Shown here: positions 1 through 34,632 of the stretch, one piece after another
Layout: each line of letters begins with the position of its first letter
Position numbering within the stretch: the first letter of the stretch is position 1
NCBI GenBank assembly: GCA_039919035.1
Contig: JBDSGI010000459.1
Location: 1 to 34,632 of the forward strand
Direction: 5' to 3'
From: Opitutaceae bacterium
GTDB taxonomy: Bacteria; Verrucomicrobiota; Verrucomicrobiia; Opitutales; Opitutaceae
Length of the DNA stretch: 34,632 nt
Position numbers and translations under genes: made by a program
The notes under the pieces: model-generated
Seen by the model: the letters and a program-made list of their open reading frames with translations, nothing else
Told to the model about the DNA's origin: nothing
The model's database searches: none

Positions 1-137
1 CGGTGGCTGACGGCGTAGCCCCAGTGGAGGTCGGCGACGACGAGCAGCCGGGGGCGGGACAGCCAGAGCGCGCGGCGGTTATCCAGCCAGATTTCAGGCC
101 GGATTTGGGTGGGCGGCGGTGGAGGTCCTTCGGCCAT
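1..137 (-). CDS. pdeM: Metallophosphoesterase / ligase-associated DNA damage response endonuclease (PdeM/MPE-like), 5' part only, runs off the window
   Basis: Manual translation of the minus strand from ATG at 137 gives MAEGPPPPPTQIRPEIWLDNRRALWLSRPRLLVVADLHWGYAVSH. It has the ALW...LLVVADLH-x-G calcineurin-like motif I and lies directly downstream of lhr, as in the known cluster. It is not in the ORF track and overlaps the lhr 3' end by 44 nt. Confidence 0.8.
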   Translation of the reverse strand, partial: MAEGPPPPPTQIRPEIWLDNRRALWLSRPRLLVVADLHWGYAVSH

Positions 138-2664
138 ACATTTCGTGGTAGAGTCGCTCGATCGTCGTTTCGGGGTCCTCAAGCGTCATCGTCTCCCTGA
201 TCTTGCTCACATAAATCCCAAAGGAAAACGGGCTGACGTGATCCAGCTCCCGCAAATCCCAGGGCAGCGTCGCCACCTGTTCGAGGAAGGTGATGGCGCG
301 CGGCAGGTCGAGGAAGCGCAGAGTGACGTCGGCATAAGCCTCGCCTAAGAGCGGATGGCTGGGTTCATAGCGGCGCAGCACGTCGAAGAGGATCTCGGCG
401 CTGAACTGCAGCGCGCGCGCGCCGCGCTCGGCGCCGTGGACGCGGCGGGGAACCATCAGGCCGGTCTGGGCCACGCCGCGGAACATCCATTTGACGAGGG
501 AGGACTCGGCCAGGGCGGTGCGCATGGCGGCTTCCGCGCCCTCGCGCCGGAACAGCGGTTGCCATTCGGCGACGCTCATTTCCTGAAACGAACGCAGCGT
601 GAGGAGGAAACCGTAGTCGTCGATCGTGACGAGCGCGTTGCCGCCCTTGGTTTCCTGGATGCGCTGCGCGATGATGCGGGACAGGGCATCGTTGGCGGAG
701 CGGCCGATTAGCGAATGGAAAAAATAATGGACGCGGTCGCTCTCCGGCTCCCGGTAGCGCTCCACGAGAAAAGAATCGGCGGTGGGAATGGCGGAGATTT
801 CCGCCTGCAGCGCAAAGTGACGGCCGAGGGCATCGGCGTTGCCCTTCGACAGGTGATATTCGCGCTGCAACCAGGCCACGCCGCCCGCCACATCGAGTCC
901 GGCCATGGCGGTGCGCAATCGGACTACCTCGGCGGCGAGGCCGGAGGCGAGGGGCATTTTGTTCGCATACCAGCGGGGGATCGTGGGCATGGTGTTGTCC
1001 GCGCGCTTCACTTTGGCGGTCAGCAGGTGAGTGCTGACCAGGCGGAAGACGCGGCCGTTAAGCACAAAAACGTCCCCAAGCCGTAACCGGTTGATGAACG
1101 ATTCCTCCACCTGGCCGAGCCGGCTCCGACCGAGCAGCACCTGGACCATGCTTTCCGTCGTGATGGTGCCGATGTTTTGGTAAAGGCTGCGCGCTGCTTT
1201 CGGCGAGGTCAGGACGAGGTGACCGGCGTCATCGACGCGGACTTTGCCGAAGACATCGCGATACTGCCGCTCCAGTGAAATACCTCCGCCCTCGAGGTAA
1301 CGGATGACCCGATCGAAGTCCTCGCGGGGCAGGGCACGGAAAGGATAACTCCGGCACACGAGCGTCCATGCTTCATCGGGTGTCACGCTGCCGTAGATCG
1401 CCAGGCCGACGAGGGTTTGGGCCAGCACATCGAGCGGGTTGTCATGGGGCCGGACGGGTTCGAGCGTGCGGTGTTCCATCAAGTGCGCGGTCGCGGCGCA
1501 CTCGGCGAGGTCGTTGATGTTGGACGCCACGAGCAAGCCGTGGCTCATCGCGCCCATCGAGTGGCCGGAGCGGCCCATGCGCTGGAGCGCGCGGGCGACG
1601 CCCTTGGGCGCTGAGACCATGACGACGAGGTCGATCGAGCCGATATCGATGCCCATTTCGAGCGAGGTCGAGCAGACAACCGCGCGCAATTCACCGCGCC
1701 GCAGACGGTCCTCTACGGCCAGCCGCACGCCGCGGTCGAGAGAGGCGTGGTGCACCTCGATCAAGTCGACGAGGTGGGGCAGCTCCTGTTTGAGTCGCAG
1801 GCCGATAGTCTCGGCGCCGCTGCGGGTGTTGGTGAAGATGAGCGTGGTGCGTTTTCCCTGCAGCAGTGTGCCCAATTCCCGCAGCACGCGGGTGGCGGTG
1901 TAGCCAGCGGGTGGGTAGGCGTTTTCGCGGAGCGGGGAAAAGACTTCGATCCGCGCGGCCTTGCGCTCATTCACCTCTGCGATCCAGCAGTCGCGGCTCG
2001 GGCCGACCAGAAATTCCGCCATCGTGGTGAGGGGGGCGACCGTCGCCGAGAGGCCGATGCGGACCATCGGTTGGGCGCAGATTTCCTCGAGTCGTTCCGC
2101 GGAAACCATCAGCAGGGCGCCTCTTTTGTTCTCCGCGAGGGCGTGGAGTTCGTCCGCGATGAGGAAACGGGTATGGCGCAGCGTGGCGATCCAACCGGGC
2201 TGGCTGAGCAGGAGCGTCAGGCTCTCCGGCGTGGTCACAAGGATGTGGGGCGGCTTGCGCTTCTGGGCCGCACGGTCCTTCGGCGTTGTGTCACCAGTGC
2301 GCGCGCCGACCTTTAGCCAGTCCCAACCGAGCTCGGCCAGCGGTTCCTGCAGGTTCTTCTGCAGATCGTAGGCGAGCGCGCGAAGCGGTGAGACGTAGAT
2401 GGCGACGATGCCGGCAGGGAGCTCCTTGCGCGCGTGAGCTTTGGCCAGCCAGTCGAAAATCCCGAAGAACGCGGCGAGGGTTTTGCCACTGCCGGTGGGG
2501 GAGGACAGCAACGTGGAATGACCGGCGAGTATTTCCGGCACGGTGACGCGCTGGGCGGCAGCGAAAGCACCAAACCGCCGTTCGACCCACGCGGTGAGTT
2601 CCGGGTGAAGCGAGGCTTTCAGCGCGGTCCCCCCGAGGCGGGATTCATGAACGTGATGAAACAT
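94..2664 (-). CDS. lhr: Lhr-core family DEAD/DEAH-box (SF2) helicase, about 856 aa
   Basis: Motifs PTGSGKT (Walker A), SPLRAL, TTPESL, DELH, SAT, HHASL, STSLEMGIDIG and QRMGRSGH, followed by an Lhr-type winged-helix/C-terminal region. The start is moved from 2817 to the ATG at 2664 because the upstream part overlaps the ligase gene; the exact start is uncertain. Confidence 0.9.
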   Translation of the reverse strand: MFHHVHESRLGGTALKASLHPELTAWVERRFGAFAAAQRVTVPEILAGHSTLLSSPTGSGKTLAAFFGIFDWLAKAHARKELPAGIVAIYVSPLRALAYDLQKNLQEPLAELGWDWLKVGARTGDTTPKDRAAQKRKPPHILVTTPESLTLLLSQPGWIATLRHTRFLIADELHALAENKRGALLMVSAERLEEICAQPMVRIGLSATVAPLTTMAEFLVGPSRDCWIAEVNERKAARIEVFSPLRENAYPPAGYTATRVLRELGTLLQGKRTTLIFTNTRSGAETIGLRLKQELPHLVDLIEVHHASLDRGVRLAVEDRLRRGELRAVVCSTSLEMGIDIGSIDLVVMVSAPKGVARALQRMGRSGHSMGAMSHGLLVASNINDLAECAATAHLMEHRTLEPVRPHDNPLDVLAQTLVGLAIYGSVTPDEAWTLVCRSYPFRALPREDFDRVIRYLEGGGISLERQYRDVFGKVRVDDAGHLVLTSPKAARSLYQNIGTITTESMVQVLLGRSRLGQVEESFINRLRLGDVFVLNGRVFRLVSTHLLTAKVKRADNTMPTIPRWYANKMPLASGLAAEVVRLRTAMAGLDVAGGVAWLQREYHLSKGNADALGRHFALQAEISAIPTADSFLVERYREPESDRVHYFFHSLIGRSANDALSRIIAQRIQETKGGNALVTIDDYGFLLTLRSFQEMSVAEWQPLFRREGAEAAMRTALAESSLVKWMFRGVAQTGLMVPRRVHGAERGARALQFSAEILFDVLRRYEPSHPLLGEAYADVTLRFLDLPRAITFLEQVATLPWDLRELDHVSPFSFGIYVSKIRETMTLEDPETTIERLYHEMYGRRTSTAAHPNPA

Positions 2665-5350
2665 CGGCGAAGGCGTGGTGCCCGGCGAGGCGCCGGCAGG
2701 TTTCGAGCGTGTCGATTTCCGCCGGGGCCTTGTCCCTGCGGATTCGGTTGATGCGCGGGAAGCGTAGGGCGAAACCGCTTTCGTGGCGGTCGCTGCGCTG
2801 GATCGAATCAAACGCAACTTCGATCACCACGTCGGGCACGACGGTGCGGCGGCGGCCTTTTTCCTCCAGCGTGTGGGCGATGAAATGCGTCGTAAGGTCC
2901 GCAATCTCGACGTCAGTAAGGCCGGAGTAGGCCTTGCCGACGGTCAGCAGCCGATCGTGCTCGGCATCTCGGATCGCGAACGTGTAATCGCTGAGCACGT
3001 CGCGTCGTTTGCCGTGACCGAGTTCCACCGCGACCACCACGACGTCCAGCGTGGCGTAAGCTTTCTTGAGTTTGAGCCAGGCGAGTCCGCGGCGTCCCGG
3101 GGTGTAGGGACTGGCGGGATCCTTGGCCATCAGGCCTTCGTTGCCCCGGTGACGCGCGGCCAGAAACGCGGCCTCGATTTCCAGCGCGGTGGACGCCTGC
3201 TGGACGGGCGCGAGCGTGAAGGCCGAGGGGGCAGAGGCCAAAACTTCGGCCAGTTGCGTCCGTCGCGTGGACAGCGGTTCCTTCACCAGCACGTGCCCGT
3301 TGCGCCACAACAGGTCGTAGAAGGAAATGGAGACGGGGATTTCCCCGCCGAGGAAAAAATCGTCGCCTTTGCGTCCGAGCCGTTTCTGCAGCTCGGCAAA
3401 AGGGAGAGCCCGTCCGTCGCGCCACGCGAGCAGTTCGCCGTCGCCGATGATATCATCCGTCAGCGTCGCGGCGGCGCGGACGAGGTCGGGAAACTGAGTG
3501 GTGATGCGGTGTAGATCGCGCGAGTAAAGTTCGACGCGCTCCCCGCGTTTGTGGAGCTGGCAGCGGATCCCGTCGTATTTTTCCTCCAGCCAGACTGGTG
3601 GAGCCAGTTTTTCGAGGATGGCGGCCGCGGTGGGCTCGGGACTGGCGAGCATAAATTGCAGCGGGTTGAACACCTGCAGTTTGATCGTGTGGAGTTGGCC
3701 GAGTCGGGCTGCGCGGGCGACGGCGGCGATATCGCCGGAGAGCATACTGGCCTCCCGAACCTCCGCCAAGGTGTGGCCCGCGGCGAGGGCGATGGCTTCC
3801 TCGACGAGGCTGTCCTTCAAGCCAATCCGGAGGTCGCCCGTGATAATCTTGATGAGGTATTTCGCCTCGTCGGGACTGCAGCGCCGCAAGGTGCAGCTGA
3901 CAATTTCCAGTTTGGCGGCGGGACCCCGGGCGGCAGCGGCCCGGTCAAACGTCGCGGCGATCTCAGCGAGCGGGTTCGATTGCGGCTGGGTCCGGCCCTC
4001 AAGCACAGCGGCGGCGGTCTCGCCACTGTCGGCGAAACGCCGGTAGGCGACACGCAATTCGGCGTCGGTGACGCCGGCGACGTCGAGCACCGCGCGTTTC
4101 AAGATGGCCCAGCCAAGGTTGAGGGTGCGATCCTCAGCTTGGGGGAACGCCCGGCCGGTGAAAAAGAGCGCGGCCCGAGCGCCGTCGTCGAGGGACAAGC
4201 CGCCAAAATACGCGGCAAGCGCCGCGACCTTATCCTTTTTGCTCGCGGTCGCCTTGACCTGCCCGGCGGTAGCGGCGAAGCGGGCGAAGGAACCGGGATC
4301 AGAATCGGCCGGAGTGGGTGCGGGATCCGTGACGCTTGGGAAGCGGGAGGAAACGGAGATGGTGGCCGCGAGGCCCAGATCGAGCTGGTTGGCCTCGCCG
4401 ATCGCCCAAGCGTCGATGCCACGATCGCGGAGCGTCCGGGCAAATTCGGCGGCGAAGCCGTGCAGCGTGAAAACCTGCCTAGGCTGCACAAGTTGGACAT
4501 AGCGCAGGAGGTCGGAAAAATCCGCGTGATCAGACAGGGGAAACGCGGCGTCGCACTGGTAACGGTAGACGGCGCTGGCATCGAGGGCCCAGCCCGTGAT
4601 GACCGCGGTGCGCCGCTGGGGAATTTTTTTCAGGAAGGCCGAGCCAGGCTGCTGGGGCGGGCAGATCACGACGTGGCCGGCGATTTCCGCGGGGGAGAAA
4701 TCCCGATAAGGCGGAAAACTCAGGCCCAATTCCTCGTAGACTTTCGTTAGCCGAAAGGTGGCGGGATGGAGCATCACGGGTAGCCGGGCGGAGGCCAGGC
4801 TGCTGAGAAGTTCCTGGCTCTTGCCCAGACTGTAGCCGAACAGCACGGGGGTTTCGTCGTCGGAGAGCGCTGCAACGCAGAAAGCCTGGATATCGGCGAG
4901 CACCTGCGCCGTGGGAGGGAAAACATACTGCGGCTTGCCGAAGGTGGTTTCCATTATGACCACGTCGGCGTGCGGCGTAGCGCATGTCTCCGCGGAAAGC
5001 CCGTGACGCAGCTTGAAATCCCCCGTGTAGAGGAGGGTGCCGTGTTGCGCGTGGTTGAATAGGGATTGGGCGGACCCAAAAATATGGCCGGCGGGATAAA
5101 GCGTCACGACGCAGTCCGCGGCGAGGGATTCAGTCTGGCCGAAAGGAAACACGTGCTCAATCCGTTCCCTTGGCATCCGCGCCCGCATGAGCCGGGCGGT
5201 TCCTTTTGAACACAGGATCTCCCGATGTTCAGCCAAGTGGTCGAAGTGGGCGTGGGACACGAATGACCGCTCCACAGGCACGCGAGCGTCGAGCCACCAA
5301 CCGATTTGTGGCAGCCAAACTCCCTGATCAAATTTCAAGTCCCAGGCCAT
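2645..5350 (-). CDS. Fusion of metallo-beta-lactamase/beta-CASP exonuclease and ATP-dependent DNA ligase (901 aa)
   Basis: The N-terminal ~325 aa carry SHAHFDH, AGHIFGS, TGDF, ETTFG, SDHAD and LHG (MBL/beta-CASP). A Pro/Ser linker follows, then the ligase DNA-binding domain, EKYDG adenylation motif, DGEL, FYDLL, EGLMAK, WLKLK and an OB-fold with ALRFPR. Confidence 0.93.
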   Translation of the reverse strand: MAWDLKFDQGVWLPQIGWWLDARVPVERSFVSHAHFDHLAEHREILCSKGTARLMRARMPRERIEHVFPFGQTESLAADCVVTLYPAGHIFGSAQSLFNHAQHGTLLYTGDFKLRHGLSAETCATPHADVVIMETTFGKPQYVFPPTAQVLADIQAFCVAALSDDETPVLFGYSLGKSQELLSSLASARLPVMLHPATFRLTKVYEELGLSFPPYRDFSPAEIAGHVVICPPQQPGSAFLKKIPQRRTAVITGWALDASAVYRYQCDAAFPLSDHADFSDLLRYVQLVQPRQVFTLHGFAAEFARTLRDRGIDAWAIGEANQLDLGLAATISVSSRFPSVTDPAPTPADSDPGSFARFAATAGQVKATASKKDKVAALAAYFGGLSLDDGARAALFFTGRAFPQAEDRTLNLGWAILKRAVLDVAGVTDAELRVAYRRFADSGETAAAVLEGRTQPQSNPLAEIAATFDRAAAARGPAAKLEIVSCTLRRCSPDEAKYLIKIITGDLRIGLKDSLVEEAIALAAGHTLAEVREASMLSGDIAAVARAARLGQLHTIKLQVFNPLQFMLASPEPTAAAILEKLAPPVWLEEKYDGIRCQLHKRGERVELYSRDLHRITTQFPDLVRAAATLTDDIIGDGELLAWRDGRALPFAELQKRLGRKGDDFFLGGEIPVSISFYDLLWRNGHVLVKEPLSTRRTQLAEVLASAPSAFTLAPVQQASTALEIEAAFLAARHRGNEGLMAKDPASPYTPGRRGLAWLKLKKAYATLDVVVVAVELGHGKRRDVLSDYTFAIRDAEHDRLLTVGKAYSGLTDVEIADLTTHFIAHTLEEKGRRRTVVPDVVIEVAFDSIQRSDRHESGFALRFPRINRIRRDKAPAEIDTLETCRRLAGHHAFADVSSRS

Positions 5351-5818
5351 GGAAGGGAACGGTGATCAGTCGGCCGCGAGACGCCAATGGGGGGAGGGAT
5401 TTCCTCATGAGATTATACCGGCAGAGTCCGGCGCTGCGCCGATTGGTTCCTCAGCAGGGACGGGATCATGCCTCACGGTCTTACTTCCTAGCCAGCGGCA
5501 AAAACGAAATTTTCCGCCAGATCACCACAGCCCTGAGCAGCAGGAAAATCTAAGCCTGCGGTGGCGGCGTGTCTGTCACGTCACCTTGTTAGTTCGGCCA
5601 GCCCGCCTAGTTGGCTTGCTCATTTGGTGGGCGTAGGCGCTGTCGCTCGCGATAGATAGTTAAACTTACCCGAGCACTATTTTTAGCGTTAGGGTAAACG
5701 GCAAAGTTGTTTTCCTGACGAATTAAACCTGCGGGCTTCGTAACCTCGGGCTCGCCGCGCTGTCGAAGATCCCGACCAGCACAACCTCACCATAAACTGT
5801 TAATATAACTATATTCCC

Positions 5819-6448
5819 ATGAAACTCCCTGTTCGATTTCTTCTGGCGGCGCTTGCTGCTTCACCGCTTGTTTTTTCCCAAGTTGTCACTTCGCCATCAT
5901 CTTACGGGACTTTTACCGCCCCTACAGCCGGCACTCGCGAATTTACCCTTGGAGCTTCAGGCGCAACTGACCGACGCATAAGTGGCAGCAATGGCGGCGC
6001 GAGCGGTTCCTTCGGTTGGTATTTTGATGCCGAAAACGAAATTGTTTTGCGCCAATCTGTGAATTTTTCCACGGGGGGCGAGACGTTGACGACGACAACG
6101 CCTACGGCGGGTGGAGCTGTTGGCACGGGCATAGGGGTAGTGACAACCACCCGGTCGAGCCGCCGGGAGTGGAGTGCCGCGACTCGCTTGGCTTTCGATC
6201 ATCATTTCGCAACTCACGGAATATTCCGCCCGTTTTTGGGCGCCAATTTTGGCGCGGTTTACGGGCGCAGTGTGAGAGATACGTTGGCTGCCGGCCTAGA
6301 GGCGGGGGGGAAGTTTTATGTGCAGCCCCGCACGTTTATTCTCACGATGGTAGAATATGGCTGGTTCTTTAATCGCGCCCGTAACATCGACAACCGCTTC
6401 CGCGATGGGCAATTTACCTGGTCTGCGGGCGTCGGCTTTAACTTCTGA
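5819..6448 (+). CDS. Small outer-membrane beta-barrel protein
   Basis: Sec signal peptide (MKLPVRFLLAALAASPLVFS), alternating amphipathic strands (RPFLGANFGAVY, GLEAGGKFY) and C-terminal WSAGVGFNF ending in Phe (BAM-type signal). Confidence 0.8.
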   Translation: MKLPVRFLLAALAASPLVFSQVVTSPSSYGTFTAPTAGTREFTLGASGATDRRISGSNGGASGSFGWYFDAENEIVLRQSVNFSTGGETLTTTTPTAGGAVGTGIGVVTTTRSSRREWSAATRLAFDHHFATHGIFRPFLGANFGAVYGRSVRDTLAAGLEAGGKFYVQPRTFILTMVEYGWFFNRARNIDNRFRDGQFTWSAGVGFNF

Positions 6449-6659
6449 CCCGTTTCTCGTTCGCGTTCTCGAGTGCCGGGATGAAATCGAACATGACGAT
6501 GAGGGCGGAAAGAATGGTCGGTCCGCTGTGACCGAACGTTGGGCCACTGAGTGTGAAGAGCAGCACAAGTGCACCGACCATTATGCCGCCGACGAGTAGA
6601 GAAATCAGGAGGTCCTTTTTCCACGGCGTCAACGTCAGGCGTTGGTTGAATCCGGTCAT
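6438..6659 (-). CDS. Possible small membrane protein (73 aa)
   Basis: Two hydrophobic segments (LLISLLVGGIMVGALVLLFTL and TILSALIVMFDFI). Its ATG forms an ATGA overlap with the TGA carried in the 42-bp repeat copy. No family recognised. Confidence 0.45.
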   Translation of the reverse strand: MTGFNQRLTLTPWKKDLLISLLVGGIMVGALVLLFTLSGPTFGHSGPTILSALIVMFDFIPALENANEKRVRS

Positions 6660-6694
6660 TCGGACGTCGAAGGCTGATCGATCGCCACGTCCTC
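6653..6694. repeat. 42-bp imperfect direct repeat, copy A (partner at 23291-23332)
   Basis: cggtcattcggacgtcgaaggctgatcgatcgccacgtcctc versus cggtcatcctgacgttgaaggctgatcgatcggcaccccctc: 36/42 identical with no gaps, and a 16-nt perfect core gaaggctgatcgatcg. Confidence 0.85.
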
Positions 6695-6719
6695 GTTTCC
6701 CGTTACCGAAACGAGGCGT
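6687..6719 (-). terminator. Stem-loop downstream of the minus-strand TonB-dependent receptor (possible terminator or stabiliser)
   Basis: Inverted repeat cctcgtttc...gaaacgagg (9-bp stem, extendable with a bulge), about 55 nt after the stop at 6774. There is no clear U-tract. Confidence 0.4.
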
Positions 6720-6773
6720 CGGCTTCCGGCTCCCGGACGAATCACCACAGGCAGGCGCGGTGAGGCTAGCGAG

Positions 6774-9700
6774 TTAGAAGCTGACCGTCGTCGATAACAC
6801 GAATTTCCGCGGATCCGGGTTCACGAAGCTGGTCAGAATTTGCTGGCGCGAGTTGCCGGCGAAGAGCTGGTTCGTCGTAAGCGTGGTGTAGGCGGAGGCG
6901 AAATTGCCCACCGGACCGCTGCGGCCCCAGATGGGCTCGAGGTGGTTCAGCACGTTGGTGACGTTGAGTTGAAACCGGGTCTGGTATTTCCCGATGCGAG
7001 TGGTGTAGTTGGCCCCGGCCACGAGGGAGTTTCTCCATGCCGGCGGCGTCCAGAGGTAATCGAAGGCCGCCTGCGTATTTTGGAGCACCGTCGGGTTTGG
7101 GGCGCTATCCGGGATGCCGAATTTGAGGCGGGCGTCCCGGCTTCCGTTCTTACCGTGACCGCGATACTGCACGCCCGTGTTGAGGCGAAGGCCCTTCAGC
7201 ATCCCTTCCCGGAAACTGTAGGCTCCGGCGAGATTCACGCGGTGGCGCACTTGATTGTTTTCCAGCGTGCCCGTGGTCAGTCCATTGAGGCTGTTGTCGA
7301 TGTTGTTCAGTGCCGTTTGAATCAGTGTCGGATCGAGGATCGTTTTGCCATTGATGACGGCGCCCTGCGCGGCCTTGGCGCCGGCTTCCCACTCGGCGCG
7401 GTGGGCGGCGACATACGCCTTCCGATCCTCGCTTTCCGTGATGATATACGAGACCGGATGCGAATAGTTGAGGTTGAGGGTAATATTGCGGGTCGGATTG
7501 GCGGTGAGCTCTACCTCCCAGCCTTCTAGTCGCCGGGAGTTGGGATCCGAATAAGCGAACCCCACCCCCGCGGTGGTCGTTGTCAGCGCCGGATCGGTGT
7601 AGCCCAAATTGGTCCAGATGTTCGCGATATCGCCCGCACTGCCGAAGGCGGCGGGATTGTCGCGTTGTGTCGTCTGATAACGGGAAACGGTGAGGTAGGC
7701 TTTGCCGCCGGGGATCGAGTAACGCAGGCCTAAATCCCGCGTTTCGGAATGGGTCAGAGGCGGGAGCGTTCCGTCGAGGAGCGGGTTTTGCACACCCGAG
7801 GATGGCGGCTGGTTGTTTTCCGCGTAGTTGAAGACAAAGCCGAGGGGAGACAGGAATTTTTTGGCGAATCCCAGGCGCTCCGTCTGGAAAGGGTAGGCGA
7901 CAATACCATAAGCGATCGAGCTGGCCGTTTCTTTCCGTTGAAAAGGGTTACCGGCCGTGGTGAAGCCGAGCAGGTTCTTGAAATCGGGCGCACCCGTGGA
8001 GCCAGGAAGTCCGGCGGCCAGGCGGGGGAGATTTTTGACCTCCACCTTGTCACGACTGTAGCTGACGGTGAGGGCGAGCTTCTCGTTGAAGAAGGCGCTT
8101 TGCGAGGTCAGGGCCGCACGTTGGACCGCGCGGTCTGTGATGTTGCCAACGGTGTCGGTGTAAGCCCAACGGCCGGGAACTTTGCCGTTGGGGTTGCTCA
8201 AGACCGGTCCGAGGTCCGGACGAGGATCGCCCCAATAGACCCGGTAAAAAAACCGGTTCGCATTGTTGAAGGGATCGGACATCGCGGGATTGTCGGTCCG
8301 CCGCCACGCACTGGTGCGGTTTTCAGATTGGGTTTCGCGGTCGCTCAGATTGAGGCTCATCTGTTGTTTGTAGTCCCACCACTTCGGCACAAAGAAGCGG
8401 TAGGTGGCCAGGCCGTAGAACTCACGGATGGCGTCCTGACTGTAGATGTTGTTCTGCTCGACGTCGCTGAACGTCCGGAGAAACCGGGGGTTTGGCGCTC
8501 CATTGGGTAACAGCCGGTTCACGTCGATGATTGAGGCGTTGGGGCTGGGGTTGGACCAGATAGTGTTGTTGTCGAAATCGTTTTTCACGTAGCCGACTCG
8601 AACAAACAGGTTGCCGACGCGGTGCTCTACGTTGAGCGAGGTCGTGCTCGCATCGCGGTCGGCCACGTTGTCCTTCGGCGCCGCGCTGAAATGCTTGTCG
8701 ATACCCGGGATCGCCGCCCGCCTTGCGGGCACCGCCAAGAGGTATCTGTTACCGACATAGGGAATGCGGATGGCGGCGCCGTTGATGCCGCGGGTCCGGT
8801 ATTGGTTGCCGCCGTAATCCTGCATGTCGCCCGTCGCGAAATTCCACACGAACATCGTCGGCGCGCTGCCGTTTGCGCCCACCGTCATCCGCTCGAGGCC
8901 CGCGTTGTTGAGGTTGGTGTTGTTATTGGCCAGCAGGGCCGAGTTGTCGTTGTTGACCGTGACACTATCCCACTGGCTCTGGGCGTCGCCGTTGGTGATC
9001 GACCAGAGATTGTTCCATTCGCTCACCCGCTCAAACTCCGCAATCACGTGCGTATTCCTCCCCAGCTTCGTCACGGCGTTGAGCGTCCAGGCGTTTTTGA
9101 TCTTGGGCGTCCCGTCTTGAAAGCCCGGAGCATTCTGATTCAGCGCATTGAAGCGCAGTCCGAAACGATCCCAACCCTTGCTGTAGTCCAGCGTGGCGCG
9201 GTGGCCGCCAAACGTGTCGCCTTGAAGGGAGAAGCCGGCGGTGGCGCTGTTGAAGCGCGCCCGTTTGCTCGTGCTGCCTTGGCGTCCACCGGGACCGCCG
9301 TCGCCGAACATCGACGTATCGGGGCCGCGCTGAAACTCATAGCGCTCCGTGTTGTAACTGTCAGCCGCACCGAAGTTGATCGAGCCGTTGCGCGTCGGGA
9401 AGTTGTCGGTGGACGGCGCGCCGCGGACGATGTTTTGATACACGCTGATCGACGAGGGATCGGAATTCGGCACCGAGGTGCCCAGGTCGAAGCCCATCGT
9501 CCAACTGCCGGCTTCGTTCATGTTGGTGATATTGAAGTCGTCCATGAACTCTTTCGTCATGACCGAAATCGATCCGGGGGTGATTGCGAGCGGAGTGTCG
9601 ACGCGGCCGCCGGAGAGCGTGTTGCCCGCCGCGTAGCCCACATCTTTGTCTGTGCTCACTTCAAATGGCGTCAGCAGGATGGCGCCCGCCGCCTTCGCGT

Positions 9701-9878
9701 CGTCGCTTGCCTTCTGCGCGAGCTCACTCGGATCGAGGACGCCGTTTTTGTTCTTGTCGTATTTCGCCAGCGTCGCGGCGTCGTTCGGAGACGCCGCCTG
9801 CGCGAACATCGAGGCGGCGCTCGCCAAGGCGAGTGCCACCGAAATACCTCTAACCAAGGTCGGTTGGGCTGTAGTCAT
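6774..9878 (-). CDS. TonB-dependent receptor (Opitutaceae type) with an N-terminal EF-hand-like motif
   Basis: Signal peptide from ATG 9878 (MTTAQPTLVRGISVALALASAASMFA), LTPFEVSTDKDVGYAAGNTLSG, plug motifs TPGSISVMTKEFMDD and ERYEFQRGP...FG, barrel strands, and C-terminal FQLNVTNVLN...PRKFVLSTTVSF. Confidence 0.92.
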   Translation of the reverse strand: MTTAQPTLVRGISVALALASAASMFAQAASPNDAATLAKYDKNKNGVLDPSELAQKASDDAKAAGAILLTPFEVSTDKDVGYAAGNTLSGGRVDTPLAITPGSISVMTKEFMDDFNITNMNEAGSWTMGFDLGTSVPNSDPSSISVYQNIVRGAPSTDNFPTRNGSINFGAADSYNTERYEFQRGPDTSMFGDGGPGGRQGSTSKRARFNSATAGFSLQGDTFGGHRATLDYSKGWDRFGLRFNALNQNAPGFQDGTPKIKNAWTLNAVTKLGRNTHVIAEFERVSEWNNLWSITNGDAQSQWDSVTVNNDNSALLANNNTNLNNAGLERMTVGANGSAPTMFVWNFATGDMQDYGGNQYRTRGINGAAIRIPYVGNRYLLAVPARRAAIPGIDKHFSAAPKDNVADRDASTTSLNVEHRVGNLFVRVGYVKNDFDNNTIWSNPSPNASIIDVNRLLPNGAPNPRFLRTFSDVEQNNIYSQDAIREFYGLATYRFFVPKWWDYKQQMSLNLSDRETQSENRTSAWRRTDNPAMSDPFNNANRFFYRVYWGDPRPDLGPVLSNPNGKVPGRWAYTDTVGNITDRAVQRAALTSQSAFFNEKLALTVSYSRDKVEVKNLPRLAAGLPGSTGAPDFKNLLGFTTAGNPFQRKETASSIAYGIVAYPFQTERLGFAKKFLSPLGFVFNYAENNQPPSSGVQNPLLDGTLPPLTHSETRDLGLRYSIPGGKAYLTVSRYQTTQRDNPAAFGSAGDIANIWTNLGYTDPALTTTTAGVGFAYSDPNSRRLEGWEVELTANPTRNITLNLNYSHPVSYIITESEDRKAYVAAHRAEWEAGAKAAQGAVINGKTILDPTLIQTALNNIDNSLNGLTTGTLENNQVRHRVNLAGAYSFREGMLKGLRLNTGVQYRGHGKNGSRDARLKFGIPDSAPNPTVLQNTQAAFDYLWTPPAWRNSLVAGANYTTRIGKYQTRFQLNVTNVLNHLEPIWGRSGPVGNFASAYTTLTTNQLFAGNSRQQILTSFVNPDPRKFVLSTTVSF

Positions 9879-10413
9879 GGGGTGGGAAAGCAAAAACAAA
9901 ATCCGTCGCTGGGGCGGAGCGATGCAAAGGGACCAGCCGCGAGCAGCAATTGGAAAAGCGGGGCAAAATAAACGGGCTCTTTCGACCGCTGGCCAGTTGA
10001 GGGGGAAATGGGGATCGGGAGTTTACTGCCGCGCCCAAACGCGTCATTCAGGCATAGAGGCTGGTTTGCGAAAGGGGTTTTTCAAGGGCCAGCGCGCCTT
10101 TGCGCATCCCAGCCGCCCTCGCCGAGATCGTCGCTTCGCATTACCACCCCCGGTCCGCTACCGCGGCCTGGCAAAATATACCGCGCGCCTCCATCAGCTC
10201 TTCGCCCGCTCCAGTCTCTACCAAAGCGATCACAATCTGCCCTGAAGCAAAAACGGCAGGGTGGGCGGCCTTCAAGCTCGACGGTCCAAATGCACAAACG
10301 AGCCATTCCTGGTCGGGCACAGCCAAATTTCAGTGCGGGAATGGTTCGATCATTTCAGGCACTGGGGTGGATATTCTTGAAACCTGCTAACAATATCTTT
10401 CCACGATCCCAAC

Positions 10414-11505
10414 GTGGCGTCTTCACTCCTCCCTCAACGAAATACTTTGGTCAGTCAGACCGTGAAGCTCTTGGAGATCGATCTGCGGGCCGCGCGTTGG
10501 CCAGATCGGCTGCCGAGCCAGCGGGAACTTTGCGAAGGGTTCGTCATCAGTCGCACCACCCTGCGGGCCGCGCTGCAGGAGCTGGCGCGCAAAGGACTGC
10601 TCAAGCTTGGACAAGGGCGATTGCCCACGGTGCGGGCGCGGCGCCGGCCGGTTAGTTCCGACCCCGCGATTCGCACGGTGATCCTGCTCCTGCCCGAACC
10701 GGTCTGGTCGCTTCGCCCTTCGATCGCCCGTTGGATTAGCGAACTTGCACCGCTGCTCCAGCGCTCCGGGCTGGAACTGGTGCTGCGCGAGGGCCGCCTG
10801 CCGTATCGTTCCGCTCCGGCGGTCCAGCTCGAAAAACTGGCCCTCTCTCACCCGCGCGCGGCGTGGGTGATCTTCAACAGCACGCTCGCCATGCAAACGT
10901 GGTTTGCCGCCGGAGGGCTGCCTGTAGTGCTCGTCGGGCCGGTTTTCGCTGGGATCAATCTTCCGTCGATCGAATACGACCACGCTGCGATCGCGCAGCA
11001 TGCCGCCGCCCAACTCGCTGCCGCCGGGCATGAGCACATGGCCATCCTCCTCCAACGCACCGGCTCCGCCGCCGACGCGACGACGTGCGACGCCTTCACC
11101 GCCTCGCGCCGAGCCGGCGCCGCGCCCCCGCTCCTGCTCGAGCACGACGGCTCTCTGGCCCAAATCCATTCGCGGCTCATTCGGCTGATGCGCGTCACGC
11201 CGCGACCCACCGCGCTCTTCATCACTAAGTCGCTCAGTCTGCCGGCGGTCCTGACGATTCTGCCACGGCTCGGGATGGAGATTCCTCGCGACCTCTCTGT
11301 GATTTGCCGGGAAGACGATACGTTTGCAGAATATCTGGTGCCCGCCGTCGCGCGCTACCGCTCCGATTCGTCAGCGATCGCCCGCAAACTGGCGATCGCG
11401 CTCGCACGACTGGCGGCCGGCGAGACGCTCAAGCTCACCCATGACCGGCTGATGCCGCGCTTCGTCGCCGGCCAGTCGCTGGGGCCACCAGCGCCGCCGC
11501 GCTGA
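10414..11505 (+). CDS. Transcriptional regulator, GntR winged-HTH fused to a LacI-type (periplasmic-binding-protein-like) effector domain
   Basis: LPSQRELCEGFVISRTTLRAALQELARKGLL is a GntR HTH. LPSIEYDH, AGHEHMAIL, RPTALF and GMEIPRDLSVI are LacI sensor-domain motifs. The start is a GTG at 10414. Confidence 0.88.
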   Translation: MASSLLPQRNTLVSQTVKLLEIDLRAARWPDRLPSQRELCEGFVISRTTLRAALQELARKGLLKLGQGRLPTVRARRRPVSSDPAIRTVILLLPEPVWSLRPSIARWISELAPLLQRSGLELVLREGRLPYRSAPAVQLEKLALSHPRAAWVIFNSTLAMQTWFAAGGLPVVLVGPVFAGINLPSIEYDHAAIAQHAAAQLAAAGHEHMAILLQRTGSAADATTCDAFTASRRAGAAPPLLLEHDGSLAQIHSRLIRLMRVTPRPTALFITKSLSLPAVLTILPRLGMEIPRDLSVICREDDTFAEYLVPAVARYRSDSSAIARKLAIALARLAAGETLKLTHDRLMPRFVAGQSLGPPAPPR

Positions 11506-11533
11506 CGGGAGGTCGGTCGGTCGCCGCGCGGCA

Positions 11534-11554
11534 CTTGTATCTCACAGATACAAG
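11534..11554. promoter_or_regulatory. Perfect palindrome CTTGTATCT-cac-AGATACAAG, candidate operator
   Basis: Perfect 9-bp inverted repeat with a 3-nt spacer, AT-rich in a GC-rich context, between the regulator stop (11505) and the receptor start (11676). The TTGTA...TACAA arms resemble GntR-family operators. Confidence 0.55.
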
Positions 11555-11675
11555 CTGATTGGTCGTGCAACCCGAAATGCCCTCCGTAGCCCTTGGCTCT
11601 ATTACCCCGATCTGTAGTAGGCAGCGGAGCTTTTCTCCCGCCGCAGACGCAATCCCTCGCCCCCTCAATCCCGTC

Positions 11676-14540
11676 ATGAATCCTAAATCCTTCTTGTTTT
11701 CACTCCGCACGACTGCTGCGTTCGCCGTTAGTCTCTTCATCCTTGTTGTGTCGTCTCTCCACGCCCAAACGGCGGGAACGGTGTCAGGCCGCGTGCTTAA
11801 CCCCGCCACGGGAACCTATCTCGCCGGCGCCAGCATCGTTCTCGACGGCAATCCGGGGATTAACGACCTTTCCGCAGTCGGCGGCGCGTTCCTCCTCAAG
11901 GGTGTGCCGCCGGGCGCCCGCACGCTCGTCGTTACCTATCCCGGGCTCGATGTGACCCGTCTCAACATCACGGTCGCCGCCGGGGCCGCGAGTGAAGTGC
12001 TCGTCGAGGTTTCGTCGAAGATCTACCAACTTGATGCGTTCAAGGTTTCCAGCGTGCGCGAGGGTCAGGCGGCAGCGATCAGCAGCCAACGCGCCGCGGA
12101 CAATATCAAGACGAGTGTGGCCACGGATGCATTCGGCAATGTGGCGGACAGCAACCTCGGGAACATGTTGATCAAGTTGTCCGGGGTCAGCGGCGCGCGT
12201 GACGAGGGCGACGTTTTTCAGTTGTCCGTTCGCGGCATGTCGGCGGATTTGAATTCGGTCACGGTCGATGGCACCCGACTTTCCGGAGCGACGACTCGCG
12301 GCTCGGGCCGCGCGTTTGAGATCGACAAGGTTTCCACCGCATCGATCGAGTCCGTCGAGTTGATCAAGGCGGCGACGCCCGACATGGATGCGGATTCGAT
12401 TGGTGGATCGGTCAACTTGAAGATGAAGAGTTCGTTTGATCGAGCCGGCCGGGTTTTTGATTACTCCGTCGGGGTTAACACCTACGCCCAGCGCGGCACA
12501 TCCTATCCCTCGGCGAGTTTTTCCTATTCGGATGTTTTCGGGGCGGAGCGCCGACTCGGTATGGTCCTCTCGGGCAGCTTCAATCGGACGTCGGGACCGC
12601 GCTCCTCCTTTCGCGCCGGCTACACCAATCCCACCCTCAGCGCCCCGGCACCGATGACGGACTTTCAACTTTCGGAAGACGAAATCCGTCTCGATCGCGG
12701 AGGCGTCAGTATGCGCGCCGACTACAAGCTGAGCAAGGCGGCGTCCGTTTTCGCCAGCGTGATGTATAATAATTTTCGGGATATCATGGATCAGCACAAG
12801 CAACGCGTCCGGCGGAGCAACGGCACCGCCGTTTCGACCGACGACGTCGTGACCGTGCTGACCAACGGTCAGTTTGAATACGAAATGGAGGATCGCGTTC
12901 GCACCGTGAAAACGTTGCGCCTGCTCGCCGGAATGAAGCTGACTTGGCGAGACTTTGAGATTGATGGGGATGCCTCAACCGCCCCCTCGATCGGGTTTGA
13001 GAAGCGCCGGGATCTCTCATTGCGCGTGAACGGCGTAAATTATACGGTCGATCGCACCAACCGGCTGCATTTCCCCTCGATCGTGCGCACCGGCGGCTTG
13101 GATCCGGCCAACTATGACAATGCCTACACTGATTCAATTAACCGGAAGGATTTCCACGCGAATGATGAAATCTCATCGGCCCAGCTCAATGTGAAGCGAA
13201 CCTTCGCCACCGCGTTGCCAACGTATCTCAAGGGAGGTTTTCGCTATCGGTATCAGGAAAAGAAGCAGGATCGGGCCCAAGACGTCTGGACTTATGTCGG
13301 GCCCGACGGCGTTGCGGGTCGCAACCCGGCCACCGGAGTCAATGATGATAACCTAAATCGATTCCGGGACGACGGGCATCGATATCGTCCCATCGATGGT
13401 TTCTACGCCCAGCTCGCGGCGTGGCCGGACTGGCGGGCCATGCATCGGGAGATCGCTGCCAACCCGACTGTCTTCGCCTATGATCGCAACAGGTCCGGTC
13501 AAAATCTGCTGGTCAACGACGGCAAGGCGAGCGAAGGCGTCACCGCTGGCTATCTTCAGGGCCACGTGAAGGCCGGCAAGTTCTCCGTGCTCGCGGGGGC
13601 GCGGTGGGAGAACACGCGCGTCTCAGCCACTGGTCCGGTGACCGACACCCAGTTCCCGGCCTCTCAGCCGGAATTGCGCTTTGGCGGCAAAACGACGCGC
13701 AAGACGAGTTACACCGACGCGTTTCCGAGTGTGCATCTACGTTACGAACCGCTGCCCGATTTTTTGGTCCGCGCGAGCGTCTCCACCGGAATCGGCCGCC
13801 CTTCCTTCACCGATCTCATGCCGATTACGACGGTCAATACGGCGTCAAACTCCATCACGCAGAACAACACCGGCCTGAGACCCCAGCGCTCGACGGGTTA
13901 CGATATCAGCGTTGAACGTTACCTGAAACCGGTCGGCCTCCTCTCGGTCGGCGTTTTCGAGAAGGAAATCAAGGATTACATTTTCTCCGTGCGAAACACT
14001 GTGCCGGGCGGCGCGGGCAACGGTTTCGGAGGTCAATACGAAGGTTTCGACCTGAACACCAAAACCAACGGCGGCTGGGCCCGCGTGAAGGGCTTCGAGG
14101 CGAACTATCAGCAGCAACTCACATTCTTGCCCGGTTGGCTCGGAGGATTTGGGGTGTTCGCCAACTACACCCGGCTGCTGACCCGCGGAACGTTTTCCGG
14201 CACGGTGGTCGTCGACAAGCTCGCGAATTTCGCGCCGGTCACGAGCAACATGGGCGTTTCCTACATCCGCTCTAAACTCACGCTGCGCGCCCAACTCAAC
14301 TACGTCGGAGAGCAACTCACGTCATACAACACGAACCCAGCCGTCTGGCAGTTTCTCGAACAACGCGCTTTCGTCGACGTGAGTGCGAAATACGCTTTGA
14401 GCCCGCGCTTGGGTTTCTACATCGACGTCTACAACATCAACAACGCGAGATACCTCAAATATCAGGGTCTCGGCACCCGGCCGGTGGACGACCAATATTA
14501 CGGCACGCGAATGAGCGCCGGCATCACCGGACGATTCTAA
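11676..14540 (+). CDS. TonB-dependent receptor with N-terminal carboxypeptidase-regulatory-like (Ig-like) domain
   Basis: Signal peptide from ATG 11676 ending LHA/Q, then GTVSGRV...GVPPGARTLVVTYPG, plug motifs VRGMSADLNSVTVDG and IESVELIKAATPDMDADSIGGSVNL, and C-terminal GITGRF. Confidence 0.93.
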   Translation: MNPKSFLFSLRTTAAFAVSLFILVVSSLHAQTAGTVSGRVLNPATGTYLAGASIVLDGNPGINDLSAVGGAFLLKGVPPGARTLVVTYPGLDVTRLNITVAAGAASEVLVEVSSKIYQLDAFKVSSVREGQAAAISSQRAADNIKTSVATDAFGNVADSNLGNMLIKLSGVSGARDEGDVFQLSVRGMSADLNSVTVDGTRLSGATTRGSGRAFEIDKVSTASIESVELIKAATPDMDADSIGGSVNLKMKSSFDRAGRVFDYSVGVNTYAQRGTSYPSASFSYSDVFGAERRLGMVLSGSFNRTSGPRSSFRAGYTNPTLSAPAPMTDFQLSEDEIRLDRGGVSMRADYKLSKAASVFASVMYNNFRDIMDQHKQRVRRSNGTAVSTDDVVTVLTNGQFEYEMEDRVRTVKTLRLLAGMKLTWRDFEIDGDASTAPSIGFEKRRDLSLRVNGVNYTVDRTNRLHFPSIVRTGGLDPANYDNAYTDSINRKDFHANDEISSAQLNVKRTFATALPTYLKGGFRYRYQEKKQDRAQDVWTYVGPDGVAGRNPATGVNDDNLNRFRDDGHRYRPIDGFYAQLAAWPDWRAMHREIAANPTVFAYDRNRSGQNLLVNDGKASEGVTAGYLQGHVKAGKFSVLAGARWENTRVSATGPVTDTQFPASQPELRFGGKTTRKTSYTDAFPSVHLRYEPLPDFLVRASVSTGIGRPSFTDLMPITTVNTASNSITQNNTGLRPQRSTGYDISVERYLKPVGLLSVGVFEKEIKDYIFSVRNTVPGGAGNGFGGQYEGFDLNTKTNGGWARVKGFEANYQQQLTFLPGWLGGFGVFANYTRLLTRGTFSGTVVVDKLANFAPVTSNMGVSYIRSKLTLRAQLNYVGEQLTSYNTNPAVWQFLEQRAFVDVSAKYALSPRLGFYIDVYNINNARYLKYQGLGTRPVDDQYYGTRMSAGITGRF

Positions 14541-15455
14541 ATGCTCTCCATTGCTACAGTAAATACCGCTACGAACGCGCCCATCGGAGTGATCGGCCTC
14601 GGCCTCCTGGGCGGCGAACTCGCGCAGCGCCTCATCGGAGGCGGGCGGAAAGTAATCGGCTTCGATGTGAATGCCGAGCGGCAAACCGCCTTCGGCCGCT
14701 TCGGGGGTGAAATTTCCCCGTCGGCTGCCGGAGTCTTGCTGAGCTGCGACCGCGTTTTTCTTAGCCTTCCCACCCACAAGGAGGTCGCCGACGTCATCTC
14801 AGCGGCTGCACCCACCCTGCGCCCGGGGCATATCATCATCGATACAACGACCGGCGACCCAGAGCCGTCCGAGGCACTCGGCGCCGAATTCGCGGCGCGT
14901 GGGGTCATTTACCTCGACGCCACCATTTCGGGCAGCGGATGGGATGTGCGCAACGGCTCCGCGATTGCGATGGTCGGCGGCGACGCGGCTGGATTTTCCT
15001 CGAGCAAAGACCTGCTCGACCTGATCGCACAGCAGTCCTTTCACACCGGTGGATCGGGCACGGGCGCCAAGATGAAGCTCGTAACCAACGCCGTGCTCGG
15101 CCTCAACCGCGCGGCGCTTGCCGAGGGCCTCGCACTGGCCGAGGGCCTCGGACTGGATGCCGCGCAAGCCCTCGCAATCATGCGCGCAGGTCCGGCCTAT
15201 TCCCGCATCATGGATCGCAAAGGGGAGAAAATGCTAAAGAGCGATTTCACTCCGGAAGCGCGGCTGTCGCAGCACCTCAAGGACGTGCGTCTCATCCTTG
15301 AACTCGGCGCGCAGGCCGATCTGCCGATGCCGTTGAGCGCGGCCCACCGCGCAATCTTGGAGGAAGCGGAAGCGGCGGGCTTGGGCGCGCTCGACAATAG
15401 TGCGCTGGTGCAGGTCTTGCGTGGCCTCACCAAGAAAGAGGCCGGCCCATCATGA
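14541..15455 (+). CDS. NAD(P)-dependent oxidoreductase, beta-hydroxyacid dehydrogenase family (3-hydroxyisobutyrate/tartronate semialdehyde reductase-like)
   Basis: IGVIGLGLLG Rossmann motif, LDATISG, catalytic-Lys motif GAKMKLVTN and KDVRL. It starts immediately after the receptor stop (TAAATG). Confidence 0.9.
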   Translation: MLSIATVNTATNAPIGVIGLGLLGGELAQRLIGGGRKVIGFDVNAERQTAFGRFGGEISPSAAGVLLSCDRVFLSLPTHKEVADVISAAAPTLRPGHIIIDTTTGDPEPSEALGAEFAARGVIYLDATISGSGWDVRNGSAIAMVGGDAAGFSSSKDLLDLIAQQSFHTGGSGTGAKMKLVTNAVLGLNRAALAEGLALAEGLGLDAAQALAIMRAGPAYSRIMDRKGEKMLKSDFTPEARLSQHLKDVRLILELGAQADLPMPLSAAHRAILEEAEAAGLGALDNSALVQVLRGLTKKEAGPS

Positions 15456-16702
15456 AGGCGCCGCTCTCGCGTGGAGCCCGTTTCGCCGTTCTCGCAGCGG
15501 CCTTCGGGGGCCTGTTGTTCGATGGCTTCGAGTTGGGGCTCATGCCGCTCGCGTCGCTCTCCGTCTCCAAGTCGCTCCTCGGTGCTAACTACACCGCGAC
15601 GCTCGGCGGCGACTGGTTTGCCCGCTTTACGGCGGCGTTGATGCTCGGCGCGGCAATTGGCGGCATTTTCCTCGGTGCGCTCGGCGACCGCATCGGCCGC
15701 GCCCGCGCTATGGGTGTCAGCATCTTGTTTTATTCCCTCTTCGCGGGACTCGGCGCCTGGGTGCAGACGCAGGAGCAGATGCTCGTCCTGCGTTTCCTGG
15801 TGGGGCTGGGCGTCGGCGGGGTGTGGCCGAATGCCGTCGCGCTGGTCGCGGAATCGTGGCCCGACAAAGCCCGGCCCACCGTGGCTGGTCTAATGGGGGC
15901 CGCGATCAACACCGGCGTCCTCATTTTGTCTCAAGTCGCTCAAATCTGGTCGGTCACCGTGGCGGAGTGGCGCTGGCTGTTCCACCTCGCCGCCGCCCCG
16001 GCGGGCCTCGGGGTGGCGGTGATTTTCTTTTTACCCGAGTCCCGCTCGTGGCTCGCCTCGCGCGCCGCGCCCGGTGCGAAAAAGCCAACGGCTCCTCTCC
16101 GGCTCCTCTTCCGACCGCCTCTGCTGCGAATCACTCTTGTCGGCATCATGCTCGGCTCGATCCCGCTCATCGGCGCGTGGGCGGCGAGCAAATGGATGAT
16201 TCCGTGGGCCGACAAAATCGGCGGGGCCACGCAGACGGACTACAAAGCTCTGACGCAGGGCTGGTGGGCGTTTGGCGCCATTTTGGGCAGTCTGGCTGGA
16301 GCGCAGGTCGCGAGCCTGCTCGGTCGTCGGTGCAGTTATTTTCTAATCAGTGTGGGTTCGCTCGTGCTGACCATCGCGATGTTTCAACTCACCGCGCCGC
16401 TGCGGCCGTCGTTCCTCCCGATCGTTTTTGCGCAAGGCTTGGTCGCCACACTCTTTTTCGGCTGGCTGCCGCTCTATCTGCCCGAGCTGTTTCCGACGCA
16501 CGTGCGCGCCACGGGCAGCGGCATTTCCTACAACGTCGGCCGCTTCGCCACCGCTGGCGGCGTGTTGGTCGCCGGAGCTGTCTTCGGTGCGCTGGGTGGC
16601 AGTTATCCCGCCGTCGGCACCGTCGCCGCGTTGATCTACGGGTTCGGGATCTTCGCGATTTGGTGGGCGCCCAACACGGCACCGCAGGATTTGCAAAAAT
16701 AA
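15452..16702 (+). CDS. MFS transporter (sialate/organic-acid:H+ symporter-like)
   Basis: About 12 hydrophobic segments, motif A GALGDRIGRAR, RFLVGLGVGG, and PELFPTHVRATG. ATGA overlap with the upstream gene. Confidence 0.92.
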   Translation: MKAPLSRGARFAVLAAAFGGLLFDGFELGLMPLASLSVSKSLLGANYTATLGGDWFARFTAALMLGAAIGGIFLGALGDRIGRARAMGVSILFYSLFAGLGAWVQTQEQMLVLRFLVGLGVGGVWPNAVALVAESWPDKARPTVAGLMGAAINTGVLILSQVAQIWSVTVAEWRWLFHLAAAPAGLGVAVIFFLPESRSWLASRAAPGAKKPTAPLRLLFRPPLLRITLVGIMLGSIPLIGAWAASKWMIPWADKIGGATQTDYKALTQGWWAFGAILGSLAGAQVASLLGRRCSYFLISVGSLVLTIAMFQLTAPLRPSFLPIVFAQGLVATLFFGWLPLYLPELFPTHVRATGSGISYNVGRFATAGGVLVAGAVFGALGGSYPAVGTVAALIYGFGIFAIWWAPNTAPQDLQK

Positions 16703-16720
16703 CCGCCCCAATTTCCCGCA

Positions 16721-19411
16721 ATGAACGTTCGTCAAATTTCTCTCTTTATCGGATGCGCGGCGCTGTGCCCGCTCGGTCTCGCGGCCGACGCCGCGAAAAA
16801 GGAACTGCCCGTCGGCCCTCCCGGGATCACCGTGTCACTCGTCGCCCGCGAGCCGCTGGTGCGGAACCCCTGCGCGATGGCCTTCGACTCGCGCGGCCGG
16901 CTCTTCGTCGGCCAAGGGCCGCAATACCGCAACCCTAAGCCCGACACGCCCGGCGACACCGTCGTTATGCTCATCGACAGCGACGGCGACGGCATCTTCG
17001 ACCAGGCCAAAACCTTCGCGCGCGGCTTGAATTGCATCCAAGGCCTCGCGTGGCACGGCCGCGATCTCTACATCGGCAATTCTCCCGACCTCACGATCGT
17101 GCGCGACCTCGATGGCGACGACGAGGCGGACGAATACGTCATGCTCTACACCGATCTCGGCAATATTGAGCACGCGCTCCATGGCCTGAACTTCGCGCCC
17201 GACGGCAAGCTCTACATGAGCAAGGGCAACTCGAAGGGCCTCAACCAACCCGGCCGCGTCGCGCCGCTACCGTTCCGCGAACTCTTCGGTCATCCCACGC
17301 TCCCCGGCGCACCGGATTTTCCCGCCCCGCGCACCTTCACGCGCGATAACTACCGGGCGACCTACCAAGATCCGAAGGACGATTGGGGCCGCATGGGCGG
17401 CATCCTCCGGGCCGATCCCGATGGTTCGAAGCTGGAAATTGTCGCGCGGGGTTTTCGCAACCCGTGGGACATCGGCTACGACGCTGAATTCAACTGGCTC
17501 GGCACCGACAACGATCAGAGCGATGGCGACCGCATCTTCATGCCGTTCTTCGGTGCGGATTTTGGCTGGGCCCATCAGTGGAGCAGCCATTGGACCGGCG
17601 GGGGTCACTTGCCGACGGTGCCGATTAGCGGCCCGGTGTTTACCGGCTCGGGCACTGGTATCACATTCTCCGACTCGCCTGCGCTCCCGGCCGCATGGCG
17701 GGGTGTTTGGTTGATCAATGATTGGCTGCATCGCACCACCTACGCCTATCGTCCGCGCTGGGATGGCGCGCTCCTCCAGCCCGCCGGCGGCAAGTGGGAG
17801 CCCTTCCTCCGGGCTGGCGAAGCCCTGTTCAATCCCGTCGATATTGAGCACGGCCCGGACGGCTCGCTCTACCTCACCGGCTGGGGCGTCTCCACTGCCG
17901 CCGAGATCAAGAACGGTGCCCAGACCAACGAAGGCCGCGTCTTCCGGGTCGCGGCGACCGATGCACCGCGCCCGCCGATCGCGGCGCACCGCGATCAAGC
18001 CCACGCGAAATGGACGTTCGCCCAACTTGCGGCTGACCTCGGTGCGCCGACTCCTGCTTATCGCACGGACGCTGCCGATGAACTCGTCCGTCGCGGCGTG
18101 GCGATCCGCAGCGATCTGGTCGCACTCGTTACCAAGCGAAACCTGCCCACCGCTCAGGAAACGTGGGTGCTGTGGACGCTGGGCCGCCTTGCGCTTGAAG
18201 ACCCGGCGCTCGACGAGTGGTTCGCCGTGACCGGCGCGAAGCTCTCGCCCAACGCTCGCATCCAGTCACTGCGCATCGTCGCGCACCGTCTCCGTGAATC
18301 GAAGCGCTCGACTGCGCTACCATCCTTTGTTGCGACGGGATTGGCTGATCCCGAGCCTCGTGTGCGTTTCGCCGCTTACCAAGCCATTGGCCAAACGCGC
18401 CGCTCTGCGCTCCTAAATGACGTTTGCGCCGCCGTCGCGACTGAGACCGAACGGGTTTCATTCTACGCGGGCTGGCACGCGCTCCGCGACATCAGCACGC
18501 CCGATGTCCTCCGCGCCAAGCTCCGCGATTCCCGCGGCGGTGTGCGCCGCGCAGCGTTTCTCGCTTTACTCGACCGCGGAGACCTCGACGAGGCGTCGGT
18601 GCGCGCCCAGCTCAACGACACCGACGCAGCCACCGCCGGCCTTGCCGGTCTGTGGCTGGCTAAACGCAGCGGCAATCCGCTCATCGACATCTCGCCGGCG
18701 GCCGGCGACTTCGTCGACCGCGTGCGCGTCAAAATCGTGCCCGGCCTCAAGCCGGCGGTCGTGCGCTTCACCACCGACGGCTCCGAACCCAAGTTTGCCA
18801 AGGGTGGCGAAGGCGCGACGCTTAATTTCACGGAGACGACCACGCTGAAGGCGGCGCTGTTTGTGAACGGCCAGAAGGTCGGACCGACCTCTGTGGGCTT
18901 GTATCGCAGGATCGTGCCCGAGCCGCCGCCCGCCGCGATCACCTTGACTCCGCCCGGTGCGCCCCTGACCGGCCCACAGGTTGCCGCCGCGCTCCCGCGC
19001 GCGGATGCGTCCCGCGGTCGCGCCGTGTTTCACGCGGCGGGTTGCATCGCGTGCCACCGTGTCGGCGCGGAGGGCGGCTCATTCGGCCCCGAACTCACGG
19101 GCTTGGGTGTGCGCGGCAACGTCGAGCGCGTCATCCGCTCCATCCTCGAACCGAGCGCCGAAATCGCCGAGGGGTTTGCGCTTCACACCTACACGCTGCG
19201 CGACGGCAAAACCGTCGCGGGACGCATCCACGAAGAGGGCCAGAGCAACTTCACTGTTATCCAAGCCGACAACCAGATCGCCAGTGTCACTCGCGCGGAC
19301 ATTGTGAAACAGGAAGCCCTGTCCACGTCCGCGATGCCGCCCTTCGACCGCGCCATGTCCGCCCCTGAACTCGCCGCGCTCGTCGCGTGGCTGATGAAGA
19401 CTTCACCATGA
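16721..19411 (+). CDS. PVC-type heme-binding CxxCH protein (beta-propeller dehydrogenase-like domain, HEAT-like repeats, Fn3/chitobiase-like domain, cytochrome c)
   Basis: Signal peptide; LVAREPLVRNPCAMAFDSRGRLFV, DSDGDG, HGLNFAPDGKLY and GFRNPWD (propeller); DPEPRVRFAA (HEAT-like); VRFTTDGSEP (Fn3-associated); GCIACH...GPEL...SILEPS...SAMP (c-type heme with distal Met). Confidence 0.88.
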   Translation: MNVRQISLFIGCAALCPLGLAADAAKKELPVGPPGITVSLVAREPLVRNPCAMAFDSRGRLFVGQGPQYRNPKPDTPGDTVVMLIDSDGDGIFDQAKTFARGLNCIQGLAWHGRDLYIGNSPDLTIVRDLDGDDEADEYVMLYTDLGNIEHALHGLNFAPDGKLYMSKGNSKGLNQPGRVAPLPFRELFGHPTLPGAPDFPAPRTFTRDNYRATYQDPKDDWGRMGGILRADPDGSKLEIVARGFRNPWDIGYDAEFNWLGTDNDQSDGDRIFMPFFGADFGWAHQWSSHWTGGGHLPTVPISGPVFTGSGTGITFSDSPALPAAWRGVWLINDWLHRTTYAYRPRWDGALLQPAGGKWEPFLRAGEALFNPVDIEHGPDGSLYLTGWGVSTAAEIKNGAQTNEGRVFRVAATDAPRPPIAAHRDQAHAKWTFAQLAADLGAPTPAYRTDAADELVRRGVAIRSDLVALVTKRNLPTAQETWVLWTLGRLALEDPALDEWFAVTGAKLSPNARIQSLRIVAHRLRESKRSTALPSFVATGLADPEPRVRFAAYQAIGQTRRSALLNDVCAAVATETERVSFYAGWHALRDISTPDVLRAKLRDSRGGVRRAAFLALLDRGDLDEASVRAQLNDTDAATAGLAGLWLAKRSGNPLIDISPAAGDFVDRVRVKIVPGLKPAVVRFTTDGSEPKFAKGGEGATLNFTETTTLKAALFVNGQKVGPTSVGLYRRIVPEPPPAAITLTPPGAPLTGPQVAAALPRADASRGRAVFHAAGCIACHRVGAEGGSFGPELTGLGVRGNVERVIRSILEPSAEIAEGFALHTYTLRDGKTVAGRIHEEGQSNFTVIQADNQIASVTRADIVKQEALSTSAMPPFDRAMSAPELAALVAWLMKTSP

Positions 19412-20457
19412 AACTGACCCGCCGCGATTTTCTTGCCGCCACCACGGCCGCCGCGACCCTGCCGGCGCTCGCTCAGCCGCGCCCGACCTCCGGGCGCATC
19501 GACTGCCAGAGTCATTTGTTCGTGCCCGAGCTGCTCACCCTGATGGAAAAACGAAAAACCGATCCGCGCGTCTTCACGCGCGACGGCATGCGCTACATCC
19601 AGATGGGCGACTGGCTCCGCAAAGTCCCGCCACTCTACACCGACGTCGCCGCCAAGTTGGCGGTGATGGACGCCGCGGGAATTTCGCTCACCGCGCTCAG
19701 CATCAACGACCCCGGCCCGGAGTGGTTCGGCGCCGACGGCCCGGCGATTGCGCAGCTTCAAAATGACTACATCGCCGGCCTCGCGCGGAAGCACCCGACC
19801 CGCTTTTTCGGCCTCTGCGTGCTGCCCACGCAAGATGTCCGCGCCTCTCTCGCCGAACTCGACCGCTGCGTGAAGCAACTCGGGATGAAAGGCTGGCTGC
19901 TCTACACGAACCTGGCCGGCAAGTTTCCTGACGAGCCCGAGTTTCGCCCGCTCTTCGCCCGTGCCGTCGAGCTCGACCTTCCCGTCCTGCTCCATCCTGC
20001 GAAGCCGATCACGACCGATCTTGTGAAGGCCTACGAGCTGACGAGCACGCTCGGGAACATGTTCGACAACACCATCGCGCTCACGCGCCTGATCATGTCG
20101 GGCCTGCTCGACGAGTTTCCCAAACTCAAACTCGTTTGCCCGCACCTCGGCGGCACGCTCCCCTACATCGTCGGCCGCCTCGATCACCAGGTCACCGTCC
20201 TCAAACGCGGCCCCCAAAATCTCCAGCGCAAGCCTAGCGACTACGTCCGCTCCATCCACATGGACATTGTCTCGCCGCTCGCCGAGGCGATGCGCTTCGC
20301 CCTCGATTTCAGCGGGCCGGACAAACTCCTTTTCTCGAGCGATCACCCGTGGGTGCAACCGAAGGAAATCCTCGATCCGTTCCTCAGCCTGAAGCTGCCC
20401 GCCGCCACGGAGGCCAAGATTCTTTCCGGCAACGCCCGTATACTTTTCAAGGTATGA
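19408..20457 (+). CDS. Amidohydrolase-2 family protein (ACMSD/decarboxylase-hydratase-like) with Tat signal
   Basis: ATG at 19408 in an ATGA overlap, Tat motif TRRDFL, IDCQSH, QNDYIA, LLHP, PHLGG, FSSDHP and GNARILF. Confidence 0.9.
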   Translation: MKLTRRDFLAATTAAATLPALAQPRPTSGRIDCQSHLFVPELLTLMEKRKTDPRVFTRDGMRYIQMGDWLRKVPPLYTDVAAKLAVMDAAGISLTALSINDPGPEWFGADGPAIAQLQNDYIAGLARKHPTRFFGLCVLPTQDVRASLAELDRCVKQLGMKGWLLYTNLAGKFPDEPEFRPLFARAVELDLPVLLHPAKPITTDLVKAYELTSTLGNMFDNTIALTRLIMSGLLDEFPKLKLVCPHLGGTLPYIVGRLDHQVTVLKRGPQNLQRKPSDYVRSIHMDIVSPLAEAMRFALDFSGPDKLLFSSDHPWVQPKEILDPFLSLKLPAATEAKILSGNARILFKV

Positions 20458-21477
20458 ACCGCCGCCGCTTCGTTTCCGGTTCCGCAATCGCCGCTGCGGC
20501 GATTGCGCTCCCGCGCTCGGCCCGCGCCGCCAACGCACCCGCGCGCATCCCCATCGGCTTCTTGGGTGTCACCTACTCGCACGGCCCCGCCAAACTCGAA
20601 CTCGCCCTTAAGTCTCCGGACTGGGAATTCGTCGGCGCCTGTGATCCCACCCCCGCCGGTCGCCAAATCTGCGCGAAGCTCGGCGCAAAAATGATCTCGC
20701 AGGACGAACTCTTCGCCCGCGCCGCCGAACTCGATCTGCCCGTGCTCCTCCATCCCGCCAAGCCGCTCACCATCGAGTTCGTGAAGGGCTACGAGATGAC
20801 CAGTTCGCTGGGCAATATGTTCGACAACACCATCGCGCTCACACGCCTGATCATGTCGGGCCTCCTCGACGAGTTTCCCACACTGAAGCTCGTGTGCCCC
20901 CATCTGGGAGGCACGCTGCCCTACATCGTCGGCCGCCTTGATCACCAGATCACCGTCCTCAAACGCGGCCCGCAAAATCTCCAACGCAAGCCGAGCGACT
21001 ACGTCCGCTCCATCTACATGGACATCGTCTCGCCGCTGCCGGAAGCGATGCGCTTCGCCCTCGATTTCAGCGGCCCCGACAAACTGCTTTTCTCCAGCGA
21101 CCATCCGTGGGTGCAGCCGAAAGAGATTCTCGATCCGTTCCTCAGCCTGAAGCTGTCCGCCGCCACGGAGGCCAAGATTCTCTCGGGCAACGCACGTAAA
21201 CTTTTCAAGGTATGAACCGCCGCCGCTTCGTTTCCGGTTCCGCAATCGCCGCTGCGGCGATTGCGCTCCCGCGCTCGGCTCGCGCCGCCAACGCACCCGC
21301 GCGCATCCCTCTCGGCTTCTTGGGCGTCACCTACTCGCACGGCGCCGCCAAGCTCGAACTCGCCCTCAAGTCTCCGGACTGGGAATTCGTCGGCGCCTGC
21401 GATCCCACCCCCGCCGGACGTCAAATCTGCGCGAAGCTCGGCGCAAGAATGATCTCGCAGGACGAACTCTTCGCCCG
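19951..21477 (+). repeat. 758-bp diverged tandem duplication (copy 1 19951-20708, copy 2 20709-21466) with 11-bp microhomology ctcttcgcccg at 19951, 20709 and 21467
   Basis: Ungapped manual alignment. The amidohydrolase portion differs at about 60 of 507 nt and the Gfo portion at about 11 of 255 nt. Confidence 0.95.
20454..21215 (+). CDS. Chimeric ORF (253 aa): Tat signal plus first 85 aa of the Gfo/Idh/MocA protein, fused in frame to the last 168 aa of the amidohydrolase
   Basis: MNRRRF...ISQDE matches the start of 21212-22255, and LFARAAELDLP...KLFKV matches the end of 19408-20457. ATGA overlaps occur at both ends. It lacks the first half of the TIM barrel and may be non-functional. Confidence 0.75.
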   Translation: MNRRRFVSGSAIAAAAIALPRSARAANAPARIPIGFLGVTYSHGPAKLELALKSPDWEFVGACDPTPAGRQICAKLGAKMISQDELFARAAELDLPVLLHPAKPLTIEFVKGYEMTSSLGNMFDNTIALTRLIMSGLLDEFPTLKLVCPHLGGTLPYIVGRLDHQITVLKRGPQNLQRKPSDYVRSIYMDIVSPLPEAMRFALDFSGPDKLLFSSDHPWVQPKEILDPFLSLKLSAATEAKILSGNARKLFKV

Positions 21478-22255
21478 CGCGCGCGTCGTCGCCGTGGAAT
21501 CCGACATTCGCGATCACGCTGCCCACGCGTTGTTCGTGCTCCGTGCCGGCAAACATCTTCACCTCGAAAAAACACCGGTCGCCAAACTCGCCGACATGCA
21601 AGCCATCGTCGCACTCGCGCGCGAAAGGAACCTCCTCGTTCAAGTCGGCTTCATGTGGCGCTATCATCCCGGTTTCCGCGCCATCTCCGAGGCGGTGCGG
21701 GCCGGTTGGCTGGGGGAAATCTATCTCGTCCGCGGTTTCATCTCCAACTCCCTCCCGCCCGATCGTCGCAAGGAGTGGGCGGAGTTTCCCGGCGGCTCCA
21801 TGTTCGAACTCGGGTCACACCTGCTCGACGCCGCGGTGCGGCTGCTCGGAAAACCGAATAGCGTCACGCCCTTCCTCTCGCGCCACGGCCAATCCGACGA
21901 CGGACTGCGCGACAACAACCTCGCCGTGCTCGACTACGACCGCGCTCGCGCCGTGATTTTCAACACCGCGCTCCAAGCCGGTGCGAAGCCACCACGCTCC
22001 TTTGAGGTCCTTGGCACCAACGGCACTGCGACGCTCACCCCCATCGAGCCGGGCAAGCTCACGCTCGACCTCGCCACCCCCGCCGGCCCCTACAAGAAAG
22101 GCCCGCAGGAAGTGCCGCTCGCCGCCTACAAGCGTTACGTCGACGACTTCATCGAGCTCGCCGCCGCTGTGCGCGGCGAAAAGCCCCTCACCGTCTCTCT
22201 CGAAGAGGAACTCGTCGTCGCTGAAACGATCCTCCGCGCCTGCGGCATGGCGTGA
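21212..22255 (+). CDS. Gfo/Idh/MocA family oxidoreductase with Tat signal
   Basis: NRRRF Tat motif, AGKHLHLEKT (EKP variant), VGFMWRYHP, G-LGEI, GGSMFELGSH and VLGTNG. Confidence 0.9.
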   Translation: MNRRRFVSGSAIAAAAIALPRSARAANAPARIPLGFLGVTYSHGAAKLELALKSPDWEFVGACDPTPAGRQICAKLGARMISQDELFARARVVAVESDIRDHAAHALFVLRAGKHLHLEKTPVAKLADMQAIVALARERNLLVQVGFMWRYHPGFRAISEAVRAGWLGEIYLVRGFISNSLPPDRRKEWAEFPGGSMFELGSHLLDAAVRLLGKPNSVTPFLSRHGQSDDGLRDNNLAVLDYDRARAVIFNTALQAGAKPPRSFEVLGTNGTATLTPIEPGKLTLDLATPAGPYKKGPQEVPLAAYKRYVDDFIELAAAVRGEKPLTVSLEEELVVAETILRACGMA

Positions 22256-23235
22256 CCACCGATCCCATGCGCGCATTCTTCGCCGTCCTCGCGTTCATCC
22301 CCTTCCTCTGCTTCGCCGCCCCGGCGCCCGAGGTCACCTTCAGCCGCGCGCCGGATCGCGTCCGCATCGAGATCGGAGGGAAGCATTTCTCCGACTACAT
22401 TTACGCCGGCTGGCCCAAGCCTTGCCTCTATCCAATCCTCGACGCCGATGAAACGAGCTACACGCGCGATTTCCCGTTCAAGAAGAACCCCGCCGAGGTT
22501 CCTGACCACGACTGGCACCGCGGCGTGTGGTTCGCCCACGGGGCCGTCAACGGTCACGACCTCTGGCGCGAGATTCCGGAGAAAAAAACTGGCCGCATTG
22601 TCCTCGATAAAATCCTCGAAACGCGCGCCGGTCCTACCGGCCTGCTCCGCGTCCGCCAACTCTGGCAAACCCACGACGGGCAGACGCTCCTCACCGACGA
22701 GACTACGTTGAGCATATGGCGCACCCTCGACGGCACGATCCTCGACTACGAGGTGAAACTCATCGCGACGCACGGCGCCGTCACACTCGGCGACACCGAG
22801 GAGGGCACGATGGCCGTGCGCGTGAATGAGGCGATCCGCGTCACTCACGGCAAAAACAAGGAGAAGCGTCCCGGCACTGGCGCCCTCGTAAACTCCGCCG
22901 GCGATTCCGGCATCCCCGCCTGGGGTAAACGCGCCGCGTGGGCCGCCTACTCCGGCCCGCTCGCCGATGGCCGGGTGATCGGCATCGCGCTCCTCGAGCA
23001 CCCGCAGAATTTCCGTCACCCCACCTGGTGGCACGCGCGCGACTACGGGCTCCTCTCGGCCAATCCTTTTGGTCGGCACGATTTCGAGAAACTCAAAGAC
23101 AACCTCACCGCCGGCGACCACGTCATGCCCGCCGGCGGCGAACTTTTGCTCCGCTACCGCCTCATCTTCCACCACGGTGACGCCAAAACCGCCCGCATCG
23201 CTGAACGCTTCCGCGTCTATGCGGCTACGCCTTGA
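22252..23235 (+). CDS. DUF6807 / 'PmoA-family' secreted protein (not a methane monooxygenase)
   Basis: Signal peptide, KPCLYPI, DHDWHRGVWFAHG-VNG-DLW, WGKRA-W, HPQN and WHARDYG. The start is GTG 22252 (GTGA overlap) or ATG 22267. Confidence 0.78.
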   Translation: MTTDPMRAFFAVLAFIPFLCFAAPAPEVTFSRAPDRVRIEIGGKHFSDYIYAGWPKPCLYPILDADETSYTRDFPFKKNPAEVPDHDWHRGVWFAHGAVNGHDLWREIPEKKTGRIVLDKILETRAGPTGLLRVRQLWQTHDGQTLLTDETTLSIWRTLDGTILDYEVKLIATHGAVTLGDTEEGTMAVRVNEAIRVTHGKNKEKRPGTGALVNSAGDSGIPAWGKRAAWAAYSGPLADGRVIGIALLEHPQNFRHPTWWHARDYGLLSANPFGRHDFEKLKDNLTAGDHVMPAGGELLLRYRLIFHHGDAKTARIAERFRVYAATP

Positions 23236-23290
23236 TCGCACGCCTTGGCGTTCGAAGTTGGGTTGCCGGCCTGTCGCACACGGGCTGCTT

Positions 23291-23332
23291 CGGTCATCCT
23301 GACGTTGAAGGCTGATCGATCGGCACCCCCTC
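23291..23332. repeat. 42-bp imperfect direct repeat, copy B, covering the last 12 codons and stop of the response regulator
   Basis: 36/42 identical to 6653-6694. On the minus strand it reads EGVPIDQPSTSG* here and EDVAIDQPSTSE* at copy A. Confidence 0.85.
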
Positions 23333-24646
23333 AGCTCGAAGGCGCTGGAGTTTGTAGGTCAGCGCGCGGCGACTGATGGCGAGTTCCTTGGCGGTCTCGG
23401 TGCGGTTGTAATTATTTTTGCGCAGCGCTTTCAGGATCGCTTCGCGCTCGATTTCTTCGAGCCGTCGGGGATCGGCTTCGGTCGCAATGTCGGGCGGCGC
23501 GGCGACGAGGCGGGCCGGCAGGTGCTCCGGCAGGACCACTTCGCCGCGCGAGAGGAGCGCGGCGCGCTCCATCGCGTTGCGGAGCTCGCGCACGTTGCCG
23601 GGCCAGCGGTAGCGCGTGAGCGCGTTGGCGACAGTGGCGGAAAAGCGCGGCTTCTGCCGGGAAAACTGGCCAATGAAGTGCGTGGCCATGGGCAGAATAT
23701 CCTCCGGTCGCTCGCGAAGCGGGGGCAGATGAATCTCCATCACGTTGAGGCGATAGAACAGATCCTCGCGGAAGCGCCCGGCGGCGATCTGCGCCTCAAG
23801 ATCGTGACTGGTCGTGGCCAGCACGCGGGCATTGGTTGGGACATCGCGTGGCGATCCGACCCGGCGAAACGTCCCGTCATTGATGATGCGCAGGAGCGAG
23901 GCTTGGATCGTCGTGGGCAGGTCGCCGATCTCATCGAGGAGAATTGTGCCGCCCGCCGCCGCCTCGAAACGGCCGACGCTGCTCTGCGCGGCGCCGGCGA
24001 ACGCGTTTTTCTCATGGCCGAACAATTCGCTCTCGAGCACGTCCGCCGGAATCGCGGCGCAGTTGACCTTGATCAGCGGTCCGGCCGCACGGCGGCTCCA
24101 CGCGTGAATGAGGTCGGCGACGATTTCCTTGCCGACGCCGCTTTCGCCGGTGATAAGCACGCGGGTGTCGGTCGGGGCGATCACGGCGGTGTCGCGCAGC
24201 ACCGCCTGCATGAGCGGGCTTTGGGCGATAATGCCGGCGGGCAGCGGCGGCGGGGTTGGGCCCGAGACAACGGGCTCGGCGCCGGGATCGAGGGCGAGCC
24301 GCACCGATGTGATGAACTCTTCCAAGTCGATCGGTTTCGCGAGGTAGTTGACGGCGCCGTCGCGCATCGCGGCGACGGCGCTGCGAATATCCGCAAAAGC
24401 GGTGACCAGCAGCACGGGCAGGTCGGCGTGCTTTTGGCGCACGCGGCGCAGAGTTTCGATGCCTGACATGCCGGGCATGCGAACATCGCTCACCATCATG
24501 GCGAACGGCTGCTCGGCGAGCATTTGCAGGGCGGCCTCGCCGGACGCGGCGGTTTGTGTCTCGTAGCCTTGGGCGCGGAGAAACGTTTCCAGCAGGCTAC
24601 GTTGGCCGCGGTCGTCGTCGACGATGAGAATGCGAGGGGGCTTCAC
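23294..24646 (-). CDS. NtrC/AtoC-like response regulator (REC, AAA+, Fis-type HTH), 450 aa
   Basis: GTG start at 24646 overlaps the kinase stop (GTGA). Motifs RILIVDDD, SDVRMPGMSG, GESGVGKE, LLDEIG, FREDLFYRL, WPGNVREL and a C-terminal HTH. GAFTGA is replaced by NAFAGA. Confidence 0.92.
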   Translation of the reverse strand: MKPPRILIVDDDRGQRSLLETFLRAQGYETQTAASGEAALQMLAEQPFAMMVSDVRMPGMSGIETLRRVRQKHADLPVLLVTAFADIRSAVAAMRDGAVNYLAKPIDLEEFITSVRLALDPGAEPVVSGPTPPPLPAGIIAQSPLMQAVLRDTAVIAPTDTRVLITGESGVGKEIVADLIHAWSRRAAGPLIKVNCAAIPADVLESELFGHEKNAFAGAAQSSVGRFEAAAGGTILLDEIGDLPTTIQASLLRIINDGTFRRVGSPRDVPTNARVLATTSHDLEAQIAAGRFREDLFYRLNVMEIHLPPLRERPEDILPMATHFIGQFSRQKPRFSATVANALTRYRWPGNVRELRNAMERAALLSRGEVVLPEHLPARLVAAPPDIATEADPRRLEEIEREAILKALRKNNYNRTETAKELAISRRALTYKLQRLRAEGVPIDQPSTSG

Positions 24647-26124
24647 CGCGACGCAGCGGGCTGCGCCGCCGAAATCTTCAGATGGCGGAGCCGAAACAGT
24701 GCCCCGCGCGGCGCATTCTCGTCGCAGTTGATTTCCCAGCGGTGGGCGGCGACGATTTGCTGCACGATCGCGAGGCCGAGACCGGAACCCTTGGGGCGCA
24801 TGGTGACGTAGGGCTTGAAAATCGTGGCGCGTTCGCCGACGGGGACGCCCGGACCGTCGTCGGCGATTTCCATTTTTGCCTCGCCGGCGGCGTCGGCCAT
24901 CCAGCTTACATCGATCCGGCCCCCGCTGTCCACGGCCTGCACGGCGTTGAGGAGGAGATTGAAAAGCGCCTGGCGGAAAAGTGCGGCGTCGGCCTCGACC
25001 AGCAAAGGCATCGTGGCCGGGACGAGCTGAATTTGTTTTTCCTCGAGATCGGATTGGAGGGTTCGCGCCACGTCGGCCACCAAGGCGGAGAGTTCGACGG
25101 GGGCGAGGTGAGCTTCGCGCGGTTTGGAGTAATGAATGAACTCGTTGAGCTGAACGGTGACGCGATCGGCCTCCTCGATGATGTTGGCGGCATGCTCCTT
25201 CAGTTTCGGCGGGCTCTGCGGCTCCATCGCCATCAGCTGGGCGAGGCCGCGGATGAGGTTGAGGGGATTTCGCGTCTCGTGCGCGAGGCCGGCGGCGGCG
25301 AAATTCATGCCGCTCAGGTGAGTGTTCATCTCGACCGCCTTGACGAGGCGGATTTGGAGTGCGGCGTTCTGGCGGAGGTTGCGCCACGCGAGCGCCGCCC
25401 CGAGCGCGGCGCCGGCGGCGAGCAGGCTGACGAGCGTGCGCAGCAGCAGGTCGTTGCGCACGGCGTTGCGCAGCTCGACCGTCGAGAGCGAAATCACGAG
25501 ACTGTGCACGCCCTGCTTTTGGATGACCGAATTGTATTCCTCGGGGCTCATCCAGGCCGGACGGCCGAAAGGCGAGCGTGGCGAAGCGGGCCCGGCGGCC
25601 ACGGGATCGCCCGTTTTCGTGGTCGCGCCTTCGGGCGCGCGGCGGCTGGTGGAGGGGCGAAACGCCCGGGGATCGTTGACGACGATTGCCGCCGGGGGCC
25701 GCGTGGCGTCTTCCGGGGTGGCGGAGCCGAGGTCCATCACGTTCATCAGCGTGAGGGTGGTGGGGTGCCAGGCGACGCCGCGCTCGCGCAGCATTTCGGA
25801 GGTGGGCTCCAGATGAGGCCCGGCGCTCGCGATCGTTTCGCCGGTGGCGCCGAGGATGGCGATGGCCTCAAGTTCGCCGGGGCGCACGAGATCCAGAAGC
25901 GTGGCTTCGAGCCGATCCTTGGACACGATGCCGCCGAAGCGGCGCTGGGATCGGACGACGACGCCAAGGGTCGAGGTGATGTCACGCCCGCGGTTGATGA
26001 GCGCCTGGGCGGCGGCGCGCTCGAACCGCGCGTGCTCCTGCGCCTGCCAGCCGCACACCGCGAGCACCGCCGCGACGAAGAGCGCGGCGATCACGAGGCG
26101 ACGATTGGCGGGGAGCGGGCCCAT
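24643..26124 (-). CDS. Membrane sensor histidine kinase (ZraS/PilS-like)
   Basis: Two TM segments flank a periplasmic domain; H-box AHETRNPL, N-box NLLLNAVQA, DDGPG, IFKPY and GSGLGL. Confidence 0.93.
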   Translation of the reverse strand: MGPLPANRRLVIAALFVAAVLAVCGWQAQEHARFERAAAQALINRGRDITSTLGVVVRSQRRFGGIVSKDRLEATLLDLVRPGELEAIAILGATGETIASAGPHLEPTSEMLRERGVAWHPTTLTLMNVMDLGSATPEDATRPPAAIVVNDPRAFRPSTSRRAPEGATTKTGDPVAAGPASPRSPFGRPAWMSPEEYNSVIQKQGVHSLVISLSTVELRNAVRNDLLLRTLVSLLAAGAALGAALAWRNLRQNAALQIRLVKAVEMNTHLSGMNFAAAGLAHETRNPLNLIRGLAQLMAMEPQSPPKLKEHAANIIEEADRVTVQLNEFIHYSKPREAHLAPVELSALVADVARTLQSDLEEKQIQLVPATMPLLVEADAALFRQALFNLLLNAVQAVDSGGRIDVSWMADAAGEAKMEIADDGPGVPVGERATIFKPYVTMRPKGSGLGLAIVQQIVAAHRWEINCDENAPRGALFRLRHLKISAAQPAASR

Positions 26125-26170
26125 GGTGGCGGGCGTGTTTATCGCGCCGTTGCCACCTCCGTTCCAAGCC

Positions 26171-27289
26171 TCAATTCTTTTGGGGCGAAATGAAGCGGCT
26201 GAGGTCGGCCTTCTCGAAGATCTTGTTCGTCATCTCCAGTCGGGCCTGCTCGCCGTCGGTGACCTTGCTCAGTTCGTCGGGCGTGGCCACGACATGGGGA
26301 GTCAGGAAAATCAGGAGCTCGCTTTTCACCTTGCCGGTGGTCTTGCGGCGGAAGGCGGCCCCGAGCACCGGTATGTCGCCGAGGATCGGAATCTTGCTTT
26401 CGGAGTCGGAGTTTTGCGTCGAGATGAGGCCGCCGATGACAATCGTCTGATCGCTTTGGGTGACGACCACAGTGTCGGCGGAGCGCTTGTCAATCACGGG
26501 CTGACTGTTGATCGTCTGGACGCTCAGAGAGGAAATCTCCGGCGACACGATCATTTCGACGAGTCCGTTCGACGTGATGAACGGCGTGACCTTCAGGATA
26601 ATGCCGACGTCCTGATACGACGTGGTTGTGGTGATGGAATTCGAGTTGGTGTTGAGGGTCGAGGTGTTGACCAGCGGGATCGTCTGGCCGACGAGGATGG
26701 TCGCCTGCTGGTTGCTGCGCGTGAGGATCGAGGGGCGGGAGAGGATCTCGGTCTTGGCGACACCGGAGAGCGCGTGGATGGTCGCGTTTACGTCGCGGCC
26801 GACGAGTTGGTAGAAGGCGCCGTAAACGGTCCGATCCGCGAGTTGCTGGGCGACGCCAAATCGTGAGGTCGCGATGCCCTCGGGGTTGGTCTTGATCGAG
26901 ATGGGACCCTTGTAAACGGCCTCGGCGCCGAGGTCGAAGCTGTTGTCGTGCGTGACCTGCATGAAGACCACGTTGATCAGCACCTGCGGTTTCGGCTTAT
27001 CGAGATTGGCGATGATGGTCTTGATGTTTTCGTTGGTCGCATCGTCGGTCACGACGATGAGCCGGCGGGTATCGACATCGCTGGAGATCATGGCGTCGCC
27101 GACCATGGTGGTATTCTGGTAGGAGCGGGTGCCGCCGGAATTGGAGCCGCCACTCCCGCCGCCGGTGGCACCGCCGCCCGTGGTCGTGCCGCCGCGGCTG
27201 CCGGTCGTCTGGGCATGGAGGTTGCCAACAAGCAGGGCGGCGGTGGCAGCCAGTGCGAGCCGTTGGAATCGAGAGGTTCGGAAATTCAT
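26171..27289 (-). CDS. gspD: Secretin (GspD) C-terminal part: second half of N3 plus secretin core, with its own signal peptide
   Basis: Signal MNFRTSRFQRLALAATAALLVGNLHA/Q, a Gly/Thr-rich stretch, then ISSDVDTRRLIVV...IIANLDKPKPQVLI, ILSRPSI, VGQTIP, YQDVGIILKVTPFI, IVIGGL, KIPILGDIPVLGAAFR and ELLIFLTPHVV. Confidence 0.92.
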   Translation of the reverse strand: MNFRTSRFQRLALAATAALLVGNLHAQTTGSRGGTTTGGGATGGGSGGSNSGGTRSYQNTTMVGDAMISSDVDTRRLIVVTDDATNENIKTIIANLDKPKPQVLINVVFMQVTHDNSFDLGAEAVYKGPISIKTNPEGIATSRFGVAQQLADRTVYGAFYQLVGRDVNATIHALSGVAKTEILSRPSILTRSNQQATILVGQTIPLVNTSTLNTNSNSITTTTSYQDVGIILKVTPFITSNGLVEMIVSPEISSLSVQTINSQPVIDKRSADTVVVTQSDQTIVIGGLISTQNSDSESKIPILGDIPVLGAAFRRKTTGKVKSELLIFLTPHVVATPDELSKVTDGEQARLEMTNKIFEKADLSRFISPQKN

Positions 27290-27337
27290 AGTCAGATCGG
27301 TTTGCGTTCGAAGGGGGATGGAGAGCGCGCGGATTCG

Positions 27338-28567
27338 TTAGTTGGTGCGGGCCCCGGTGGTGGCGCTGTTGGTGCCGAGCTGGAGGTTTTGCGTGGTATT
27401 TTGCTGCGCGTTTTGGGTGGCGCGGGTGGTCAGCGCATCCGGCTGGTTGTTGGTCGTCGTGCGGCCGGTGCTGCTCTGGAAGAGATTCTTCAGCACGGTT
27501 TCGACCTGCTTCACGTTCGCATTCTCCATCGTGTAAACGAAGACCTTCTGTTTGCGTGCCGAGCTGGAATCGAGCTGCGCGACCATTTCGGTGATGTCCG
27601 GCATCACTTCCTTCGCCGCCGTCACAATCACGGAATAGGTGCGCGGGTCGGCCACGGCGACCACAGGCACGGTGCGCGCCGAGGTGGTGCCGCCGCTCCC
27701 GCCGCCGGTGCGGGAGCCGCGACCGCTCGTGCTGCCGCCGGGGGCTGCGCCGCCACCGCCGAAAGCGGCGGCGAGACCGGGCGGCAAGCCGCCGCCGAAA
27801 CCGGGGAATCCACCGCGCCCGGTGGTGCCGGTGGTGCCGCCGCGTCCGCCCGCGCCGGCGGCAGGCGTCCCGTAAAGACTGGTGAGCAACTGCGCCATTT
27901 CATAGGGGTCGGCGTTCACGAGCTTGAAAACCTTCATCGTCGAGACGGTGTCGCTCGAGCTGTCGAGCGCGTTCACGAGCGTGACGACCTGCTTCAGGTT
28001 GATGTTGGTGTCGGTGACGAGGAGGGAATTGCTGTCCGTGTTGGCGGTGATGGCGGAAGAGCCGGGCAGCAGCGTGCCGAGGTCGCGGGCAGCGGTGGTC
28101 GCGTCGAGATGGCGCAGCGGGATGATCTGGATGAACATCTCGGCGGTCATTGGGATATCCTCGGGATTGTTGCCGGTGCGGATCGGCAGGTTCTTTTTCT
28201 TCGCGTCGTCCTTTGAGGCAATGACGATGGTGCGGCCCTGCACGACGGCGGTGTAGCCGTTCTTGCTGAGCGCGATTTGGAGGAGCTGGATGGCCTCCGC
28301 TTTCGTCACCGGTTGGGCGCTATACATGTCCACGTTGCCGCGCACAGGCGTGTCCATGACGATGATGAAGCCGGCGGCCTCGCTCATGTAGTTGAGGACG
28401 GTTTCGAGCGGGGCGCCGCGAAAGTTGAAACGCAGCTCGCCGGGGGCGCGGGACGAGTCGGTCGCGGCGGCGGTCGTGGTGGCGGGCGCCGGTATCTGGG
28501 CTGGGGCCCCGGCCGTCAGGGCGGCGAATCCGAGGCAGAGCGTGGGGGCAAGGAGGTTGGTTTTCAT
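27338..28567 (-). CDS. gspD: Secretin (GspD) N-terminal part: N0, N1, N2 and first half of N3, with signal peptide
   Basis: N0: LRFNFRGAPLETVL...DTPVRGNV...ALSKNG. N1: QIIPLRHLDA...SNSLLVTD...ALD. N2: KVFKLVNADP...DPRTYSVIV...QLD. These are followed by KVFVYTMENANVKQVETVLKNLF and a Thr/Asn/Gln-rich tail. There is no secretin barrel domain. Confidence 0.88.
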   Translation of the reverse strand: MKTNLLAPTLCLGFAALTAGAPAQIPAPATTTAAATDSSRAPGELRFNFRGAPLETVLNYMSEAAGFIIVMDTPVRGNVDMYSAQPVTKAEAIQLLQIALSKNGYTAVVQGRTIVIASKDDAKKKNLPIRTGNNPEDIPMTAEMFIQIIPLRHLDATTAARDLGTLLPGSSAITANTDSNSLLVTDTNINLKQVVTLVNALDSSSDTVSTMKVFKLVNADPYEMAQLLTSLYGTPAAGAGGRGGTTGTTGRGGFPGFGGGLPPGLAAAFGGGGAAPGGSTSGRGSRTGGGSGGTTSARTVPVVAVADPRTYSVIVTAAKEVMPDITEMVAQLDSSSARKQKVFVYTMENANVKQVETVLKNLFQSSTGRTTTNNQPDALTTRATQNAQQNTTQNLQLGTNSATTGARTN

Positions 28568-29262
28568 TTTTTCAAATCTTGATTGCGCTTTTCCATGAGG
28601 CGCCGGGTGACTTCATCGGCGTTGGTCGGGATGACTACTTGGGCGGTCGGATCGATTTTGCCGGCGCTGGTCTTGGCGGCGGCGGTCGCGGCCTCGCTGC
28701 GCACGACATCGGCGGCGATGAGTTTCCATTCGCCCCCTTCCGGGCGGCGCAGTTGCTGGCCGACGCGCATCGAGACCGGCTGGCCTTCGCGCTCCAGCTC
28801 GACACCGGTGGGCGAGACTTGGGTGACTTTAAACGACTCGATGGAATCGCCGGCGCGCAGGGCTTTGCGATAGGCGGACGAGGAACCGTCAAAAAACGCC
28901 CGGAGCCCGCGGTCGGATTCCATGGTGCCGACGAGGGTGATCTGGTCGAGTCGCGGCGCAATTTCCTCGGTGCTGCGCTCGCGGCGGCCGGTGCGATTCG
29001 GGTTGAAAATATTCCGATCGGCGATGGCGCGAAATCCGTCAAACGATCCAGCCGGAGCGGTGGCGGTGTCCGTGCGCGCGGGGGTCTTCGCGCTAGATTC
29101 GGCACGCGACCGGCGCGACGGCGCGGGCGAGGCCGGGAGGGCCGGCGTGACGGCGGCCGGGGCGACCGGGGCAGGTGTGTCAGGTGCCTTCGCCGGCTCT
29201 GCGGCCAGAGCATGGGCGGCGCTGACGGTGAGGACCGTGAGGAAGAAAGTGCGCGGCATCAT
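28564..29262 (-). CDS. GspC/PilP-like T2SS connector protein
   Basis: Position between gspM and gspD, an N-terminal hydrophobic segment, a Pro/Ala linker, RNIFNP, and ITLVGT...A-F...LRAGDSI...VTQV (homology-region-like beta fold). Confidence 0.65.
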   Translation of the reverse strand: MMPRTFFLTVLTVSAAHALAAEPAKAPDTPAPVAPAAVTPALPASPAPSRRSRAESSAKTPARTDTATAPAGSFDGFRAIADRNIFNPNRTGRRERSTEEIAPRLDQITLVGTMESDRGLRAFFDGSSSAYRKALRAGDSIESFKVTQVSPTGVELEREGQPVSMRVGQQLRRPEGGEWKLIAADVVRSEAATAAAKTSAGKIDPTAQVVIPTNADEVTRRLMEKRNQDLKK

Positions 29263-29810
29263 TGTTGTTTGCGCTCCAAGGGTGAGAGGCGAAGGCCGCT
29301 GACGATGAGGCCGAGGGTGAGCTTTTGACCGTAGTCGTCGCGCGAGGTCATTTCAACCGAGTCGACGCGCAGGGCAAGCGGTGAGTGTTCCAGTTCATAG
29401 ATGAAGCGGCTCAGCGTCGGAATCGTGCCGGTGGCATCGACGCGGGTTTCGAGCAACGAATAGGTGTCCTTGGCGCCACGCTTCCATTGCGGACGGATGG
29501 AGCTGAGTTCGATGTTGTTGGCGCGGCCCCAGCGGTCGAACGAGGAAATCACATCCTGCTCGGCCTGCGATGCGTCTTTCGGCAGGGCGTTGGCCCGCAT
29601 GTCGGCCCAGGTTTTTTCGGTCTGGTTGGCGCGGGCGATGGCGTTGCGGCCACGCGCGACATCGCTCTTCAGCTTCGCGATCTCGGCGGAGTGCGCCTTA
29701 TACGTTTTGTAGAGCGGCTCGAACAGAACGCTGTTGAGCACAAAGAGGGCGACCATGACGCCGGCCCCGATCACGAGCCCGCGCTGGCGGTTGGGAAGGG
29801 TGATTTTCAT
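29259..29810 (-). CDS. gspM: GspM/PilO-like inner-membrane protein
   Basis: LPNRQR followed by a single TM, a coiled coil and a ferredoxin-like C-terminus (ATGTIPTLSRFIYELE...LRVDSVEM); operon position supports the call. Confidence 0.72.
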   Translation of the reverse strand: MKITLPNRQRGLVIGAGVMVALFVLNSVLFEPLYKTYKAHSAEIAKLKSDVARGRNAIARANQTEKTWADMRANALPKDASQAEQDVISSFDRWGRANNIELSSIRPQWKRGAKDTYSLLETRVDATGTIPTLSRFIYELEHSPLALRVDSVEMTSRDDYGQKLTLGLIVSGLRLSPLERKQQ

Positions 29811-31249
29811 ATGCCGGCGCGGGTTTTCCAGCCGAAGGTGAGGGTGAATTGCATCGGGGTTTTACCGCGGATCTGCTCGATCTTGAGGTTCTGGACTTCT
29901 TTCACCTGCCGCAACTGCTCCTGCACGCGGAGGAGTGAGGCGTTGTCTCGTGCCGTGCCGCTGATGTTGACGAGGGCATTGGGGGCATTGAGGTTGACGA
30001 GGGCATTGGTGTTGCCGCGCACCTCGAAGGTTTTGGCGGTGACGCTGCCGTTGTCCGGAAAGCATTCGGTCACGCGCATCAGGATACTGAGGCTGCGGTG
30101 CGTGGTGTCATACCACGGCTTGAACTCGTCGATTTGCCGCTGCACGGCGTCGAGTTTCACGACTTGCGGCTGCATGTCGCCCCACTCGGAACGCAAGTTC
30201 CAGCGTTCGTATTCCTGCCAGCCGAACGCCGCGAGGGCGACGAGAGCGGCGGCACCCACGGCGAATCCGGCCGTCGCGAGCCGCTTCGAGTTGTAGCGCG
30301 CCATGAGCAGCGCCCAGCGGCCCGGATGGGGGGGGAGAAACTCAAGTTCAGATGAGTCGTTCTCCAGCCACCGGCCCGCGAGCTTTTCCGCGATTTCGGC
30401 GGAGAGATCCTTGTCGGGCAGGTCGCCGCGCACGATCGCGAGGCCCATGCCCTTGGCCCAGTCGCCGAGACTGCCGGCGAGCTGCCGGGCCAGACCGGAT
30501 TCGCCGGTCAGGTAGAGTTCGTGCAATTGCGCGCGGAGGTCGGCGGGCACCTGCTCGAGCGTGATGCGCAACTCGCGCGCAACCGCCGCGCCGTTGAGGA
30601 CGCTCTCTCCGGCCTCCGAATTGATGTTCACTTCAAACGTGCGGAACGCCGCGATGCCGCCCCCCGCGGCTACGAGCAGGGTCACGCCGGCGTGATCGAC
30701 GGCGACGATGATGCGGCCGGCGCCGGCGGCCACGTGGGCGGCGGGCAGCACGGCGAGACCGAGGGAGAAACTCACCGGCTTGAGCTTGGCGGCCCGTAAC
30801 ACGGCGATGAGCTGCTCCAGCTGTTCGCGGCGCACCGCGAGCTGGGTGACGTGGGTGCCGGACTCCGATTTTTGAAACGAGTGTGCGATCTGAAGTTGCG
30901 CGGGATCGACTGGGAAGCCCTTTTCGGCCTCGATTTGGAGGAAGCTCGCGGTGTCCTCGGGCGAAAGCTCCGGCACCTTGGTCTGCTGGCTCATCACCCA
31001 GCGCGGGGGAATGCGGACGACGCACTCCCGCTCGCGGATGCCCGCCGCGTCGAGGTGGTTCTTGATCTCGCGACCGATGAGTTCCGGCTCGGGATGCATC
31101 AGATCGAGGGAGAGTGCGGCGCTCGCGGCTTTCACGACTTCGAGGCCGCCCTTGGCACGGGTCATGTGAATTGCCCGCAACTGGCCGTCGCTGAGCGAAA
31201 GGCCGAGGACGGATTGGGCGCGCTTTTTGATTTTCCTCTTCATGCTCAT
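29807..31249 (-). CDS. gspL: GspL-like (PilM-like cytoplasmic actin-fold domain, TM, PilN-like periplasmic domain), 480 aa
   Basis: ATG 31249 forms an ATGA overlap with the gspK stop. VLGLSLSDGQLRAI is PilM-like, followed by LEFLPP, a TM, a coiled coil and VNISGTA...FTL. Confidence 0.75.
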   Translation of the reverse strand: MSMKRKIKKRAQSVLGLSLSDGQLRAIHMTRAKGGLEVVKAASAALSLDLMHPEPELIGREIKNHLDAAGIRERECVVRIPPRWVMSQQTKVPELSPEDTASFLQIEAEKGFPVDPAQLQIAHSFQKSESGTHVTQLAVRREQLEQLIAVLRAAKLKPVSFSLGLAVLPAAHVAAGAGRIIVAVDHAGVTLLVAAGGGIAAFRTFEVNINSEAGESVLNGAAVARELRITLEQVPADLRAQLHELYLTGESGLARQLAGSLGDWAKGMGLAIVRGDLPDKDLSAEIAEKLAGRWLENDSSELEFLPPHPGRWALLMARYNSKRLATAGFAVGAAALVALAAFGWQEYERWNLRSEWGDMQPQVVKLDAVQRQIDEFKPWYDTTHRSLSILMRVTECFPDNGSVTAKTFEVRGNTNALVNLNAPNALVNISGTARDNASLLRVQEQLRQVKEVQNLKIEQIRGKTPMQFTLTFGWKTRAGI

Positions 31250-32646
31250 ATGTCGGTTATTCCGTTCAGGGCGCGACGGATCACGGTGCCAAGCGCCCAC
31301 CCGAAGGCGGTGAGATCCTGCCGGTAAACGATGCGGGGCGTGCTGGTGCTGGTATCGAAAACAATCTTCTCGCGGCCATAGCCCCGGCCGTTGGTGCCCA
31401 CCGCCGCGATGTCGGCGCTGAATTGGTAGGACTGGTCGGTGATGTAGCGGCCCGCCTGGCGAATTTGCGCGTTGGTGAGCACCTGCGTGAGCCAAGCCAT
31501 CGAGGTGAGGGCGGTTGGGTTGGACCGGCGATAGGAAACCAGCGCGGCGGCGCGTTCGGCGCCGATGCCCGGAATGCAAGTCAGGACGGCCTCGCTGGCG
31601 GTGTTGACGTTGACGAGGCCGGGGGCCGCGCCGTTGTTCGCGCTCGAGGCCGTGAGGTCGGTGTGCACGAGCACGAATTCTTCGGCGGTCATCTGCGTTG
31701 TGACCATGAAGTCCGCGACACTGTTGATCGTGCTTTGGTTGTTGGGAATTCGTGGATCGAAGGGAAGGCGCGCCATCATTTGAGCGGCGCGCTGGGTGGA
31801 GATGCCGCGCTGCGTGAGGCGACTCTGCATCTGCTGGCGCGTTTGCTGCGTGGTAAGGGTGGTGACGTTGATACGCCGTGACCCCGAGGCAGAAGTAGCC
31901 GGCACTCGGCTGTAAACCGTCACGTATTCCAGCAGCCCGGCGAGCAGCTGACCGTTCTGGTCGTCGCGAGGTGCGGAGAGGTCGCCGTCGTCCTCGTTGG
32001 GATCGAGCACGCCGTTGCGATTGGTGTCCTCGCCGAGCAGCACGTCGAGCATGGCGCCGTTGATCAGGCGGACCTCATCAACCGTCTCGTATGGCGCTCC
32101 CTTATTGTGGCGCGCCGGATCGAGCTGCGAATAGAGATTATCCATGTTGGCCGCGTTCTGGCTCGTGGCGCTGCGCCAGGCGACGATGGCATCGGCCAGT
32201 TCGGCCGTCATGGTTGGAATCGGCAGGGCTTGCAGCATCGCCGAGGTGACGGTGTTCAGGTTGAGCTTCGACGATTCATCAACCAGGGCGAAATAGGGCT
32301 GGTTCAGCTGTGCCTGCGGTTGTTCGTCGGTGTTGCGGCCGATGAACCAGAAAGTCGCGTCGCCCACGGGCAGCGCCTCGGCCTTGTAGTCTTCGATGCT
32401 GGGAACGGTGCCGCCGACGGCGAACTGCTTGAGCACGTAGGTGGCGTAGCGAATGCCGCCGGCAACGGCCTGACGGGCGGAAACTTCGCTGATGCGATTG
32501 TTGGCCGCGCGCAGCTCCGAACTCATCGAGTTGCCGAAGTAGAGCGTGAGCGTGACGAGCCCCAGGCAAATCCACATCACGATGACCAAGACCGAGCCAC
32601 GCCGGGACTGGGTGCGAACGGAGGAACTTGTTTCCCGGTGAATCAT
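31246..32646 (-). CDS. gspK: Minor pseudopilin GspK
   Basis: Prepilin site RRG/SVLVIVMW without Glu5, DESSKLNLN, ADAIVAWR, VNVNTASEAVL and a helix-hairpin-helix IPGIG. Confidence 0.9.
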   Translation of the reverse strand: MIHRETSSSVRTQSRRGSVLVIVMWICLGLVTLTLYFGNSMSSELRAANNRISEVSARQAVAGGIRYATYVLKQFAVGGTVPSIEDYKAEALPVGDATFWFIGRNTDEQPQAQLNQPYFALVDESSKLNLNTVTSAMLQALPIPTMTAELADAIVAWRSATSQNAANMDNLYSQLDPARHNKGAPYETVDEVRLINGAMLDVLLGEDTNRNGVLDPNEDDGDLSAPRDDQNGQLLAGLLEYVTVYSRVPATSASGSRRINVTTLTTQQTRQQMQSRLTQRGISTQRAAQMMARLPFDPRIPNNQSTINSVADFMVTTQMTAEEFVLVHTDLTASSANNGAAPGLVNVNTASEAVLTCIPGIGAERAAALVSYRRSNPTALTSMAWLTQVLTNAQIRQAGRYITDQSYQFSADIAAVGTNGRGYGREKIVFDTSTSTPRIVYRQDLTAFGWALGTVIRRALNGITDI

Positions 32647-33446
32647 AGCGCGGGCGCGGCGAGCGCCGCATCAGCGGCCAGTTGCGCGCTGGTCGGGGTG
32701 GTGACGTAAACCGGCACGACGAGCTCGACCGGACCGGGATTGGTGCTCGCGAAGGCATTCCCACGCGGGGCGAGCACGAGACTGAACTTAAACGCGGAGG
32801 GCAGGGTGCCCGTCGCGGTGGTGTCCCACGTGTCGGCCCAATATTCGCCGTCGAAAAACGAAAGGGAGGCCGACACCACGCCGGGCAGCAGCGTGAAGGT
32901 ATCCGCGATCGGGTCGGTCGCGGGCAGCAGGTTGCGGGTCACGACGCGCACGAGATCTTTGGTGGGGCCGCCGTCCGCCGCTGGGGTGAGGTAGTAGGCG
33001 ACGGTTTGCACCTCGGCGAAGGGCGTCCAGCCGTCGATGCGACCGGAGCTGGTGGTGATGTCGGGCGTGACGCGTTCGCCCTGGCTGTCCATCGCGTTGG
33101 TGCTGAAGCTGTCGCTGACGAGCTGGCCGGAGAGCGTATTGGTCGTGGCCTGCGGATTGGCCGGAAGCATGATGCCGGCGAGATCCTTGCGCACGATGCC
33201 CAGGGTGCGTTGCACCACGAGGTCCAGGTCGATTTTCTCGTGGGTGGTGTTGTGCAGACGCAGCGCGCCGAAAAACGTGGTGTTAATCACGAGCAGCACG
33301 ATTGCGCCGATGGCGGTGGCGACTAGGAGTTCAAGCAAAGTGAACCCAGCTTTGCCGCGGTTGCCCACCGCCCGGCTGCTGTCGCGCCGGACGGCGTGAC
33401 GCGGGCTGCGGCGGGCGCGATGAACGTGATGGGCGGCGGGGTTCAT
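32643..33446 (-). CDS. gspJ: Minor pseudopilin GspJ
   Basis: KAG/FTLLELLVA class III signal, IVRKDLAG, VAYYL, FFDG...W-DTW and LPSA; it lies before gspK. Confidence 0.88.
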   Translation of the reverse strand: MNPAAHHVHRARRSPRHAVRRDSSRAVGNRGKAGFTLLELLVATAIGAIVLLVINTTFFGALRLHNTTHEKIDLDLVVQRTLGIVRKDLAGIMLPANPQATTNTLSGQLVSDSFSTNAMDSQGERVTPDITTSSGRIDGWTPFAEVQTVAYYLTPAADGGPTKDLVRVVTRNLLPATDPIADTFTLLPGVVSASLSFFDGEYWADTWDTTATGTLPSAFKFSLVLAPRGNAFASTNPGPVELVVPVYVTTPTSAQLAADAALAAPAL

Positions 33447-33868
33447 TGCGTCACGGCGGCGAGGCCGCTGGTCGTGGTGCCGGTGACCGCCGGGTCATAC
33501 AGCGTGCTCGCGGCGATGTCGAAGGTTGTCCCTTGGACATCGAACGACACTCGCACGGTGACGACGGTCATCGCGTCTTCCGTCCACGGTTCGGTGAGCA
33601 TCGTCCACGGGTAGCTGATATCGCCATCAATGACGTTGCCGTAGGGCGTCGCGGTGCCGATTTGGCCGGAGGCGATTTGCTCGTTGAGCACCCGCTCGGC
33701 GATGCGCATTGCGGTTGCCTTGCGCTGGCCGAGGATGCCCGCCCGACTGGCCACCGCCACGCCTTGCATCGTAACTGGGATCAAAATGGCCATGAACAAC
33801 AAGGCGGCCAGCACTTCTGCCAGCGTGAATCCCCTGGGGCGCAGGTGGCGCTGGGCATCAGTTGACAT
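33443..33868 (-). CDS. gspI: Minor pseudopilin GspI
   Basis: ATG 33868 gives MSTDAQRHLRPRG/FTLAEVLAAL, A-RIAERVLNE, YPW and VTVRVSF. Its size (141 aa) and position fit GspI. Confidence 0.85.
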   Translation of the reverse strand: MSTDAQRHLRPRGFTLAEVLAALLFMAILIPVTMQGVAVASRAGILGQRKATAMRIAERVLNEQIASGQIGTATPYGNVIDGDISYPWTMLTEPWTEDAMTVVTVRVSFDVQGTTFDIAASTLYDPAVTGTTTSGLAAVTQ

Positions 33869-34421
33869 TGGACAGAGGCCGCACCTCGTAGCCGAGCCGG
33901 TTGGCCATCGGCACGAGTTCGAGGCCGGCTTCATTTCCCAGTCGGATGGAGATCTTGGCGACGCTCGAGTCGTCGAAGAAGCCGTCCGGCGTAAAGCGGA
34001 TGACCGCCATGTTCTCATCGGTGAGGCCCAGCCGCTCGTCGTCCTGTTCCGAAATGGGCGCGTTGGCGCGTTCCGGCGTCTCCAGTGTAAGCCCCGCCTC
34101 CGCGACATAGCGGATGGCGCGGGTGTCGAGTTCGGCATCCGCGTAACTGGACTGCACCGCGAGTCCGTAGGCGGACTCGGCGGGACTAATCCAGACGATA
34201 AACGGAATGCCTTCCGAGACCGCGCGACTTTGCGCGTAGTGGGTTAGCGAAAGCATGCGGCGGGCTTCGAAATTCAGCGCGCGGCCACGAAAGAAAGAAC
34301 CCATGCTCGAAACGACGAACACCGCCGCGATGGCCAGCAGCGCGAGCACGAAGATCAGTTCGATCAGGGTGAAACCGCCGCACCGTCGCGGGGAAAAGTT
34401 ACTTTGCCGTGATCGATGCAT
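33858..34421 (-). CDS. gspH: Minor pseudopilin GspH/FimT-like
   Basis: GG/FTLIELIFVLALLAI, YAQSRAVSEG and IRFTPDG. Confidence 0.88.
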   Translation of the reverse strand: MHRSRQSNFSPRRCGGFTLIELIFVLALLAIAAVFVVSSMGSFFRGRALNFEARRMLSLTHYAQSRAVSEGIPFIVWISPAESAYGLAVQSSYADAELDTRAIRYVAEAGLTLETPERANAPISEQDDERLGLTDENMAVIRFTPDGFFDDSSVAKISIRLGNEAGLELVPMANRLGYEVRPLSNVN

Positions 34422-34632
34422 TCACCACGTCGTCCGCTGTGCCAGCCTGGCCGTCCGGTCCCATGGAAACAACGTCGTAACCGCTGACGTTTACCCGACC
34501 GGGGAACTCGTAAACGTAAGGATGGCCCCAAGGATCGAGCGGGATGTCACTCTTCAGGTAGGGCCCGCGCCAGCCGGTGATGTCGGCGGGGGCGACCAGC
34601 AGTTGATTGAGGCCGTCCTGGCCTCGCGGGTA
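34399..34632 (-). CDS. gspG: Major pseudopilin GspG, 3' part only
   Basis: Manual translation: YPRGQDGLNQLLVAPADITGWRGPYLKSDIPLDPWGHPYVYEFPGRVNVSGYDVVSMGPDGQAGTADDVVNASITAK*. It has the hallmark GPYL, DPWG-Y-Y and S-GPDG...DD motifs and is not in the ORF track. Confidence 0.93.
   Translation of the reverse strand, partial: YPRGQDGLNQLLVAPADITGWRGPYLKSDIPLDPWGHPYVYEFPGRVNVSGYDVVSMGPDGQAGTADDVVNASITAK

What the first reader, a model, noticed from the sequence alone, without database searches (positions are those of the whole stretch)
26171..28567. T2SS secretin split into two separately exported polypeptides, with the break inside the N3 domain
Seen: gene 1 encodes signal peptide, N0, N1, N2 and only the first strand and helix of an N3-type domain, then ends in a Thr/Asn/Gln-rich tail. 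Gene 2 has its own Sec signal (LHA/Q), a Gly/Thr-rich stretch, the remaining strand-strand-helix of N3 and the full secretin core. Established: canonical GspD is one chain, N3 often has a disordered Ser/Gly loop at this position, and N3 is important for ring assembly. Inference: this is gene fission in the N3 loop, so N3 would be rebuilt in trans from two proteins. That would give a two-part secretin with a potentially exchangeable periplasmic N0-N2 module. The second signal peptide argues against a simple sequencing error.
Basis: partly seen in the sequence, partly recalled or inferred. Interest (0 to 1): 0.85.

Follow-up and report, generated by a model that had tools for sequence, protein, structure and literature searches.

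The report
Secretin pore encoded in separate pieces
The outer-membrane pore protein of this bacterium's type II secretion machine is encoded by two adjacent genes cut in the middle of one small domain, which the two likely separately exported proteins probably rebuild together; relatives have made the same kind of cut again to give three-piece versions, and some carry spare stand-alone copies of the front piece, so the pore may be built from exchangeable modules.

Summary
Real, and not an error. Gene D1 (27338-28567, minus) encodes a signal peptide, N0, N1, N2 and the first strand-helix of N3. D2 (26171-27289) encodes its own signal peptide, the rest of N3 and the secretin barrel. All 140 informative loci (three searches, some genomes repeated) are split there; junction frames and stop codons vary, which rules out error or recoding. 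The cut lies in the long Gly-rich N3 loop of the single-chain relatives. The orphaned half-domain is D1's most conserved part (pN/pS 0.10). Rebuilding N3 in trans is inferred: complex prediction gave only weak support (0.38, controls 0.00) and covariation is modest. New here: in 9 of 92 loci of one Verrucomicrobiota order D1 is cut again at the same point of N2, with a third signal peptide, on three separate branches. Six of 99 genomes carry a second, stand-alone D1 with no D2 beside it, which fits swappable periplasmic modules. This scan reported the two-gene split before on other DNA. Split secretins are published for rhizobial type III systems, and half N-domains for the mitochondrial type II system; ten searches found no bacterial type II case.

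The parts
27338..28567 (-). D1 (gspD N-terminal gene), 409 aa: signal peptide, N0, N1, N2 with Gly-rich loop, first half of N3, tail
28499..28567 (-). predicted Sec signal peptide of D1 (residues 1-23, A23|Q24)
   Evidence: sequence; A23 invariant and Q24 nearly invariant in 32 sequences
28202..28435 (-). N0 domain (about residues 45-122)
   Evidence: PF21305, E 2.5e-13
27956..28144 (-). N1 domain (about 142-204)
27563..27949 (-). N2 domain (about 207-335) with Gly-rich loop 235-298; this loop is where three-piece relatives are cut a second time
27479..27553 (-). N3 first half, strand 1 and helix 1 (339-363)
   Evidence: same hydrophobic pattern as single-chain relatives; pN/pS 0.10
27341..27478 (-). 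Thr/Asn/Gln tail (364-409) with conserved L379 and R382; first part of the ancestral N3 loop
27290..27337 (-). 48-nt spacer after the TAA at 27338-27340
   Evidence: bridged by public contigs
26171..27289 (-). D2 (gspD C-terminal gene), 372 aa: signal peptide, Gly/Thr stretch, second half of N3, secretin core, short helical C-terminus
27212..27289 (-). predicted Sec signal peptide of D2 (1-26, A26|Q27); no lipobox or Tat motif
   Evidence: sequence
27098..27127 (-). conserved motif 55-64 before N3 strand 2 (Y57 and G64 invariant); predicted extra strand 60-63
26993..27097 (-). N3 second half, strands 2-3 and helix 2 (65-99)
26285..26992 (-). secretin beta-barrel core (100-335)
   Evidence: PF00263, E 2.3e-48
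28564..34632 (-). rest of the type II secretion operon in the window: GspC-position gene without a family match (28564-29262), gspM (29259-29810), gspL-like (29807-31249), gspK (31246-32646), gspJ, gspI, gspH, and the end of gspG (34402-34632)
   Evidence: gspE and gspF lie upstream in relatives
23294..26124 (-). histidine kinase and sigma-54 response regulator directly downstream; linked to the operon in some relatives only

Best explanation
This is a type II secretion secretin (GspD) whose gene is split inside the long loop of domain N3 into two conserved genes; the two products are likely exported separately by Sec and are predicted to meet in the periplasm, where D1's last strand and helix would complete D2's half N3. 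Shown: the two-gene layout, its conservation, the position of the cut, selection on both half-domains, and the intact operon around it. Inferred: export and cleavage of both signal peptides; pairing of D1 strand 1 with D2 strand 3 and packing of helix 1 on helix 2; ring assembly as in other GspD proteins, with D2 forming the barrel and D1 the N0-N2 vestibule that contacts the inner-membrane platform. The strand-helix | strand-strand-helix loop of these N domains seems a generally tolerated cutting point. It was cut once at N3 in the ancestor of this clade, again at N2 on three branches (three-piece secretins), and probably twice more among the single-chain sister group. The Opitutaceae copies, including this one, nest inside the copies of another order and were likely acquired horizontally.
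For: Split in 41 of 41 informative loci of 45 (GTDB scan plus this genome), 6 of 6 and 93 of 93; none fused. Frames 0/1/2 are 17/15/9, 2/3/1 and 33/30/30, and all three stops are used. A hydrophobic core of 2.0 or more was found in 133 of 140 D2 starts and a small-residue/Gln cleavage motif in 134 of 140. Two loci have 0.5-0.8 kb between D1 and D2. In the family the same 24 of 151 genomes hold both genes. Single-chain relatives have a loop of about 31-123 aa at the cut (119 proteins). pN/pS over 11 sequences: N3 first half 0.10, second half 0.16, loops 0.5-0.6. The hydrophobic pattern of the first half is unchanged against 68 of 119 single-chain proteins that gave a hit. Three-piece forms occur in 9 of 92 loci, with three origins on each of three trees, and an AU test on six of them rejected one clade (p 0.012). 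Complex prediction: weak support, score 0.38, best control 0.00. The mark was reached by 116 of 157 solved and 2 of 215 mismatched pairs, but at 0.60 or under by only 18 of the 157 and by both mismatches; runs agree in at least 72% of contacts; partner pLDDT at least 58. Halves of a split gene can pass from likeness to solved secretins. Covariation: 8 of the top 15 D1-D2 pairs fall in the strand 1 x strand 3/helix 2 block, against 2.5 expected, 7 for intrachain N2, 3 and 0 for mismatched halves, and a maximum of 6 in 30 shuffles. N3 is reported as required for pore assembly (PMC8134430).
Against: No expression, export or binding data. The complex job gave no interface, so it does not show that the contact is at N3. 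Whole-map covariation did not correlate with single-chain or intrachain maps (rho 0.015, p 0.66; rho 0.056, p 0.11), and the block used was chosen. The D2 model has an extra strand (60-63) that could help it fold alone. The D1 model is poor (pLDDT 54, pTM 0.25). Support for the whole split clade is 87, not starred. Trees are quick searches without bootstrap.
Confidence: 0.75

Rival explanations
1. D2 folds and forms the pore alone, using its own strand 60-63 or a reduced N3, and D1 docks underneath as a separate ring or adaptor through other surfaces, with its last strand-helix binding D1 neighbours or another partner.
For: Extra predicted strand and invariant Y57/G64 in D2; a conserved helix around L379-R382 in D1's tail; a linker role was proposed for rhizobial RhcC1 (PMC3459982).
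Against: The halves are exactly complementary in every locus. The 55-64 motif is missing from middle pieces of three-piece forms and from basal D2 proteins, so cuts work without it. Covariation is enriched for D1 N3-half x D2 (8 of 15) but not x D1's own N2 half (0 of 15).
Confidence: 0.2
2. One chain is made by stop read-through or frameshifting, and the second signal peptide is just part of the loop.
For: In this genome the two ORFs are in frame with one TAA between them.
Against: Frames and stops vary evenly across 140 loci; gaps of 0.5-0.8 kb in two loci; stand-alone D1 genes exist.
Confidence: 0.02
3. Sequencing error or a decaying pseudogene.
For: The genome is a 64% complete, 678-contig assembly.
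Against: Conservation across many families, a cultured isolate (L003) and complete chromosomes (L012, G237); purifying selection; contigs confirm the junction. The one apparent fused close relative, P0001, has an off-frame middle and still holds the second signal peptide, so it is a frameshift artefact.
Confidence: 0.01

Closest known systems
Canonical single-chain T2SS secretin GspD (PulD 6hcg, XcpQ 5wln, E. coli 5wq7, Vibrio 5wq8; TIGR02517)
   Same: Domain order N0-N1-N2-N3-secretin, operon context, fold of D2. PulD also has an unresolved loop (288-303) just before the stretch that D2 matches from chain residue 308.
   Different: Two genes and two signal peptides; N3 divided between chains; no pilotin gene seen next to it in the window.
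Single-chain GspD of Phycisphaerae-type Planctomycetota (P0002-P0120; P0120 named Humisphaera borealis)
   Same: Nearest uncut relatives, 38-46% identical to D2, sister group on the tree, long Gly-rich N3 loop.
   Different: Uncut, except P0343 (signal peptide + second half of N3) and P0302 (signal peptide + second half of N2 onward), which look like independent cuts but are single proteins without genomic context.
Rhizobial T3SS RhcC1/RhcC2 (PMC3574062, PMC3459982)
   Same: Secretin function encoded by two genes.
   Different: Type III system; the two genes have different origins (RhcC2 from a Tad system, with a BON domain) and are not adjacent halves of one gene.
Mitochondrial T2SS GspD, GspDL, GspDN1-3 (PMC8134430)
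   Same: A T2SS secretin in several pieces; GspDN2 and GspDN3 match the C- and N-terminal halves of an N domain.
   Different: Eukaryotic, highly diverged, no N0, partial barrel; which N domain is halved is unknown; I did not see the supplementary figure with the boundaries.

Membership tests
T2SS secretin GspD | C-terminal secretin domain | tested here: met
   PF00263, E 2.3e-48 in D2; Foldseek E 4.6e-16 to 6hcg
T2SS secretin GspD | N0 plus N1-N3 periplasmic domains | tested here: met
   N0, N1, N2 in D1; N3 divided between D1 and D2
T2SS secretin GspD | One polypeptide over the TIGR02517 cut-off | tested here: not met
   156 and 226 bits separately against a cut-off of 351
T2SS secretin GspD | In an operon with gspE, F, G, H-K, L, M, C | tested here: met
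   G-M in the window, E and F upstream in relatives; the GspC-position gene has no family match
T2SS secretin GspD | Sec export by a cleaved signal peptide | tested here: inconclusive
   rule-based only; no SignalP or proteomics
T2SS secretin GspD | S-domain and pilotin | tested here: inconclusive
   C-terminal helices 337-366 align into the C-terminal region of 5zdh; no pilotin gene recognised in the window; genome not searched for one
T2SS secretin GspD | 15-fold outer-membrane ring that secretes proteins | not testable with these tools
   needs cryo-EM and a secretion assay
Rhizobial split secretin RhcC1/RhcC2 | Type III locus; C-terminal gene of Tad origin with BON domain | tested here: not met
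   type II operon; D2's best model is GspD and it has no BON hit
Mitochondrial GspDN2/GspDN3 | Half N-domains on separate polypeptides | tested here: met
   same kind of division; common origin not tested and not implied
Lipoprotein secretins (self-piloting) | Lipobox cysteine after the signal peptide | tested here: not met
   none here; pattern in 2 of 140 D2 starts

The most novel reading that the evidence does not exclude
These bacteria build their secretin from plug-in modules joined by half-domain complementation: one barrel protein (D2) accepts alternative periplasmic vestibules (operon D1 or stand-alone D1 paralogues encoded next to other exported proteins and under other regulation), and in some lineages the vestibule is itself a chain of two plugged pieces. 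That would let a cell change the substrate-facing or platform-facing end of a type II pore without changing the pore.
Probability: 0.3. Interest if true: 0.85.

Novelty: new variant of a known kind. Interest (0 to 1): 0.68.

Why it matters
N3 is reported to be needed for secretin pore assembly, so a lineage that ships it as two halves on separate chains, and that repeated the cut at N2 three times, shows where the folding units of a secretin really lie. It makes open questions testable: whether the barrel can assemble without the vestibule, whether the N0-N2 ring must match the barrel's copy number (the 15-versus-6/12 symmetry mismatch discussed in PMC6882859), and whether the vestibule sets substrate choice. 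It also corrects annotation: these gene pairs fail the GspD model and read as broken or hypothetical, though 97 of 151 sampled genomes of one order carry a D2-type gene. A cultured carrier exists (Horticoccus sp. 23ND18S-11, L003).

Tried and rejected
P0001 as a fused clade member: rejected as a frameshift read-through. Four long open frames (G445, G412, G487, G496): all split on inspection. Search for the genomic context of P0302 in metagenomes did not return its contig; L193 is similar but looks chimeric. Whole-map covariation: no signal. D1 structure model too poor to judge the half-domain. Promoter/terminator scan: 0 promoters, 3 terminators on the other strand against 2.5 expected. No RNA holder listed for the locus. 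My first reading of a rare, patchy operon (6 of 400 phylum genomes) was a sampling effect: it is common in one order and rare elsewhere (23 of 150 in the family; 3 of 101 in another class). Paper searches found no bacterial type II case; the library lacks most subscription journals. No supplements were read; Supplementary Fig. 4 of PMC8134430 bears on where the mitochondrial halves are cut.

Full report
Observation. Two minus-strand ORFs, D1 (27338-28567, 409 aa) and D2 (26171-27289, 372 aa), sit 48 nt apart at the end of a type II secretion operon. D1 has N0 (PF21305) and N-type repeats and ends in one strand and one helix (339-363) plus a Thr/Asn/Gln tail. D2 starts with a signal-peptide-like segment and a Gly/Thr stretch, then matches only profile positions 32-69 of PF03958, then the secretin domain. 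One in-frame TAA separates them here. Two public contigs from one study bridge it with 0 and 1 differences; that study may be the source of the assembly.

Conservation. A GTDB scan gave 44 loci, all titled as Verrucomicrobiota-group records. With this genome, 41 of 45 loci covered both genes and all 41 were split at the same place; the other four end too early. A phylum-wide sample had only 6 close matches in 400 genomes, all split. A search centred on G351 found a match in 102 of 151 genomes: 97 D2-type and 5 matching only giant secretins. I examined 94 of the 97, and all were split. In the family, the same 24 of 151 genomes hold one D1 and one D2; another class had 3 of 101. Over the 140 informative loci (some genomes occur in more than one set) frames and stop codons are spread evenly, 133 D2 starts have a hydrophobic core and 134 a small-residue/Gln cleavage motif by my rule, 2 have a lipobox-like pattern and none a Tat motif. 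Two loci have 0.5-0.8 kb between the genes. Error and recoding are therefore excluded. The top 23 clusters of an exhaustive profile search are all short proteins; 21 show a signal peptide before the second half of N3 and 2 are fragments. The only long close hit, P0001, is a frameshift artefact.

Where the cut lies. The nearest uncut proteins are Phycisphaerae-type GspD, 38-46% identical to D2. In 119 of them a Gly-rich loop of about 31-123 residues separates helix 1 from strand 2 of N3 (the printed output was partly cut, one call was weak, and the range is the script's summary without P0001). D1's tail and D2's Gly stretch are the two ends of that loop. PulD has an unresolved loop 288-303 next to the matching position (PMC6882859 passages). 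Over 11 close sequences the first half of N3 is the most conserved part of D1 (pN/pS 0.10), the tail 366-395 is 0.17, D2 55-64 is 0.17 and the second half of N3 is 0.16, against 0.5-0.6 for loops. The hydrophobic pattern of the first half equals that of single-chain proteins (68 of 119 gave a hit).

Mechanism. Both chains are likely exported by Sec. D1's strand and helix would complete D2's strand-strand-helix to give a whole N3, which is reported as required for pore assembly (PMC8134430 passage) and linked to gating (PMC8563730 passages). Strand 1 lying beside strand 3 is recalled from the KH-like fold, not from a call. Direct support is modest. The complex job on D2 27-372 with D1 205-409 gave weak support: 0.38 against 0.00 for the best of 3 controls; the mark was reached by 116 of 157 solved and 2 of 215 mismatched pairs, at 0.60 or under by 18 of the 157 and both mismatches; contact agreement at least 72%; partner pLDDT at least 58; no interface was given and likeness to solved secretins may explain the pass. 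Covariation over 175 paired loci put 8 of the top 15 inter-chain pairs in the strand 1 x strand 3/helix 2 block (2.5 expected; intrachain N2 7; mismatched halves 3 and 0; 30 shuffles mean 2.2, maximum 6), but the block was chosen after and whole-map correlations were not significant. The D2 model shows an extra strand at 60-63, which keeps the 'D2 folds alone' rival alive.

Repeated cuts. In 9 of 92 loci of the G351 order that cover the region (2 of 94 do not), D1 is cut again between helix 1 and strand 2 of N2. The middle gene has its own signal-peptide-like start (Pfam check on L124). These forms have one more N domain than the window's D1. They arise three times on trees of D2, of the middle piece and of N0-N1; an AU test on the first six rejected a single clade (p 0.012). 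Among the single-chain sister group, P0343 and P0302 begin with a signal peptide followed by a second half-domain and sit beside uncut proteins (96* and 97*; AU p 0.044 against grouping P0343 with the split clade); their gene context is unknown. The split clade itself has support 87 (39 rows), its core 99*. The Opitutaceae copies form a 100* group inside the G351-order copies, which with the patchy family distribution suggests horizontal gain. These are quick trees without bootstrap.

Stand-alone D1 genes. A D1 search in the same order found 99 of 151 genomes, 6 with a second copy. All six second copies are intact ORFs from signal peptide to tail with no D2 or gspC-M block beside them; a seventh lies in G432, where no D2 match was found (87% complete). 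Each of the six genomes showed one D2-type secretin (completeness 66-98%, contamination 1-5%). Neighbours include a CotH/EF-hand protein, a dioxygenase-like protein with a twin-arginine-like start, and copies of the operon's leading small protein. They arise at least six times, and three sit next to their own genome's or a close relative's operon D1. In all six pairs pN is below pS in the N3 half; its identity to the operon copy is 0.78, 0.78, 0.59, 0.56, 0.41 and 0.30. This fits alternative front modules for one barrel, but decaying duplicates are not excluded, and none was found in this genome or its family.

Known cases. Rhizobial type III systems encode the secretin on two genes of different origin (PMC3574062 and PMC3459982 passages). 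The mitochondrial type II system has GspDN2 and GspDN3, halves of an N domain (PMC8134430 passages), so a halved N domain has a precedent. PMC6668835 discusses fission only for TadB/TadC in the passages seen; PMC3422733 passages add nothing. Ten searches (listings only) found no bacterial type II case. This scan has reported the two-gene split on other genomes at least six times; look-ups for three-piece and stand-alone forms returned no such note.

Verdict. It works like GspD but fails the one-chain test: a new variant of a known kind. The split is certain; in-trans rebuilding of N3 about 0.75; exchangeable modules about 0.3. Interest 0.68.

Noticed in passing
L123-L128, L194, L198, L200: Three-piece secretins: a second cut at the same point of N2, each piece with its own signal-peptide-like start; three independent origins.
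   Followed up: yes
L257:5786-7381, L258:5921-7597, L259:3854-5476, L260:5716-7191, L261:763-2574, L262:5916-7472, L263:5175-6779: Stand-alone D1 genes away from the operon, keeping the N3 half; next to exported proteins in some cases.
   Followed up: partly
L120:1285-13383 (G412:C162) and other rows; P0299, P0307, P0316: Giant secretin ORFs of about 3,000-5,500 aa; the 4,033-aa one has 40 Secretin_N stretches. They are common in the G351 order, beside the split GspD.
   Followed up: partly
L085:4175-4792, L079:753-1334, L082:16264-16770; own genome contig C494: A small exported helical protein leads the operon before gspE and has paralogues beside two stand-alone D1 genes. No Pfam family over cut-off; language-model neighbours are automatically named Spy/CpxP-like chaperones (0.94). 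A possible folding helper; a lead only.
   Followed up: partly
window 28564-29262: The gene at the GspC position has no Pfam or NCBIfam match of note but is conserved in place in the relatives examined.
   Followed up: no
window 23294-26124: Histidine kinase and sigma-54 regulator directly after D2, kept in several relatives (G291, G351, G527) and absent from that place in others (G237, G306).
   Followed up: no
L222 and L225: 0.5-0.8 kb of apparently non-coding DNA between D1 and D2.
   Followed up: partly
L119 (G496:C129): D2 has an in-frame TAA inside the secretin domain in this one assembly; error or pseudogene not resolved.
   Followed up: no
P0302, P0343: Likely independent cuts (N2 and N3) among Phycisphaerae-type single-chain GspD; gene context not obtained.
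   Followed up: partly
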